39,492 nt of DNA from a virus. How positions within the stretch are numbered: position 1 is the first letter of the stretch; each line of letters starts with the position of its first letter. The notes below the pieces were generated by a model. It was not told the DNA's origin. It was given only the letters and a program-made list of their open reading frames with translations, and did no database searches. The stretch is from positions 1 through 39,492 of the IMG/VR virus record IMGVR_UViG_3300045988_127307; one strand, written 5' to 3'. Shown here piece after piece: positions 1-39,492 of the stretch. The position numbers and the translations under genes were made by a program.

Positions 1-114
1 AAGCTAAGTAAAAGAGATATAGAAAGTCTTATTAGATTAACGAATGATAATAGATATAGAAATAAATTATTAGAATTAGAAAGGAGTGGTATTAATGGCG
101 AAATTGACAGCTAA
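1..114 (+). CDS. C-terminal part of a 93-aa hypothetical protein whose ORF starts at 39226 and crosses the circular junction
   Basis: Frame 1 is open from base 1 to TAA at 112-114. It continues the ORF that starts at ATG 39226. Bases 1-99 equal 39394-39492. Confidence 0.5.
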   Translation, partial: KLSKRDIESLIRLTNDNRYRNKLLELERSGINGEIDS

Positions 115-598
115 GCAAAAGAAGTTTGTAGAAGAATACTTAATAGACCTTAATGCCACTCAAGCGGCTATTAGGGCTGGATATAGCACGGAATCAGCAA
201 AAGAAATTGGTTGTGAAAACTTAACGAAACCTAACGTAAAAGCTGAAATAGACAAAGCTATAGCGGAAAGAAGTCGAAGGACAGGTATTAATCAAGATAG
301 AGTTTTAAGGGAGTTAGCAAAGATAGCATTTGTTAATCCAGGAGATGTAATAAATTTAAATCAAGCTACTGTAAAATCAGATGCAAAAGAAGAAGATTTA
401 GCAGCTATAGCAAGTGTAAAAATAAAAAACATACCAACAGAAGATGGAGAAATAACAGAAAGGGAAATAAAACTATGCGACAAGCTAAAAGCATTGGATT
501 TACTCGGTAAACATCTAGGAATATATGACAAGAAAGATGCTGAGGATAAAAACCTAACAATAACAATCAATAAGGCAAGTGAAAAAAATGGAAATTAA
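95..598 (+). CDS. terS: terminase small subunit
   Basis: Track ORF 86-598. ATG 95 lies 8 nt after SD AAGGAG (81-86). The N-terminal HTH-like segment ([25 protein letters not shown]) is typical of the Terminase_2/P27 small-subunit family. It sits directly upstream of terL. Confidence 0.8.
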
Positions 599-1565
599 CA
601 TAACTTGCAATGATCACTTTGAAGATTTTGTTTTAGATTGGAACTATAAATTTTATTTTCTTGTTGGTGGTTATGGCAGCTCTAAAAGTTATCATGTGGT
701 CCAAAAGCTGCATCTAAAATTATTACAAGAAAAGAGATTAGCATTAGTTGTAAGGGAAGTATATGACACTATACGAGATAGCTGCTTTTCACTTTTACAA
801 GATGTAGCAGTAGATATGGGGATATATGATATGCTTAAATTTAAGACATCGCCAATGCAAGTAACATATCCTAATGGGAGCAAGATAATTTTTAAAGGTA
901 TGGATAAACCAGCTAAATTAAAATCTATCAATGGTGTATCTATTATATGGGTTGAAGAATGTTCCGAGGTTAAATATGAGGGCTTTAAAGAACTTTTAGG
1001 GCGTTTAAGACATCCTACACTCAGTAATCACATTATACTTAGCGAAAACCCTATAGAAAAGGCCAACTGGACTTATAAGCATTTTTTTATTGATGAAGAA
1101 AATAATAAGAAAATACTTGATGATGAAAAACTTTATATTGAAAGAATTATCAAGACAAATAATACATACTATCATCATTCCATTTGTGATGACAATTATT
1201 TTCTACCTCAGGACTATATAAAAGAGCTTGATAACATGAAAGAATACGACCCAGATTTATATAGAGTAGCTAGACAAGGTAGATTTGGTATAAATGGTAC
1301 CAAAGTATTACCGCAATTTGAAATGATGGACCACGATTTAGTTATGGCCAAAGTAGGTTCTATCCCTTCTAGATTTTATAGAGTTGGCATGGACTTTGGA
1401 TTTGAAACTTCATACAATGCATTAGTTAGAATTGCTATAGATGATGTGAATAAAGATTTGTATATTTACTGGGAATATTATAAAAATCATATGACAGATG
1501 ATAAGACTGCTAAAGAAATAGATGAATTTAGAGTAAATAAAGAGTTAATAAGAGCAGATAGTGCT
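579..1565 (+). CDS. terL: terminase large subunit, exon 1 (ATPase domain and part of the nuclease domain)
   Basis: Walker A-like GGYGSSKS and Walker B-like IIWVEE motifs. The ORF stops right after the conserved ...IRADSA, at TAA 1566-1568. The rest of the domain resumes at 2462. Confidence 0.85.
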
Positions 1566-2461
1566 TAATGGTTAGGCACTTAACCTGGTTAATTGCTGGA
1601 AACCCCTAAAGCTTTAGATACCAAAGAGTAAAAATTCTAAAGATGCTACAATGGGCAATCAGCAGCAATATTATAATTATTTAATGTTTTATGCAACGAA
1701 ACTATCCGAAATGTGTTATAATTATATTAAGGAGAGTGGTTGATATGAAACAAATAAATAAAATTAAAGGATATGAAAATATAAGAGATGTATATTACAT
1801 AACAGAAAATGGAAAAGTATTTAGCTATGCAAGTAACAATTTAAAAAGAAAAGATACTTGTAAAGAAATAAAACAATACAAGAAAACTGGAGGGTATTTA
1901 AATGTAGCACTAGTAACAAATGAGCAAAAAGTAAAATATGTAAGAGTTCATAGACTAGTAGCTTTAGCTTTTATACCTAATCCAGATAATAAAGAATATG
2001 TAAATCACATAGATGAAAATAGACAAAATAATAATGTATCAAATTTAGAATGGGTAACACCTAAAGAGAATAATTTACACTCATTAACTAAAAAAACTTA
2101 TGTATATGATTTAGAAGGTAATTTAGTTAAAATTTATAATTATACACACGAATGTAAAGTTGATGGGTTTAATCAAGGGCATGTATGTGCATGTGCTAGA
2201 GGTGAAGAAAGAACTCATAAAAAACATATATTTTCATATACACCTTTAACAAAAGATGATGTTGTTCAACGACTAGCGAAATCATTTTATCTTAAATAGA
2301 TAGAATAAGAAAGTAGGGTACACTCAAGTGAGTGGAAAAGCCAGGCAATAATTAAGACCGAGAGGTCTTTTTTATTGAAGATATAGTCTAGACTTATGTG
2401 AGAGCATAAGAAGTTCATAAGAGAACTGCATAAGATTAACGACCTTATGTGAATGAAATAG
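1566..2461 (+). mobile_element. group I intron (896 nt) carrying an HNH homing endonuclease ORF
   Basis: The 5' exon ends in U1565 and the intron ends in G2461. P1: AGTGCT (1560-1565) pairs with GGCACT (1575-1580), including a U1565-G1575 wobble. P10: GGTT (1570-1573) pairs with AACC (2463-2466). Hairpins lie in the 3' part (AGACC-gaga-GGTCT, CTTATG-tgagag-CATAAG). Joining 1565 to 2462 restores ...[17 protein letters not shown]... Confidence 0.75.
1745..2299 (+). CDS. intron-encoded HNH homing endonuclease (NUMOD4-like N-terminus plus HNH_3)
   Basis: ATG 1745 follows SD AGGAGAG. Motifs: IKGYENIRDVYYITENGKVFSY and NHIDENRQNNNVSNLEWVTPKEN. An extended -10 TGTTATAAT lies at 1714-1722. Confidence 0.8.
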   Translation: MKQINKIKGYENIRDVYYITENGKVFSYASNNLKRKDTCKEIKQYKKTGGYLNVALVTNEQKVKYVRVHRLVALAFIPNPDNKEYVNHIDENRQNNNVSNLEWVTPKENNLHSLTKKTYVYDLEGNLVKIYNYTHECKVDGFNQGHVCACARGEERTHKKHIFSYTPLTKDDVVQRLAKSFYLK

Positions 2462-2758
2462 GAACCCAAGACAATTAGATTTTATCAGCAAGAAGGTTTT
2501 AAAATGATAGGGGCTAAAAAATATCAAGGCTCTAGGCTTCAAAATACTAAAAAAGTAAAAAGATTTAAGCATATATATTGCTCAACTAAATGTGTTAATG
2601 TAAAAAAAGAATTGAAGGATCTAACATATAAGCAAAATGAAAAAGGTGAGAATATATATGATGAATTTAATATAGACCCTCATACTTTGAGTGCTATTTG
2701 GTATGCATTAGATGGTTATGAGGTTGCAGATTATAAAAGACATTATCACAGTAGATAG
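2462..2758 (+). CDS. terL: terminase large subunit, exon 2 (C-terminal nuclease motifs)
   Basis: The frame is open from 2462 (stop TAG at 2459-2461). It encodes [24 protein letters not shown]...[13 protein letters not shown], matching the family pattern ADSAEPKSI...KKG.GS...H..DA.RYAL. Confidence 0.8.
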
Positions 2759-2773
2759 AAAGGAGGTTACAAG

Positions 2774-4198
2774 ATGTTTAATAGTTATCAAGAGTTTGTT
2801 ACTGCTGAACTTACTGGATTGTATGGCTCGGCAGTATTACAAGAAATGAACGATATACTAAGACTGTATGACATATACGAAGGTCGAGAAAACTTTATAG
2901 ACAAGTCAGAAGAAAAAGATTATACACAGACAGAAAAAAGAACAAATCTGATTAAGAAACTTATAAAAGAAGAATCTAGATTTTTATTCGGCAAGACTCC
3001 AGAGCTATATGTTCAATCTAAAAACGATACAGATACTGACAAGGATAAAGCTGAACAAATAAATCTTTATTTAGATAAGATATTAAAAGATAATCTATTC
3101 TCAGAGAAGCTTGTAAAAGGTGCTAGAGACTGCTTTATCGGTAAAAGAGCTGCTATTAAATTATATGCTAACCAAGATACAAAAGAGATTAGGATAATGT
3201 TTTTACCTAGCTTGGAATTTATCTACGAGAGTGACGAAGAAAATCCTAACGAACTTAAAAAGATAATATTCTTCTATCAGACAAATAAGGAAGTTGAAAA
3301 AGATAAGCAACGTATTTGGAAGCAAAAGTATGAAATGATAGATGGAAGATGTATATTAAATGAAGGCATCTACAATGGTAATGGGATATTAATAGAGCCT
3401 ATAAATGTAGATGTAGACTTGCAATTAAGTGGTATTCCTTGCTATGTCATTATTAATGACGGATTAAGCGGCGACCCATTTGGCGAAAGTGACGTAAAAG
3501 AGCTTCTAGATAATCAGATTCAATACAATAGACTATCAAGTGAAGATGTTGACACTCTTAGAAAAGGTATGGATAGGATTATTTATGGTATCGACATAGA
3601 CCCAGAAGCATCTGAAAAATTTAAACTAAAGCCTGGAGCATTTTGGGACGTACCAACAGACCCTACAGCAGAAGGGAAACAAGCTACACTAGATACAATA
3701 CCGACAGATTTTAATTATGGAGACAAGATAGAAAATTCTCTAAAACGTATTAAGTCAGATATGTACGAGATGCTAAATATACCAATGCTATCAAATGACG
3801 AGCTAAAAGGCATGATGACATCAGGCAAAACTATGAAAGCACTGTATTGGCAACTTATTACTAGATGTGAAGAGAAGATGATGGCATGGCGACCAGCTTT
3901 AGAGTGGTTAATAAGAGCAATACTTGAAATTACAGAAGTATATCAAATAGAAAAATTACCGCAACTTGATTATACTGTTACAGTAGAAAATAACTATCCT
4001 TTACAGGAAGATGAAGACGAAGAAAAGACATTAGACTTGCAACAAGTAAATGCACAGGCTATGTCTAGAAAAACATTCATCAAGAAATGGCAAGGTGTTA
4101 CAGATGATGTGGCCGATGCTGAAATAAAACAAATAGCATTAGAAAGAGAAATGCTAGAGGAGAGTTATGTATCTGGAATGAGTGATTCAGTTGAATAA
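2774..4198 (+). CDS. portal protein (SPP1 gp6-like)
   Basis: 474 aa, immediately after terL, with an acidic C-terminus. SD AAGGAGG lies upstream. Confidence 0.8.
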   Translation: MFNSYQEFVTAELTGLYGSAVLQEMNDILRLYDIYEGRENFIDKSEEKDYTQTEKRTNLIKKLIKEESRFLFGKTPELYVQSKNDTDTDKDKAEQINLYLDKILKDNLFSEKLVKGARDCFIGKRAAIKLYANQDTKEIRIMFLPSLEFIYESDEENPNELKKIIFFYQTNKEVEKDKQRIWKQKYEMIDGRCILNEGIYNGNGILIEPINVDVDLQLSGIPCYVIINDGLSGDPFGESDVKELLDNQIQYNRLSSEDVDTLRKGMDRIIYGIDIDPEASEKFKLKPGAFWDVPTDPTAEGKQATLDTIPTDFNYGDKIENSLKRIKSDMYEMLNIPMLSNDELKGMMTSGKTMKALYWQLITRCEEKMMAWRPALEWLIRAILEITEVYQIEKLPQLDYTVTVENNYPLQEDEDEEKTLDLQQVNAQAMSRKTFIKKWQGVTDDVADAEIKQIALEREMLEESYVSGMSDSVE

Positions 4199-5087
4199 TT
4201 TTTTTAAACAAAAGAATAAAACTGAAAAAGAGATGACTAGAGAAATAAAAAAAGCATATAAGAGAGTAGCAAATAATCTAATTAAAAGATTGGCTCTAGT
4301 TAATCCAGATACTATGACATATGACTATTTAAGACAAACTGCTAAGTATCTAGAAAAAGAATATAAGAAACTAAATAAAAGACTTAATAAAGATATAGAA
4401 AAGGCTATAGCAAACACCGTAGAAGGCTATACACAAAGCCAAGTAGAGTTTTACAGTGATTTATGTAAACCTCTTTCTAGTAGCTTTGAAGATATGTTTA
4501 TTAAAGTGAATAAGCAAGTTTTAGACAATGTTATTACAGGCAAAATGTATGGAGATAACATAAAACTTTCTGACAGACTTTGGAGCAATCACAACAAGAC
4601 TGTAAAAACAATAAACGATATACTTACAGATGGTTTTATTACTGGTAAAAACAGTAAAGATATAGCTAAAGACTTAGAGGTTTATTGTAATCCAGATTAT
4701 TTAAAGGAATACGAAAAGTTTACTATTCATCCTAAAAGTAAAAACAAGGTTGAATTTAATTCATATAGATTAGCAAATACCTATATAAATCATGCATACC
4801 AAGAAGCAACAAGGCAAAGTGCTAAGCATAATCCATATGTAGAAAAAGTTGAATGGCTAAGCGGAACAGACGATAATGTATGCGATTTATGTAAAGAACG
4901 AAACGGAAAGAGGTTTAAGGTCGAGGATATTCCACTCGACCATCCGTGACCATTAGGACGATGCACCTTATTACCAGTCATAGAGGAAAATTTAGAAGAT
5001 ATAGCAAAAGAATTAAAAGATTGGGCTTATGGATCTTCAAATCCTAAATTAGATAAATGGTTTGAAATGTGGAATGTTAAAAAATAA
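4182..5087 (+). CDS. Mu F / SPP1 gp7-like minor head (head morphogenesis) protein, interrupted by an in-frame TGA at 4947-4949
   Basis: The track ORF ends ...CDLCKERNGKRFKVEDIPLDHP at TGA. The same frame continues PLGRCTLLPV... for 45 codons to TAA 5085-5087. Together the two parts cover the family motif C..C...PP.HP.CRCT..P. Confidence 0.7.
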
Positions 5088-5131
5088 ATGTTAGAATTTC
5101 AATAATAAATAATACATCTAGTTGGAAGTTG

Positions 5132-5140
5132 TGTTATAAT
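5132..5140 (+). promoter_or_regulatory. extended -10 promoter element TGTTATAAT upstream of the free-standing HNH gene
   Basis: Matches TGnTATAAT. The same 11-mer TGTGTTATAAT occurs at 1712-1722, ahead of the intron HNH gene. Confidence 0.4.
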
Positions 5141-5172
5141 ATAAGTATAAATAACGGAGGTGTATATTTATT

Positions 5173-5850
5173 ATGAAAAAATCTAAAAAAATAATCGAAG
5201 TAGAAAATAACTATAATATGGATTTTAGAGATTTTTTAATACTTAGATATCATAAAGAGAAAAAAAGTATTAAATGCATAAGTGAAGAAATAGGATTTGA
5301 CAAAGGAAATCTATCAAGAATATTTAAAAAATTAGAAATACCTACGAGAAGTCATAGTGAAGCGTATAATAATTGGTGGAATACAATAAGCGAGGATGAA
5401 AAAGAAAAATATTTAAGTGATTTATCAGAAAGAAGTAAATACGGTATCTGCTCTGATAAATCTAGAGAAAAGCAAAGAAAGACAATGCAGACACGAGAAT
5501 ATAAAATGAAAATATCAAAAGCTAATAGTGGTAAAAATAATGGTATGTATAAAGAAAAATTGACAGAAGAACATAGAGTAGAAACAAGAGGTATTTTCGG
5601 TTATAAAAAGTGGAGCAAAGAAGTAAGAGAAAGAGATAATTATACATGTCAAATTTGTGGCGAAAATAATAGAAGAATGGTAGCTCATCACTTAGAAAGT
5701 TATGACACGAATGAAGAATTAAGACTTGATTTAAATAACGGAATTACACTTTGTCAATCTTGTCATAATGAATTTCATAATAGATATAAAAATCAAAAAA
5801 CAAATACAAAACAATTTATAAAATTTAAAGAAGAAAAACAAAGAAGCTAA
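5173..5850 (+). CDS. free-standing HNH endonuclease
   Basis: C-terminal HNH/zinc motif: YTCQICGENNRRMVAHHLESY...NGITLCQSCHNEFHN. N-terminal HTH-like segment. SD GGAGGTG lies upstream. Confidence 0.8.
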   Translation: MKKSKKIIEVENNYNMDFRDFLILRYHKEKKSIKCISEEIGFDKGNLSRIFKKLEIPTRSHSEAYNNWWNTISEDEKEKYLSDLSERSKYGICSDKSREKQRKTMQTREYKMKISKANSGKNNGMYKEKLTEEHRVETRGIFGYKKWSKEVRERDNYTCQICGENNRRMVAHHLESYDTNEELRLDLNNGITLCQSCHNEFHNRYKNQKTNTKQFIKFKEEKQRS

Positions 5851-5900
5851 TTAGCTTCTTTGTTATGTATCTTGAAATATATAAATTAACAAGACAATAA

Positions 5901-5937
5901 AAGCTCGAAAGAGCTTATTTTTATGTCTTTTTTTAGT
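5901..5937 (+). terminator. intrinsic terminator after the HNH gene
   Basis: AAGCTC-gaaa-GAGCTT hairpin (5901-5916) followed by a T-rich tract. A second palindrome, AAGAAGCTAATTAGCTTCTT (5841-5860), overlaps the stop codon. Confidence 0.55.
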
Positions 5938-6013
5938 TTGTAGACGTAAAAGAATAAACTAAAAACTATATTCAAGAAACGGACTTGTAAAAAGTGTAAA
6001 TATAGGAGGAAAT

Positions 6014-6637
6014 ATGGAATTTAAAGAATTATTAAAAGCACAAAGCTTAACAGATGAACAAATAAATAACATTACTGCAAAGATGAAAGAAGAAAAAATA
6101 TATACTACATCTTTAGAAAATGCAGACGAAAGATATACAAAGTTAAAAGGCCAAAAGGCTGATTTAGATGAACAAATAAAAGCTGCAAATACAACTATAA
6201 CAGAGTTGAAGAAAAATAATAAAGACAATGAAGCATTGCAACAAACAATACAAGATCATGAAGCTACAATAGAAAATCTGAAAAAAGAATCAGCACAAAA
6301 GGATTTTAATTATGCATTAGACAGTGCATTAAAAGACAATAAATGTAAGAATGCTAAGGCTTTAAAAGCTTTACTAGATTTAGATAATATAAAATTTAAT
6401 GAAGGTAAATTAGAAGGCTTAGAAGGACAATTAAATGCATTGAAGGAAAGCGATGGATATTTATTTGATACATCAAATCCAGCACCAGGAAATACTGGAG
6501 GAACAGGCAATCATCCACGAGTTGGTGGAGGTGCTGGAGAAGTAACAAAGGCAGATTTAATGAAAATGCCTTACAGTAAACGAGTTGAATTTTACAACAA
6601 CAATAAAGAAGAATTCAACAGATTAATGAATGAATAG
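6014..6637 (+). CDS. capsid scaffolding protein (GP20-like)
   Basis: 207 aa, coiled-coil rich, with a Gly-rich segment. It lies directly upstream of the major capsid gene. Confidence 0.7.
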   Translation: MEFKELLKAQSLTDEQINNITAKMKEEKIYTTSLENADERYTKLKGQKADLDEQIKAANTTITELKKNNKDNEALQQTIQDHEATIENLKKESAQKDFNYALDSALKDNKCKNAKALKALLDLDNIKFNEGKLEGLEGQLNALKESDGYLFDTSNPAPGNTGGTGNHPRVGGGAGEVTKADLMKMPYSKRVEFYNNNKEEFNRLMNE

Positions 6638-6651
6638 GAGATGATGGATAT

Positions 6652-7641
6652 ATGGCAACAACAAAATTAGCAGATATTATAAACCCAGAGGTTATGGGGC
6701 CAGTGATAGGTGCAAAAGTAGAAGCACTTTGTAAAATAACACCATATGCAAAAGTTGATACAACATTACAAGGTGTTCCAGGGGATACAAAAACAACACC
6801 AAGCTGGGAATACATAGGAGATGCAGAAGATGTAGCTGAAGGTGAAGAAGTCGGAACAGTAGGATTAAAAGCTGGGTCAACTACTTTTACAATAAAAAAA
6901 GCTATGAAAGCTGTATCTATAACTCAAGAATCTATTAATAGTGGATTAGGTAATCCAGTAGCACAAGCTGAAACACAATTAGCGAAATCTATAGCACAAA
7001 AAGTTGACAATGATGTATTAGATGCTGCTTATACTGGAACTAATAGAGTAGCTGGGGGTACATTAGCAGTAATATCTTACAGTGGTATAGTTGATGCAGT
7101 AACACAATTCGAAGATGAAGAAGATGGAATAGAAAAGGTTATGTTTATACATCCAAAACAAGAAGCGACTCTATTAAAAGATTCTAACTTTTTATCAGCT
7201 GATAAATTCACTGCTGGAGTAGCAGTAAACGGAGCTATAGGTAAAATAGCTGGTTGCTGGGTTAAAAAATCTAAAAAAGTTATGTTAGTTCAAGCAGAAA
7301 AAAATGATAGCGGTACAGTTGAAATATCATCAAGTAACTTAGCGGAATATAAAAAGAAAACTTTAGATGGTTCTACTTTAAAAGTAGGTGATAAAGTTAA
7401 TGCAGTGGCAGCAGCTAACCAATACTATTTAAATCCAATATTAAAAATGGAGCCAGATAGTCCTGAAACAGAATATACAGAAGATGAATTACCAGCAATA
7501 ACAATCTTCCTTAAAAAAGATACTTCTTTAGATCATGAATGGTTCCCTAAAAAACAAATACATGATTTAACAACTGCTAAATACTATGGAGTAGCTAAAA
7601 CTAACGATGCTAAAATAGTACTTGCTAAATTTAAAAAATAA
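6652..7641 (+). CDS. major capsid protein
   Basis: 329 aa, positioned after the scaffold gene. The N-terminus MATTKLADIINPEV... is typical of a capsid family common in Firmicute siphophages. Confidence 0.8.
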   Translation: MATTKLADIINPEVMGPVIGAKVEALCKITPYAKVDTTLQGVPGDTKTTPSWEYIGDAEDVAEGEEVGTVGLKAGSTTFTIKKAMKAVSITQESINSGLGNPVAQAETQLAKSIAQKVDNDVLDAAYTGTNRVAGGTLAVISYSGIVDAVTQFEDEEDGIEKVMFIHPKQEATLLKDSNFLSADKFTAGVAVNGAIGKIAGCWVKKSKKVMLVQAEKNDSGTVEISSSNLAEYKKKTLDGSTLKVGDKVNAVAAANQYYLNPILKMEPDSPETEYTEDELPAITIFLKKDTSLDHEWFPKKQIHDLTTAKYYGVAKTNDAKIVLAKFKK

Positions 7642-7656
7642 TAGGTCGTGATTTAA

Positions 7657-7905
7657 ATGTCTGATATAGAAAAATTAAAACTAATTCTAAGGGAGAGTGA
7701 TTCTCCCTTTTTTACTGATGAACAACTCCAATTTTATTTAGAACAAAATGACAATGATATAAATAAAACTGCTTATGAATGCCTTCTAGCTAAAGCAGAA
7801 GATGATAGTATTACCTTACCAGGTGGATTATCATTACCTAATAATAAAGATTACTGGGTAAGACTTGCTAAAAAATACAGACCGAATGGAAGTAAAATTT
7901 TATGA
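7657..7905 (+). CDS. putative head-tail connector (gp6-like) protein
   Basis: 82 aa, called from its position after the capsid gene and its N-terminal KLKLILRESD...DEQL pattern. Confidence 0.4.
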   Translation: MSDIEKLKLILRESDSPFFTDEQLQFYLEQNDNDINKTAYECLLAKAEDDSITLPGGLSLPNNKDYWVRLAKKYRPNGSKIL

Positions 7906-8282
7906 TAAATAAAGAAAAAATTAAAGCAAAAGTTAAAAAAGCAATAAGAAAACTTCCTTCTTATGCAGTGGTTAAGCGAGCTTATACCAATGACTTTGGA
8001 GAAAAGTCAGACTTATTAGAATTAGTATGCGAGCTAGAAGGCTTATATCATGAATCAAATAATCAGTATAGCCAAAACATAACCTTGCAAAATAAAGCAG
8101 AGGTGATAAAAGGGGAAAATATATATTTTTTAATTGCTTATGATGAGACTGCTAAGCTCATACAAAAAGATGACTATATATATATAAATGGCTATAAATA
8201 TCAAATTAAGGACCTTGGAAACGTAAATAAAATGGATATTTATATGGATATGAGATTACAAGAGGTGAGTTACAATGAGTAA
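7902..8282 (+). CDS. putative head closure / head-tail adaptor protein
   Basis: 126 aa with an ATGA start-stop overlap with the upstream gene. Called from position and a C-terminal pattern typical of adaptor proteins. Confidence 0.45.
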   Translation: MINKEKIKAKVKKAIRKLPSYAVVKRAYTNDFGEKSDLLELVCELEGLYHESNNQYSQNITLQNKAEVIKGENIYFLIAYDETAKLIQKDDYIYINGYKYQIKDLGNVNKMDIYMDMRLQEVSYNE

Positions 8283-8703
8283 TTTCAACATGAATATAGA
8301 CGAGTTAACAGATATGCTAGAACAAAAGAGAAATAGGACAAAAGCAGCACTAGAAATATATGCTAATAGCTCAGCTCTAAAACTCCAAAATAATGCAAGA
8401 AGAAATAAACCTTGGACAAATAGAACTTATGATGCTAGGAATAAACTTAACGCATCATGGGAATGGAAAAATGAGAATGTATTAAGTATTGCATTATCCC
8501 ACGGTGTTAAATATGGGGTGTATCTAGAAAAGGGAACATCACCACATGTTATAACTGGAAATCCTTGGTTGTATTGGCAAGGGGCTAGTCATCCAGTTAA
8601 ACGAGTAAATCATCCAGGAACAAACCCTTATCCGATTATAATGCCAACAATAAATGAAATAGGTCCACAGGTTATGGCTGGATTAAGCATACTTCTAAGG
8701 TAG
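8275..8703 (+). CDS. HK97 gp10-like tail/neck component
   Basis: 142 aa with the segment GVYLEKGTSPHVITG...HPGTNPYPIIMP, which resembles the HK97 gp10 family. Confidence 0.5.
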   Translation: MSNFNMNIDELTDMLEQKRNRTKAALEIYANSSALKLQNNARRNKPWTNRTYDARNKLNASWEWKNENVLSIALSHGVKYGVYLEKGTSPHVITGNPWLYWQGASHPVKRVNHPGTNPYPIIMPTINEIGPQVMAGLSILLR

Positions 8704-9066
8704 GTGATGCTAATGTTTCAAGATTTATATAGATTTCTTAGAACTGGTGGATTAAAAGTGTACTCACTTGGCCAACAAGATAAAATTTGCACAGAGCCAT
8801 ATGTATTGATTTATGAAGCTGGAACAGAAGATACTTCAAGTAGTAAAAACTTAAAAAAGGAAAGCATAGAACTATGGGTATTTTATCCTTTTAATGAATA
8901 CTCAAAAGTTGAAACTTATATAAAACAAGTTGAAAATACAATAAAAAAATTTGGGAAACTAAGAAAGAATTATGACAAGTATGCAATAGAAATTGATAAC
9001 GACATGAAAGCATATTATACAAAGCTTTCGTATTTTAGATATGTATATAGAGAAGGAGGTAGATAA
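8704..9066 (+). CDS. putative tail completion protein
   Basis: 120 aa. Called only from its position between the neck genes and the major tail gene. Confidence 0.35.
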   Translation: MMLMFQDLYRFLRTGGLKVYSLGQQDKICTEPYVLIYEAGTEDTSSSKNLKKESIELWVFYPFNEYSKVETYIKQVENTIKKFGKLRKNYDKYAIEIDNDMKAYYTKLSYFRYVYREGGR

Positions 9067-9068
9067 AT

Positions 9069-9641
9069 ATGACAGCTACAGTAAAAAAGATAAATCAAAT
9101 GCCACTATCAGATGTGTCATTGGTTAGAGTTGTAACTGAAACTGATATTTTTAGCTTCAAAACTTCTGATGAGATTTCAACAGAAGAAGTGGTTTCAGAA
9201 GGTGAAGAGCAAACACTAAAATTAAAAGGTGAAATATATGCAAATAGAGAAGCTAAAGATACCGTACTTGGTTATGACTTGACTTGCAAAGATAATGTAA
9301 TGTGTCCTGAACTTCTTAAAGTTATTCAGGGAGGTACTATCGAATACGATACAGATGGAAAAACTTTTAAAAAATATACAGCACCGCCAGTAGGACAAAA
9401 TGCATCAAAAACAGCATTTGATGTTGAAGTTTATTCCGCAGAAGTAGGAACAGATGGGGATACTGGAAACTTTTCAAAAGTAACATTCCCAAGTTGTAAA
9501 GGAAAATCAGTACCTCTATCTTTTAAAGATGGTGAATATTATTCAAATGAATACACTATTCAGTCAAGACCAGAGAAAGGGACTGCGCCTTATACAATAG
9601 AAAAGGTAACTGCTCTACCAAATGATGTGGTTACAGAGTAA
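9069..9641 (+). CDS. major tail protein (no sheath gene present, so a siphovirus tail)
   Basis: 190 aa, directly upstream of the chaperone pair and tape measure, and followed by a strong terminator. Confidence 0.65.
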   Translation: MTATVKKINQMPLSDVSLVRVVTETDIFSFKTSDEISTEEVVSEGEEQTLKLKGEIYANREAKDTVLGYDLTCKDNVMCPELLKVIQGGTIEYDTDGKTFKKYTAPPVGQNASKTAFDVEVYSAEVGTDGDTGNFSKVTFPSCKGKSVPLSFKDGEYYSNEYTIQSRPEKGTAPYTIEKVTALPNDVVTE

Positions 9642-9648
9642 TAAAATG

Positions 9649-9682
9649 AACCCCTCTAAATAATTTTAGAGGGGTTTTATTA
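9649..9682 (+). terminator. intrinsic terminator after the major tail gene
   Basis: 12-bp stem AACCCCTCTAAA / TTTAGAGGGGTT with loop TAAT, followed by TTATTAT. Confidence 0.7.
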
Positions 9683-9703
9683 TGATATGAAAGGAAATAG
9701 ATA

Positions 9704-10153
9704 ATGGAAAAATTACAAGTAACAAGTTTAGATAGATTAAAACAAGTAAAACAAACTCAAATAGTAAGTTTAGGTAAATTTGAAGATGGGACAGAGCTCA
9801 TAGCTGAGCTAAAAAGACCAGATATGTTAGCTTTCATAACAGAAGGTAAAATACCTAATACTCTTTTACAAGAAGCAGCAGAAGTATTTAACGGGAAAAC
9901 TGAAACTGTAAACAAAGCAACTATAGAAGGAGATGTTACAGCTTTAAAACAGTTAGGAGAACTATTAGAGTTTTTATGTGAAGAAACATTAGTAAATCCA
10001 AGCTATAAAGAAATAAAAGAAATAGGTTTGACATTGCCACTAGAAATGAAAACAACAATTCTTACTTATGTTCAAGCTGGGATTGATGGGTTAAAAAGCT
10101 TTCGTAAAGAGCAAGAACGTATTGAGGATAATCAATCAGTCGGAGAAATATAG
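9704..10153 (+). CDS. tail assembly chaperone (gpG-like)
   Basis: 149 aa, acidic, located between the major tail protein and the tape measure. Confidence 0.65.
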   Translation: MEKLQVTSLDRLKQVKQTQIVSLGKFEDGTELIAELKRPDMLAFITEGKIPNTLLQEAAEVFNGKTETVNKATIEGDVTALKQLGELLEFLCEETLVNPSYKEIKEIGLTLPLEMKTTILTYVQAGIDGLKSFRKEQERIEDNQSVGEI

Positions 10154-10352
10154 AAGATTACCAAGTGAAATAGCAAGAATAAAAGATGAATACGTGGCTT
10201 TTTGCTTCGATGAAGCCTGTATGTATATATCAAGCCAACTTGAAGAAAAGAAAAAGCCACGATGGAGTGAAGATCTAATAGACCAAGAAACAGGAAAGAA
10301 AAAAACATTTATATCAGAAGCATGGAAAAAACAAAGAAAGGAGGGTAAATAA
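10095..10352 (+). CDS. tail assembly chaperone extension frame (gpT-like), probably reached by frameshifting from the 9704 ORF
   Basis: The overlapping frame opens at 10095, after TAA at 10092-10094. It ends at TAA 10350-10352, overlapping the tape measure ATG. The only in-frame start is a TTG at 10122. Confidence 0.5.
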   Translation, partial: KAFVKSKNVLRIINQSEKYRRLPSEIARIKDEYVAFCFDEACMYISSQLEEKKKPRWSEDLIDQETGKKKTFISEAWKKQRKEGK

Positions 10353-13300
10353 TGCCGGATACAAACTTAGGAACTGCAACAGGCTATTTAAATCTTGATA
10401 TTCATAACTGGAATAATGCATTAGATGATGCTAGAGAGAGTTTAAGGGAGTTTGAAAATAGTTCTAATTCTATGGGTGATACGTTAAGAAATACACAACA
10501 AGCTACAAATGGAGCAAGTGATGCATTACGAAACACGAGTGATTCAGCCAGCAGAGCTAGAAGTGCTTTTGATGGTGTTAGACAGGTAAGTAGTAGTACG
10601 AGCAATGCTTTTGATGATATTACAAGTTCGACATCTAGAACAAGAGATGAATTCAGCAGAACAACTCGAGAAGCGCAAAGATTCGAAAGACAAATGCAGA
10701 GATTAGAATATCAACTTGGTGGAGAAGTGCCACAAGCCACACGAGAGGCCTATCAAGAAATGTATAGACTTAGAAATGAACAAAGAAGAGCATCGAGAAC
10801 TTACGGAAGTTATTCTAGAGAAGCTATGCAAGCAAGAAATGCGATGACAGAATTTGCATTAAGTCTAGATGATAACACATTTAGGCAAGTCTACATGAGA
10901 AGTCAATTAGGACTTACAGAGGGGCAACTTCAAAGACAAGCTAATAGTATACGACTTAATGCGAGAATGACTAGTTTAATGGGAGACCAAACTCAAATTC
11001 TTACACAACGTATGCAAGGTTTACAGGCACATGGAATTAGACCAGAAATGTTATTACCAGCATCAACTCCAGGACAATTCCGATTATTAAGTGAAGCGAT
11101 GAATTTAGGAGTTTCGCCACTAAATCGTCTATCTGCAGGATATAGAACGTTAGGTGGTAGAGTTGAAGGAGTTATAAAGAGATATTCAGCTCAGAAAGTA
11201 GCAGTAAGACTTGCACAAGGAGATATGACGAGATACGGATTGTTAATGAGAAGTTTGACTACTGGTACTGCTAATCTTGGACTTGCAATTCCAATTGTAG
11301 GAGTTGCTGCAATTACCGCATATGGAACTTTATTTAGTGCAGCTATGCAAGCAGATGAAGGATTACAAAAGCTATGGGATACTACAAAAAACAAGTTAGC
11401 AAAAGCGTTCGAACCTTTGATAGAAACTGCAGGGCAAGTTTTAGAAGTAGGCATGAAAGTTGTTGGCGTTATAGCCGACTGGGTTACAAAATTCAATGAG
11501 GCACATCCAATAATCGCAAAAGTAGCTAGTGTAGTTGCCTTGTTAGCACCAGCAATGACATTATTGTTATTACCTCTTTCTATGGGTGCTGGATTATGGA
11601 ACGGTTGGATGGTTGCCCTCAATGGTGCTTGGACTATGATTGGTGGAGTTGTCGCAATGATAGGGACTGCTACATCAACCTTTTTCGCATTCGCTATACC
11701 AATTGCAGCGGTAACTGCTGGACTTATACATCTTTACAAAACAAATGAAACATTTAGAACTACTGTAAATAATGCCTGGCAATCGGTAAAAGAAAAGGCA
11801 AAGGATGTATTTGGTGCACTTGAAAAGTATTTTACAGAAACTATTCCAAATGCATATAAAAAAGGTGGTATAAAAGGAGTTATAGATCAATTTGCAGATA
11901 CATTTAAAAGTGGATTAGATAAGGTAAAATCATCATTACCTCAATGGCTAGAAAGCGGTAAAAGTATAGCTAGCAACCTGGCTCAAGGGATTAATCAGAA
12001 TTTACCAGCTTTACAGTCAAAAGCAAGCGAAATAATATCAAACTTAGTAGCTGGAATCTTGAAAGTAGCACCGAAATTAATAGAAACAGCAGGACAATTA
12101 ATCCAAGCATGGCTAAAAATGTGGAGTAATAATGTAAAATTATTTTTAGATGCTGGATTTAAACTGCTTGAAATGATTATGCAAGGTATAGCGCAAGCAT
12201 TGCCGACATTAATTGAAACTATAATAAATGTTGTATCTACGGTAATAAACATTATAGCTGAAAACCTACCAAAAGTAATTGAAGCAGGAGTATACATTAT
12301 AACTGCACTTGTAAATGGTATAAGCCAAAATCTACCAGCTATAGTCGATATAATAACAAATACTTTAAGTTCTATAGTTAACATCATATTAGAAAATTTA
12401 CCACTAATAATAGAAGCTGCAGCACAGATTATAACAACCTTAGCAGTTGCATTAGTAGAAAATTTACCAACATTACTAGAAGCTGCAGTAAAATTAGTTA
12501 TTGAAATTGCTAGATGCATATTAGAAAATTTACCACTAATAATAGAAGCTGGTATTCAACTTGTAATAGCATTAGGACAAGCAATAATACAAGCATTGCC
12601 TCAGATAGTTGTAGCAATTGGAGAATTATTTGTCGGAATATTAGAGGTAATAGGTGAAGAAATAGGAAAACTAGGTGAATTTTTATTAGGCAAAGCTATG
12701 GAAATAGTTTCTCAAATTCAAAGTAAAATATCGGAACTATGGGAACAAATAAAAGTAACAGCAATGGAAAAAGCTCAAGAGTTATGGCAATCTATAGAAC
12801 TATGGGCAAGTAACACATACAACAGTGTATCCATTTGGATTAGCAACTTAATAACATCAATAGGAACTTGGTTAAGTGGTTTGCCTGAAAAGATAGGCTA
12901 CATATTAGGATTTGTATTAGGAGCTATAACTAGTTGGGGAATTAATACATATAACTATTTTGCTACAAATATACCGATGTGGATTAATACCATAGGACAA
13001 TGGTTTTCTCAATTACCTTCTCGAATAGGTCAATGGCTTACAAATACATACAACAATGTAGTTAGCTGGGGAAGTAATATGTTATCAAAAGCACAAGAAA
13101 CAGGTAGTAAATTTATTGGCAATACTGTAAATTGGTTTCAACAATTACCAGGTCGAGTGTGGAATTTCCTAAGCAATACTTACAGTAAGGCTACTACATG
13201 GGCATCGCAAATGATTGCGAAAGCACAGCAAGCTGGAAGTCAATTTGTAAGTAGAATTGGAAGTACATTGTCAGCATTACCTGGCCGAGTGTGGTCGTTT

Positions 13301-13900
13301 TTATCTAGCTGTATATCGAAAGCAACTAGCTTTGCATCACAATTCGGGGCAAAAGGACAAAAAGCTGCATCTGATTTTAAAAGTAAAATAGTGAGTGGAG
13401 TTAAGTCTATCCCAGGACAAATGGCAAGCATAGGTAAGCAGATAGTCCAAGGTATATGGAGAGGTATATCTGGAGCTGGAAGTTGGTTAAGAAGTCAAAT
13501 ATCTAATTTTGCCAGTGGAGTTGTGAAAGGATTTAAGGCAGGATTCAAGATAAACTCACCTTCTAAAATCATGCGAGATGTAATTGGTGTTGGCATAGTA
13601 GAAGGTATCGGTGTCGGAATAGACCAAGAAGAAAACAGTTTGCTTGGAAAAGCTAAAAATCTAGCTAATAGCGTAGTTAGTGTTATGAACAATAATGCAA
13701 CTACAATGGATTTAGTAGGAACTGCTAGAGGTTTAAGTGGCAACGTTAGCGCTGTAACTCAAACAACACAAAATAATACAAGTAATTTTGCTAGTTTACT
13801 ACATATAGAAAATCTAACTATAAACGATGATAAGGATATAGAAACTCTAGCAAATGATTTAGCATTCTACCTAAAAAGAAAAAATGTATTAACAGTATAA
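10352..13900 (+). CDS. tape measure protein
   Basis: 1182 aa with hydrophobic segments. It contains tandem 22-aa (E/Q)NLP repeats and W/F-periodic repeats. Canonical position. Confidence 0.9.
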   Translation: MPDTNLGTATGYLNLDIHNWNNALDDARESLREFENSSNSMGDTLRNTQQATNGASDALRNTSDSASRARSAFDGVRQVSSSTSNAFDDITSSTSRTRDEFSRTTREAQRFERQMQRLEYQLGGEVPQATREAYQEMYRLRNEQRRASRTYGSYSREAMQARNAMTEFALSLDDNTFRQVYMRSQLGLTEGQLQRQANSIRLNARMTSLMGDQTQILTQRMQGLQAHGIRPEMLLPASTPGQFRLLSEAMNLGVSPLNRLSAGYRTLGGRVEGVIKRYSAQKVAVRLAQGDMTRYGLLMRSLTTGTANLGLAIPIVGVAAITAYGTLFSAAMQADEGLQKLWDTTKNKLAKAFEPLIETAGQVLEVGMKVVGVIADWVTKFNEAHPIIAKVASVVALLAPAMTLLLLPLSMGAGLWNGWMVALNGAWTMIGGVVAMIGTATSTFFAFAIPIAAVTAGLIHLYKTNETFRTTVNNAWQSVKEKAKDVFGALEKYFTETIPNAYKKGGIKGVIDQFADTFKSGLDKVKSSLPQWLESGKSIASNLAQGINQNLPALQSKASEIISNLVAGILKVAPKLIETAGQLIQAWLKMWSNNVKLFLDAGFKLLEMIMQGIAQALPTLIETIINVVSTVINIIAENLPKVIEAGVYIITALVNGISQNLPAIVDIITNTLSSIVNIILENLPLIIEAAAQIITTLAVALVENLPTLLEAAVKLVIEIARCILENLPLIIEAGIQLVIALGQAIIQALPQIVVAIGELFVGILEVIGEEIGKLGEFLLGKAMEIVSQIQSKISELWEQIKVTAMEKAQELWQSIELWASNTYNSVSIWISNLITSIGTWLSGLPEKIGYILGFVLGAITSWGINTYNYFATNIPMWINTIGQWFSQLPSRIGQWLTNTYNNVVSWGSNMLSKAQETGSKFIGNTVNWFQQLPGRVWNFLSNTYSKATTWASQMIAKAQQAGSQFVSRIGSTLSALPGRVWSFLSSCISKATSFASQFGAKGQKAASDFKSKIVSGVKSIPGQMASIGKQIVQGIWRGISGAGSWLRSQISNFASGVVKGFKAGFKINSPSKIMRDVIGVGIVEGIGVGIDQEENSLLGKAKNLANSVVSVMNNNATTMDLVGTARGLSGNVSAVTQTTQNNTSNFASLLHIENLTINDDKDIETLANDLAFYLKRKNVLTV
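12385..12551 (+). repeat. 35-bp perfect direct repeat inside the tape measure repeat array (copies at 12385-12419 and 12517-12551)
   Basis: CATATTAGAAAATTTACCACTAATAATAGAAGCTG occurs twice. The offset is 132 bp, which is 2 x 66 bp (two 22-aa units). Confidence 0.9.
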
Positions 13901-13912
13901 GGAGGTGTAGAA

Positions 13913-14671
13913 ATGGAATTTATGGAATATAGAGATCCAATAATTTTGTACTTAGACGATAAACCTAGTACAGATTACGGAATAAAGGTGTATGAAAGTA
14001 ATATCCTTTCTGCGCCTTCTAAAAGGTTAGAGTTTATTGAAATAGAAGGAAGAGACGGAGCATTAACAGTAGACAATGGATATGAAGATTTTATACTAAA
14101 ACTAAGTTGTGTGCTAGTAAATGAACATGATGAAATTGAAACTACTCCAGCATTAGCAAGGAGAGCAAAGAAATTTCTTCTTAATGGAACAAATAGAAAA
14201 ATACAATTAAGTGAGGATATGGATTACTATCTGTTAGGGACTTACAATTCTGATATTGACATAGAAGAAGCAATTGAAAACTTTGGATTGTTTCAGGCAC
14301 AATTTAGATGTAAACCTTATAGATTTTCAAATAAAAGCAAAACAGTAGAAATAACTACTAAAAATACTATAATAAAAAATGATGAATATAAAACTAATCC
14401 TGTTATTGATGTGTATGCGACAGGGGATATAACTATTAATATAAATAATCAAGAAATAATTTTAAAAGCCTTAGAAGGGCATATAAAACTTGACTGTGAT
14501 TTAATGAATGCAACTACTGTTAATTCGCTTGGAAAAACAGTAAATGCAAATCATAAAATGTATAGTGATTTTCCGATATTAGAAGAAGGTAATAATAATA
14601 TAACCTGGTCGTTGGGAACAGGTGCTAGTTTTACTAAAATAAAAATAGATTATAGAATGGCGGTGATATAG
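13913..14671 (+). CDS. distal tail protein (Dit, Sipho_tail-like)
   Basis: 252 aa, immediately after the tape measure. Contains a ...IEGRDGALTV... pattern. Confidence 0.65.
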   Translation: MEFMEYRDPIILYLDDKPSTDYGIKVYESNILSAPSKRLEFIEIEGRDGALTVDNGYEDFILKLSCVLVNEHDEIETTPALARRAKKFLLNGTNRKIQLSEDMDYYLLGTYNSDIDIEEAIENFGLFQAQFRCKPYRFSNKSKTVEITTKNTIIKNDEYKTNPVIDVYATGDITININNQEIILKALEGHIKLDCDLMNATTVNSLGKTVNANHKMYSDFPILEEGNNNITWSLGTGASFTKIKIDYRMAVI

Positions 14672-17600
14672 TGATACCAAGAATTTATGATAATAGTTTT
14701 ACAACGTATGAAAGCAATGGATTAGGTTTATTGGTAGATGCTATATCTTGCCAAGTTGAAGAAGAATCAAACGGGGATTTTGAGTTAACACTTGTATATC
14801 CTTCCGATGGTTCTTTTTTTTATGCATTAAAACAAGATAATCTTATAAAAGCTGATGCATCTGACAGTCTAAAAGGGCAACTTTTTAGGATAGATACTAT
14901 AAGCAAACCTTTAAATGGGCAAGTAACAGTATATGCAAAACATATTTCATTTGATTTAGCTAAAAACTCTTTAAACGAAGATATAAACGAAAGGAATATA
15001 AATTGTGAAAATGCTGGTAAGCATATGCTTCAAAAATCTGATGCTGACAGTAGATTTTCTATTGAAAGTAACATAGAAATGCTGGGTAACTATAGCATGG
15101 ATAGAAAAACAGATTGTTTATCTGCTATAGCTGGAACAAGAGGTTCTCTTATAGATACATTTGGTAATGGTCCTAAGCTTCTTAGAGATAACTTTACAAT
15201 ATCCGTACTTAATAGAAGGGGTAAAGATGATAACACTCTTATAGCTTATAAGAAGAACATTACAGGATTTACATTAGAAGAGGATTACTCAGAAATAATT
15301 AATATTATAAAACCTTATGCAACAGTTACAGATGAAGAGGGTAACGAATCTTCTATATACATTGACGAAATAGGAGTAAAAACATCTAGATATGTAGAAG
15401 GCGATATAATAAAAAGTCAATGGATAGATTTTTCTGATAAATTTGATGAAGATGAAACTCCAACAAAAGAAAAATTAAAGAATTTAGCTGAAAAATATTT
15501 CAACGATAATAGCTGCGACCTTCCTAAAATGACTTATAAAATAGAATTTCAACCACTTAGTCAAACTGAGGAATATAAGGAAGATGGATTATATGAGTTA
15601 GAGCATATAGGCATGGATGATAGTGTCTATATAGCTAACAGTAAATACAAAATAAGAGACCAAGCTAGAGTTATAAAAACAACTTATAACGTATTAGCAG
15701 ATAAATATATATCTATAGAGTTAGGTGATCCAAAGACAACATTAGGCTCAATTATAAATAAATCTAATAACGATACTGTAACAAAAGATGAAGTAAAAGA
15801 GATTATAAAAAACAATAAAAAAGATTATCCTAATACATTGCCAGCAATTCCCGTTGTAAACATAGATAGAGCTGGATTTAAGACAATTTCCCTTAGTTGG
15901 GAGTATGAGAATAAGCCTTATTATTCTTATGAGGTATATGCAAGTCAAGAGCAAGGATTTACACCTAATGCTTTTGACCTAATTTTTAAAGGTCAAGCTA
16001 GTGCATTTTTACATGAAGTTGAATGCTCACAAACTTGGTACTACAAAGTGAGAGCGGTAAATACCTATGGAAATACTACGGATTTTTCAGAAGAAGTTAG
16101 CGCAACAACTACAAAAATAAGCGATGCTGCAGAATACTTTCAAGAAGCAGCAATAGAAAGTGCTTTGATAGGCTCACTTAATGCAGATGTAATTAATGCT
16201 GGGAAACTTAAAGGAACTTATATAGATGCAAGAAATTTAAATGTCTTAGATGGAAATGGCAATACAACAATGTCTGTTAGTAGTGCAGGCATAGTAAAGC
16301 TTATACAAGGACTTATAGATATTTCAGACGAAGGAATAAGAATTAATTTACAAGATAGTGAGAATAACATTGTAGGTTATGTGGTTTACGATGGTCAGGG
16401 AGTTCAAATATTTACAAATGATGATGAGCCAATAAGTTCATTTCATAGAGAGGGCTCATATGCTGAAAAGTTTGTTGTAGATAGATTATATTGCCCAGCG
16501 GTGGTTCAAGTCGCTGACCTAAATGGATGCCCATCAGACTGGTATATAGGGAAAACAGCTACAGGCGATAGAACAGGAAGAGACCAAAATAACAAGGCTG
16601 ATTCACTTAGTACAGTTTTAAGAAATGTAAAAAATTATGGAACAAAATTTGATGCTAAACTTACAATTCATGTAGAAGATGGATGTGTAATAAATGAAAA
16701 GGGCTTAGTCCTACAGGACTGCATGGGTACAGTATTTAGAATAGAACTTGGGGCAAATGTGGTTATAAATTGTGAATACTTTAATATCGAGGACTTATCT
16801 AGTAGGATATTTATGGAGTATGTATCTGATAAAAGACTTGTTGGAGGTGAGATTACTCAAGCTGATTATAATAAATATCCAATTATTAACTCGACTTCAG
16901 ATGATTCAGTAATAAGTGTTCGACACGTGGATTATATAGAAATAAGAGGTGTAAGATTTGAGGGAGTTGAGGGAGCTACTGGTATCAAAGGATTAGCAGG
17001 AACAAATTTAGTTGTTGATGATTGTGATTTCTTTGGAGTAGACCAATGTCTAAAAGCAGATGGTAGCTCAAATGTGTCCCTTGGGTGGTGTTCAGGTAAT
17101 GTTGATAAATTAGCATCAATTTATAATGGTTCAATTTTGACTACAAGCAGAAGAATACCAAAATATTCAAGTGAAGAAATGGTTTATGTTGCAGAAAATG
17201 CGATATTTATTAAAAGTCAATATTCTTATGTTCAATATGATACATTGCATAGTTCAAGTGGCTCATCACCAGGAGGAACAGGAGGAAATGGAACTAATTT
17301 AAATGATGTATTTTCAATACCGACTTCAAACCTTTACACAATGGTTGAGGGCACAGGTAAAGTCACCTCAGCTCGTAAAGGATATACAGGTCAGGGTAAA
17401 TATAAGACTCTTAAAGCTCATAGGGGTTATATAAAATTGCCGATAGCTAGTATACAGTCAGTTATGGCGAATAAAAAATCTTATACATTAAAATTAAAAT
17501 TAACAAGACTTAATACAGAGCATGGATATAACTCAAAAACTCCGCATCCAATATTTAGAGCAACAGGAGGTTCAGCAGGTGCAACTGATTATTGGGACTC

Positions 17601-19488
17601 AAATGTTAGATTTGCAAGGGGAGAAACTCAAACTCTTACTTTGCCAACAAGTATAGTACAGGCAATAGAAAAGGGAGCAGATACATTGGAGTTATGGGCA
17701 TCAAGTAATCAAGAGCAGCAATATGCCTTCTTTGGTGATGTAGTATTGACTATAGAAGGGGAAAATACATCACAAGGCGATACCGATAAACCAGGTACTG
17801 ATGTAGGCAGTGGTGAGACTGCATATTCAGCAGTAGGTACTACTACAGCCAACTTAAACGTTAGAAAAGGTGCAGGCTCTAGTTATGCAATAATTACAAC
17901 ACTAGCACAGGGCACAAAAGTAAATATAGTGGCTAAAGATAATGCGACAGGATGGTATAAAATAACTTATAATGGAGCTTATGGTTATGTATCAAATAAA
18001 TATATCACTATAGAATCAACAGGTGGAGGAACAACTCCAGGTAAGGACACAATTTATGATTTCCCATATGCAGATGAAATGGTGGAAGTTGGGCTAACAT
18101 ATTGGAGAGTGTGTGACAACGAATATACAAGTGGCCAATCATGGTCACAAGGTTTTACCTATAGAAGTGCTAATACACCATTAAGTGGAACTTGTAAAGC
18201 GGAACAGGATGTTGCAGGGTCATTATGGGAGGTAGTAACTAGAAGTGGTAAAACTAGACACTATAAAGCGATAGACTGTAGTACCTTTGCAGGTATGATG
18301 ACAAAAGGACTTGAATATGTGAATGGGCCATATGCTAATAAAACAAACTTTACTAATTTCCGTAAAAATATATTACAGAAAAGCAGTAAAAAATGGGCAT
18401 TTAATATGGTGAAGGCAGATGGTACATGGGCAAGAGAGGCTGCAGCTCAATGTGAGTATTTCGATAGAGTTGGTCTTGGAATTGTATATTACAGAAATGT
18501 AGATACAGGAAAAACTTACGGAAGCAAAGGCTCAACTGATGATAATTTCTCACCAATAAAAAAAGGGGACTTAATATTCTATTCTAAAAAAGACTCTAGC
18601 GGAAATTGGAAACAACCTAATAGATATATGAAGGTTTCTCATGTAGCAGTATGTTATGGAGATAATTCTAGTGGTAAAAAGTCAGTTATAGAATCTACAA
18701 ATGGAACTATGAGTAAAAACCATACGTTCGATGATGGGACAACAATTAACGCTGGTATAAGAATAGTTTCAATAGCAGGGACTTCTGGGTATGCTGATGA
18801 TATCGTAATGGTAGTAAGACCTCAACCTAGCCACTATAATGGAAATATTCCAGGAGGTGGAACAGAAAGTGGTGGTACTGGTGGAGGTACAACAGGCGAT
18901 GGAGTAACTGATGCAGGTACAACTGAATACACAAATTGTGTAAGTGAACAGGGAACAATAGATGGAAATAAATATGTATATAAATTAAAACAATGTAAAA
19001 TAACTGCATATGGTGGAGACAGTGGAAGTGCTTGTAATATACCATTGAATTTGGGTAAAACTTGCGGTTCGTTCAATTTACCATTCGGAACAAAAATCTA
19101 CATTCCAAGCCTTAAAGGTAAAAGTATTACAGACGGAAATGGAAAAACAGTAACTTGCGATGGTATATTTACAGTAAATGACACGGGTGTAGGCGGAACA
19201 GACTTTGACCTTTATATGAGTACTAAGTCAGATACAAATGCAGAAAGTGTATTTGGAAATACAAGAAGAGAAGATGTCTACATTCTTAGTTATGGCAGTG
19301 GATATGGTTATGCTTGGTCATACACGCAAAGTTATAAATGGGCTTACAATAATGGAACATTAAGCGCTTATAAAGTGGCTTTCAAGGACTATATCAAATA
19401 CGGAGGTACGTTAATAAACTTCCTTAAATTCAAAAATGATGATGCAAATATAAGAAGTTCTACATATTGGAGCATATTAAACAGTTAA
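14671..19488 (+). CDS. tail-associated lysin (Tal): tail endopeptidase-type N-terminus, FN3, SH3b, NlpC/P60-like and 3D/RlpA-like domains
   Basis: The N-terminus IYDNSFTTYESNGLGLL...NGDFELTLVYP is typical of the phage minor structural protein N-terminal region. FN3-like at about 15850-16110. SH3b-like at about 17820-18010. Cys/His hydrolase signature (IDCSTFAG ... SHVAVCYG) at about 18050-18800. CKITAYGG...FTVNDTG at about 18990-19240. Confidence 0.85.
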   Translation: MIPRIYDNSFTTYESNGLGLLVDAISCQVEEESNGDFELTLVYPSDGSFFYALKQDNLIKADASDSLKGQLFRIDTISKPLNGQVTVYAKHISFDLAKNSLNEDINERNINCENAGKHMLQKSDADSRFSIESNIEMLGNYSMDRKTDCLSAIAGTRGSLIDTFGNGPKLLRDNFTISVLNRRGKDDNTLIAYKKNITGFTLEEDYSEIINIIKPYATVTDEEGNESSIYIDEIGVKTSRYVEGDIIKSQWIDFSDKFDEDETPTKEKLKNLAEKYFNDNSCDLPKMTYKIEFQPLSQTEEYKEDGLYELEHIGMDDSVYIANSKYKIRDQARVIKTTYNVLADKYISIELGDPKTTLGSIINKSNNDTVTKDEVKEIIKNNKKDYPNTLPAIPVVNIDRAGFKTISLSWEYENKPYYSYEVYASQEQGFTPNAFDLIFKGQASAFLHEVECSQTWYYKVRAVNTYGNTTDFSEEVSATTTKISDAAEYFQEAAIESALIGSLNADVINAGKLKGTYIDARNLNVLDGNGNTTMSVSSAGIVKLIQGLIDISDEGIRINLQDSENNIVGYVVYDGQGVQIFTNDDEPISSFHREGSYAEKFVVDRLYCPAVVQVADLNGCPSDWYIGKTATGDRTGRDQNNKADSLSTVLRNVKNYGTKFDAKLTIHVEDGCVINEKGLVLQDCMGTVFRIELGANVVINCEYFNIEDLSSRIFMEYVSDKRLVGGEITQADYNKYPIINSTSDDSVISVRHVDYIEIRGVRFEGVEGATGIKGLAGTNLVVDDCDFFGVDQCLKADGSSNVSLGWCSGNVDKLASIYNGSILTTSRRIPKYSSEEMVYVAENAIFIKSQYSYVQYDTLHSSSGSSPGGTGGNGTNLNDVFSIPTSNLYTMVEGTGKVTSARKGYTGQGKYKTLKAHRGYIKLPIASIQSVMANKKSYTLKLKLTRLNTEHGYNSKTPHPIFRATGGSAGATDYWDSNVRFARGETQTLTLPTSIVQAIEKGADTLELWASSNQEQQYAFFGDVVLTIEGENTSQGDTDKPGTDVGSGETAYSAVGTTTANLNVRKGAGSSYAIITTLAQGTKVNIVAKDNATGWYKITYNGAYGYVSNKYITIESTGGGTTPGKDTIYDFPYADEMVEVGLTYWRVCDNEYTSGQSWSQGFTYRSANTPLSGTCKAEQDVAGSLWEVVTRSGKTRHYKAIDCSTFAGMMTKGLEYVNGPYANKTNFTNFRKNILQKSSKKWAFNMVKADGTWAREAAAQCEYFDRVGLGIVYYRNVDTGKTYGSKGSTDDNFSPIKKGDLIFYSKKDSSGNWKQPNRYMKVSHVAVCYGDNSSGKKSVIESTNGTMSKNHTFDDGTTINAGIRIVSIAGTSGYADDIVMVVRPQPSHYNGNIPGGGTESGGTGGGTTGDGVTDAGTTEYTNCVSEQGTIDGNKYVYKLKQCKITAYGGDSGSACNIPLNLGKTCGSFNLPFGTKIYIPSLKGKSITDGNGKTVTCDGIFTVNDTGVGGTDFDLYMSTKSDTNAESVFGNTRREDVYILSYGSGYGYAWSYTQSYKWAYNNGTLSAYKVAFKDYIKYGGTLINFLKFKNDDANIRSSTYWSILNS

Positions 19489-19501
19489 TAGGAGGTGTAC
19501 T

Positions 19502-22500
19502 ATGAGAGATTATGATATAGAGAGCGATTTAAAACAGGAGAAATTTCAATCTCTAAAATTAGTTCAAGGTGATAAAGGGAATAAAATAAAAATTAATGTG
19601 TATGAAGATGGACAGCCAGTTAGTTTAACTGGTTGCTCTATTACTGCTAAATACAAGAGAGCAGACGGGCAAGTAATAAATGGATCCGTAACAAATATAT
19701 CTAATAATTCCTTTGATGCTGTAATAGATAGTGATATAACAAAAGTAGTAGGTAATTTAAAAATGTTATTTAGTATCGAAAAAGACGATGTAAAAGTAAG
19801 TACATTCTTATTATTAGCAAAGGTAAAGGAAGGCATAGGAGAAAGTACAGGAGGCTCAACTGGAGGAAGTACAGGAGGTGGAGAAGTGACAGTAGATCTT
19901 AGCAATTATTATAAGAAAAGTGAGACTTATAGTAAAAGTCAAATTGATTCGCAATTTAAAGATATTGCGAACACAGGTAAATTGACAGATTTAAATACAA
20001 CTGAAAAATCTAGCATTGTCGGTGCAATAAATGAGGTTTTTCAAAATGCCAGTAATGGTAAAACTCTTATAGCAAACGCTATTACTGGCAAAGGTGTAAC
20101 AACAAGTGCTGACGCTACTTATCAAACTATGGCAACTAATATAAAAAATATACAGACAGTTTTTGATGCGAGTGACATTATAGTTACCATAAATAATAAA
20201 AAATATAAGTTATCTAAAAACGATAAAGGAGAATATATTGCTACTTTATTAGCTTATTCCGTAACAAGTAATTTAACTCACTGCACTTTAGATAATACTA
20301 ATACTTCTATTGATTATGGAAATAAGTATACTTGTAATATTTCGGTAAACAAAGGTTTTATTATAGGTTCTGTCGTTATTACTATGGGTGGAACAGATGT
20401 AACCAGTACTGTTTTAAAAGGTAACATTATTACTATAAATTCTGTTACAGGGGATGTTATTATAACTGTGAATTGTGTTGAAGAACCATCTAACCCTGTT
20501 TATGGAAATATAAAGGCAACTCCTAACTATACTTTTAAAATAAATGAAATTAAAGGAAAACTTGACCCCGATTTACAGGTTAGCTTAGCAACAGCTCCTA
20601 ACTTAAACCAAACAATTACTATAACAAATAATACTCCCGAATATATTACAATATCTCCTAACACTCTTACTTTTACTCCCGATAATTATTCAGTGGCTCA
20701 AAAAGTTAGTATTTCACCTATAAGAAAAAATAATGATTATTTAAATAGACGTGGTGAATTAGTATTAAGTAGCAAAGGGGTTGCTGATTATACAGCTAAA
20801 TGTACTATAATTAATACAGATAATTACATCCATCCCTCAAATTGTACTTTAAGTGATAAAGTACTTGATATACACGCTTATGGATTAAATAGTGTTCCTA
20901 CAACATTGAAATCAAGTGTTAATAATATTTCCTGTGCAGTTACACCAATTTCCAATGAAGGTGACGATAATGTTAGTAAAGCTACAGCTAATGGATTACA
21001 ATATGTAACTATTGATGTCCCTAATTTAAAACCATATCTTAATGAGTCTAAAGGTATAACTGCTATTTATGTTAGTATGGGGTATCCTTTTGTAGATAAG
21101 AAGTTAAACTCTTATCTTAATTTGTTAGGTATTAATTCTATTAAAATGAATAATTCATCATATTTATTTGGTTATACAAAAAAACCTTCTACAAAAGGGT
21201 ATGAAGCTGTAGACTCATATTTTTATACTTCATTTAATGAAAAGACTACAAGTGCCGATTTACATTTTAATGTATTTATGTTTAATCCTTCTGATGCACC
21301 TGTAGGAATTACTTATATGATTGATGATACTAATTATACAAGCATAGGAAGTACTGGTTGGTTTGATTATGGTAAGGATTTAACTAGCAAAATTAGTTCT
21401 TATAAAAATGTATCTAAAGAATCAAACACTACTTTTGTTGCATATCAAGTATATAACGGAATACTTAGTTTAGATGATATAAATACTATTAAAAATGGGA
21501 TATTGGAAAATTTAGTTCCTAGTGAGGTTACAAATACAATAGACAACATGACTGTAAACGTTGGCGATACTATATTATCTACAGCTACTGTTCTTCCTAC
21601 TGCATTAGAACCGATGTGTACTAAATCTATAACATTAAAGGATGATAAACTTATAAAAAATAAAAATGAGGTAATTGCCAAATCAGAAGGTCAATCTTCT
21701 TTTACTACAACTATTTCTAAACCTCTCACAGGTGGAAAAACTTATGATTATAATTTTGATACTAGGGTAACTATAGCCCCAAGTTATATAAAGGATTTAA
21801 CTGTTACCAAAGCAGAAGAAGGTGTAGTTATATCTAATCCTATTAGTGAATTAACTGTAGGGCAAGAATATTTATTGATTGGAACAACACTTCCACCTCG
21901 TTTTGATGAAGAAAATATTGTTTATTATGAATCATCTAATATAGAAGTTGCTAGAGTTAGATATGGGCTTGTAGAGGCGTTAAAGGAAGGTTCTTGCACT
22001 ATAACTGCTTATAATCATGATAAGACATATAGTTACCAAATGCCTCTTACTATAAAACCTAAAAAAGAACGTATTTTTACAAATATAAAAACTATCAATC
22101 CTTCTGATTATTCTTTTAGTGCTACTGATTATGAAGGTAATTATAGATTAATGAAACAAATTATAGAAGAGGATAGTGCTGGTTATGATAAAGTTGTTTT
22201 TCCTAAAGGTTCTGTTTTTAAATTAAAAATGCCTCTAGGTACTACATATAATGAAGATGGTAGTGTTAATAGTTATCAAGCAGAAAGTAGTATAATTCCT
22301 AACAGTAATACGGTTTATGATTTTAATAATTCTCGTATCGAAATGCAATTCTCTGAATATTTATCATTGGATTCAGTTTATAAAGATGGAATAAAAGTTA
22401 CGCGTGGATATAATTTGTTTAATTTTACAACCAAAGATAACCCAGAATCTTCTATTGGACAATATCAAACGGTTCTTGAAGACTCCGAAATACGAAATTT

Positions 22501-23566
22501 AACTATAGTAGGTGAAAGACAATTATTCCCCGAACAATATAATGATAGTGATGGTGGTTGGCAAATACGTTATGTGAATTTTGCTACTTGTAAAAGATGT
22601 GGTATAGTTAATTGTGACATTGGTTGGTGTACTGGATTTAATATAGGAAGTGTTCATGGGCAACAATCATGGTCACCTATTATACAGGGAAGTCATATTG
22701 AATGGGGAGCAATAAATTATGAAACTGGTGAAGATGATACTACAACTTATACAGATAGGGTTAGAATTAAAAAGGCTAATATTTGTCAGTTACATAAACG
22801 AGTTATAAATAAATATACTAATGACAATAGTTATTCTGTTGGTATATGGGCTGGATATTTAGGTTATGATTATATGGGAGCTAGATTTTATGATATATTC
22901 TTTTATAAACATGATGAGGCTACTGATACATATGAGTATCTTGGTTGTCATAAATATGAATATTTATATGGTATATATGAATTCCCTAAAGATGCTACTC
23001 ATTGTAGACTTGTGTTTTATCAAAAACGTCTACCCCCTAGTGGTGGATTAAATTATTTAGGTGGTGGAATAATGATGATAACACATCTTCCAACAAGTGT
23101 TGATTGTTATATTGAGAATTGTTATATACACGATAATTATGCTAGTGGATTTGCTTGTTGTGGTGGACAGAGATTCTTAGTTAAAAATTGTAAATTTGAA
23201 CGTAATTATGGAAGAGATGGATTAGGTTGTCATGTAGATTTTGAAGATGGTAGAGAAGGTGCAAACTGTTGTATAGTTAGTAACTGTACTTTTGACGATA
23301 ACTATTACGGATTTATAATGCCTTCGGGATTATACGAAGTATTACATGATAATGAATTTAATGGTTGTGGTGTAAAAACAACAACTGAAAGTATTTTGAT
23401 GTTTAATAATATTCATAAAAATACGCATTTTACTAGACAAGAAATAGGCGAGGCTATTGTAGCAAATAGTATTTTTAGTAATGTTACTATGAATGAAGTT
23501 GCTAGAAGTGATTGGGAAAAGGATTATAAGTGGAAAATGCACATGATTAATAATCATATGATATAA
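19502..23566 (+). CDS. receptor-binding / baseplate upper protein with a C-terminal beta-helix (putative depolymerase)
   Basis: BppU_N-like N-terminus (LVQGDKGNKIKINVYEDGQPVSLTG). G/S/T linker at 19838-19885. Two Big_2-like segments at about 21540-22050. C-terminal repeats NCYIHDN / VKNCKFERN / VSNCTFDDN typical of parallel beta-helix proteins. Confidence 0.75.
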   Translation: MRDYDIESDLKQEKFQSLKLVQGDKGNKIKINVYEDGQPVSLTGCSITAKYKRADGQVINGSVTNISNNSFDAVIDSDITKVVGNLKMLFSIEKDDVKVSTFLLLAKVKEGIGESTGGSTGGSTGGGEVTVDLSNYYKKSETYSKSQIDSQFKDIANTGKLTDLNTTEKSSIVGAINEVFQNASNGKTLIANAITGKGVTTSADATYQTMATNIKNIQTVFDASDIIVTINNKKYKLSKNDKGEYIATLLAYSVTSNLTHCTLDNTNTSIDYGNKYTCNISVNKGFIIGSVVITMGGTDVTSTVLKGNIITINSVTGDVIITVNCVEEPSNPVYGNIKATPNYTFKINEIKGKLDPDLQVSLATAPNLNQTITITNNTPEYITISPNTLTFTPDNYSVAQKVSISPIRKNNDYLNRRGELVLSSKGVADYTAKCTIINTDNYIHPSNCTLSDKVLDIHAYGLNSVPTTLKSSVNNISCAVTPISNEGDDNVSKATANGLQYVTIDVPNLKPYLNESKGITAIYVSMGYPFVDKKLNSYLNLLGINSIKMNNSSYLFGYTKKPSTKGYEAVDSYFYTSFNEKTTSADLHFNVFMFNPSDAPVGITYMIDDTNYTSIGSTGWFDYGKDLTSKISSYKNVSKESNTTFVAYQVYNGILSLDDINTIKNGILENLVPSEVTNTIDNMTVNVGDTILSTATVLPTALEPMCTKSITLKDDKLIKNKNEVIAKSEGQSSFTTTISKPLTGGKTYDYNFDTRVTIAPSYIKDLTVTKAEEGVVISNPISELTVGQEYLLIGTTLPPRFDEENIVYYESSNIEVARVRYGLVEALKEGSCTITAYNHDKTYSYQMPLTIKPKKERIFTNIKTINPSDYSFSATDYEGNYRLMKQIIEEDSAGYDKVVFPKGSVFKLKMPLGTTYNEDGSVNSYQAESSIIPNSNTVYDFNNSRIEMQFSEYLSLDSVYKDGIKVTRGYNLFNFTTKDNPESSIGQYQTVLEDSEIRNLTIVGERQLFPEQYNDSDGGWQIRYVNFATCKRCGIVNCDIGWCTGFNIGSVHGQQSWSPIIQGSHIEWGAINYETGEDDTTTYTDRVRIKKANICQLHKRVINKYTNDNSYSVGIWAGYLGYDYMGARFYDIFFYKHDEATDTYEYLGCHKYEYLYGIYEFPKDATHCRLVFYQKRLPPSGGLNYLGGGIMMITHLPTSVDCYIENCYIHDNYASGFACCGGQRFLVKNCKFERNYGRDGLGCHVDFEDGREGANCCIVSNCTFDDNYYGFIMPSGLYEVLHDNEFNGCGVKTTTESILMFNNIHKNTHFTRQEIGEAIVANSIFSNVTMNEVARSDWEKDYKWKMHMINNHMI

Positions 23567-23676
23567 ATTCGTAATTTAAAAATATTGCGAACTTATTTTT
23601 TAGAATTTTTAGAAGGAATATCCTCATAATATGTAGAATTATTTAGAAAAATATACTTTTTCAGGGGGATATAGCA

Positions 23677-23898
23677 ATGGAAAAACCGATAGGATTTGAG
23701 TTATTAGAAGTAGGAAATGAATATGAATTTATTATGAAAAATAGGCCTAATAGTTTAAAAGGTAAAGTTATAGATATCGGGGAAGATACTATTACATACG
23801 AATTTAAAACAGGAGCTTTTTTTAATGATAATGTTATAGAAGGTAAAAGTAAAAAAACATTAAAGATAGAAAATATACAAGAAATTAAAAGAAGATAA
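23677..23898 (+). CDS. hypothetical protein
   Basis: 73-aa ORF preceded by SD-like CAGGGGG. Confidence 0.4.
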   Translation: MEKPIGFELLEVGNEYEFIMKNRPNSLKGKVIDIGEDTITYEFKTGAFFNDNVIEGKSKKTLKIENIQEIKRR

Positions 23899-23933
23899 TT
23901 CGATATAAAGTAAGTAAATAAACAAGATCATAA

Positions 23934-23967
23934 AGAGTAGCTATTAATTTAGCTGCTCTTTTTATTT
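23934..23967 (+). terminator. intrinsic terminator
   Basis: AGAGTAGCT-attaattt-AGCTGCTCT hairpin (one G-T pair), followed by TTTTATTT. Confidence 0.55.
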
Positions 23968-23982
23968 AGAAAGGAGTTTTGC

Positions 23983-24216
23983 ATGAATGATGAATGGTTA
24001 AAAGACACACTAAAGAGACACGATGAAAGGCTGCAAAGACATTCTGAAAGAATAGACAAACTAGAAAATACACAGTCTGAAATGGCAGTAAAATTAGATA
24101 ATTTATGTAGCACTATAGATAAACTCGCAAGCAACTTAAACAAACTAACTTATGCAATTATAACAGCATTGGTTAGTTTTTTCTTTTATGCAATACAAAA
24201 TAATTTATTTAATTAA
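23983..24216 (+). CDS. XhlA-like lysis accessory protein (coiled coil plus C-terminal TM helix)
   Basis: 77 aa with an N-terminal coiled coil (HDERLQRHSERIDKLENTQSEM) and a C-terminal hydrophobic helix. It lies directly upstream of the holin. Confidence 0.6.
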   Translation: MNDEWLKDTLKRHDERLQRHSERIDKLENTQSEMAVKLDNLCSTIDKLASNLNKLTYAIITALVSFFFYAIQNNLFN

Positions 24217-24229
24217 ATAGGAGGTAGTA

Positions 24230-24487
24230 ATGTTTGATTTAAATTTATTAGGTGGCTACTTAGTTTTAGCAGTAGTAGGTATTTGTGTATGTGTAGGATA
24301 TGTTATAAAAACAAGTTTTAGTTTTATAGAAAATAAATACATACCTTGCATCATGGCACTTTTAGGATGCGCTTTAAACATATGGATAGCTGGATATGTA
24401 AGTCCAGAAGTTATACTTGGTGGATTATTTTCAGGGCTTGCATCTACAGGCTTACATCAAGCTTTTAAGAACTTGATAGAAAAATAA
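24230..24487 (+). CDS. holin
   Basis: 85 aa with two or three predicted TM helices and a charged C-terminus. Located between the XhlA-like gene and the endolysin. Confidence 0.7.
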   Translation: MFDLNLLGGYLVLAVVGICVCVGYVIKTSFSFIENKYIPCIMALLGCALNIWIAGYVSPEVILGGLFSGLASTGLHQAFKNLIEK

Positions 24488-24587
24488 GTAATATAAATAC
24501 TTTATAAGGTGACTGTAAGGCGCTTAGAAAGTCGATAAGAAGGTCGATTTTTTAAGCATCTTTTATTTTCAGAAAGGATTTGATAAT

Positions 24588-25352
24588 ATGACTAAATATA
24601 TAGAAAATGGTGTATTAAAAAATGGAATGACTATAGGAAAAGCTAAAGTAATATCTACGAATTTACTAAAAAAGGGACATATGGTACCATACGAAGCTTT
24701 TACACCAACTAGCATAACAATACATGAGACAGATTGCCCAGATATACCAGCTACACAATTTTATTTAAGTGTTAAAAATGGCCAAAATGATTTAAACAGA
24801 AAACCTCAAGCTAGTTTTCAACTTTGTGTAGATGCTTATACAGTAAGACAAATTGTAAATTTATACAGAACTTGCTGGCATGCTGGATGCAAAGAAGGTA
24901 ATGCAACATCAATAGGAATAGAGATATGCCAATATGAAAATAATAGAGAATTGCAAAAACAAGCATATTTAAATGCTGCAGAACTTGTAAAAATATTAAA
25001 ATCAGAAATAACAACAGTAAAAAAAGTAAAAAGACATTATGATTGGACTAGAAAAATATGTCCTTCTTATATGATAACTAAAAAGTATTCTGGTTTAACT
25101 TGGAATTGGTTTTTAGATCAATTAAACTCTAAAGAAGAAGCTAATAAAACGAAGTATGTTAGAATATTAAAAGATATAAACATACATAGCAAACCAGATT
25201 TTGATGCTGCTAATGTAATAGGTAAAGTTACTGCTGGTGGAGCTTATACTATAGTTGAAAAAGTAAAAAGAACTGGAACAGATATGTATAAATTAAAATC
25301 AGGAGTTTATATAACAGCATCACCAAAATATGTAGAAGTATTTGAAAGATAA
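24588..25352 (+). CDS. endolysin: N-acetylmuramoyl-L-alanine amidase (Amidase_2/PGRP type) with a C-terminal SH3-like wall-binding domain
   Basis: Motifs ITIHETD..., CWHAG, IGIEIC, HYDWTRKICP. C-terminal segment VRILKDINIHSKPD...YKLKSGVYI. Confidence 0.85.
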   Translation: MTKYIENGVLKNGMTIGKAKVISTNLLKKGHMVPYEAFTPTSITIHETDCPDIPATQFYLSVKNGQNDLNRKPQASFQLCVDAYTVRQIVNLYRTCWHAGCKEGNATSIGIEICQYENNRELQKQAYLNAAELVKILKSEITTVKKVKRHYDWTRKICPSYMITKKYSGLTWNWFLDQLNSKEEANKTKYVRILKDINIHSKPDFDAANVIGKVTAGGAYTIVEKVKRTGTDMYKLKSGVYITASPKYVEVFER

Positions 25353-25363
25353 GCTTATCGGAC

Positions 25364-25393
25364 GCGACCGATAGCGACCGATAGCGACCGATA
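25364..25393. repeat. perfect 10-bp tandem repeat GCGACCGATA x3
   Basis: Read directly from the sequence. It is GC-rich in an AT-rich context. TTATCGG (25355-25361) is complementary to CCGATAA in the last copy. Confidence 0.9.
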
Positions 25394-25457
25394 ACATTTA
25401 GATAATGTATAAATATTCCAGATGTAGTCAATACTCCTCGTAAAGGAGGTAATGACT

Positions 25458-25541
25458 ATGAAAAAAATAATGCTGGAAATAACAGGGCGCATTGCATATC
25501 TAGGAATTGGAGTAGCAAGTGCTATATTAATAATGATGTAG
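25458..25541 (+). CDS. 27-aa hydrophobic micro-protein (MKKIMLEITGRIAYLGIGVASAILIMM)
   Basis: Below the ORF-track size cutoff. SD AAAGGAGG (25442-25449) lies 8 nt before the ATG. A hairpin follows at 25562-25590. Confidence 0.4.
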   Translation: MKKIMLEITGRIAYLGIGVASAILIMM

Positions 25542-25561
25542 GGAAATAATAAATAAATAAT

Positions 25562-25590
25562 AAGGCTGGAGAAATGAATTCTCTAGCCTT
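25562..25590 (+). terminator. hairpin downstream of the micro-ORF (possible terminator; weak T tract)
   Basis: AAGGCTGGAGA-aatgaat-TCTCTAGCCTT, 11 bp including one G-T pair. Confidence 0.4.
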
Positions 25591-25621
25591 TAATGTGTTA
25601 TAATAAATGTGGATAAGTTAA

Positions 25622-25644
25622 TTTTACTGACATTTTTACTGACA
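25622..25644 (+). repeat. two direct copies of TTTTACTGACA (putative integrase arm-type sites, distal arm)
   Basis: TTACTGACA at 25624-25632 and 25636-25644. Confidence 0.6.
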
Positions 25645-25800
25645 TTTTAATTTGAAATTTTGTTAAAACGTTGGTATTGCTAATACTATAAGTTTAATAT
25701 AATATAGTTACTAGATATATTAAATATGATTTATTAGTATTTAAATCGGTTTACAATGTTTAAATATCAGTGTTTTTTGATTTATTTATTTTTAAATAGC

Positions 25801-25859
25801 TTACTGACAATTTACTGACCAGTTAAGTTTTTACTGACAAAACTGACAATTTACTGACT
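25801..25859 (+). repeat. five direct copies of (T/A)(T/A)ACTGAC(A/C/T) (putative integrase arm-type sites, int-proximal arm)
   Basis: Copies start at 25801, 25812, 25831, 25841 and 25851, all in the same orientation. The last overlaps the int stop codon. Confidence 0.6.
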
Positions 25860-26978
25860 TAGTATATTGTCAATTTTGTCAACTGCTATCTTATCATTTT
25901 CCTTAAAAGCATGCGCGTAGATTTTTAATGTAATAGATATGTCGGAATGACCCACGCGTTCTGATATTGTTTTTACATCTACACCAGATGCAACTAACAT
26001 AGAAACATGAGAATGTCTTAATGCATGTAGCTTTTTAAATTCAAGCCCAATTCTTTTAATAAATCGTTTAAAAGTAATATCTAAATTGTACGGATTATAA
26101 TAATTGTTATTGCTGTTTATGCATACTGTGTCATATTCTTTTTCTTTCATTAAACCTTGTAACTTTAATTTATTTTGTCTTAATTTCTCTTTTTTTAGCA
26201 TGTCAAAAACATGATCTGGCAGAGAAATTTTTCTTATTGATGATTTACTCTTTGGTTGCTTCATGATATATTTACCTTCTATGTATTGTAAATTATATTG
26301 AATTTTTATAGTTTTATTTTCAAAGTCTACACAATCCCATGTTAAACCTAAAACCTCACCGCGTCTTAGACCTCCATAGATTAAAAGCTTTATAGCATTT
26401 TGAAAATATATACTTTCACTTTCTAAAGCGTTTAGTATCTGTTTTATTTCTTCTATCGAATATATTTCTTCTTCGTGTGTTTTATTATTCTTTGGAAGGA
26501 TAATAAAATCAGTAATCTTTTTATTTATCTCTTGTAATCTGTATGCTTCATTTAGTACAGCATTGCATAATTGCATTATTTTTCGTTTTGAGCGATAAGC
26601 TAAATCTTTTTGAAACACATAATTAACAAATGTTTGATATTTATTTACAGTTATGTCACTTAATTTCATATTTCCCCAATAAGGTTCGACATGTTTTTTT
26701 ACGATACTTTTCGCACAAGCAATAGTATTTTCAGATATCCCTAACTTGCTATCGTAATATCGATAACAGCGATTTGTAAAAGAAATGTTACTCGGCAAAG
26801 CATAAATATCATTATTTATACTATTTTTAACTTCTATTAATTTTTTATCTGCATCTTTTTTATTTATAAAACTACCTTGCGACTTTTGTTTCTTTTTGCC
26901 AACTTCATCTATATATTCTACATATACATAATATTTGTCATTTCTTTTACGTATAAAACTACTTAAAATTTTTTTCAT
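25851..26978 (-). CDS. int: tyrosine integrase
   Basis: 375 aa with the catalytic pattern GLRRGE ... LRHSH ... GHSDISITLKIYAH (R, H-x-x-R, H, Y). SD AAGGAGGG lies upstream. Confidence 0.9.
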   Translation of the reverse strand: MKKILSSFIRKRNDKYYVYVEYIDEVGKKKQKSQGSFINKKDADKKLIEVKNSINNDIYALPSNISFTNRCYRYYDSKLGISENTIACAKSIVKKHVEPYWGNMKLSDITVNKYQTFVNYVFQKDLAYRSKRKIMQLCNAVLNEAYRLQEINKKITDFIILPKNNKTHEEEIYSIEEIKQILNALESESIYFQNAIKLLIYGGLRRGEVLGLTWDCVDFENKTIKIQYNLQYIEGKYIMKQPKSKSSIRKISLPDHVFDMLKKEKLRQNKLKLQGLMKEKEYDTVCINSNNNYYNPYNLDITFKRFIKRIGLEFKKLHALRHSHVSMLVASGVDVKTISERVGHSDISITLKIYAHAFKENDKIAVDKIDNILSQ

Positions 26979-26993
26979 TGGTAACCCTCCTTA

Positions 26994-27022
26994 TAAAAAA
27001 AGAGCAGCTGGTAAAACTGCCC
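26994..27022 (-). terminator. intrinsic terminator (- strand) between the SHOCT gene and int
   Basis: On the - strand: GGGCAG-ttttaccag-CTGCTC, followed by TTTTTTTA. Confidence 0.5.
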
Positions 27023-27032
27023 TGATGTTTAT

Positions 27033-27548
27033 CTATAATTTTAATATTTGTTCTTTTTTATTTTCATATTCTTCTTCAGTTATAGCACCCATATCTAGAA
27101 GTTTTTTGAATTTCATTAATTCATCTGCATCACTTGATATATTTTGACTTCTATAGTTATTTTTATTTTCTATATAGTTCTCTATATATCCTTTAATTTC
27201 TAATATTTGTTCATTATCTTTTTTAGTGAAAGAAATAGTATTTTCATCTTGTACCGCATTAAAAACTCCACCTTTAGCCTCTTGGCTACCCATTAATATT
27301 ATTTGTAGATATCCAGTAGTTAAACCGGGTTTTTTATATTGTACTCCTGTTACATTGTCTAAGCAGATTTTCTTTGTACCTGTAAAACCTTTATTTATTG
27401 AATTCATAATTCCTTTAGCGGTAATAGAAATAAATTTCCCTTCTAAGACAATTTCATATTTACCGTTTGATTTTAAATTGTAAACTTTTTTAGAAGTTAT
27501 AACTTGTCTTTCATTAGATTTATCTTTTTTAGATTTAAATAATCCCAT
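27033..27548 (-). CDS. PH-like (DUF4429-type) plus SHOCT domain protein; candidate superinfection-exclusion or moron gene
   Basis: ATG 27548 follows SD AGAGGGGG (the track ORF starts at 27587). The C-terminus DELMKFKKLLDMGAITEEEYENKKEQIL matches the SHOCT motif. Its position between int and the repressor supports the candidate role. Confidence 0.6.
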   Translation of the reverse strand: MGLFKSKKDKSNERQVITSKKVYNLKSNGKYEIVLEGKFISITAKGIMNSINKGFTGTKKICLDNVTGVQYKKPGLTTGYLQIILMGSQEAKGGVFNAVQDENTISFTKKDNEQILEIKGYIENYIENKNNYRSQNISSDADELMKFKKLLDMGAITEEEYENKKEQILKL

Positions 27549-27655
27549 AATTATCCCCCTCTTTAGTTTTTTCTTAAATTGTAGCATATATTAACATATT
27601 TTACCTTTATTTGCAGAAATTTATATAAAATATTCCAAATACTTTTTGATTGGTG

Positions 27656-27661
27656 TATAAT
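27656..27661 (+). promoter_or_regulatory. -10 hexamer TATAAT for the micro-ORF transcription unit
   Basis: Consensus hexamer with a weak -35 TTCCAA at 27633-27638 (17-bp spacing). Confidence 0.35.
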
Positions 27662-27679
27662 ATAGTATAAGAAAAAATG

Positions 27680-27695
27680 TAGAACATTTGTTCTA
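27680..27695. promoter_or_regulatory. LexA (SOS / Cheo) box
   Basis: The perfect palindrome TAGAACA-TT-TGTTCTA contains AGAACATTTGTTCT, which matches GAAC-N4-GTTC, the Firmicute LexA consensus core. Confidence 0.6.
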
Positions 27696-27725
27696 TGAAA
27701 ATATTTTGTTTATAAGGGGGATAAA

Positions 27726-27839
27726 ATGGAAAATAAAAAGAAAGCTTCAATGCTGGGTGAGAAATTTTTAAAAAGATTAGAAATTATCGCTATGCTTACA
27801 GAGAAAAAACAAAATATTAATCAGGAGAAACAAAAATAG
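27726..27839 (+). CDS. 37-aa basic micro-protein (MENKKKASMLGEKFLKRLEIIAMLTEKKQNINQEKQK)
   Basis: Below the ORF-track cutoff. SD AAGGGGG lies 5-6 nt before the ATG. It has its own -10 element, an SOS box and a terminator. Confidence 0.45.
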   Translation: MENKKKASMLGEKFLKRLEIIAMLTEKKQNINQEKQK

Positions 27840-27896
27840 AATTATTTAGTAAAAAAACAGGTGAATAAAAACGTAAAAAACTTAAAATAATAAAAA

Positions 27897-27930
27897 GGAA
27901 CTAGAGATATAACTCTAAGTTCCTTTTTTT
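27897..27930. terminator. bidirectional intrinsic terminator shared by the micro-ORF (+) and the repressor (-)
   Basis: GGAACTAGAG-atataa-CTCTAAGTTCC (one bulge), flanked by an A-run on the 5' side and T7 on the 3' side. It overlaps the repressor stop codon. Confidence 0.6.
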
Positions 27931-28346
27931 ATATTTTTTATAAATTTAACCATATTCTCTAGATCATCACTGCTAATTCCATTAAATATCTTTGAAAATT
28001 TCAAGACATTTATAAATTCATCTTCAGTTAAATCTTTGGTAGATATTAAAAATTCTATAACTTTATTAAATTGTTCATCGGTAAGATTTTCAGTAAGTTT
28101 TTCAACTGCTTCTAACTTTTTTAATTCTTTTTTAAAAGGTCTTTCTTCAGAAGCACCTACTAAATAATCAGCAGATACATTAAAAAAATCAGCTAGTTTA
28201 AAAAGTGTCTCAACATCATATTTTCTAAAATCTTTCTCCCAACTATTTATTGTTTGTTTAGAAACTTTTAAGTAATCTGCTAATTCTTGCATAGTCATTT
28301 TTCTTTCTAATCTTAAATCTCTCAGTATTTCCCCTTGTGTTGGCAT
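27915..28346 (-). CDS. CI-like repressor (XRE HTH) without an S24 peptidase domain
   Basis: ATG 28346 follows SD GAGGAGG (the track ORF starts at 28376). HTH: MTMQELADYLKVSKQTINSWE. The C-terminal half contains three about 15-aa repeats (LTDEQFNKVIEFL / LTEDEFINVLKF / SSDDLENMVKFI). No Ala-Gly / Ser-Lys autocleavage signature is present. Confidence 0.8.
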   Translation of the reverse strand: MPTQGEILRDLRLERKMTMQELADYLKVSKQTINSWEKDFRKYDVETLFKLADFFNVSADYLVGASEERPFKKELKKLEAVEKLTENLTDEQFNKVIEFLISTKDLTEDEFINVLKFSKIFNGISSDDLENMVKFIKNIKKGT

Positions 28347-28390
28347 GGTTTTTCCTCCTCTAAGTATCATATACATATATTATTAATAAT

Positions 28391-28405
28391 TATACGCAAC
28401 GTATA
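28391..28405. promoter_or_regulatory. 15-bp palindrome TATACG-CAA-CGTATA (candidate operator)
   Basis: Read directly from the sequence. It overlaps a - strand TATAAT at 28389-28394. GGTATA repeats lie nearby. Confidence 0.3.
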
Positions 28406-28418
28406 CCTATACCTTGCA

Positions 28419-28427
28419 ATTATACCA
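28419..28427 (-). promoter_or_regulatory. extended -10 element TGGTATAAT (- strand) for the repressor gene
   Basis: The reverse complement of ATTATACCA matches TGnTATAAT. Confidence 0.45.
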
Positions 28428-28508
28428 TTTTGTTTATTTTTTAGCTATTAAATATACTGCAAAATACAAAAAGAGTACAAAAATATAAGAAAATTTATAA
28501 AAAACATA

Positions 28509-28537
28509 TTGACAGCATACTTTTTGAGTACTACAAT
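28509..28537 (+). promoter_or_regulatory. early rightward promoter: TTGACA, 17 bp, TACAAT
   Basis: Consensus -35 at 28509-28514 and near-consensus -10 at 28532-28537, about 30 bp upstream of the cro-like gene. Confidence 0.65.
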
Positions 28538-28567
28538 TAAACTATAAAGAAAAGAGGTGACAACGAA

Positions 28568-28792
28568 ATGATGGTAAAATCTTACAGAAGATTTCATAAT
28601 ATGACACAAAGTGATATGGCTAACGTTTTAGGAATATCTACAATGAGCTATTGTAGAAAAGAAAATGGAGAAAGAGAATTTAAACTATCTGAAGCTAAAA
28701 CAATCGCTGACCTTTTTGGATGTACAATAGAGGAAATTTTTTTTACAAATAATGTCTACTCTAAGAGTATTAATTTAAGTCAGGTATTGTAA
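28568..28792 (+). CDS. Cro-like XRE-family HTH regulator
   Basis: 74 aa, divergent from the repressor. HTH: MTQSDMANVLGISTMSYCRKENG. Confidence 0.75.
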   Translation: MMVKSYRRFHNMTQSDMANVLGISTMSYCRKENGEREFKLSEAKTIADLFGCTIEEIFFTNNVYSKSINLSQVL

Positions 28793-28839
28793 AATGTGTA
28801 CACCTAAAGTAAAACAAAGTAAAGAAAGGAGATTGAAAT

Positions 28840-29676
28840 ATGGATTACATAAACGAAATGAACAAAACTGTAGAAAGAATAGTACAAACAGTATCATCAA
28901 GAGAAGTGGCTGAAATGATGGAAGTTAGACATGCAGATTTAATAGGAAAAATAGAAAGACATACAACAATACTAGAAAAAGTTAACGAACGAAATTTTTC
29001 GTTGGTTGATTTATGGCAATTAAGTTCTTACAAAGATGCAAAAGGTGAAACAAGAAAAGAGTATCAAGTAACTAAAAAAGGCTGTGAATTTCTAGCACAT
29101 AAAACAACTGGAGAAAAGGGAGATTTATTCACTATAAGATATATGAATAAATTTGAGGAAATGGAACAGTACATAAAAGAACAACAAGTACCTCAGTTAA
29201 CAGAAAAACAAATGCTGCAGTTACAAATCCTAAATGGTGATGAAATGGAGAGAATAGGAGCTTTAAAACAATATGAGGGAGTTATAACTAAACCTCTAAT
29301 AGACACAATAGAAAAACAGTCAGATGCAATAAACGAATTAAAACCGCATGCAGAATATGCAGAAAGAGTTTTAGAAGATAAAAAAACATTATTAACTCCA
29401 ACTCAAATAGCTAAAGATTTTGGAATGGCTGGTAAAGCATTAAATGCATTACTCCATGATCTAGGAGTTCAATATAAACAAAACGGACAATGGCTTTTAT
29501 ATGCTAAGTATCAAGGTAAAGGATATACAGGACCATATCAACCAGATATACCGAATGCTAAACCTCAGACAAGATGGACTCAAGCTGGTAAAAAGTTTAT
29601 CCATGATATTTTAAGAAAAAATGGTTACAAGACACTTTTAGAAGACAAACAAGAGCAACAAAGCTTTTTTAACTAA
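28840..29676 (+). CDS. antirepressor (Rha-type N-terminal domain plus KilAC/ANT C-terminal domain)
   Basis: N-terminus VSSREVAEMMEVRHADLIGKIE. C-terminus LLTPTQIAKDFGMAGKALNALLHDLGVQYKQNGQWLL. Confidence 0.8.
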   Translation: MDYINEMNKTVERIVQTVSSREVAEMMEVRHADLIGKIERHTTILEKVNERNFSLVDLWQLSSYKDAKGETRKEYQVTKKGCEFLAHKTTGEKGDLFTIRYMNKFEEMEQYIKEQQVPQLTEKQMLQLQILNGDEMERIGALKQYEGVITKPLIDTIEKQSDAINELKPHAEYAERVLEDKKTLLTPTQIAKDFGMAGKALNALLHDLGVQYKQNGQWLLYAKYQGKGYTGPYQPDIPNAKPQTRWTQAGKKFIHDILRKNGYKTLLEDKQEQQSFFN

Positions 29677-29689
29677 GGAGGATTTAAAC

Positions 29690-30097
29690 ATGGAAGATAA
29701 TAAAAAATTAGAATTTACTTATTGTGGAGATATAAAAATAGAATTTGCAAATATTAGAGTGATAGAAATAGGAAGCAGCCTCAAATTTACACTAGATGAA
29801 AGATTCCCTTGGATAAATGTTTATTTAGGAGATAATTCTGATGAAGGGTTTAGATATTTTGATGAAATTGACATAGAATCATCATTTATAAATGCTGATG
29901 AACTCGTAACAATAGTGCTTAATTATTGTGTAGAACATATAAGATTTATAACTGATAAAAAAATGAAAGAAAAGGTGCAAAAATATTTTAAAAGACAAGA
30001 AAAAGAAAATCAAAAGGTAACTCAAATACTTTCACAGTATACAGATGAACAGTTATTGAATGAAGTTAACGAAAGAGGACTTTTGGGAGGTAACTAA
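29690..30097 (+). CDS. hypothetical protein
   Basis: 135-aa ORF with SD AAGGAGG upstream. Confidence 0.5.
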   Translation: MEDNKKLEFTYCGDIKIEFANIRVIEIGSSLKFTLDERFPWINVYLGDNSDEGFRYFDEIDIESSFINADELVTIVLNYCVEHIRFITDKKMKEKVQKYFKRQEKENQKVTQILSQYTDEQLLNEVNERGLLGGN

Positions 30098-30098
30098 C

Positions 30099-30302
30099 AT
30101 GGCAACTTATATAAAAACAGAACATTTTTTTAAAAGAGAAGTAGAAGCAGTAAGTGACATATTAAGAGCTAGAGGTTTTAGAGAAGAATGGAGCATAATA
30201 ACTCCATACCAAGCAGAAATTAAAATGTTTCACGTGTTACAAAACAAGTTTGCACTACTTAGAAAACAAGGCAATAACACAGTAGTTGATTATAGCAGAT
30301 AG
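30099..30302 (+). CDS. hypothetical protein
   Basis: ATG 30099 follows SD GGGAGG (the track ORF starts at 30060). Confidence 0.45.
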   Translation: MATYIKTEHFFKREVEAVSDILRARGFREEWSIITPYQAEIKMFHVLQNKFALLRKQGNNTVVDYSR

Positions 30303-30310
30303 GAGGCATC

Positions 30311-30394
30311 ATGTTAGCAAAATACATAGCAGCAGTAATCATATTTAACATAGGCTTCTTTTTAGGGGCTTGGTGGCACAGCATACATAATTAG
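30311..30394 (+). CDS. 27-aa hydrophobic micro-protein (MLAKYIAAVIIFNIGFFLGAWWHSIHN)
   Basis: SD AGGAGG lies 4-5 nt before the ATG. Below the track cutoff. Confidence 0.35.
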   Translation: MLAKYIAAVIIFNIGFFLGAWWHSIHN

Positions 30395-30405
30395 GGGGTG
30401 AAAGT

Positions 30406-30735
30406 ATGGCAAGTGAATTTGAAAAGATGTTAGTAAGAAACATGGACCAAAGCGAACTACTTCAAACAATATCAGAAAGAATTGACTTAGTTGATATCGT
30501 TGAAAAATTTCGTTATAGCGAAGACTATGCACCATGTGAATATCTAACAATAGAACAATTACAGGAGTATCTACATTGTGGCCGTAACTATGCTTTACAG
30601 GTAGCAAGATATGGACTTAGCACAGGAGAATACACAGTAAATCATATGGGGAGAAAGTATCTAGTAGACAGAATAAGTTATGACAAATATGTCAAAAGAA
30701 AACTAGGAAAGTCTTTAAAGGAGGTGGTTAGATGA
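30406..30735 (+). CDS. HTH_17 / excisionase-like DNA-binding protein
   Basis: The segment YLTIEQLQEYLHCGRNYALQVARYG...GRKYLVDRISYDKYV resembles MerR/excisionase-type HTH domains. Confidence 0.4.
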   Translation: MASEFEKMLVRNMDQSELLQTISERIDLVDIVEKFRYSEDYAPCEYLTIEQLQEYLHCGRNYALQVARYGLSTGEYTVNHMGRKYLVDRISYDKYVKRKLGKSLKEVVR

Positions 30736-30836
30736 AATGTACACCAGAAGTTCTAAACTACTTAGCAAATAAATATCCAAACATGACTGTAAAGCAACTT
30801 ATAGAGTTAATGAACTCAAAATGTAACTGGAGATAA
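30732..30836 (+). CDS. 34-aa micro-protein
   Basis: ATGA overlap with the upstream stop. SD GGAGGTGG upstream. Confidence 0.3.
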   Translation: MKCTPEVLNYLANKYPNMTVKQLIELMNSKCNWR

Positions 30837-30849
30837 GGGGGAACAACAA

Positions 30850-31095
30850 ATGAAGAGTAAAAAACAAATCTATGAAGAAACTCAGGATATGGTCCTAAAA
30901 ACAAACACTGACAATTATATGGAATATCTAAAAACATACAGACAAGCATTCAATTCAAACATGACTCAAGAAGAAAAAGATGACATAAGAAAAAAAGCAT
31001 ATGAAGAATATCAAAGAAAAGAAAATGAACTTTACGATATCCTTACACATGCTTACATGGATTATATGCATGATGCTAATCCAATATTTGCATAA
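30850..31095 (+). CDS. hypothetical protein
   Basis: 81-aa ORF with SD AAGGGGG upstream, followed by the hairpin AGCTCTCTAGA...TCTAGGGAGCT. Confidence 0.45.
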   Translation: MKSKKQIYEETQDMVLKTNTDNYMEYLKTYRQAFNSNMTQEEKDDIRKKAYEEYQRKENELYDILTHAYMDYMHDANPIFA

Positions 31096-31191
31096 CAAAA
31101 TAAGCTCTCTAGACAGTAATCTAGGGAGCTAACAAAACACTATATGTAATATAAGATACTTAAATTATAACACGAAAGGGGATAAATTTAA

Positions 31192-31713
31192 ATGAATTTA
31201 TATGAACTTACAAGCAACTTTATAGAAGTAGATAGATTAATAAGTGACTATTTAGAAAATGGAGAAGAAGATTTAGCAGAAAATTTAGTAAAAGCTAATA
31301 AAATAATAGCTGATGAAATAAAAAATAAATCAAATGGTTTTGTATACGTTTTTAGAAATATAGATAGTCAAATAGAAAGCATAGACAGTGAAATAAAAAG
31401 ACTTCAAGAGTTAAAAAAACAAAGACAAAACAAAGCTGAAAATCTTAAAAAGATGTTAAAAGACAATATGGAAGCACTTGGAGTTAAAAAGATGGAAACA
31501 GATTTAGGCAACTTTACTATAAGAAACAATCCAGGAAGTCTTATTATAGATGATTTAGAAAGTGTACCAGATACATATAAAGAAACTGTTGTAACAGAAA
31601 CAGTTAAAGTTGATAAAAATGCAATTAAAAAACTTATAAAAGGTGGTACAGATGTAGAAGGATGCCACTTAGAAGTCGGAACAAGTTTAACTATACCAAA
31701 AACTAAAAAATAA
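31192..31713 (+). CDS. Gp157-like protein (siphovirus Gp157 family)
   Basis: The N-terminus MNLYELTSNFIEV..., the coiled coil, and its position upstream of the recombinase support the call. Confidence 0.55.
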   Translation: MNLYELTSNFIEVDRLISDYLENGEEDLAENLVKANKIIADEIKNKSNGFVYVFRNIDSQIESIDSEIKRLQELKKQRQNKAENLKKMLKDNMEALGVKKMETDLGNFTIRNNPGSLIIDDLESVPDTYKETVVTETVKVDKNAIKKLIKGGTDVEGCHLEVGTSLTIPKTKK

Positions 31714-31727
31714 GGAAGGTGAATAAC

Positions 31728-32606
31728 ATGAATAAAGCAGCACAAAGAACAAATGGAGCATTAGCACTTGCAGAATGCACTCTAGAAGGTGGACAAGTTT
31801 TAAACGTAGAAACAGTCAAGAATTATCTTGTAAGAGGTAACGGAGATATAACAGACCAAGAAACATTGATGTTTATCGAGTTATGCAAAGCTCAACATCT
31901 TAATCCATTCATAAACGAAGCATACTTAATCAAATTTGGAAGTCAACCAGCACAAATAGTTACTGGTAAAGATGTATTTGTTAAAAGAGCTTATAAAAAT
32001 CCTAACTTTGAAGGAATGAAAGCTGGAATAGTAGTTTTATCTAATGGAGAAATGAAATACAGAGAAGGCAGCTTAAAAGCACCAAAAGAACAATTAATCG
32101 GTGGTTGGTGTGAGGTATATGTAAAAAATGTGAAATTCCCTGTTAGATCTGAAGTAGCTTTAGAAGAATATAGTAAATCACAAGCAACTTGGAAGCAGAT
32201 GCCATGTGTAATGATTAGAAAATGTGCTATGGTAACTGCTTTAAGAGAAGCATTCCCAGAAGATTTACAAGGTTTATATGATAGCTGCGAAATGAAAAAC
32301 GTACCAGATAAATTACCACAAAAAGAAGTTGTAATAGGCAAAGCAACAAGTGAGCAAAAGAGAAAGTTATTAGCAATGGCAGAGGTAAAAGGATTATATA
32401 GTCACGAAGATGCTAAAGATACATCAAAGCTTGAATATTTCTGCAGCAGTAACGGATATGACCTAAAAGACTTAAAATTCGAAGAAGTGGACGAGCTATT
32501 ACAACTACTAACAAACTATGAACCAGTACAAGATGTAGAGTACACAGAAGAACCTATAGAAGAGGATAATGGACAAATAGAAGGACAGCAAGTAATGGAT
32601 ATGTAG
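31728..32606 (+). CDS. recT: RecT/Bet-family single-strand annealing protein
   Basis: ATG 31728 follows SD AAGGAAGG. Contains the segment FIELCKAQHLNPFINEAYLIKFG...IVTGKDVF...F.G. Confidence 0.8.
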   Translation: MNKAAQRTNGALALAECTLEGGQVLNVETVKNYLVRGNGDITDQETLMFIELCKAQHLNPFINEAYLIKFGSQPAQIVTGKDVFVKRAYKNPNFEGMKAGIVVLSNGEMKYREGSLKAPKEQLIGGWCEVYVKNVKFPVRSEVALEEYSKSQATWKQMPCVMIRKCAMVTALREAFPEDLQGLYDSCEMKNVPDKLPQKEVVIGKATSEQKRKLLAMAEVKGLYSHEDAKDTSKLEYFCSSNGYDLKDLKFEEVDELLQLLTNYEPVQDVEYTEEPIEEDNGQIEGQQVMDM

Positions 32607-32657
32607 CTAGGTTGGGGAGCAATCCCCTTCCTAGAAAAGTAAAGAAGGTGAATATTA

Positions 32658-33551
32658 ATGGCAAAATACAGAGCAATACAAGTAGACTTTTGGGAAGATG
32701 GATTTGTATTAGATTTAACTCCAGAAGAAAAGTATTTCTATTTATATCTTCTAAGCAACTCTAGAACAACACAATGTGGATGCTATGAATTACCTTATAA
32801 GGTTGTAGAAATGCAAACAGGATATAACAGAGAAACAGTACAGAAATTATTAAAAAGATTTGAAGATTACGGAAAAACAAGTTACAACGAAGAAACAAAA
32901 GAAATACTTATAAAAAACTGGCATAAACATAACTTTTCTAAATCTCCTAAAGTGAAAAATTGCATTTTAAAAGAAATTGAAAAGATAAAAAGTAAAGACT
33001 ATAAAGATTATTTATATAGAGTATGTATAGAGTATGGATACCCTATTGATACAGTATCTATAGACTATAAAAATAGTAATAATAGTCTAGATAAAGACTT
33101 AGATAGTCTATCCATAGACTCGGGGGAAAAAGAAAAAGAAAAAGAAAAAGAAAAAGAAAAAGAAAAACAAAAACAAAAAGAAGATACAGCATCTCCTGAA
33201 AAAAATGTAAGTAAGTTGGTAGGTAATGATTTAAAAGAATTTACTAACCTATTTGAAAAAAATATAGGAACGGTAAATCAATTAATAGCTCAATGGCTTA
33301 TAGAAATGACAGAAACAATAGACAGAGATTTATTTGCAAGAGCAATAGAAATATGCACCGAAAGAGCTAAAACCAACTGGGGCTATCTAAAAGGTATAAT
33401 CAACAACTGGACAAACAATAACATATACACAATGGAACAATTACAAGCATACAAATTACAGCAAGAACAAAACAAACCTAGACAACAAGATGAATTAAAT
33501 AAACAAGATCTAGATTTTCTAGACAAAATAGATGAAAAATTCGGATTATAA
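32658..33551 (+). CDS. replisome organizer (Phage_rep_org_N domain plus DnaD-like C-terminal domain)
   Basis: N-terminus YRAIQVDFWEDGFVLDLTPEEKYFYLYLL. C-terminus ...NWGYLKGIINNWTNNNIYT. An (EK)n linker separates them. Confidence 0.75.
   Translation: MAKYRAIQVDFWEDGFVLDLTPEEKYFYLYLLSNSRTTQCGCYELPYKVVEMQTGYNRETVQKLLKRFEDYGKTSYNEETKEILIKNWHKHNFSKSPKVKNCILKEIEKIKSKDYKDYLYRVCIEYGYPIDTVSIDYKNSNNSLDKDLDSLSIDSGEKEKEKEKEKEKEKQKQKEDTASPEKNVSKLVGNDLKEFTNLFEKNIGTVNQLIAQWLIEMTETIDRDLFARAIEICTERAKTNWGYLKGIINNWTNNNIYTMEQLQAYKLQQEQNKPRQQDELNKQDLDFLDKIDEKFGL
33060..33120. repeat. four ATAGACT(AT) iteron-like sites in + - - + orientation (candidate origin)
   Basis: Sites at 33060-33068 (+), 33082-33089 (-), 33103-33111 (-) and 33114-33120 (+). 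The last two form the palindrome AGTCTAT-CC-ATAGACT. Confidence 0.5.
33126..33173 (+). repeat. hexanucleotide microsatellite: (GAAAAA)6 then (CAAAAA)2
   Basis: Read directly from the sequence. It encodes EKEKEKEKEKEKQKQK. Confidence 0.95.
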
Positions 33552-33556
33552 AGGAG

Positions 33557-34312
33557 ATGAATAAAATGGATGCAATTTTATTGAATAGATTAAAAGTTGC
33601 TTTGGAAAAACATGCTCCAGAACCAGCAAAATATGATTGTCCTAAATGTGAAGATAGAGGATATACATTCGAGATAAAGGATGGATATGAGGTGGCTGTA
33701 CCTTGTAGCTGCTTAGAAAAAAGACAAAGTATCGAAAAACTTGCATTAAGTGGTCTTACAGAGGTTTTTAGACAAAAGACGATTAATTCCTTTAAAACTA
33801 ACAAGGAATGGCAAATAAAGGCAAAGAACGAGGTTTTACGATATGTTAATGACTTCTTAAAAAAAGAAACTAATGCAAGTTTGATTTTGTGTGGAAATCC
33901 TGGAAGTGGAAAGACACATCTAGGAATCGGGGCTATGTTAGAACTTATAAATAACAATGTTGGGTGTGTGTATAAAGAGTATATATCAATGCTGACTAAT
34001 CTAAAACAAGTTATCAATGAAGAAGAAGAGTTTATCAGAGAATTAGAAAAATATATAAATCCAAGAGTATTATTTTTAGATGATTTTCTAAAGGGAGAAG
34101 TTACATCAGCAGACCGAAAATACATATATAAAGTCATAAACACTCGATATTTAAAAGGTAAACCAATGATTATATCAACTGAGAAAAGCATAAAGGAAAT
34201 ATTAATGTTTGATGAGGCTGTTGGGTCACGAATTGTCGAAATGGCTCAAAATAATATAATAACATTCCCTAGAGGAATAGAAAACAACTATAGATTAAGA
34301 AATATAATATAG
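33557..34312 (+). CDS. DnaC/IstB-like AAA+ helicase loader
   Basis: Walker A GNPGSGKTH, Walker B VLFLDDF, and an N-terminal Cys cluster CPKCEDRG...PCSC. Confidence 0.8.
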   Translation: MNKMDAILLNRLKVALEKHAPEPAKYDCPKCEDRGYTFEIKDGYEVAVPCSCLEKRQSIEKLALSGLTEVFRQKTINSFKTNKEWQIKAKNEVLRYVNDFLKKETNASLILCGNPGSGKTHLGIGAMLELINNNVGCVYKEYISMLTNLKQVINEEEEFIRELEKYINPRVLFLDDFLKGEVTSADRKYIYKVINTRYLKGKPMIISTEKSIKEILMFDEAVGSRIVEMAQNNIITFPRGIENNYRLRNII

Positions 34313-34347
34313 GGCTTTAACGAGCCCTAGGAGGGGGATAATCACAA

Positions 34348-34884
34348 ATGGCATTAAGACTATCAGACTTAGAACGAAAAAAGATAAAGAGATTATACAA
34401 TAAAGGATTAAGCATACTAAACATCTCTTATGAGTTAAATAGAAATAAAAATACTATAAAAAAATATGTAAAAGAAATGGGACTTGTTAGAGAAAATCCA
34501 GACCTAATTGGACAAGTATTTGGCAAACTTACAGTAATAGAATTAGATCAAGAATCAAGTGGTAGAAGAAAATGGATATGTAAGTGTAGCTGCGGAAATA
34601 CAGTATCCGTCAGAGAATATAACTTGAAATCTGGAAACACAAAATCATGTGGATGCACTAGAAAAGAAAAATCATCAGTGAGAAATCTGAATGTAAAGCA
34701 AGTTAAAACTAGAGATAATCAAGGTGGAGTTTACTATTTTCAACCAGGAGAGATTATTTTAAAAGGCAATTACGAAAGCGAGAAAAAATGCAGCAAAGTA
34801 AAAGAATACAAATTAAGTCCTGAGGAGTTGCAAGTCTATTTGAAATCACTAGAAACAAAAGAAGTAAAGAAAAGGGGTGAATAG
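34348..34884 (+). CDS. HTH plus Cys-rich (zinc-ribbon-like) DNA-binding protein
   Basis: N-terminal HTH (GLSILNISYELNRNKNTIKKYV) and the segment GKLTVIE...WICKCSCGN...SCGC. Confidence 0.45.
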   Translation: MALRLSDLERKKIKRLYNKGLSILNISYELNRNKNTIKKYVKEMGLVRENPDLIGQVFGKLTVIELDQESSGRRKWICKCSCGNTVSVREYNLKSGNTKSCGCTRKEKSSVRNLNVKQVKTRDNQGGVYYFQPGEIILKGNYESEKKCSKVKEYKLSPEELQVYLKSLETKEVKKRGE

Positions 34885-34886
34885 TA

Positions 34887-35123
34887 ATGGAAAAAAATAT
34901 AATCGAAGTGAAAAATATAAAAACTGGAGAAGTATTAGAGTTTACAGGCCAAAATGCAGTAGCGAAGTATCTTACAGGTGTATATGGCAAGAAAATATAC
35001 GCTGGAGCTGTAGCATCAGCTATAAGACAAGACACTCCATATAAAAATACATGGGAAATAAATTTTATAAAAAACGCTAATAAAAAAATATGCAGGATTA
35101 TTCATAGAATTAAAAGCAGATAA
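34887..35123 (+). CDS. small NUMOD1-like DNA-binding protein (possible homing-endonuclease remnant)
   Basis: The segment IEVKNIKTGEVLEFTGQNAVAKYL...ASAIRQDTPYKNTWEINFI resembles the DNA-binding modules of GIY-YIG/HNH homing endonucleases. No catalytic domain is present. Confidence 0.35.
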   Translation: MEKNIIEVKNIKTGEVLEFTGQNAVAKYLTGVYGKKIYAGAVASAIRQDTPYKNTWEINFIKNANKKICRIIHRIKSR

Positions 35124-35250
35124 AACAAAGAGCATGACAAAAGAACAAAAGGAATGGCTAGAAAAACTAAATAGTTACGGATATAAAGCTGTTAGATGTA
35201 ATGGCTCAGAAGAAGCTATACAGGTTATAAAAAAATATCTAAATATATAG
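35071..35250 (+). pseudogene. C-terminal remnant of a VRR-NUC nuclease gene
   Basis: The frame opens at 35071, after TAA at 35068-35070. It encodes ...YAGLFIELKADKTKSMTKEQKEWLEKLNSYGYKAVRCNGSEEAIQVIKKYLNI. The E.K and Q..W...L...G motifs are present. The N-terminal half with the PD motif is absent. Confidence 0.5.
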
Positions 35251-35259
35251 GTGAATAAA

Positions 35260-36240
35260 ATGATTGGATTAATAGATGTAGATAGTAAAATTCCTAATCT
35301 TGCACTTATGAAACTTTCAACTTATTACAAGTCAATCGGAGAAACAGTCGAATTTGTGCAAGATGGAAAAGAATACGAAAAAATATTTGCAAGTGCAATT
35401 TTTACTAGAAGTAAATCTATTTGTGAAGATCTAGTAAATAAATATGAAGATAAAATAGAAATCGGTGGAACAGGCTGGGATATAAAAAAGACTTTGCCTG
35501 ATAAAATTGAAAAACTTAGACCTGATTATGAGCTATATAGCATAGAAGAAATAGCTAGTAGAATGAAAGGTATTGGAACAAAGGAACACAAACTAAAAAA
35601 GGCTAAGGAAATTGTAGAGGCTGGTATGGGATATACATCTAGAGGTTGTGTAAGAAATTGTGGATTTTGCTTTGTACCAGAAAAAGAAGGTGAGTTTCAT
35701 GATGTAGCTGAAATAAGTGATTTACTTAATCCTAAAAGTAATATTTTGATTTTACATGATAATAATCTTACTGCTGATCCGTATTGCATAGATAAACTAA
35801 AAGAAATAAAAGAACGTAAACTTATAGTTGATATAAATCAAGGATGTGATGTAAGACTTATGACAGATGAAAAGGCTTACTGGTTAGGACAAGTAAAACA
35901 TTTAAGAAGTTTACATTATGCATGGGATTTAATGGGACACGAAAGAAAGGTGCTAGAAGGTATTGAAACACTTAGCAAGCATGTAAAGAAGTATAAACAT
36001 ATGTGCTTTATGTTAGTTGGTTATAACACTACTTTTGAGGAAGATATGTATAGATTTAAAACATTAACTTCGTTAAAAGTAGACCCATTTGTAATGATTT
36101 ATAATCAAATACCTGATTTAAGACTTAAACATTTTGCTAGATGGGTTAATAGTAGAATTTATAAGAAATGCACAAATTTTGAAGAATACGGACCTTGGGT
36201 AAAGGCTCAAGTGAAATATAATCAACTGACATTTTTTTAG
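35260..36240 (+). CDS. radical SAM enzyme with an N-terminal Rossmann/B12-binding-like region
   Basis: A CX3CX2C cluster lies in GYTSRGCVRNCGFCFVP. ATG 35260 follows SD AGGTGA (the track ORF starts at GTG 35251). Confidence 0.75.
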   Translation: MIGLIDVDSKIPNLALMKLSTYYKSIGETVEFVQDGKEYEKIFASAIFTRSKSICEDLVNKYEDKIEIGGTGWDIKKTLPDKIEKLRPDYELYSIEEIASRMKGIGTKEHKLKKAKEIVEAGMGYTSRGCVRNCGFCFVPEKEGEFHDVAEISDLLNPKSNILILHDNNLTADPYCIDKLKEIKERKLIVDINQGCDVRLMTDEKAYWLGQVKHLRSLHYAWDLMGHERKVLEGIETLSKHVKKYKHMCFMLVGYNTTFEEDMYRFKTLTSLKVDPFVMIYNQIPDLRLKHFARWVNSRIYKKCTNFEEYGPWVKAQVKYNQLTFF

Positions 36241-36255
36241 GAGGATATAAAGAAA

Positions 36256-36819
36256 TTGAATACAGAAGAAAAAAACAAATTAGCAGAAGAAAATTTAGGA
36301 TTAGTTTATTTAGTTGTAAACAAAGAATTTACTTATGAAAAAACTACAGAAAGCGATAGAGAAAACTACATAGAAGAAGGTATGATTGGATTAGCAAAAG
36401 CTATTAATACATTTAATCCAAGTAAAGGTGCTAAATTTAGTACATATGCTTATACATGCATAAAATTTGAAATAAATAGCTATGTAAGAAAGAAAAACAA
36501 TCATAAAAGAAAAATAAACTATGTTTGTAAAAATTCAATAGATGAATATATAAAAGGAGATGAAGGGAGTAAAATATTAACTCACAAAGATATTTTAATG
36601 GATACGAAAGATGCTTATTCTTCTTTAGTAAATAGAGATGAAATATTAAATATACTTGGAAAGATGAAGATAAAAAATATAAAGTATATCACTTTAAAAC
36701 GTGCAGAAGGTTATACGTATGAAAAAATAGGTAATAAAATTGGAGTTAGTAAAGAAACAATACGAGCAAGATTGAATAAAGCTAAAAAAGAATTAATCGA
36801 ATTAGGAATAACAGCATAA
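36256..36819 (+). CDS. sigma-70 family RNA polymerase sigma factor
   Basis: Region 2: EEGMIGLAKAINTFNPSKGAKFSTYAYTCIKFEI. Region 4 HTH: EGYTYEKIGNKIGVSKETIRARLNKAKKEL. The start codon is TTG. Confidence 0.8.
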   Translation: MNTEEKNKLAEENLGLVYLVVNKEFTYEKTTESDRENYIEEGMIGLAKAINTFNPSKGAKFSTYAYTCIKFEINSYVRKKNNHKRKINYVCKNSIDEYIKGDEGSKILTHKDILMDTKDAYSSLVNRDEILNILGKMKIKNIKYITLKRAEGYTYEKIGNKIGVSKETIRARLNKAKKELIELGITA

Positions 36820-36829
36820 GGAGGTTTAA

Positions 36830-37096
36830 ATGAAAGAGATAACAAAAGAAAGACTAATACATATAGCAAATGATATACAGGCAATAGAAATGTCGGAAAT
36901 GACTAATGCTATATTAGCAGTTAAACTCGAAAAAAACATAACAGACAAAGTAAAAAGAACAAATTATATAAACTCTTTGAAACAATTAATTATTAAGAAA
37001 GATATAAAAATATATTTTGATAATTTATTAGATTATGGAGAAATAAAAATATATTTTAAAAACGGAGATATAAGAAATTACTTAGTAGTAGATTAG
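36830..37096 (+). CDS. hypothetical protein
   Basis: 88-aa ORF with SD AAGGAGG upstream. Confidence 0.45.
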   Translation: MKEITKERLIHIANDIQAIEMSEMTNAILAVKLEKNITDKVKRTNYINSLKQLIIKKDIKIYFDNLLDYGEIKIYFKNGDIRNYLVVD

Positions 37097-37202
37097 GTGA
37101 AAAAATGATTGGAGCTCAAGTGAAATATAATCAACTGACCTCCTTTTAGGAGGGAATATGAACAAAGAAGAAATGGAAAGGAATAGAGAAAAAAATGAAT
37201 AA
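37094..37202 (+). repeat. collapsed copy of the rSAM gene ends plus its downstream RBS, with a possible degenerate sigma-like start
   Basis: 37094-37113 matches 35248-35268 (SD plus ATG ATT GGA; one indel). 37114-37139 is identical to 36205-36230 (the last 26 nt of the rSAM gene excluding its stop). TTTTAGGAGG is shared after that point. Confidence 0.85.
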
Positions 37203-37476
37203 AAAAGAAAATACAATAAAATACTTCATGAAGGCATCAGAAAATGAGGAATTATTTACAACTATCGCAATGGAAGAATGTGCAGAATTAATTCAAGCAA
37301 TAAGCAAAGCAAAACGAGGCAAATTGGATGCTGACAACATGGCAGAGGAAATAGCTGATGTACTAATAGGAATTGAATGGCTTAAAGAATTATATGATAT
37401 TGATGCTTTAGAAGTACAAAAGTGGATAGCATATAAACAAAACAGAATCGCAAAAAAACTGGAAAATAGGGGGTAA
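37195..37476 (+). CDS. MazG-like nucleotide pyrophosphohydrolase
   Basis: The segment AMEECAELIQAIS...MAEEIADVLIGIEWL carries EE..E and EE..D metal-binding helices. Confidence 0.65.
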   Translation: MNKKENTIKYFMKASENEELFTTIAMEECAELIQAISKAKRGKLDADNMAEEIADVLIGIEWLKELYDIDALEVQKWIAYKQNRIAKKLENRG

Positions 37477-37480
37477 GTAT

Positions 37481-37702
37481 ATGGCAGAGCAATACAGAAA
37501 ATTTAGAATAATTTTAAAAAGTGGTAAGGAATTTGAAAGAAGTTTCAAAGAGGAAAATATCATAAGAAATTTAGCAGATATAAATAAAATAGCAGAGGAA
37601 GAAGAAAAGGGAATCAATTTATTTAAAGATGATAAAGATGGTCAAAATTTCTTTGTAAGATTTTCAGAAGTAGCAGCTATAGTTGATATAACAGAAAATT
37701 AG
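37481..37702 (+). CDS. hypothetical protein
   Basis: 73-aa ORF with SD-like AGGGGG upstream. Confidence 0.45.
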   Translation: MAEQYRKFRIILKSGKEFERSFKEENIIRNLADINKIAEEEEKGINLFKDDKDGQNFFVRFSEVAAIVDITEN

Positions 37703-37711
37703 GTGATAAAG

Positions 37712-37888
37712 ATGAAATGTAAATACTTTAAAAAAGAAACTGGCGATAAATACTGCAGCAACTATTTAGGACCACAAATAGTAGGAGCATATGGAGAAGG
37801 AACGATTATAAAACATAACTGTAAAGATAAATGCAAGTATGTTGATTGTAAGAAACTTGAAGAATTACAAGTACTAAAAAGGGGGTGA
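37712..37888 (+). CDS. Cys-rich small protein
   Basis: ATG 37712 lies 7 nt after SD AGGTGA. Six Cys residues in 58 aa. Confidence 0.4.
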   Translation: MKCKYFKKETGDKYCSNYLGPQIVGAYGEGTIIKHNCKDKCKYVDCKKLEELQVLKRG

Positions 37889-38007
37889 TAAGCTTTGCTA
37901 TTAAACAGAGTGAATGAAATTGTAGAACTGGCTAAGAAATACATAGAAAAGGGATATAGCACATTGGAAGCAATTAAATTAGCTGAAAAGGAATTGGAGG
38001 AAGATTA

Positions 38008-38163
38008 ATGGAAGAAGTAAAGCAAGCATTAGAAGTATTAAAAAAAGAATGTACTAAACAAGATGACTGCGAAGGTTGCTCAATATCTAAGGTATTAGGA
38101 TATAGTTGCCAAGAGGTAGCTATTCCAGAAGAATGGGAAATAAAAGGGGAAAAATATGAATAG
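38008..38163 (+). CDS. 51-aa Cys-containing micro-protein (MEEVKQALEVLKKECTKQDDCEGCS...)
   Basis: SD GGAGG lies 7 nt before the ATG. Preferred over the antisense track ORF at 37974-38180. Confidence 0.35.
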   Translation: MEEVKQALEVLKKECTKQDDCEGCSISKVLGYSCQEVAIPEEWEIKGEKYE

Positions 38164-38230
38164 AGCAATAGCAGACGCAATAATCATATTTGTTATAAGT
38201 TTGTGGATAGTAAGCAGATTATGCATGTAA
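38156..38230 (+). CDS. 24-aa hydrophobic micro-protein (MNRAIADAIIIFVISLWIVSRLCM)
   Basis: SD AAGGGGA lies 5-6 nt before the ATG. It overlaps the upstream stop codon. Confidence 0.3.
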   Translation: MNRAIADAIIIFVISLWIVSRLCM

Positions 38231-38313
38231 GATACAAATAATTGACATAAAAAAAGGAATGCTTTCACATTCCGACAAATTCCTTAATAATATTATAACA
38301 GGAGTGTGGGAGC

Positions 38314-38772
38314 ATGGCTAGTAAAACAATAGAAAAAGATAAAATATTTTCAGATGCAGAAGGTAAGTTATATAATTATAATTCTATGAAAATAGAATTA
38401 AACAGTCTAAAAATAGATTTAGAATATTTAGAAATAGATTACAAGGGATGCAAAGCTATTAGCTATGCTGATGAAAGAACAGGACAAACAAATAACATAA
38501 GCAATACAGTTGAAAATGAAGTACTTGCAAAAGAGAGACAGATAATAGAAATAGAAAATAAGATACATAAAAAAGAGAGACAAATTAGAAAAATAGAAAA
38601 TGCACTAGAGCTGCTAAAAGAAGAAGAGAAAAGACTTGTTAGCTTTAGATATTTCTCTAATAGAAAAAAAGCACCAAGCTGGTTAGATGTAGGAGAAGAA
38701 ATAGGATATAGTGATAAAAAATGTAGAATTATGAGAAACGATATAATAAACAAAATAAAATCACTTATATGA
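38314..38772 (+). CDS. ArpU/RinA-like late gene transcriptional activator
   Basis: 152 aa with a central coiled coil and a C-terminal sigma region-4-like segment (EEEKRLVSFRYFSN...SWLDVGEEIGYSDKKCRIMRNDIINKI). It is the last gene before the packaging module. Confidence 0.7.
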   Translation: MASKTIEKDKIFSDAEGKLYNYNSMKIELNSLKIDLEYLEIDYKGCKAISYADERTGQTNNISNTVENEVLAKERQIIEIENKIHKKERQIRKIENALELLKEEEKRLVSFRYFSNRKKAPSWLDVGEEIGYSDKKCRIMRNDIINKIKSLI

Positions 38773-38839
38773 TTTCCGTAAAAGTTCCGTAAAGTTACCT
38801 CATAATTTCCGTAAAAGTTCCTTTTTTAGACGGAAAACT
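38773..38839. repeat. TTCCGTAAA(A)GTT repeats: three direct copies plus one inverted TTCCGT
   Basis: TTTCCGTAAAAGTTCC occurs at 38773-38788 and 38806-38821. GTTCCGTAAAGTTACC occurs at 38784-38799. An inverted AGACGGAAAAC occurs at 38829-38839. Confidence 0.9.
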
Positions 38840-39059
38840 ATAGTATATTTGTATTATAGGAAAATATAAAAGTTGTTTTCTTTACGAACTCTTATTGAAT
38901 GTCAGATAGCCTGGTAACCTATTTGACTAGTATAATTGCTACAGTTTTTTAAAACATTGGTTTTTTCTTGGCACAGACTTGTGTCCTCCTTAAGTATGAA
39001 TATATAATTAACAACTTAGTTATGACAGGAAATGGCTGGGGGTAAAACCTCAGCAACGT

Positions 39060-39115
39060 GCAAGTAATGGAAATCACTCCCCCATGTGATACAGGTTCGA
39101 ATCCTGTAGCTTGCT
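39060..39115 (+). other. tRNA-like minihelix (acceptor-like stem plus canonical T-arm); not a complete tRNA
   Basis: T-arm ACAGG-TTCGAAT-CCTGT at 39091-39107. GCAAGT (39060-39065) pairs with GCTTGC (39109-39114). Only one further hairpin lies between them (ATCAC-tcccccat-GTGAT). There is no D-arm, and the total length is about 55 nt. Confidence 0.35.
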
Positions 39116-39177
39116 AATTGTAATTACTATCATACAACAGCAGAAACAGATTTTAATCTCATACTCAATTTAAAAAA

Positions 39178-39200
39178 GAGCCCTTCATGGGCTCCTTTTG
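39178..39200 (+). terminator. intrinsic terminator 25 nt upstream of the first late-operon ORF
   Basis: GAGCCC-ttcat-GGGCTC followed by CTTTTGTTG, with A6 on the 5' side. Confidence 0.65.
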
Positions 39201-39225
39201 TTGTGCAAAGAAAGAGTTGATCTAA

Positions 39226-39492
39226 ATGAGTAGAAAAATATTTCAAAGAAAAGAGTATTCAATTTATAGATGTAGTGACGGATTTGTTGTACATAATACA
39301 AACAAGAAATTTGAAAACGGACATACACATGTAAATAATTTTTATAAAGCTAAGATACTGGTTATTATGGCTATAAAAAGAGAGATAGACGATAAGCTAA
39401 GTAAAAGAGATATAGAAAGTCTTATTAGATTAACGAATGATAATAGATATAGAAATAAATTATTAGAATTAGAAAGGAGTGGTATTAATGGC
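39226..39492 (+). CDS. N-terminal part of the 93-aa hypothetical protein that continues at bases 1-114
   Basis: The frame is open from ATG 39226 to the window end. It encodes MSRKIFQRKEYSIYRCSDGFVVHNTNKKFENGHTHV... Confidence 0.5.
   Translation, partial: MSRKIFQRKEYSIYRCSDGFVVHNTNKKFENGHTHVNNFYKAKILVIMAIKREIDDKLSKRDIESLIRLTNDNRYRNKLLELERSGING
39394..39492. repeat. 99-bp terminal overlap identical to bases 1-99 (circular or permuted assembly)
   Basis: Compared base by base: AAGCTAAGTAAAAGAGATATAG...GGTATTAATGGC at both ends. Confidence 0.95.

What the first reader, a model, noticed from the sequence alone, without database searches (positions are those of the whole stretch)
27633..27930. SOS box controlling a self-contained 37-codon transcription unit that converges on a repressor lacking a cleavage domain
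A perfect 16-bp palindrome, TAGAACA-TT-TGTTCTA (27680-27695), contains AGAACATTTGTTCT. This matches the Firmicute LexA core GAAC-N4-GTTC. It starts 19 bp downstream of a consensus TATAAT (27656-27661) and ends 30 bp upstream of an SD-preceded 37-codon ORF (27726-27839). The unit ends at a bidirectional terminator (27897-27930) shared tail-to-tail with the repressor gene. The repressor (27915-28346) has an XRE HTH, but its C-terminal half is three short repeats with no S24 peptidase (Ala-Gly / Ser...Lys) signature, so RecA-stimulated autocleavage is unlikely. One inference is that DNA damage reaches the switch through host LexA, which would derepress either a tiny anti-repressor peptide (as with Tum of coliphage 186 or gp7 of GIL01) or a transcript that reads antisense into the repressor gene. 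I recognise no family for the peptide. A single 8-position match has roughly a 0.3 chance of occurring somewhere in 39 kb of this base composition, so the location and the full 16-bp symmetry carry most of the argument.
Basis: partly seen in the sequence, partly recalled or inferred. Interest (0 to 1): 0.75.

Follow-up and report, generated by a model that had tools for sequence, protein, structure and literature searches.

The report
SOS-controlled micro-antirepressor of a gut phage
A temperate phage from the human gut carries a 37-codon gene behind a host LexA (DNA-damage) operator, pointing tail-to-tail at a repressor that cannot cut itself; the gene most likely encodes a tiny helical protein that switches the repressor off after DNA damage, which would make it a stand-alone relative of the recently described AimX/AimC switch of Bacillus phages.

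Summary
TAGAACA-TT-TGTTCTA (27680-27695) is the only GAAC-N4-GTTC site in the window. It lies between a TATAAT and an SD-preceded 37-codon ORF that ends at a strong bidirectional terminator shared with an XRE repressor lacking an S24 domain.

Comparative data make this a real unit:
- All 17 related loci found through the repressor alone keep a LexA-type box (GTTC or the C. difficile-type GTTT half-site), the -10, the SD and a 32-39-codon ORF.
- The ORF is under purifying selection (pN/pS 0.18-0.49).
- The box is unchanged across three immunity types, so it is not a phage-repressor operator.
- The peptide occurs in three homologous classes (A-C), plus an unrelated class D at the same position. 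Each class is always found with one class of repressor C-terminal half, across recombination breakpoints on both sides.

The repressor is a distant homologue of AimC. PDB 9iaq and 9sf2 ("Phi106 repressor in complex with AimX") are among its best matches. The AimC antirepressor AimX is a 29-aa, LexA-controlled ORF convergent on aimC. The window has no aimR or aimP.

Best reading: a LexA-only micro-antirepressor, a new member of a known kind. LexA binding and the peptide-repressor contact remain untested.

The parts
27578..27586 (-). Leftward extended -10 (TGcTACAAT on the minus strand). It serves the variable 'moron' gene (here DUF4429+SHOCT, 27033-27548) and is not part of the SOS unit. It marks the left border of the divergent intergenic region.
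   Evidence: Read. This is the most conserved stretch of alignment A1. It lies about 95 nt from the box, so the box is unlikely to control it.
27656..27661 (+). -10 hexamer TATAAT of the micro-ORF promoter. The -35 is poor: TTCCAA at 27633-27638, with a 17-nt spacer.
   Evidence: TGTATAATAT is invariant in all class A, B and C loci.
27680..27695 (.). LexA-type SOS box TAGAACA-TT-TGTTCTA (core GAAC-N4-GTTC at 27682-27693).
   Evidence: It is the only match in the window. It matches the operator motif used and validated for C. difficile LexA (PMC4234289). The core AGAACAT.TGTT(C/T) is kept in all 17 related loci found through the repressor alone and across three immunity types.
27714..27721 (+). 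Shine-Dalgarno AAGGGGGA, 5 nt upstream of the ATG.
   Evidence: It is invariant in alignment A1 and in all classes.
27726..27839 (+). 37-codon micro-ORF (class A peptide MENKKKASMLGEKFLKRLEIIAMLTEKKQNINQEKQK), the proposed micro-antirepressor.
   Evidence: Four diverged alleles all have 37 codons, with pN/pS 0.18-0.49 at pS up to 0.65. The peptide is predicted as a single helix, pLDDT 97. Only 3 relatives were found among 1.84e9 representative proteins.
27892..27939 (.). Bidirectional intrinsic terminator shared by the micro-ORF and the repressor gene. Its right arm and U-run encode the repressor's last residues (KKGT).
   Evidence: -17.8 kcal/mol, z -5.4. The class B equivalent folds at -20.2 kcal/mol, z -6.1.
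27918..28235 (-). Repressor residues 38-143: the last two HTH helices, the linker and a helical C-terminal domain with three 18-aa repeats. This part swaps together with the micro-ORF class and is the proposed target of the peptide.
   Evidence: Sliding identity shows the breakpoints. The repeats are confirmed. The helical model is. The profile match to the AimC_BMBtp14 C-terminal domain is.
27915..28346 (-). Prophage repressor, 143 aa: XRE HTH plus a helical C-terminal domain, with no S24 or M78 domain.
   Evidence: HTH_3, 2.4e-16. (ImmR HTH, 4.6e-9). (Foldseek: 9sf2 at rank 2, 9iaq at rank 5). (profile: 9iaq_A 1.4e-9, 9sf2_A 3.7e-8).
28509..28537 (+). Early rightward promoter TTGACA-17-TACAAT, the presumed target of the repressor.
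   Evidence: 11 of 12 consensus positions.
28568..28792 (+). Cro-like (AimL-like) HTH gene, divergent from the repressor. It is the first gene of the early operon and is followed by a Rha/KilAC protein at 28840-29676.

Best explanation
The window is a temperate siphovirus-like genome from the human gut, probably infecting a member of the Peptostreptococcaceae.

Proposed mechanism:
1. The phage's CI-like repressor is a short XRE protein with a helical C-terminal oligomerisation domain and no autocleavage domain, so it cannot sense RecA directly.
2. A separate transcription unit sits tail-to-tail with the repressor gene: a sigma-A -10, one canonical LexA operator, an SD, a 37-codon ORF and a terminator.
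3. In a healthy lysogen, host LexA sits on the operator, about +13 to +28 of the transcript, and keeps the unit silent.
4. After DNA damage LexA is cleaved and the 37-residue single-helix peptide is made.
5. The peptide binds the C-terminal part of the repressor and prevents its oligomerisation, and therefore its operator binding.
6. This releases the early promoter at 28509-28537 (cro-like gene, Rha/KilAC, RecT, replication genes).

What is shown and what is inferred:
- Shown by sequence and comparison: the unit is real, conserved and coding. The box is a host-type operator and not a phage-repressor operator. The repressor is AimC-like and lacks a cleavage domain. Peptide class tracks the class of the repressor's C-terminal half.
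- Inferred: LexA occupancy, damage inducibility, and the physical peptide-repressor interaction with its effect on oligomerisation.
For: (1) Anatomy is confirmed.

(2) Unbiased conservation. Eighty loci were collected through repressor homology only. All 17 with class A, B or C repressors carry the promoter, a LexA-type box, the SD and a 32-39-codon convergent ORF. The scan found the exact GAAC-N4-GTTC box in 11 of them. The other 6 all read TAGAACATTTGTTTG, i.e. GAAC-N4-GTTT, when the five printed (L073, L076, L077, L082, L083) and L078 are inspected. GAAC-N4-GTTT is the form that dominates C. difficile SOS genes. None of about 58 more distant XRE repressors shows the arrangement.

(3) Coding constraint. 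pN/pS is 0.18-0.49 with the length fixed at 37 codons in four alleles, and 0.24-0.29 in class C.

(4) The box is a host operator. It is identical or near-identical next to three different HTH/operator/cro sets. Nothing like it occurs in the repressor-cro intergenic region. It is the only box in the phage.

(5) Natural swaps.
- Window vs L009: about 100% identical over repressor residues 1-37, the operators, cro and Int (99%), but the C-terminal part and the peptide belong to different classes.
- L009 vs L014: identical peptide and C-terminal part, different HTH and cro.
- Window vs L016: the promoter region is 100% identical, while the peptide and repressor differ.
- Across about 40 distinct contigs, no peptide class is found with a foreign C-terminal class.

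(6) Homology to a solved, tested system.
- The profile of class A-D repressors hits AimC_BMBtp14 (9iaq_A) at E = 1.4e-9 over the HTH and the C-terminal domain, and AimC_phi106 (9sf2_A) at 3.7e-8.
- Foldseek rank 2 is 'Phage Phi106 repressor in complex with AimX'.
- In that system a 29-aa ORF just downstream of a LexA site, convergent on aimC, binds the AimC C-terminal domain, blocks oligomerisation and DNA binding, and works as a protein, not as an RNA (bioRxiv 10.1101/2025.11.23.689978).

(7) The peptide is predicted as one long helix, like most AimX proteins.

(8) No other SOS entry route was found. No S24 or M78/ImmA domain turned up in the proteins scanned, which were the lysogeny module, the early region and the terminase/portal genes, not the remaining structural and lysis ORFs.

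(9) Peptide and C-terminal-domain net charges are anticorrelated: r = -0.73 for 14 non-independent pairs. For example, allele A2 pairs +9 with -8, while A1 pairs +5 with -2.
Against: - Nothing was tested at the bench. The host is uncultured or unidentified: the genome-contig scan found no prophage copy, so 'host LexA' rests on family-level inference.
- The peptide has no detectable similarity to AimX, Sar, Tum or any Pfam, PHROG or PDB entry.
- The peptide gene lies 75 nt from the 3' end of the repressor gene, so class-level co-inheritance could be plain linkage.
- Within class A the link is loose. The window and L002 repressors are 99% identical, yet their peptides are only about 70% identical, with a breakpoint between the ORF and the terminator.
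- The charge trend is not consistent within classes B and C.
- A test for SinI-like mimicry of the repressor's own helices by the peptide was not significant.
- The promoter has a poor -35, and the box lies downstream of the -10 rather than over it.
- Frameshifted (L029, 32 aa) and stop-loss (P0030, 54 aa) alleles exist.
- A complex prediction could not be run.
Confidence: 0.6

Rival explanations
1. The unit acts at the RNA level. SOS-induced convergent transcription, or a 3'-overlapping antisense RNA, lowers repressor expression by polymerase collision or RNA pairing, and the ORF is incidental.
For: The arrangement is convergent, and the shared hairpin makes the two mRNAs complementary over about 35 nt. 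The class B terminator has only four U residues in the micro-ORF direction, so some read-through is plausible. In L013 a 27-codon ORF overlaps the repressor's 3' end.
Against: A strong hairpin with a long U-run lies before the repressor body in the window. The SD is invariant, the length is fixed at 37 codons, and pN/pS is 0.18-0.49. In the homologous AimX/AimC system, start-codon mutants lost function and recoded alleles kept it, so the antisense effects were negligible.
Confidence: 0.1
2. The unit is LexA-controlled and coding, but the peptide targets something other than the phage repressor. Candidates are host LexA or RecA (as GIL01 gp7 does), cell division, a defence system, or it is a small SOS-induced 'moron' product.
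For: The unit sits in the moron-rich region between int and the repressor, next to a highly variable accessory gene. Peptide alleles can change while the repressor stays 99% identical. No interaction evidence exists.
Against: The peptide is hypervariable: three homologous classes with opposite net charges, plus an unrelated class D, in phages that share the same box and probably the same host group. That is not expected for a ligand of a conserved host protein. Peptide class follows the class of the repressor's C-terminal part. The peptide is hydrophilic (mean Kyte-Doolittle hydropathy -1.06), so it is not a membrane toxin. The box is canonical, so no gp7-like co-repressor is needed. The phage would otherwise lack any visible SOS input.
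Confidence: 0.15
3. The peptide is a recombination directionality factor, or another excision helper, expressed on SOS induction.
For: The unit is close to the integrase gene, no excisionase was identified in the window, and the peptide is small and basic.
Against: The window and L009 integrases are 99% identical (373 of 375 residues), while their peptides belong to different classes with opposite charge. The same architecture occurs beside a large serine recombinase in L038. A single 37-residue helix is unlike known Xis folds.
Confidence: 0.03
4. The palindrome is not a LexA site. It is either a chance match or the operator of a phage or other regulator.
For: A bare GAAC-N4-GTTC appears in 17% of shuffles. 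The site lies downstream of the -10 rather than across the promoter hexamers.
Against: The 14-nt core is kept in every related locus found without using the box. The only half-site change is C to T, which gives the other accepted LexA form. The site is unchanged across three repressor HTH types. The flanking and central bases vary while the LexA-specific positions do not.
Confidence: 0.07

Closest known systems
AimX-AimC-AimL 'extended arbitrium' module of Bacillus phages (phi106, phiW23, Wbeta, BMBtp14, Waukesha92). Sources: bioRxiv 10.1101/2025.11.23.689978; PDB 9sf2 and 9iaq.
   Same: - The repressor is a short single-HTH protein (80-140 aa) without an autocleavage domain, divergent from a cro-like gene.
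- A very small ORF (29-80 aa, mostly helical, hypervariable) is convergent on the repressor's 3' end.
- In the phi106 family a LexA site lies just upstream of that ORF.
- The repressor here is a detectable homologue: profile E = 1.4e-9 to 9iaq_A including the C-terminal domain, and Foldseek rank 2 to 9sf2.
- The partner co-varies with the repressor cluster (here).
   Different: - There is no aimR or aimP. The micro-ORF has its own -10 promoter, and LexA is the only visible input.
- The ORF does not overlap the repressor gene and is separated from it by a bidirectional terminator.
- The peptide has no sequence similarity to AimX.
- The probable host is a gut member of the Clostridia (Peptostreptococcaceae), not Bacillus.
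- The class A C-terminal domain carries three 18-aa repeats.
Sar-SroF switch of SPbeta/phi3T (bioRxiv 10.1101/2025.11.27.690993)
   Same: A small phage antirepressor sits behind a LexA SOS box. It inactivates a repressor that is not cleaved by RecA. Repressor-antirepressor pairs are phage-specific.
   Different: SroF is an integrase-fold monomeric repressor, and Sar mimics DNA. Here the repressor is an XRE HTH protein, and the expected mechanism is a block of oligomerisation. There is no sequence relationship.
Tum of coliphage 186 and the Gifsy/Fels antirepressors of Salmonella (PMC3121763)
   Same: The logic is the same: LexA represses an antirepressor gene, and the product inactivates a non-cleavable repressor non-covalently (the details on Tum are from general knowledge).
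   Different: These are Gram-negative systems with CTGT-N8-ACAG boxes and much larger proteins. There is no homology and the gene positions differ.
SinI-SinR of Bacillus subtilis (PDB 1b0n)
   Same: An XRE HTH repressor with a helical oligomerisation domain is neutralised by a small helical protein. 1b0n is Foldseek rank 7 for the repressor model, and the SinR chain scores 8.7e-6 in the profile search.
   Different: This is a chromosomal developmental switch that is not LexA-controlled. SinI resembles SinR's own helices, whereas similarity between the peptide here and its repressor's C-terminal domain was not significant.
GIL01 gp7 (PMC4551915)
   Same: It is a small protein from a Firmicute phage that is linked to LexA and the lysogeny decision.
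   Different: gp7 is a LexA co-repressor that strengthens LexA binding at non-canonical boxes, in a phage without a CI-type repressor. Here a CI-type repressor exists, the box is canonical, and the peptide is hypervariable.

Membership tests
AimX/AimC/AimL module (extended arbitrium) | The repressor is a short HTH protein with a helical C-terminal oligomerisation domain, homologous to AimC. | tested here: met
   The profile of class A-D repressors against PDB gives 9iaq_A at E = 1.4e-9 (profile positions 8-104, chain residues 36-136, HTH plus C-terminal domain) and 9sf2_A at 3.7e-8. Foldseek places them at ranks 2 and 5. The homology is distant, at 18-24% identity.
AimX/AimC/AimL module (extended arbitrium) | A cro-like HTH gene is divergent from the repressor and heads the early operon. 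| tested here: met
   The gene 28568-28792 (HTH_3) lies behind TTGACA-17-TACAAT.
AimX/AimC/AimL module (extended arbitrium) | A very small ORF is convergent on the 3' end of the repressor gene, with a LexA site just upstream (phi106 family). | tested here: met
   for the window, and for the description of the family. Here the ORF abuts the repressor gene rather than overlapping it.
AimX/AimC/AimL module (extended arbitrium) | The aimR receptor and aimP peptide genes lie upstream of the small ORF on the same strand. | tested here: not met
   Only 138 nt separate the micro-ORF from an oppositely oriented DUF4429/SHOCT gene, and no TPR/AimR-like ORF lies in the module. The window is therefore not a member of the arbitrium family, although it probably works like its AimX-AimC core.
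AimX/AimC/AimL module (extended arbitrium) | The small protein binds the repressor's C-terminal domain and blocks oligomerisation and DNA binding. | not testable with these tools
Only indirect support exists: class-level pairing and the helical prediction.
LexA-controlled phage antirepressors (Tum, Gifsy GfoA/GfhA, Sar) | A host-type LexA operator lies at the antirepressor promoter. | tested here: met
   AGAACATTTGTTCT is unique in the window. It matches GAACnnnnGTT(C/T), the form used for C. difficile LexA. It is conserved in an unbiased set of loci.
LexA-controlled phage antirepressors (Tum, Gifsy GfoA/GfhA, Sar) | LexA binds the site and the gene is induced by DNA damage. | not testable with these tools
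   This needs EMSA or a reporter assay, and the host is not identified to species.
LexA-controlled phage antirepressors (Tum, Gifsy GfoA/GfhA, Sar) | The master repressor lacks RecA-stimulated autocleavage. | tested here: met
   There is no Peptidase_S24 hit, the protein has 143 aa, and the C-terminal domain is predicted helical. The absence of cleavage itself was not assayed.
LexA-controlled phage antirepressors (Tum, Gifsy GfoA/GfhA, Sar) | The product shows sequence homology to a described antirepressor family. | tested here: not met
   No hit in Pfam, PHROGs, PDB, GenBank phages, or beyond 3 close relatives among 1.84e9 representative proteins.
Lambda CI / LexA-like S24 repressors | A C-terminal S24 peptidase domain with an Ala-Gly site and a Ser/Lys dyad. 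| tested here: not met
   By contrast, several distant XRE relatives are 210-250 aa long with LexA-like tails.
ImmR/ImmA-type repressor-protease pairs | An adjacent ImmA-like (M78/DUF955) metalloprotease gene. | tested here: not met
   The HTH is most similar to ImmR (7t8i, 4.6e-9). No such protease appears in the module, or in the early-region and terminase/portal proteins scanned.
GIL01 gp7-type LexA co-repressor | A small protein conserved with its host LexA partner, non-canonical boxes, and no CI-type repressor. | tested here: not met
   The box is canonical, a CI-type repressor is present, and the peptide is hypervariable between phages that share the same box.
Type I toxin-antitoxin / convergent antisense pairs of Firmicute prophages | A small hydrophobic membrane toxin with a 3'-overlapping antisense RNA. 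| tested here: not met
   The peptide is highly hydrophilic (mean KD -1.06, net charge +5). There is no Rfam match.
SinI/SinR-type mimicry | The antirepressor resembles the repressor's own oligomerisation helices. | tested here: inconclusive
   Smith-Waterman scores against shuffles gave p = 0.03-0.67 for cognate pairs, no better than for non-cognate pairs. Short amphipathic helices give the test little power.

The most novel reading that the evidence does not exclude
The block made of the repressor's C-terminal part, the terminator and the micro-ORF is an exchangeable 'induction-specificity' cassette that is independent of immunity specificity (recognition helix, operators, cro). If so, homoimmune phages such as the window and L009 would answer to different antirepressor peptides. 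Heteroimmune phages such as L009 and L014 would be cross-induced by the same peptide. This would create a network of trans-induction, or of insulation, among co-resident prophages of gut Clostridia.
Probability: 0.3. Interest if true: 0.65.

Novelty: new member of a known kind. Interest (0 to 1): 0.48.

Why it matters
Most temperate phages of gut Firmicutes carry short XRE repressors without a cleavage domain, and how they sense the SOS response is largely unknown. This locus offers a concrete and easily testable answer for one abundant group of human-gut phages.

It also extends the AimX/AimC type of micro-antirepressor switch, so far described only in Bacillus arbitrium phages, to Clostridia. 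It shows that the core can work without the peptide-communication layer.

The natural chimeras give ready-made specificity experiments: same HTH with a different C-terminal part and peptide, and the reverse. The case also shows that 30-40-codon genes, which annotation pipelines routinely skip, can hold the key input of the lysis-lysogeny switch.

Tried and rejected
- Peptide searches. The peptide was too short for the search for related loci and the search for homologous proteins. tblastn against GenBank phages found nothing. phmmer against 1.84e9 representative proteins found only 3 close relatives.
- Host. The genome-contig scan with the repressor returned only an irrelevant HTH match, so no host genome was obtained.
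- SinI-like decoy idea. Local alignments of the peptide against its repressor's C-terminal repeats were no better than shuffles and were not specific to cognate pairs. The idea was dropped as unsupported.
- Complex prediction.
- RNA element. Rfam gave nothing at the E-value or gathering thresholds.
- Box as a phage-repressor operator. Rejected: no similar sequence in the repressor-cro intergenic region, and the box is unchanged across three HTH types.
- Excision factor. Rejected, because the integrase is 99% identical between loci with different peptide classes.
- Cultured relatives. Terrisporobacter phage TPELB_ph1 and C. difficile phage phiCD24-1 were checked, and neither has the arrangement. 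Bacillus phage Athena gp4, the best Bacillus match to the repressor, has a LexA-type box upstream of its own gene, which is a different wiring.
- Charge complementarity. It is suggestive across classes but inconsistent within classes B and C, and the points are not independent. It is reported only as a hint.
Full report
**What is in the window**

The 39.5-kb window is a complete-looking temperate phage genome with about 30% G+C. It encodes:
- a small and a large terminase, a portal, and tail and lysis genes;
- a leftward lysogeny block: a tyrosine integrase at 25851-26978, a DUF4429+SHOCT accessory gene at 27033-27548, and an XRE repressor at 27915-28346;
- a rightward early operon: a cro-like HTH at 28568-28792, a Rha/KilAC protein, a Gp157/RecT pair, DnaB_2/IstB-like replication genes, a sigma factor and MazG.

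The finding lies in the 366 nt between the accessory gene and the repressor.

**Check of the observation**

All coordinates are right:
- TATAAT at 27656-27661;
- TAGAACA-TT-TGTTCTA at 27680-27695, which is 7+2+7 and not a fully symmetric 16-mer;
- SD AAGGGGG at 27714-27720;
- ATG at 27726, with a 37-codon ORF running to 27839;
- a hairpin at 27892-27928 with an A-run before it and a U-run after it (-17.8 kcal/mol, z = -5.4), whose right arm encodes the repressor's last residues.

GAAC-N4-GTTC occurs once in the window, and 17 of 100 shuffles give at least one match. The 14-nt form is expected 0.13 times even with one mismatch allowed. There is no second near-match in an intergenic region.

The repressor has only HTH_3-type domains. 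Its C-terminal half is predicted helical and contains three 18-residue repeats, with p < 2e-4.

Two weak points remain. The -35 is poor, so the consensus scan did not list the promoter. The box lies downstream of the -10, not over it.

**Is it more than chance? Comparative evidence**

IMG/VR relatives found through the repressor protein keep the -10, the box, the SD and a 37-codon ORF (alignment A1). In that alignment the outermost and central bases of the box vary, while AGAACAT.TGTTCT does not.

A Logan contig (L009), found through a repressor variant, has the same promoter, an identical box and the same SD. Its ORF is different: 39 codons with a TTG start.

Pattern scans of the viral and metagenome collections added about 45 loci (parsed). 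Those scans required the box, so I repeated the test without it. Of 80 loci collected by repressor homology only, all 17 with class A, B or C repressors carry the arrangement. The scan flagged the exact GAAC-N4-GTTC box in 11. The remaining 6 read TAGAACATTTGTTTG, i.e. GAAC-N4-GTTT, together with a small deletion before the SD; this was read directly in the five printed loci. None of about 58 more distant XRE repressors has the arrangement.

GAAC-N4-GTTT is the form found at lexA, recA and ruvC of C. difficile, where LexA binding was measured (PMC4234289).

**Is the ORF a gene?**

- Four class A alleles differ at up to 30% of residues, yet all have 37 codons.
- pN/pS is 0.18-0.49 with pS up to 0.65, and class C gives 0.24-0.29.
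- The SD is invariant.
- The peptide is hydrophilic, with net charge +5.
- It is predicted as one continuous helix, pLDDT 97.
- It has no relatives beyond this phage group.
- A stop-loss allele (54 aa) and a frameshifted class B allele exist.

**Whose operator is the box?**

The same box sits next to three different recognition-helix/operator/cro sets. Nothing similar occurs between the repressor and cro genes. It is therefore a site for a factor common to all these phages. Its sequence is the LexA operator of low-G+C Firmicutes.

The host is inferred at family level only, and no host genome was recovered:
- the endolysin and integrase are closest to Terrisporobacter phages;
- the portal is 66% identical to C. 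difficile phages phiCD24-1 and phiCDKH01;
- the samples are human-gut metagenomes.

**What does the peptide act on?**

The peptides fall into three homologous classes:
- class A: 37 aa, basic;
- class B: 39 aa, acidic;
- class C: 32 aa, which bridges A and B in sequence.

A fourth, unrelated peptide occupies the same position in L038.

Sliding identity shows recombination breakpoints just upstream of the ORF and inside the repressor gene after codon 37:
- Window and L009 are about 100% identical over the recognition helix, the operators and cro. Their integrases are 99% identical. They differ in the peptide and in repressor residues 38 to the end.
- L009 and L014 are identical in the peptide and in residues 38 to the end, but differ in the HTH and cro.
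- Window and L016 share the promoter region, but differ in the peptide and the repressor.

No peptide class was seen with a foreign C-terminal class. This is what a cognate pair would show. It is confounded by physical linkage, because the two are only 8-90 nt apart. It is also not strict at the allele level: the window and L002 repressors are 99% identical while their peptides are about 70% identical.

Net charges of the peptide and the C-terminal domain are anticorrelated across pairs (r = -0.73, n = 14, not independent). Within classes B and C the trend is not consistent. A test of whether the peptide mimics the repressor's own repeats was negative.

**Link to a characterised system**

A profile of the four repressor classes hits two AimC structures:
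- AimC of Bacillus phage BMBtp14 (PDB 9iaq_A) at E = 1.4e-9, over the HTH and the C-terminal domain;
- AimC of phi106 (9sf2_A) at 3.7e-8.

Foldseek places "Phage Phi106 repressor in complex with AimX" second, 9iaq fifth and SinR/SinI seventh. The C-terminal domain of the model has low confidence, so the sequence profile is the stronger evidence.

The preprint describing that system (10.1101/2025.11.23.689978) reports that:
- AimC is an 80-140-aa HTH repressor without a cleavage domain, divergent from a cro-like aimL;
- a 29-aa ORF (AimX) lies just downstream of a LexA site, convergent on aimC;
- AimX binds the AimC C-terminal domain, forms a heterodimer, and blocks oligomerisation and DNA binding;
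- start-codon and recoding experiments exclude a significant antisense role;
- AimX proteins are helical, hypervariable, and co-vary with AimC clusters.

The window reproduces this core but has no aimR or aimP. The micro-ORF has its own -10, and LexA is its only visible regulator. A second preprint shows LexA-controlled small antirepressors (Sar) in SPbeta-like phages. No description in Clostridia phages was found. The nearest cultured phages checked lack the arrangement.

**Mechanism proposed, and its status**

LexA holds the micro-ORF unit silent. DNA damage removes LexA. The helical peptide then binds the repressor's C-terminal part, prevents oligomerisation and releases the early promoter.
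- Shown: the anatomy, conservation, coding constraint, a host-type operator, a repressor without a cleavage domain, AimC homology, and class-level pairing.
- Inferred: LexA occupancy, inducibility, the physical interaction and its consequence.

I put 0.6 on the full statement, and about 0.85 on the narrower claim that this is a genuine LexA-controlled coding micro-gene.

The rivals are each less likely, for the reasons given in their entries: an RNA-level effect, a different target, an excision factor, and a non-LexA site.

**Verdict**

This is a stand-alone, LexA-only relative of the AimX-AimC micro-antirepressor switch, in human-gut Clostridia phages, with a peptide family that has not been described. 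I class it as a new member of a known kind, of moderate interest. Its main value lies in the natural chimeras, which make specificity directly testable.

Noticed in passing
window 579-2758: The large terminase gene appears split. 579-1568 carries Terminase_3 plus the first 60 positions of Terminase_3C. A 202-aa HNH_3 endonuclease ORF follows at 1691-2299. 2504-2758 carries Terminase_3C positions 76-154. This looks like an HNH-bearing intron or insertion inside terL. Rfam found no intron family at the gathering threshold.
   Followed up: partly
L005 / L081 (IMGVR_UViG_3300045988_122485), around L005 3971-4512: This is a close relative in which the repressor is truncated after about residue 50. 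The whole block of C-terminal domain, micro-ORF, accessory gene and integrase is missing, so the stub joins directly to the endolysin region. It may be a deletion derivative that can no longer lysogenise.
   Followed up: no
window 27033-27587 and the equivalent position in L009, L011, L012, L017, L024, L031: The gene between int and the micro-ORF is a highly variable cargo slot. It holds DUF4429+SHOCT here, and elsewhere several unrelated lipoproteins, a zinc-ribbon membrane protein or a TPR-like protein. It is always read from the same conserved leftward promoter, TGcTACAAT.
   Followed up: partly
L043, L047, L056 (metagenome contigs): This is an unrelated phage group. A LexA box (CAGAACATATGTTCTA) sits exactly between a TTGACA and a TAATAT. 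A 40-codon ORF (MGDYKEKIMQLVGKINDDKILRYIYIILDDIVKGEKKNEG) follows, convergent on a two-gene unit made of a 73-aa protein and an XRE repressor of 119-130 aa. This may be an independent instance of the same logic.
   Followed up: no
L038 5131-5320; L013 around 2274-2420: There are two further variants of 'LexA box, then micro-ORF, convergent on a short XRE repressor'. In L038 a 39-aa peptide ends 8 nt from a 106-aa repressor, beside a serine recombinase. In L013 a 27-codon ORF overlaps the repressor's 3' end.
   Followed up: partly
P0030; L029 7274-7372; L082: Variant alleles exist. A class A peptide has its stop codon changed (TAG to CAG), giving 54 aa. A class B ORF is frameshifted to 32 aa. 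In one locus the repressor is frameshifted to 79 aa while the micro-ORF is intact.
   Followed up: no
L062 (Bacillus phage vB_BanS_Athena, OK500002) 2872-3333: The best Bacillus match to the window repressor is not the AimC next to aimR/aimP. It is a second HTH gene (gp4) near the integrase, with GAACTTTTGTTC about 105 nt upstream of its own start. LexA may control that regulator directly there.
   Followed up: no
window 35251-36819: The phage carries an ECF-like sigma factor (36256-36819). It follows a 329-aa protein with a weak, sub-threshold radical-SAM match and precedes a MazG-like gene at 37195-37476.
   Followed up: no

What the first reader, a model, noticed from the sequence alone, without database searches (positions are those of the whole stretch)
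37094..37202. In-frame 'ghost' of the radical SAM gene (start fused to end) downstream of the rSAM-sigma-orf88 block
37094-37113 (TAGGTGAAAAAATGATTGGA) repeats the SD, ATG and first codons of the rSAM gene at 35248-35268, with one indel. It is joined directly to 37114-37139, a 26-nt exact copy of the coding end of that gene (36205-36230, GCTCAAGTGAAATATAATCAACTGAC). The same TTTTAGGAGG ribosome site follows. The result is an intact 14-codon mini-ORF, MIGAQVKYNQLTSF (37105-37149). This equals the rSAM protein with residues 4 to about 315 removed in frame. A 14-codon ORF follows (37158-37202, MNKEEMERNREKNE), and its start loosely resembles the sigma factor start MNTEEKNKLAEEN. That second similarity is A-rich and may be chance. 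The nested direct repeats bracket 1846 bp (rSAM plus sigma plus orf88) and 909 bp (sigma plus orf88). They could mark a duplicated module that then collapsed, or a cassette boundary or empty site. Recombination between the repeats would delete the block. Preservation of the SD, start, frame and stop suggests selection for translational coupling into the downstream MazG-like gene.
Basis: seen in the sequence. Interest (0 to 1): 0.65.

Follow-up and report, generated by a model that had tools for sequence, protein, structure and literature searches.

The report
Deletion scar of a phage gene
The "ghost" is real but ordinary: it is the leftover stub of a radical-SAM gene that lost its whole middle in one old deletion, it is shared by many related gut phages, and this phage later also picked up an intact copy of the gene by recombination.

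Summary
37094-37113 copies the rSAM start region. 37114-37158 copies the rSAM 3' end plus ribosome site (26 nt exact, 45 nt at 89%). Together they make an intact 14-codon ORF.

Comparison with about 60 related loci explains it. In relatives the gene order is sigma-orf88-rSAM. The ghost is that rSAM with codons 4-315 (936 nt) removed by one blunt deletion. The identical junction occurs in 22 other contigs from at least a dozen datasets, and all but one lack a full rSAM. So it is not an assembly artefact, not an empty site, and not derived from the window's own rSAM.

The window is a recombinant. An "rSAM-sigma" phage type and a "sigma-orf88-ghost-MazG" type share the same sigma gene, and a crossover within it put the intact copy and the scar 0.9-1.8 kb apart.

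The second mini-ORF is also a deletion scar, of a different 66-70-aa gene. Its likeness to sigma is chance. A third scar at 35077-35092 truncates a VRR-NUC gene.

rSAM was lost independently at least four times in this phage group. Selection for translational coupling is not supported: the SD has weakened in some lineages, the peptide changes, some relatives lack the ghost, and only one of four short scar ORFs is in frame.

The parts
37094..37113 (+). Ghost 5' half: orf88 stop codon (TAG), SD (GGTGA), ATG and codons 2-3 of rSAM. This is the native orf88->rSAM junction of relatives.
   Evidence: Identical, together with the upstream orf88 end, to L010/L038, where a full rSAM follows. One-indel copy of 35248-35268.
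37113..37114 (+). Deletion junction (GGA|GCT). 936 nt (rSAM codons 4-315) are missing and there is no microhomology at the breakpoints.
   Evidence: Parent sequences read ATTGGA|TTAATA and GTAAAG|GCTCAA. Length 936. The exact 23-nt junction is found in 31 fetched loci, which represent 22 contigs.
37114..37158 (+). Ghost 3' half: the last 11 rSAM codons, the stop codon and the AGGAGG ribosome site of the next gene.
   Evidence: 26 nt exact and 45 nt at 89% to 36205-36249. The same tail follows intact rSAM genes in relatives.
37105..37149 (+). Mini-ORF 1, MIGAQVKYNQLTSF*: the in-frame rSAM remnant. It has no CxxxCxxC motif, so it is not an enzyme.
   Evidence: Translation. Variants MIGAQVKYNKLTFF*...QLTFF* and a 2-codon-longer form (L058) occur in relatives.
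37158..37202 (+). Mini-ORF 2, MNKEEMERNREKNE*: a second, independent scar. The start of a 66-70-aa gene ('geneX') is fused out of frame, at AAAG microhomology (37177-37180), to that gene's last codons. It ends overlapping the MazG start.
   Evidence: Intact geneX starts with the same 23 nt in L001, L009, L011, L026/32 and L053. In L026/32 and L037 its end ...GTAAAGGAATAGAGAAAAAATG precedes MazG.
37195..37476 (+). MazG-like nucleotide pyrophosphohydrolase gene, the first intact gene downstream of the two scars.
   Evidence: PF03819, E 3.4e-6, above the curated cut-off. phrog_2245.
36830..37096 (+). orf88, no known family. It is the conserved left neighbour of the ghost and of the intact rSAM in relatives.
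   Evidence: No Pfam, PHROG or NCBIfam hit. 17 IMG/VR loci carry it.
36256..36819 (+). Sigma-70-family factor (allele A). This is the shared segment within which the window's two parental arrangements are joined.
   Evidence: PF04542/PF08281. The exact protein occurs with rSAM upstream (L045, 47, 49, 51, 52, 54), with orf88-ghost downstream (L046, L050) and with orf88-full rSAM downstream (L048, L053). Alignment.
35260..36240 (+). Intact radical-SAM gene (326 aa from the ATG; CVRNCGFC motif). It sits upstream of sigma, as in L002/L045-type phages.
   Evidence: phrog_9298, E 5.7e-74. Pfam Radical_SAM scores only 21.4 bits, below its 29.5 cut-off. 97% DNA identity to L002 across 35077-36821.
35248..35268 (+). 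Translation-initiation region of the intact rSAM (upstream copy of the 5' repeat).
36205..36249 (+). 3' end of the intact rSAM plus the sigma ribosome site (upstream copy of the 3' repeat).
35077..35092 (+). Third scar: a single copy of the 16-nt repeat CTAATAAAAAAATATG. About 500 nt lying between two copies in relatives have been lost. A 131/132-aa gene is fused out of frame to VRR-NUC (fusion ORF 34887-35123).
   Evidence: L001 and L002 carry the extra segment. In L001 the repeat copies are at 4319 and 4819.
35134..35250 (+). 38-aa C-terminal remnant of the VRR-NUC nuclease gene.
   Evidence: phrog_824 / phrog_5702, C-terminal part only. The full 151-aa L001 protein matches PF08774.

Best explanation
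The ghost is an inherited deletion scar, in effect a pseudogene stub, and not a functional element.

1. Origin. In this group of temperate Clostridia-type phages the late-regulatory accessory region originally read sigma-orf88-rSAM-(variable genes).
2. The deletion. One illegitimate deletion with no microhomology removed 936 nt (codons 4-315) of rSAM. It left the gene's own ribosome site, ATG and two further codons joined to its last 11 codons, its stop and the next gene's ribosome site.
3. Spread. This allele spread through the phage population. Recombination at or beyond the shared AGGAGG ribosome site placed it next to many different neighbours.
4. The window. A different lineage carries an intact rSAM directly upstream of the same sigma gene. 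Homologous recombination inside the shared sigma gene then joined "VRR-NUC-rSAM-sigma" to "sigma-orf88-ghost-scar of geneX-MazG". This step is plausibly helped by the phage's own RecT. It produced the window's genome, in which an intact rSAM and the scar of another rSAM lie 0.9-1.8 kb apart and look like nested direct repeats.
5. Translation. The mini-ORF may well be translated, because it keeps an SD, a start and a stop. The data give no sign that this is selected. Being in frame is a 1-in-3 outcome.

Shown: homology of both halves, the ancestral order, the shared junction, the mosaic structure, and independent rSAM losses.
Inferred: a single origin, neutrality, and a role for RecT.
For: - Both halves verified.
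- Intact sigma-orf88-rSAM order in L008/40, L010/38, L048, L053 and L059. The orf88->rSAM junction there is identical to the ghost's 5' half.
- The exact junction occurs in 31 fetched loci. These represent 22 contigs from at least 12 datasets: 9 IMG/VR metagenome ids plus ENA and other assemblies.
- Of 14 close orf88 loci in IMG/VR, 10 carry the ghost, 2 a full rSAM and 2 neither.
- The substitutions CAA->AAA and ATTC->CTCC are found only in ghost copies. The AAA variant is shared across 3 downstream contexts, which argues for one origin followed by recombination.
- Distant homologues align from residue 2 or 4, so the full gene is ancestral.
- Mosaic structure: the left arm, 35077-36821, is 97% identical to L002. 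The right arm from orf88 onward is 100% identical to L018/L028. The window's exact sigma protein occurs in all three arrangements.
- The window's own arrangement is re-found in ENA ERZ27261784 (L055), with 0 mismatches and one 12-nt repeat-unit gap over 8.2 kb.
- Independent rSAM losses: the L060 rSAM::MTase fusion, the L013 fragments, and clean removal in L033/35/62.
- Two further scars in the window itself.
- RecT is encoded at 31719-32606. Rad52-like recombinases drive mosaicism in temperate phages (PMC3945230).
- A very similar ~50-bp gene-end repeat flanking an extra gene is described in mycobacteriophage Island3 (PMC3029335).
Against: - Single origin is inferred from the identical junction and shared derived SNPs, not from a full phylogeny.
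- The ghost allele is more common than the intact gene at this position. This could reflect selection for loss or for the stub, rather than drift or hitch-hiking.
- No ghost copy in the sample has an early stop. The 45-nt ORF is too short and too little diverged for that to mean much.
- The window's combination is seen only in the window itself and in the 2 contigs found by the exact-protein look-up. One of those was read (L055, the same phage). The other was listed but not shown, so independence from a single assembly lineage is limited.
- No read-level data were available.
Confidence: 0.85

Rival explanations
1. The mini-ORF is kept by selection as a translational coupler or leader. Ribosomes would start at its SD and stop at the TAG inside the next gene's AGGAGG, which would keep downstream genes translated.
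For: - SD, ATG, frame and a stop overlapping the next ribosome site are all intact.
- No disrupted copy was found among 22 other contigs.
- The ghost is the commonest state downstream of orf88.
Against: - All copies share one junction, so conservation can simply be descent.
- The SD is weakened in two variant groups (TAAGTGA, TAGGTAA).
- The ghost-specific substitutions include two amino-acid changes (Q10K, F13S), whereas the close intact copies differ in this tail only by synonymous changes.
- L058 has a T-run frameshift that moves the stop.
- L033/L035/L062 join orf88 directly to another gene with no ghost.
- In L021-type phages the ghost start has become an internal part of a truncated sigma.
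- Only 1 of 4 short scar ORFs examined is in frame.
- In the window's variant the next SD sits in a CCUCCU/AGGAGG hairpin, and what follows is itself a dead stub.
Confidence: 0.08
2. A local tandem duplication of the sigma-orf88-rSAM block occurred in this genome's own lineage, and later deletions removed the first sigma-orf88 and the core of the second rSAM.
For: The gene order rSAM-sigma-orf88-(rSAM stub) is a circular permutation of sigma-orf88-rSAM, which is what duplication plus deletion would give.
Against: - The ghost occurs in 21 other contigs with no rSAM upstream of sigma in the stretch fetched. These include contigs with the window's exact sigma allele (L046, L050).
- rSAM-sigma without orf88 or ghost is a separate, common arrangement (L002, L045, 47, 49, 51, 52, 54).
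- The two 5' repeat copies differ by the indel that distinguishes the VRR-NUC->rSAM junction from the orf88->rSAM junction.
- One crossover in the shared sigma gene explains everything with known parents.
Confidence: 0.04
3. The ghost is an empty site or attachment sequence, and the rSAM core is a mobile insertion that enters and leaves precisely.
For: - The same junction is seen in many backgrounds.
- For several downstream contexts both ghost and intact alleles exist.
Against: - There are no repeats or microhomology at the breakpoints.
- The three N-terminal residues kept by the ghost are part of the conserved rSAM family alignment. Homologues at 25-35% identity start aligning at residue 2 or 4, and phrog_9298 covers residues 2-313.
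- Ghost-specific SNPs are shared across contexts, which indicates descent and not recurrence.
- Other rSAM losses have different, homology-mediated endpoints.
- No recombinase is associated with the gene.
Confidence: 0.02
4. The repeats are an assembly artefact, or the window is a chimera of two co-occurring phages.
For: - The junction between the two parental types lies in sequence shared by both. The whole sigma gene is shared with L046-type phages.
- The allele-A-sigma->orf88 joint pattern was absent from IMG/VR and the JGI metagenome collection.
Against: - The ghost junction itself is in 22 other contigs from many datasets and assemblers.
- The sigma-A->orf88 joint exists in ENA contigs L046, L048, L050 and L053.
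- The complete window arrangement is present in another 39,480-bp contig. That contig differs by two units of a hexamer repeat, so it is not the same sequence record.
Confidence: 0.02

Closest known systems
Short gene-end repeats at mosaic joints in mycobacteriophages (Island3 gp67/gp68 versus Brujita; PMC3029335)
   Same: A repeat of about 50 bp, copying the 3' end of one gene, flanks extra gene content. It is interpreted as the footprint of recombination or deletion at gene boundaries between related phages. The repeat here is the same size (45 nt) and has the same logic.
   Different: Here the second copy is also joined to the gene's start, so the entire stub of the lost gene can be reconstructed. 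The intact parental arrangement and many carriers of the scar are available.
Relaxed homologous recombination by phage Rad52-like recombinases (RecT, Red-beta, Erf) generating mosaic temperate phages (PMC3945230)
   Same: The window encodes a RecT. Its mosaic joint lies in a gene shared by both parental types. Several secondary deletions in relatives use 13-25-nt matches.
   Different: The founding rSAM deletion has no homology at its ends, so that step is illegitimate and not RecT-type. No experiment was done here.
Spontaneous deletions and gene remnants in dispensable regions of temperate phages, for example the lambda b-region and nin deletions and site-specific deletions in Streptococcus thermophilus phage Sfi21 (recalled from my own knowledge, not checked here)
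   Same: Accessory genes between the replication and late-regulator modules are lost repeatedly, often between short repeats, and leave small ORF remnants.
   Different: Those cases were observed in laboratory stocks. This one is inferred from metagenomic population diversity.
Translationally coupled upstream mini-ORFs or leader peptides
   Same: A short ORF has its own SD, and its stop lies inside the next gene's ribosome site.
   Different: There is no evidence of selection on the ORF or on its SD. It precedes unrelated genes, and in the window it precedes another dead stub.

Membership tests
Deletion-derived gene remnant (pseudogene stub) | Both parts are homologous to the two ends of an intact gene. 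| tested here: met
   20 nt (one indel) and 45 nt (89%, 26 exact) match the rSAM start and end.
Deletion-derived gene remnant (pseudogene stub) | The intact gene occupies the same position, with the same flanks, in relatives. | tested here: met
   sigma-orf88-rSAM in L008/40, L010/38, L048, L053 and L059.
Deletion-derived gene remnant (pseudogene stub) | Polarity: the full gene is ancestral, not an insertion into a pre-existing short ORF. | tested here: met
   Homologues at 25-35% identity in Bacteroides, Clostridium and archaeal phages align from residue 2 or 4. phrog_9298 covers residues 2-313.
Deletion-derived gene remnant (pseudogene stub) | Relaxed constraint after the deletion. | tested here: inconclusive
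   Ghost-only substitutions include Q10K and F13S, and the SD is weakened in 2 variant groups. The close intact copies show only synonymous changes in this tail. There are too few sites for a statistical test.
Mobile cassette empty site / attachment site | Occupied sites are flanked by duplicated target or att repeats, and a dedicated recombinase is present. | tested here: not met
   No repeat or microhomology at the breakpoints GGA|TTA and AAG|GCT. No adjacent recombinase.
Translational-coupling mini-ORF | SD, start, and a stop overlapping or abutting the next gene's ribosome site. | tested here: met
   GGTGA-N6-ATG ... TAG inside TTTTAGGAGG.
Translational-coupling mini-ORF | Conservation beyond what common descent gives, and an obligatory presence upstream of the coupled gene. 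| tested here: not met
   Single junction by descent. At least 5 different downstream genes. Absent in L033/35/62. MazG is preceded by an intact geneX instead in L026/32/37.
Translational-coupling mini-ORF | Demonstrated translation and an effect on downstream expression. | not testable with these tools
   Needs Ribo-seq or reporter fusions.
Radical SAM enzyme (applied to the ghost itself) | CxxxCxxC iron-sulfur motif and the core barrel. | tested here: not met
   The 14-residue product has no cysteine. The motif CVRNCGFC lies in the deleted part of the gene.

The most novel reading that the evidence does not exclude
The stub is not neutral. Because it keeps both boundary sequences of rSAM (20 nt on the 5' side, 45 nt on the 3' side) as well as a translatable ORF, it might be maintained in one of two ways. 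It could be a compact 'docking site' that lets RecT re-acquire or swap the rSAM gene from co-infecting relatives. Or it could be a coupling ORF that keeps the downstream operon translated after gene loss. Either would explain why the scar allele outnumbers the intact gene at this position and travels across many contexts.
Probability: 0.07. Interest if true: 0.45.

Novelty: new member of a known kind. Interest (0 to 1): 0.2.

Why it matters
It matters mostly for annotation and as a worked example.

- The two 14-codon ORFs, the 78-aa ORF (34887-35123) and the 38-aa ORF (35134-35250) should be annotated as gene remnants, not as genes.
- The apparent nested repeats are a by-product of mosaic recombination, not a cassette.
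- The locus gives an unusually complete series for an uncultured gut phage group related to C. difficile phages: intact parent, blunt deletion, spread of the scar, secondary microhomology deletions, and re-acquisition of the gene at a new position.
- Repeated independent loss of the rSAM gene suggests it is dispensable or conditionally costly. That is a small lead on the unknown function of phrog_9298.

Tried and rejected
- Megablast of 34300-38300 against INPHARED phages gave no match.
- rSAM peptide patterns and the ghost junction gave nothing in the GTDB species genomes, so no host could be assigned from prophages. The host group is inferred only from 66% portal identity to C. difficile phages.
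- The promoter/terminator scan found nothing at the ghost, and overall counts were below the shuffle expectation. An apparent TATAAT inside the 26-mer was considered as a promoter. I rejected it because the -35 spacing differs between the intact and ghost copies, and the scan did not call it.
- RNA folding of 37085-37215 was not significant (z = -0.8). Only a 6-bp SD hairpin formed.
- NCBIfam gave nothing for rSAM, orf88 or MazG.
- The allele-A sigma->orf88 joint pattern was absent from IMG/VR and the JGI metagenome collection. It was later found in ENA assemblies by exact-protein look-up.
- The predicted products of recombination between the window's own repeats were looked for among the fetched loci and not seen. 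These would be full rSAM followed directly by the geneX scar and MazG, or the VRR-NUC remnant followed directly by the ghost.
- The resemblance of mini-ORF2 to sigma was rejected.

Full report
**1.

- The sequence at 37094-37113 is TAGGTGAAAAAATGATTGGA. It differs by a single missing T from 35248-35268, which holds the stop codon of the upstream ORF, the SD, the ATG and codons 2-3 of the radical-SAM (rSAM) gene.
- It is joined directly to 37114-37139, an exact 26-nt copy of 36205-36230.
- That 26-mer occurs only at these two places in the window even with three mismatches allowed. None of 100 shuffles gave a match.
- The repeat extends to 45 nt at 89% and includes the AGGAGG ribosome site (family D1, spacing 909).
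- The 5' repeat has 12 exact bases at a spacing of 1845 (family D15).
- The missing segment, 35269-36204, is 936 nt or 312 codons, so the stub is in frame.

**2. What the window is**

- The window is a 39.5-kb temperate phage genome with 31% G+C.
- It encodes a tyrosine integrase, RecT, Sipho_Gp157, DnaB_2 and IstB-like replication proteins, a sigma-70-family factor, a MazG-like protein and a late-activator-like protein.
- It has no close relative among cultured phages.
- The best portal matches are C. difficile phages phiCD24-1 and phiCDKH01, at 66% amino-acid identity.
- The rSAM protein belongs to phrog_9298 (E 5.7e-74). It is at most 35% identical to any INPHARED phage protein.

**3. Relatives explain the ghost**

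Loci were fetched by four routes:

- through the rSAM protein;
- through orf88;
- through the exact ghost junction and through the orf88 3' end in the metagenome collection;
- through exact-protein look-ups of sigma and of the 78-aa fusion ORF.

In L008/L040, L010/L038, L048, L053 and L059 the order is sigma-orf88-rSAM, with an intact 326-aa rSAM. In L010 the end of orf88 and the following TAGGTGAAAAAATGATTGGA are identical to the window's 37040-37113. The ghost's 5' half is therefore the native orf88->rSAM junction. That also explains the one-base difference from the window's own VRR-NUC->rSAM junction. The 3' half and what follows it match the native rSAM-end junctions of L009, L011 and L053. 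The ghost is this rSAM with codons 4-315 removed. The parental breakpoints (ATTGGA|TTAATA and GTAAAG|GCTCAA) share no microhomology, so the founding event was a blunt, illegitimate deletion.

**4. The scar is widespread, old, and not an artefact**

- The exact 23-nt junction is present in 31 fetched loci. These represent 22 contigs besides the window.
- They come from 9 IMG/VR metagenome ids plus ENA and other assemblies.
- In 21 of the 22 the junction sits downstream of sigma-orf88, or of a truncated sigma, with no full rSAM in the stretch fetched. The exception is L055, the window's own phage.
- Of 14 close orf88 loci found without reference to the ghost, 10 carry it, 2 have the intact gene and 2 have neither.
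- The ghost is followed by at least five different genes:
  - the geneX scar plus MazG;
  - a C5 DNA methyltransferase;
  - a small ORF;
  - the 37-aa ORF o37 (the ORF at window 37895-38008);
  - one further gene.
- Two derived variants, CAA->AAA and ATTC->CTCC, occur only in ghost copies and never in intact rSAM tails. The AAA variant is shared across three downstream contexts.
- This pattern fits one origin, followed by recombination at or beyond the shared ribosome site. It does not fit recurrent precise excision.
- Distant homologues align from residue 2 or 4, so the full gene is the ancestral state and the ghost is not an empty site.

**5. Why the window has both an intact copy and a scar**

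- The left arm, 35077-36821 (VRR-NUC remnant, rSAM, sigma), is 97% identical to L002.
- The right arm, from orf88 onward, is 100% identical to L018/L028.
- In the alignment the window follows L002 through the variable part of sigma and follows L028 from the last ~45 nt of sigma onward.
- The window's exact sigma protein occurs in 164 index blocks, in three arrangements:
  - rSAM-sigma without orf88 (L045, 47, 49, 51, 52, 54);
  - sigma-orf88-ghost-MazG without an upstream rSAM (L046, L050);
  - sigma-orf88-full rSAM (L048, L053).
- One homologous crossover anywhere in the shared sigma gene, between the first two types, gives the window.
- The phage encodes RecT. Rad52-like recombinases are known drivers of such mosaics (PMC3945230). 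Their role here is inferred.
- The complete window arrangement recurs in ENA ERZ27261784 contig k99_10019 (L055). It is identical over 8.2 kb except for two units of a GAAAAA repeat. This argues against a chimeric assembly.

**6. The neighbourhood is full of scars**

- Mini-ORF 2 (37158-37202) is the first 23 nt of a 66-70-aa gene. That gene is intact in L001, L009, L011, L026/32, L037 and L053. In the window it is fused out of frame, at an AAAG microhomology, to the gene's last codons just before MazG. The same scar precedes MazG in L008/L040 behind a different gene. Its likeness to sigma is chance.
- At 35077-35092 a 16-nt repeat marks the loss of about 500 nt present in L001 and L002. A 131/132-aa gene is fused out of frame to VRR-NUC, leaving a 38-aa C-terminal remnant.
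- Relatives show further independent events:
  - L009 joins the sigma start to the orf88 end, out of frame.
  - L021/22/23/27 lost the sigma 3' end plus orf88 through a 13-nt match (AAAATGATTGGAG) between sigma region 4 and the ghost start.
  - L033/35/62 join orf88 directly to the 61-aa ORF o61 (the ORF at window 37703-37888).
  - L060 fuses rSAM codons 1-39 in frame to the C-terminal part of an N6/N4 methyltransferase through a shared DGKEY stretch.
  - L013 keeps only rSAM fragments.
- rSAM has therefore been lost at least four separate times.

**7. Function**

- No promoter-like or terminator-like site was called at the ghost.
- The region does not fold better than shuffles (z = -0.8).
- The coupling hypothesis cannot be excluded without experiments, but nothing supports it:
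  - the SD is weakened in two variant groups;
  - the ghost-specific substitutions include two amino-acid changes;
  - one copy has a shifted stop (L058);
  - some phages lack the ghost altogether;
  - only one of four short scar ORFs is in frame.

**8. Comparison and verdict**

This is a textbook product of phage mosaicism: illegitimate deletion, followed by homologous exchange at shared sequences. The closest described parallel is the ~50-bp gene-end repeat flanking an extra gene in mycobacteriophage Island3 (PMC3029335).

- The local-duplication, empty-site and coupling-selection ideas are not supported.
- It is a new example of a known kind of feature, and of low interest beyond annotation.
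- It is also a tidy record of stepwise gene loss and re-acquisition in an uncultured phage group.

Noticed in passing
window 37158-37202: The second 14-codon ORF is the out-of-frame deletion scar of a 66-70-aa gene of unknown function that is intact in several relatives. The AAAG microhomology is at 37177-37180. The same scar precedes MazG in L008/L040 in a different context.
   Followed up: yes
window 34887-35250 (junction 35077-35092): A deletion of about 500 nt between two copies of a 16-nt repeat fuses a 131/132-aa gene out of frame to the VRR-NUC nuclease gene. This leaves a 78-aa fusion ORF and a 38-aa VRR-NUC C-terminal remnant. The nuclease is intact in L001, L002, L045 and others.
   Followed up: yes
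window ~33126 (inside ORF 32658-33551, DnaB_2 family): A (GAAAAA)n tract encoding EKEKEK... has two more units in the window than in the otherwise identical ENA contig L055. This is tandem-repeat length variation inside a replication gene.
   Followed up: partly
window 37139-37154: In the window-type ghost the tail ACATTC has become ACCTCC. This creates a perfect CCTCCT/AGGAGG hairpin over the ribosome site of the dead mini-ORF 2. Two substitutions that both perfect a quasi-palindrome could be a templated mutation.
   Followed up: partly
L039 2367-4990 and L041 1723-4346: The sigma gene (allele B) is split by an insert of about 2 kb carrying an ISL3-family transposase (PF01610, E 3.5e-62) and two small ORFs.
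   Followed up: partly
L060 (reverse strand, from position 8387): rSAM codons 1-39 are fused in frame to the C-terminal part of an N6/N4 DNA methyltransferase through a shared stretch of about 25 nt encoding DGKEY. This is an rSAM loss independent of the ghost.
   Followed up: yes
L013 4600-5300: A fragmentary rSAM. The 5' part is replaced by another gene's sequence, and there is an internal loss between imperfect 25-nt repeats that correspond to window 35836-35860 and 36103-36127.
   Followed up: partly
L002 5146-5200; L045/47/51/54 3565-3640: Between sigma and o37 (the 37-aa ORF at window 37895-38008), these phages carry another 13-codon ORF, MEEKYIYKGGNIA*. Its stop overlaps the next start. 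It may be one more gene stub.
   Followed up: no
window 36256-36819 compared with L028/L010/L035: The sigma gene is itself mosaic. The first ~260 nt and the last ~45 nt are nearly identical in all phages. The middle and region 4 exist as two alleles about 78% identical overall, and L035 switches allele mid-gene.
   Followed up: partly
L046 6238-6564; L047 346-1634; L052 and L054 (5' parts): Related phages carry an intein/LAGLIDADG-containing ThyX and several free-standing HNH/NUMOD and GIY-YIG homing-endonuclease genes in the same region. These could contribute to local recombination.
   Followed up: no

What the first reader, a model, noticed from the sequence alone, without database searches (positions are those of the whole stretch)
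38773..39225. A 450-bp structured non-coding leader with a tRNA-like minihelix and an intrinsic terminator lies between the late activator and the packaging operon
No ORF with a ribosome site fills 38773-39225. The region contains the TTCCGT repeats, a consensus TATAAT (38931-38936) and several hairpins. Examples are GGCACA-gact-TGTGTC near 38970-38985, and GCTGGGG-gtaaaa-CCTCAGC at 39035-39054. It also contains a canonical tRNA T-arm (ACAGG-TTCGAAT-CCTGT, 39091-39107) closed by an acceptor-like stem (GCAAGT/GCTTGC). A good intrinsic terminator (39178-39200) sits only 25 nt before the first late ORF, at 39226. That leaves no room for a promoter between the terminator and the ORF. So late transcription would have to read through the terminator, which implies regulated antitermination. 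Alternatively, the region encodes a discrete RNA of about 260 nt. The T-arm/acceptor element is too short (about 55 nt, no D-arm, 8-nt middle loop) to be a normal tRNA. It could be a tRNA-mimic processing or CCA-adding signal, a fragment of a host tRNA gene (a secondary att site or old recombination scar), or part of a new RNA element. I cannot assign it to a known RNA family by eye.
Basis: partly seen in the sequence, partly recalled or inferred. Interest (0 to 1): 0.65.

Follow-up and report, generated by a model that had tools for sequence, protein, structure and literature searches.

The report
Phage late-gene leader RNA with tRNA mimic
The gap between this phage's late-gene activator and its packaging genes encodes a conserved, folded leader RNA that carries a stripped-down tRNA look-alike and ends in a terminator; this RNA family is not catalogued, and it also occurs in Clostridioides difficile phages.

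Summary
The region is non-coding, and about 70 related viral contigs share it. Seven helices are kept by compensatory changes: 96% of cells are paired, 18 of 44 pairs change on both sides, and no shuffle out of 500 does as well.

The upstream gene is a RinA-family late activator. The RNA probably starts near 38863, just after the activator's direct repeats, and not at the TATAAT at 38931, which lies inside the RNA. It ends about 335 nt later at an intrinsic terminator. All 11 leader types examined have such a terminator just before the first late gene.

The T-arm/acceptor element derives from a tRNA but cannot decode. One group of relatives has a real tRNA-Glu at the same place. Another has an anticodon-less mimic with a D arm and an encoded CCA. 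C. difficile phages have a bare minihelix.

ARAGORN and Rfam 15 recognise nothing here.

Most likely this is an attenuator and insulator leader of the late operon that must be read through. The tRNA mimic probably serves as a handle for tRNA-processing enzymes. The function is inferred, not shown.

The parts
38314..38772 (+). RinA-family late transcriptional activator gene (152 aa)
   Evidence: NCBIfam TIGR01636 phage_rinA scores 34.2 bits (cut-off 31.9), with weak sigma-70 region-4 matches. It also matches PHROG 36, a transcriptional regulator family. Pfam gives no hit.
38773..38836 (+). Activator-specific direct repeats (T/G)TTCCGTAAA at 38773, 38784 and 38806, a partial copy at 38817, and an inverted copy ACGGAAA at 38830-38836
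   Evidence: The repeats are clustered and spaced 11 or 22 nt apart. Relatives that carry a different activator gene have different repeats (GGGG-type) in front of the same downstream leader. Terrisporobacter phage TPDSL_ph2, whose RinA homologue is 52% identical, has the same TTCCGT repeats.
38841..38865 (+). Predicted late promoter: -10-like TAGTAT (38841-38846) and TATTAT (38852-38857), followed by AGGAAAAT. The inferred transcription start is about 38863 +/- 3.
   Evidence: The motif (TATAAT)-N-TAGTRT-N-GGAAA recurs at the same place, just after the repeats. I saw it in every leader type where I read this stretch (nine in all), including C. difficile phiC2 and S. aureus 80alpha. The start site itself is inferred.
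38875..38888 (+). Conserved pyrimidine-rich 5' motif UUUUCUUUACGAAC
   Evidence: It is nearly invariant in 37 homologues. Divergent leaders carry counterparts: AUUUCUUUUAACAAC, AUUUCUUUAAAG and AUUUCCCUCUCAAAAC. A resemblance to boxA is recalled from memory and was not tested.
38901..38927 (+). Hairpin P0: stem GUCAGAUAG/CUAUUUGAC with the conserved 9-nt loop CCUGGUAAC, which resembles a tRNA D loop
   Evidence: Five unrelated stem sequences carry the same loop NYUGGUAAM. All wobble pairs are G-U on the plus strand. The helix is 100% paired, and 5 of 9 pairs change on both sides. In phiC2-type phages the same loop sits 2 nt before the minihelix.
38931..38936 (+).
   Evidence: It directly follows P0. 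It is replaced or absent in the L071/L075, L085, L081 and L035 types.
38970..38989 (+). Hairpin P1 (GGCACA/UGUGUC) followed by the conserved anti-Shine-Dalgarno-like motif CCUCC (38985-38989)
   Evidence: The stem is replaced by AUGCAU/AUGCAU and by GGGGC/GCUCC in relatives, while YCCUCC is kept.
38990..39019 (+). Helix P2 (UUAAGU/ACUUAG); weaker support than the others
   Evidence: RNAalifold predicts it. It is 92% paired, with 2 of 6 pairs changed on both sides, and it is deleted in three relatives.
39035..39054 (+). Hairpin P3 (GCUGGGG/CCUCAGC) with loop GUAAAA, GUGAAA or GAAA, linked by AACGU to the tRNA-like element
   Evidence: It is 100% paired, and 3 of 7 pairs change on both sides. 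The same hairpin-AACGU-acceptor arrangement occurs in L254.
39060..39115 (+). tRNA-derived, anticodon-less element. Acceptor stem 39060-39065 / 39109-39114 with a conserved A-purine mismatch at 7:66. Connector AAUGGAAAU, a D-loop remnant. Variable arm 39073-39090 with a C-rich loop. T arm 39091-39107 with loop UUCGAAU. Discriminator U at 39115; no CCA.
   Evidence: The T stem covaries as ACAGG/CCUGU, GUAGG/CCUAC, GCAGG/CCUGC and GUAAG/CUUAC. The acceptor stem is 100% paired. Five different acceptor stems occur across leader types. Alignment with L254 (D arm plus CCA) and with the tRNA-Glu of L248 shows the same positions. It is not called a tRNA by ARAGORN or Rfam. It folds as expected when taken alone.
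39116..39177 (+). Variable, unstructured A-rich spacer with a C-rich stretch (CUCAUACUC)
   Evidence: Homology to several relatives stops right after the acceptor 3' end, so this is a mosaic junction. Other leader types also have a C-rich stretch before the terminator.
39178..39204 (+). Intrinsic terminator: GAGCCC-UUCAU-GGGCUC followed by CUUUUGUUGU
   Evidence: The pattern scan finds it, and its folding energy is -10.9 kcal/mol. Stem variants are GAACCC/GGGUUC and GGCCC/GGGCC, and remote phages have unrelated hairpins. In the 8 leader types where the start coordinate used was a start codon, a terminator-like hairpin lies 17-48 nt before the first late ORF.
39226..39492 (+). First late ORF (93 aa, PHROG 9079, function unknown). 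It continues across the 99-bp terminal overlap to window position 114. terS starts at 95.
   Evidence: The 99-bp terminal overlap and the joined translation are. TerS matches Terminase_2 and TerL matches Terminase_3.

Best explanation
The region is the transcribed 5' leader of the RinA-dependent late operon (packaging, head, tail and lysis genes).

Shown:
- It is a conserved, non-coding, plus-strand RNA with at least seven covarying helices.
- It lies between an activator-binding repeat array and a conserved intrinsic terminator, and that terminator sits 22-31 nt before the first late ORF.
- It belongs to a modular family of late-leader RNAs in phages of clostridia, including the C. difficile phiC2 / phiCD119 / phiCD27 / phiCD24-1 group.
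- The family's modules are a hairpin with a D-loop-like loop (NYUGGUAAM), C-rich single-stranded motifs, and a tRNA-derived element.
- In this phage the tRNA-derived element keeps the acceptor stem, the GG of the D loop and a canonical T arm. It has lost the D stem and a usable anticodon loop.

Inferred:
- RinA bound to the repeats activates a promoter at about 38841-38865.
- Most transcripts from that promoter, and any early transcripts that run through rinA, stop at the leader terminator. This yields an RNA of about 335 nt and insulates the late genes.
- Late genes are expressed only by polymerases that read through. Read-through could happen because RinA-loaded polymerase resists termination, as with lambda Q. 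It could happen because the leader RNA acts in cis. Or a strong promoter could simply leak past the terminator.
- The tRNA mimic does not decode. It most likely offers the tRNA 'top half' to RNase P, RNase Z and the CCA-adding enzyme. These would cut the leader at 39059/39060 and after 39115 and release a stable small RNA.
For: - Covariation: 96.3% of cells are paired, 18 of 44 pairs change on both sides, no shuffle out of 500 matches this, and slid controls reach only 28-39%. RNAalifold agrees.
- Plus-strand G-U pairs occur in P0, P3 and the acceptor stem.
- The activator is RinA family. The repeats change together with the activator type, while the leader stays the same.
- The same order of parts occurs in all 11 leader types compared: repeats, then a -10-like motif, then a leader, then a terminator, then the first late gene. 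These include Terrisporobacter TPDSL_ph2, C. difficile phiCD24-1 and S. aureus 80alpha.
- No sigma-70-like promoter fits between the terminator and the ORF.
- Published work on 80alpha and phi11 shows that a terminator lies between rinA and terS. It also shows that RinA needs DNA more than 155 bp upstream of the mapped 5' end, a distance the authors call unexplained (PMC3152322; PMC3753634).
- The late operon contains further plus-strand terminator-like sites between genes, at 2354, 5901, 7689 and 23932.
- Large cis-acting antiterminator RNAs are known in Gram-positive mobile elements: Tn916 canT (452 nt), pLS20 conAn2 and EAR (PMC11658703).
- tRNA origin: a real tRNA-Glu occupies the same leader position in L248-L251. 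L254-L261 carry a mimic with a D arm, a 3-nt 'anticodon' loop and an encoded CCA. The elements align position by position.
- Only the acceptor stem, the GG and the T arm are conserved across types. By established knowledge, these are the parts that RNase P, RNase Z and the CCA-adding enzyme recognise.
- Homology breaks exactly at the acceptor 3' end.
Against: - No transcript ends, read-through or processing were measured, so every functional step is inferred.
- In 80alpha and phi11 the published RinA-dependent 5' end lies downstream of the terminator, and the authors argued it is a true start. If that holds here, the leader is not the late 5' leader.
- The tRNA-like element and P0 are missing from some leaders that still have the terminator: TPDSL_ph2 and 80alpha have neither, and the L035 type lacks the tRNA-like element. 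These modules are therefore not needed for read-through as such.
- Cleavage at the tRNA mimic would detach the upstream RNA from the polymerase. That argues against a tethered, put- or nut-like role for P0.
- The window element has no encoded CCA, and its 7:66 position is a purine-purine mismatch. Whether RNase P or RNase Z would accept it is unknown.
Confidence: 0.5

Rival explanations
1. It is a trans-acting late small RNA. The terminated RNA of about 335 nt, or the excised tRNA mimic, is the functional product. It could act as a decoy or sponge for host factors that recognise the tRNA acceptor/T-arm half, for example toxins or defence nucleases that target tRNA ends. It could also act as a C-rich antisense RNA that binds Shine-Dalgarno sequences.
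For: - The terminator defines a discrete RNA.
- Only the tRNA top half is conserved, while the 'anticodon' arm varies freely.
- L254-type relatives encode CCA, as stable tRNAs do.
- The RNA has C-rich unpaired motifs: CCUCC at 38985-38989, the loop CUCCCCCA, and C-rich stretches before the terminator.
- Conservation is strongest in the tRNA-like core.
Against: - No target complementary to the C-rich loop exists in the phage genome, and host targets could not be searched.
- The C-rich loop is not conserved in L081, L096 or phiC2.
- The position, always exactly between the activator and the first late gene, fits a cis role better.
- No paper found describes such a decoy.
Confidence: 0.17
2. It is the 3' untranslated region and terminator of the early/middle transcript that ends with rinA. 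The late promoter would lie elsewhere, either overlapping or following the terminator as published for 80alpha, and would be activated by RinA from a distance. The folded RNA would then be a by-product or a 3'-UTR stabiliser.
For: - There is no terminator between the rinA stop codon and the leader, so early transcripts must run into the leader.
- Published 5' RACE in 80alpha, phi11 and phi55 places the late start 23-28 nt before terS, which is after the terminator.
Against: - The 31 nt after the terminator stem contain no -10-like box.
- A promoter-like motif is conserved right after the repeats in all leader types, including 80alpha.
- The repeats are spaced in helical phase next to that motif, as at classical activator-dependent promoters.
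- In phage phiFL2A the mapped start is 118 nt upstream of terS.
Confidence: 0.13
3. It is a decaying phage tRNA gene, in other words a pseudogene, with no present function. The rest of the leader would be ordinary spacer.
For: - Relatives show a series from a real tRNA-Glu, to an anticodon-less mimic, to a minihelix, to nothing.
- The element is dispensable in some close relatives.
Against: - Both-sided compensatory changes keep the T, acceptor and variable-arm stems paired.
- GCAAGTAATGGAAATC, AGGTTCGAATCCT and CTTGCTA are invariant across 32 sequences, while the flanks vary.
- An independent lineage, the C. difficile phages, keeps the minihelix with its own compensatory changes.
Confidence: 0.08
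4. It is a DNA-level site: a pac or cos packaging signal, or a secondary attachment site derived from a host tRNA gene.
For: - The region lies directly upstream of terS, where pac sites often lie.
- The tRNA 3' halves are common att cores (established knowledge).
Against: - The helices tolerate G-T but not A-C, which is strand-specific and so points to selection at the RNA level.
- Both acceptor strands are present.
- The integrase is 12 kb away.
- None of the 38 genome loci returned by the pattern scan matches the core of the element.
Confidence: 0.03

Closest known systems
RinA/Ltr late-gene control region of Staphylococcus aureus phages 80alpha and phi11 (Ferrer et al. 2011, PMC3152322; Quiles-Puchalt et al. 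2013, PMC3753634)
   Same: Both have a RinA-family activator directly upstream, direct repeats right after its stop codon, a -10-like motif (TATTAT-GATAGTGTAGG in 80alpha), an intrinsic terminator between the activator gene and terS, and a single late operon.
   Different: The 80alpha leader is only about 100 nt and has no P0 hairpin and no tRNA-like element. The published late 5' end there lies after the terminator. No structured RNA has been described for that region.
Lambda PR' - 6S RNA - tR' unit with Q antitermination
   Same: In both, the late regulator gene sits immediately upstream. A promoter is followed by a short non-coding transcript that ends at an intrinsic terminator in front of a long late operon. 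That operon can be expressed only by read-through (established knowledge; layout).
   Different: The regulator here is RinA family, not Q; Pfam gives no Q-family hit. The leader here is longer, strongly structured, conserved and modular. A Q-binding element and a sigma-dependent pause were not tested.
Cis-acting processive antiterminator RNAs: HK022 put, B. subtilis EAR, pLS20 conAn2, Tn916 canT
   Same: Each is a structured RNA of 70-450 nt at the start of a long operon of a mobile element or phage, upstream of terminators that must be bypassed (PMC11658703).
   Different: No sequence or structure similarity was detected: Rfam gives no hit and the plasmid collection gives no match. Leaders in this family that lack the structured modules still have the terminator. 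A tRNA-like cleavage handle would cut the tether.
tRNA-like processing and mimicry elements: the tRNA-like domain of tmRNA, mascRNA of MALAT1, the tRNA-like parts of murine gammaherpesvirus 68 TMER RNAs, bacterial YrlA
   Same: All have an acceptor stem plus T arm with a canonical T loop, a D region reduced to a GG-containing loop, no decoding anticodon, and (in L254-type relatives) a CCA end. In the known cases RNase P, RNase Z and the CCA-adding enzyme recognise this shape (from memory; anatomy).
   Different: This element sits in a phage late-operon leader. It is not detected as tmRNA or as any Rfam family, at Rfam's own thresholds or at relaxed ones. It has a conserved A-purine mismatch at 7:66 and a U-AAU tail instead of CCA.
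Phage-encoded tRNA genes
   Same: Relatives L248-L251 carry a tRNA-Glu(UUC) with CCA, called by ARAGORN, at the homologous leader position.
   Different: The window element lacks the D stem and has an 8-nt C-rich loop. It fails ARAGORN even in its permissive mode, and it scores below the Rfam tRNA threshold.

Membership tests
Canonical tRNA | Detected by tRNA finders or a covariance model | tested here: not met
   ARAGORN finds 0 genes in the window. Its mitochondrial, D-armless mode gives no sensible call. Rfam tRNA gives no hit with E up to 10; the only hit is tRNA-Sec at 16 bits against a threshold of 47.
Canonical tRNA | D arm (4-bp stem plus loop with GG) | tested here: not met
   Only the unpaired connector AAUGGAAAU lies between the acceptor stem and the next stem. 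The D stem is present in relatives L254 and L248.
Canonical tRNA | Anticodon arm with a 5-bp stem and a 7-nt loop with U33 | tested here: not met
   The window has a 5-bp stem with the 8-nt loop UCCCCCAU. Variants have 4 bp with CCCCCAA (C at position 33), 3-nt loops, or long arms.
Canonical tRNA | T arm: 5-bp stem and 7-nt loop UUCRANY | tested here: met
   ACAGG-UUCGAAU-CCUGU. The helix is 99.5% paired, and 3 of 5 pairs change on both sides.
Canonical tRNA | 7-bp acceptor stem, discriminator and 3' CCA | tested here: not met
   There are 6 bp plus a conserved A-purine mismatch at 7:66, discriminator U, then AAU. No CCA is encoded. Addition of CCA after transcription cannot be tested here.
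tmRNA | tRNA-like ends enclosing a tag reading frame; detected by ARAGORN | tested here: not met
   ARAGORN reports no tmRNA. The two acceptor strands are only 50 nt apart.
Intrinsic (factor-independent) terminator | G+C-rich stem-loop directly followed by a U tract | tested here: met
   The stem has 6 bp (5 of them G-C), the loop has 5 nt, and the tail is CUUUUGUUGU. The folding energy is -10.9 kcal/mol. The stem covaries across relatives.
Intrinsic (factor-independent) terminator | Actually stops RNA polymerase | not testable with these tools
   This needs Term-seq, in vitro transcription or reporter assays.
RinA/Ltr late-activator control region | Activator protein belongs to the RinA family | tested here: met
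   TIGR01636 scores 34.2 bits against a cut-off of 31.9.
RinA/Ltr late-activator control region | Direct repeats just after the activator gene, and a terminator between that gene and the first late gene | tested here: met
   Repeats. Terminator. 80alpha has the same layout, as described in PMC3753634.
RinA/Ltr late-activator control region | Late transcription depends on the activator binding these repeats | not testable with these tools
   The only support is correlation: the repeats change together with the activator type.
Lambda Q-type late antitermination | Q-family antiterminator protein | tested here: not met
   Pfam shows no Q-family domain in the upstream protein. It is RinA family.
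Lambda Q-type late antitermination | Promoter-proximal loading site and a sigma-dependent pause | not tested
   Tandem -10-like hexamers occur at 38841-38857 and in relatives. This is a lead only.
Any curated RNA family (Rfam 15), including T-box, riboswitches, GOLLD/ROOL, YrlA and group I/II introns if held there | Score at or above the family's gathering threshold | tested here: not met
   There are 0 hits in the window and 0 in 12 related loci. Relaxed searches of the window, L096 and phiC2 leaders give only sub-threshold chance matches.

The most novel reading that the evidence does not exclude
The tRNA-derived, anticodon-less element, made in large amounts from the late promoter, is released by tRNA-processing enzymes and acts in trans. 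It would serve as a decoy for host immunity or toxin proteins that attack the acceptor/CCA end or the elbow of tRNAs, at the stage of infection when capsid and terminase proteins appear. The late leader would then be an RNA-based counter-defence locus shared by gut clostridial phages and C. difficile phages.
Probability: 0.1. Interest if true: 0.85.

Novelty: new variant of a known kind. Interest (0 to 1): 0.62.

Why it matters
- It defines an uncatalogued family of structured RNAs that sits at the main developmental switch (early to late) of many temperate phages of clostridia. These include at least 27 GenBank records of C. difficile phages, where the stretch is almost always unannotated, so it can be tested in a cultivable, medically relevant system.
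- A terminator lies between the RinA-type repeats and the first late gene in all 11 leader types, from S. aureus 80alpha to gut clostridial phages. Together with a conserved promoter-like motif next to the repeats, this suggests a testable answer to a puzzle left open in 2011-2013. The puzzle is why RinA needs DNA more than 155 bp upstream of the mapped late 5' end. The answer would be that late expression works by read-through of a leader terminator.
- The series from real tRNA, to an anticodon-less mimic with CCA, to a D-armless minihelix, to nothing shows a phage tRNA gene being converted into a non-decoding RNA module. That makes the role of the tRNA 'top half' outside translation directly testable.

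Tried and rejected
- Host tRNA fragment or att site. A pattern scan of one genome per species returned only unrelated tRNAs, and none matches the core of the element. The integrase is 12 kb away. Rejected.
- Known RNA families. Rfam searches at gathering thresholds and at relaxed E-values, on the window, 12 relatives, L096 and phiC2, found nothing.
- D-armless tRNA. ARAGORN in mitochondrial mode misreads the T loop as an anticodon, so it is not informative.
- Similar DNA elsewhere. The window's intergenic region (38773-39225) has no blastn match in GenBank phages, and the leader (38872-39210) has none in plasmids. The family link to C. difficile phages was found only through the activator protein and by reading the sequences.
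- Antisense targets. The phage genome has no match of at least 9 nt to the complement of the C-rich loop.
- Pseudoknot between the P0 loop (CCUGGUAAC) and GUUAUGACAGG (39020-39030). The pairing is possible in the window but is not kept in L072, L078 or L081 when read by eye. Dropped.
- Long-range pairing of UUGCUACAG (38937-38945) with the sequence after the terminator. RNAalifold proposes it, but the register differs between leader types. Unproven.
- An all-against-all search for covarying columns was swamped by phylogenetic signal from a few outgroups.
- A profile of five diverse activators was too divergent for the locus finder; a three-sequence profile worked.
- Literature. Searches for a prior description of such an element found none. 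The supplements of the large viral structured-RNA survey (PMC10690425) are not held, so I cannot exclude that the motif is among its 10,006 unnamed candidates.
Full report
**Context.** The window is a complete, circularly closed phage genome. Its first and last 99 bases are identical. The ORF that starts at 39226 continues into the window start and encodes a 93-aa protein (PHROG 9079, function unknown). It is followed by terS (Terminase_2) and terL (Terminase_3). The gene that ends at 38772 is a RinA-family late activator. It scores 34.2 bits on TIGR01636 against a cut-off of 31.9, and it has weak sigma-70 region-4 matches and a PHROG 36 match. The finding therefore lies exactly at the early-to-late junction. 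The closest cultured relatives of the activator are phages of Terrisporobacter, C. difficile, C. tetani and C. perfringens.

Every feature is at the stated coordinates. ARAGORN finds no tRNA or tmRNA. Rfam 15 finds nothing at its gathering thresholds in the whole window and only chance-level matches when relaxed. The gap holds no conserved ORF, and homologues differ by many 1-2-nt indels.

**Conservation and covariation.** About 70 IMG/VR contigs carry the same intergenic region at 77-98% identity, in 40 distinct versions.
- I aligned 37 distinct homologues of 38872-39124 without any structure input (A2). The seven helices I named are 96.3% paired.
- 18 of 44 pairs have changes on both sides. 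No shuffle out of 500 reaches these values, and sliding the 3' partners by 1-3 columns drops pairing to 28-39%.
- P0, P3 and the acceptor stem are 100% paired, and the T stem is 99.5% paired.
- The T stem occurs as ACAGG/CCUGU, GUAGG/CCUAC, GCAGG/CCUGC and GUAAG/CUUAC.
- All wobble pairs are G-U on the plus strand. For example, 34 of 37 sequences have a G-U in P0. On the minus strand these would be A-C mismatches, so selection acts on a plus-strand RNA and not on DNA.
- Taken alone, the 57-nt element folds into the acceptor / variable-arm / T-arm three-way junction as its minimum-energy structure (z = -3.1).

**Where the RNA starts.** The hairpin P0 (38901-38927) lies upstream of the TATAAT at 38931. 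Across relatives it has five unrelated stem sequences and an invariant loop NYUGGUAAM. The TATAAT itself is replaced or missing in several relatives. So that box is inside the RNA.

Just after the activator-specific repeats there is a shared motif of the form (TATAAT)-N-TAGTRT-N-GGAAA. It occurs in every leader type where I read this stretch (nine in all), including C. difficile phiC2 and S. aureus 80alpha. In the window it lies at 38841-38865. I infer a start near 38863 and an RNA of about 335 nt. When the activator gene is of another type, the repeats change with it (GGGG-type repeats) while the leader downstream stays the same. Terrisporobacter phage TPDSL_ph2, whose RinA homologue is 52% identical, has the same TTCCGT repeats. 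This fits the repeats being the activator's binding sites, as proposed for the Ltr family.

**The terminator is the universal part.** In all 11 leader types compared, a terminator-like hairpin (-10 to -16 kcal/mol) with a U tract lies just upstream of the first late ORF. The measured distance is 17-48 nt in the 8 types where the coordinate I used was a start codon. The types are the window, L085, L081, L035, L039, L096, L254, L248, phiCD24-1, TPDSL_ph2 and 80alpha. The stems differ in sequence (GAGCCC/GGGCUC, GAACCC/GGGUUC, GGCCC/GGGCC, and unrelated ones). In the window, the 31 nt between stem and ATG contain no -10-like box.

For 80alpha and phi11, the literature reports a terminator between rinA and terS. 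It also reports that RinA needs DNA more than 155 bp upstream of the mapped 5' end, which the authors could not explain (PMC3152322; PMC3753634). The 80alpha sequence shows the same order of parts: repeats, -10-like motif, short leader, terminator, terS. The simplest reading of the shared layout is that late transcription starts next to the repeats and has to read through the leader terminator. That terminator also stops early transcripts that run through rinA. This is an inference. The published 5' end in 80alpha lies after the terminator, and that is the main evidence against it. The window's late operon also has further plus-strand terminator-like sites between genes. Large cis-acting antiterminator RNAs are known in Gram-positive mobile elements.

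**What the tRNA-like element is.** It is a tRNA derivative that has lost decoding.
- In L248-L251, ARAGORN calls a tRNA-Glu(UUC) with CCA at the homologous place in the leader.
- L254-L261 have acceptor GAGAAUA/AAUUCUC, a proper D arm (GUUU-AAUGGUA-AAAU), a hairpin with a 3-nt loop in place of the anticodon arm, a T arm, discriminator A and CCA.
- The window type has lost the D stem. The connector AAUGGAAAU aligns with the D loop AAUGGUAAAAU. Its variable arm is C-rich, and it ends in U-AAU.
- C. difficile phages have a bare minihelix of acceptor, YUGG connector and T arm. It is preceded, 2 nt upstream, by a hairpin with the same CUUGGUAAC loop as P0.
- Across all types, the conserved parts are the acceptor stem (five different sequences), an A-purine mismatch at 7:66, the GG, and the T arm.
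- One close group of relatives with the same activator (L035-L040) has P0, CCUCC and the terminator but no tRNA-like element. TPDSL_ph2 and 80alpha have neither P0 nor the tRNA-like element. So the element is an optional module.
- Homology with several relatives breaks exactly after the acceptor 3' end.

**How it most likely works.** The leader as a read-through checkpoint is the best-supported reading. The parts of the tRNA that survive are those recognised by RNase P, RNase Z and the CCA-adding enzyme (established knowledge). I therefore favour a role as a processing handle that cuts the leader and yields a stable small RNA. This is inferred from anatomy only. A trans-acting decoy role cannot be excluded and would be the most novel outcome. 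I found no target in the phage genome for the C-rich loop.

**Comparison with what is known.** The layout works like lambda PR'-6S-tR' with Q, but the regulator is RinA family and no Q domain is present. It matches the RinA/Ltr control regions in all sequence-level features tested. It is not a member of the tRNA or tmRNA families or of any Rfam family. The phiC2-type leader is present in 27 C. difficile phage records. In all but a few it is unannotated, and no Rfam family matches the phiC2 copy. I found no paper that describes the element. I could not check the candidate lists of the viral structured-RNA survey.

**Verdict.** It is a new variant of a known kind: a phage late-gene leader with a terminator, carrying tRNA-derived modules. 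Its function is inferred, and it can be tested in C. difficile phages.

Noticed in passing
window 579-2758: terL is split. Positions 579-1568 encode Terminase_3 plus the first 60 positions of Terminase_3C. Positions 2504-2758 encode Terminase_3C positions 76-154. An HNH_3 endonuclease ORF (1691-2299) and a terminator-like hairpin (2354-2369) lie between them. This looks like an intron or homing-endonuclease insertion, yet Rfam reports no group I or II intron.
   Followed up: partly
L248 2156-2229 (also L249-L251): ARAGORN calls a tRNA-Glu(UUC) with encoded CCA inside the late leader of a prophage with a related activator (44% identity). It sits at the position of the window's tRNA-like element.
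   Followed up: partly
L254 2140-2208 (also L255-L257, L259, L261): An anticodon-less tRNA mimic with a full D arm, a 3-nt loop in place of the anticodon loop, a T arm, discriminator A and an encoded CCA. ARAGORN does not call it.
   Followed up: partly
L207 (phiC2) 3778-4215, and 26 other C. difficile phage records: A homologous late leader: TTCCCCAG repeats, GATAATAGTAT, two tRNA-like elements, a CUUGGUAAC hairpin, a C-rich motif and a terminator. It is unannotated in nearly all records. In the RefSeq copy of CDKM15 (NC_048643.1) the feature under the match is labelled 'queuine tRNA-ribosyltransferase', which looks like an annotation artefact.
   Followed up: partly
L205 (S. aureus phage 80alpha) 1722-1907: The rinA-terS gap has TGGCAGT repeats, the motif TATTATGATAGTGTAGG, and a strong terminator (GGGTTGGCT...AGCCAATCC plus T6) 48 nt before terS. 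The published late 5' end lies 14 nt after that terminator's T run. This raises the question whether RinA acts through read-through.
   Followed up: partly
window 39170-39204: The leader terminator has an A run before it and a T run after it, so it would also work on the minus strand, where the T run is better (TTTTTTAAATT). Several weak Rfam matches were minus-strand terminator matches.
   Followed up: no
L096 2283-2880: A more distant phage has a 580-nt leader with repeated modules. They are a hairpin with loop ACGGUAAA, a tRNA-like element with a long variable arm, a second GGGUAA-loop hairpin, an internal terminator-like hairpin, a second minihelix, a UUCCCUC motif and a final terminator.
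   Followed up: no
window 2354, 5901, 7689, 23932 (+ strand): Terminator-like hairpins lie between genes inside the late operon, including one just after the major capsid gene.
   Followed up: no
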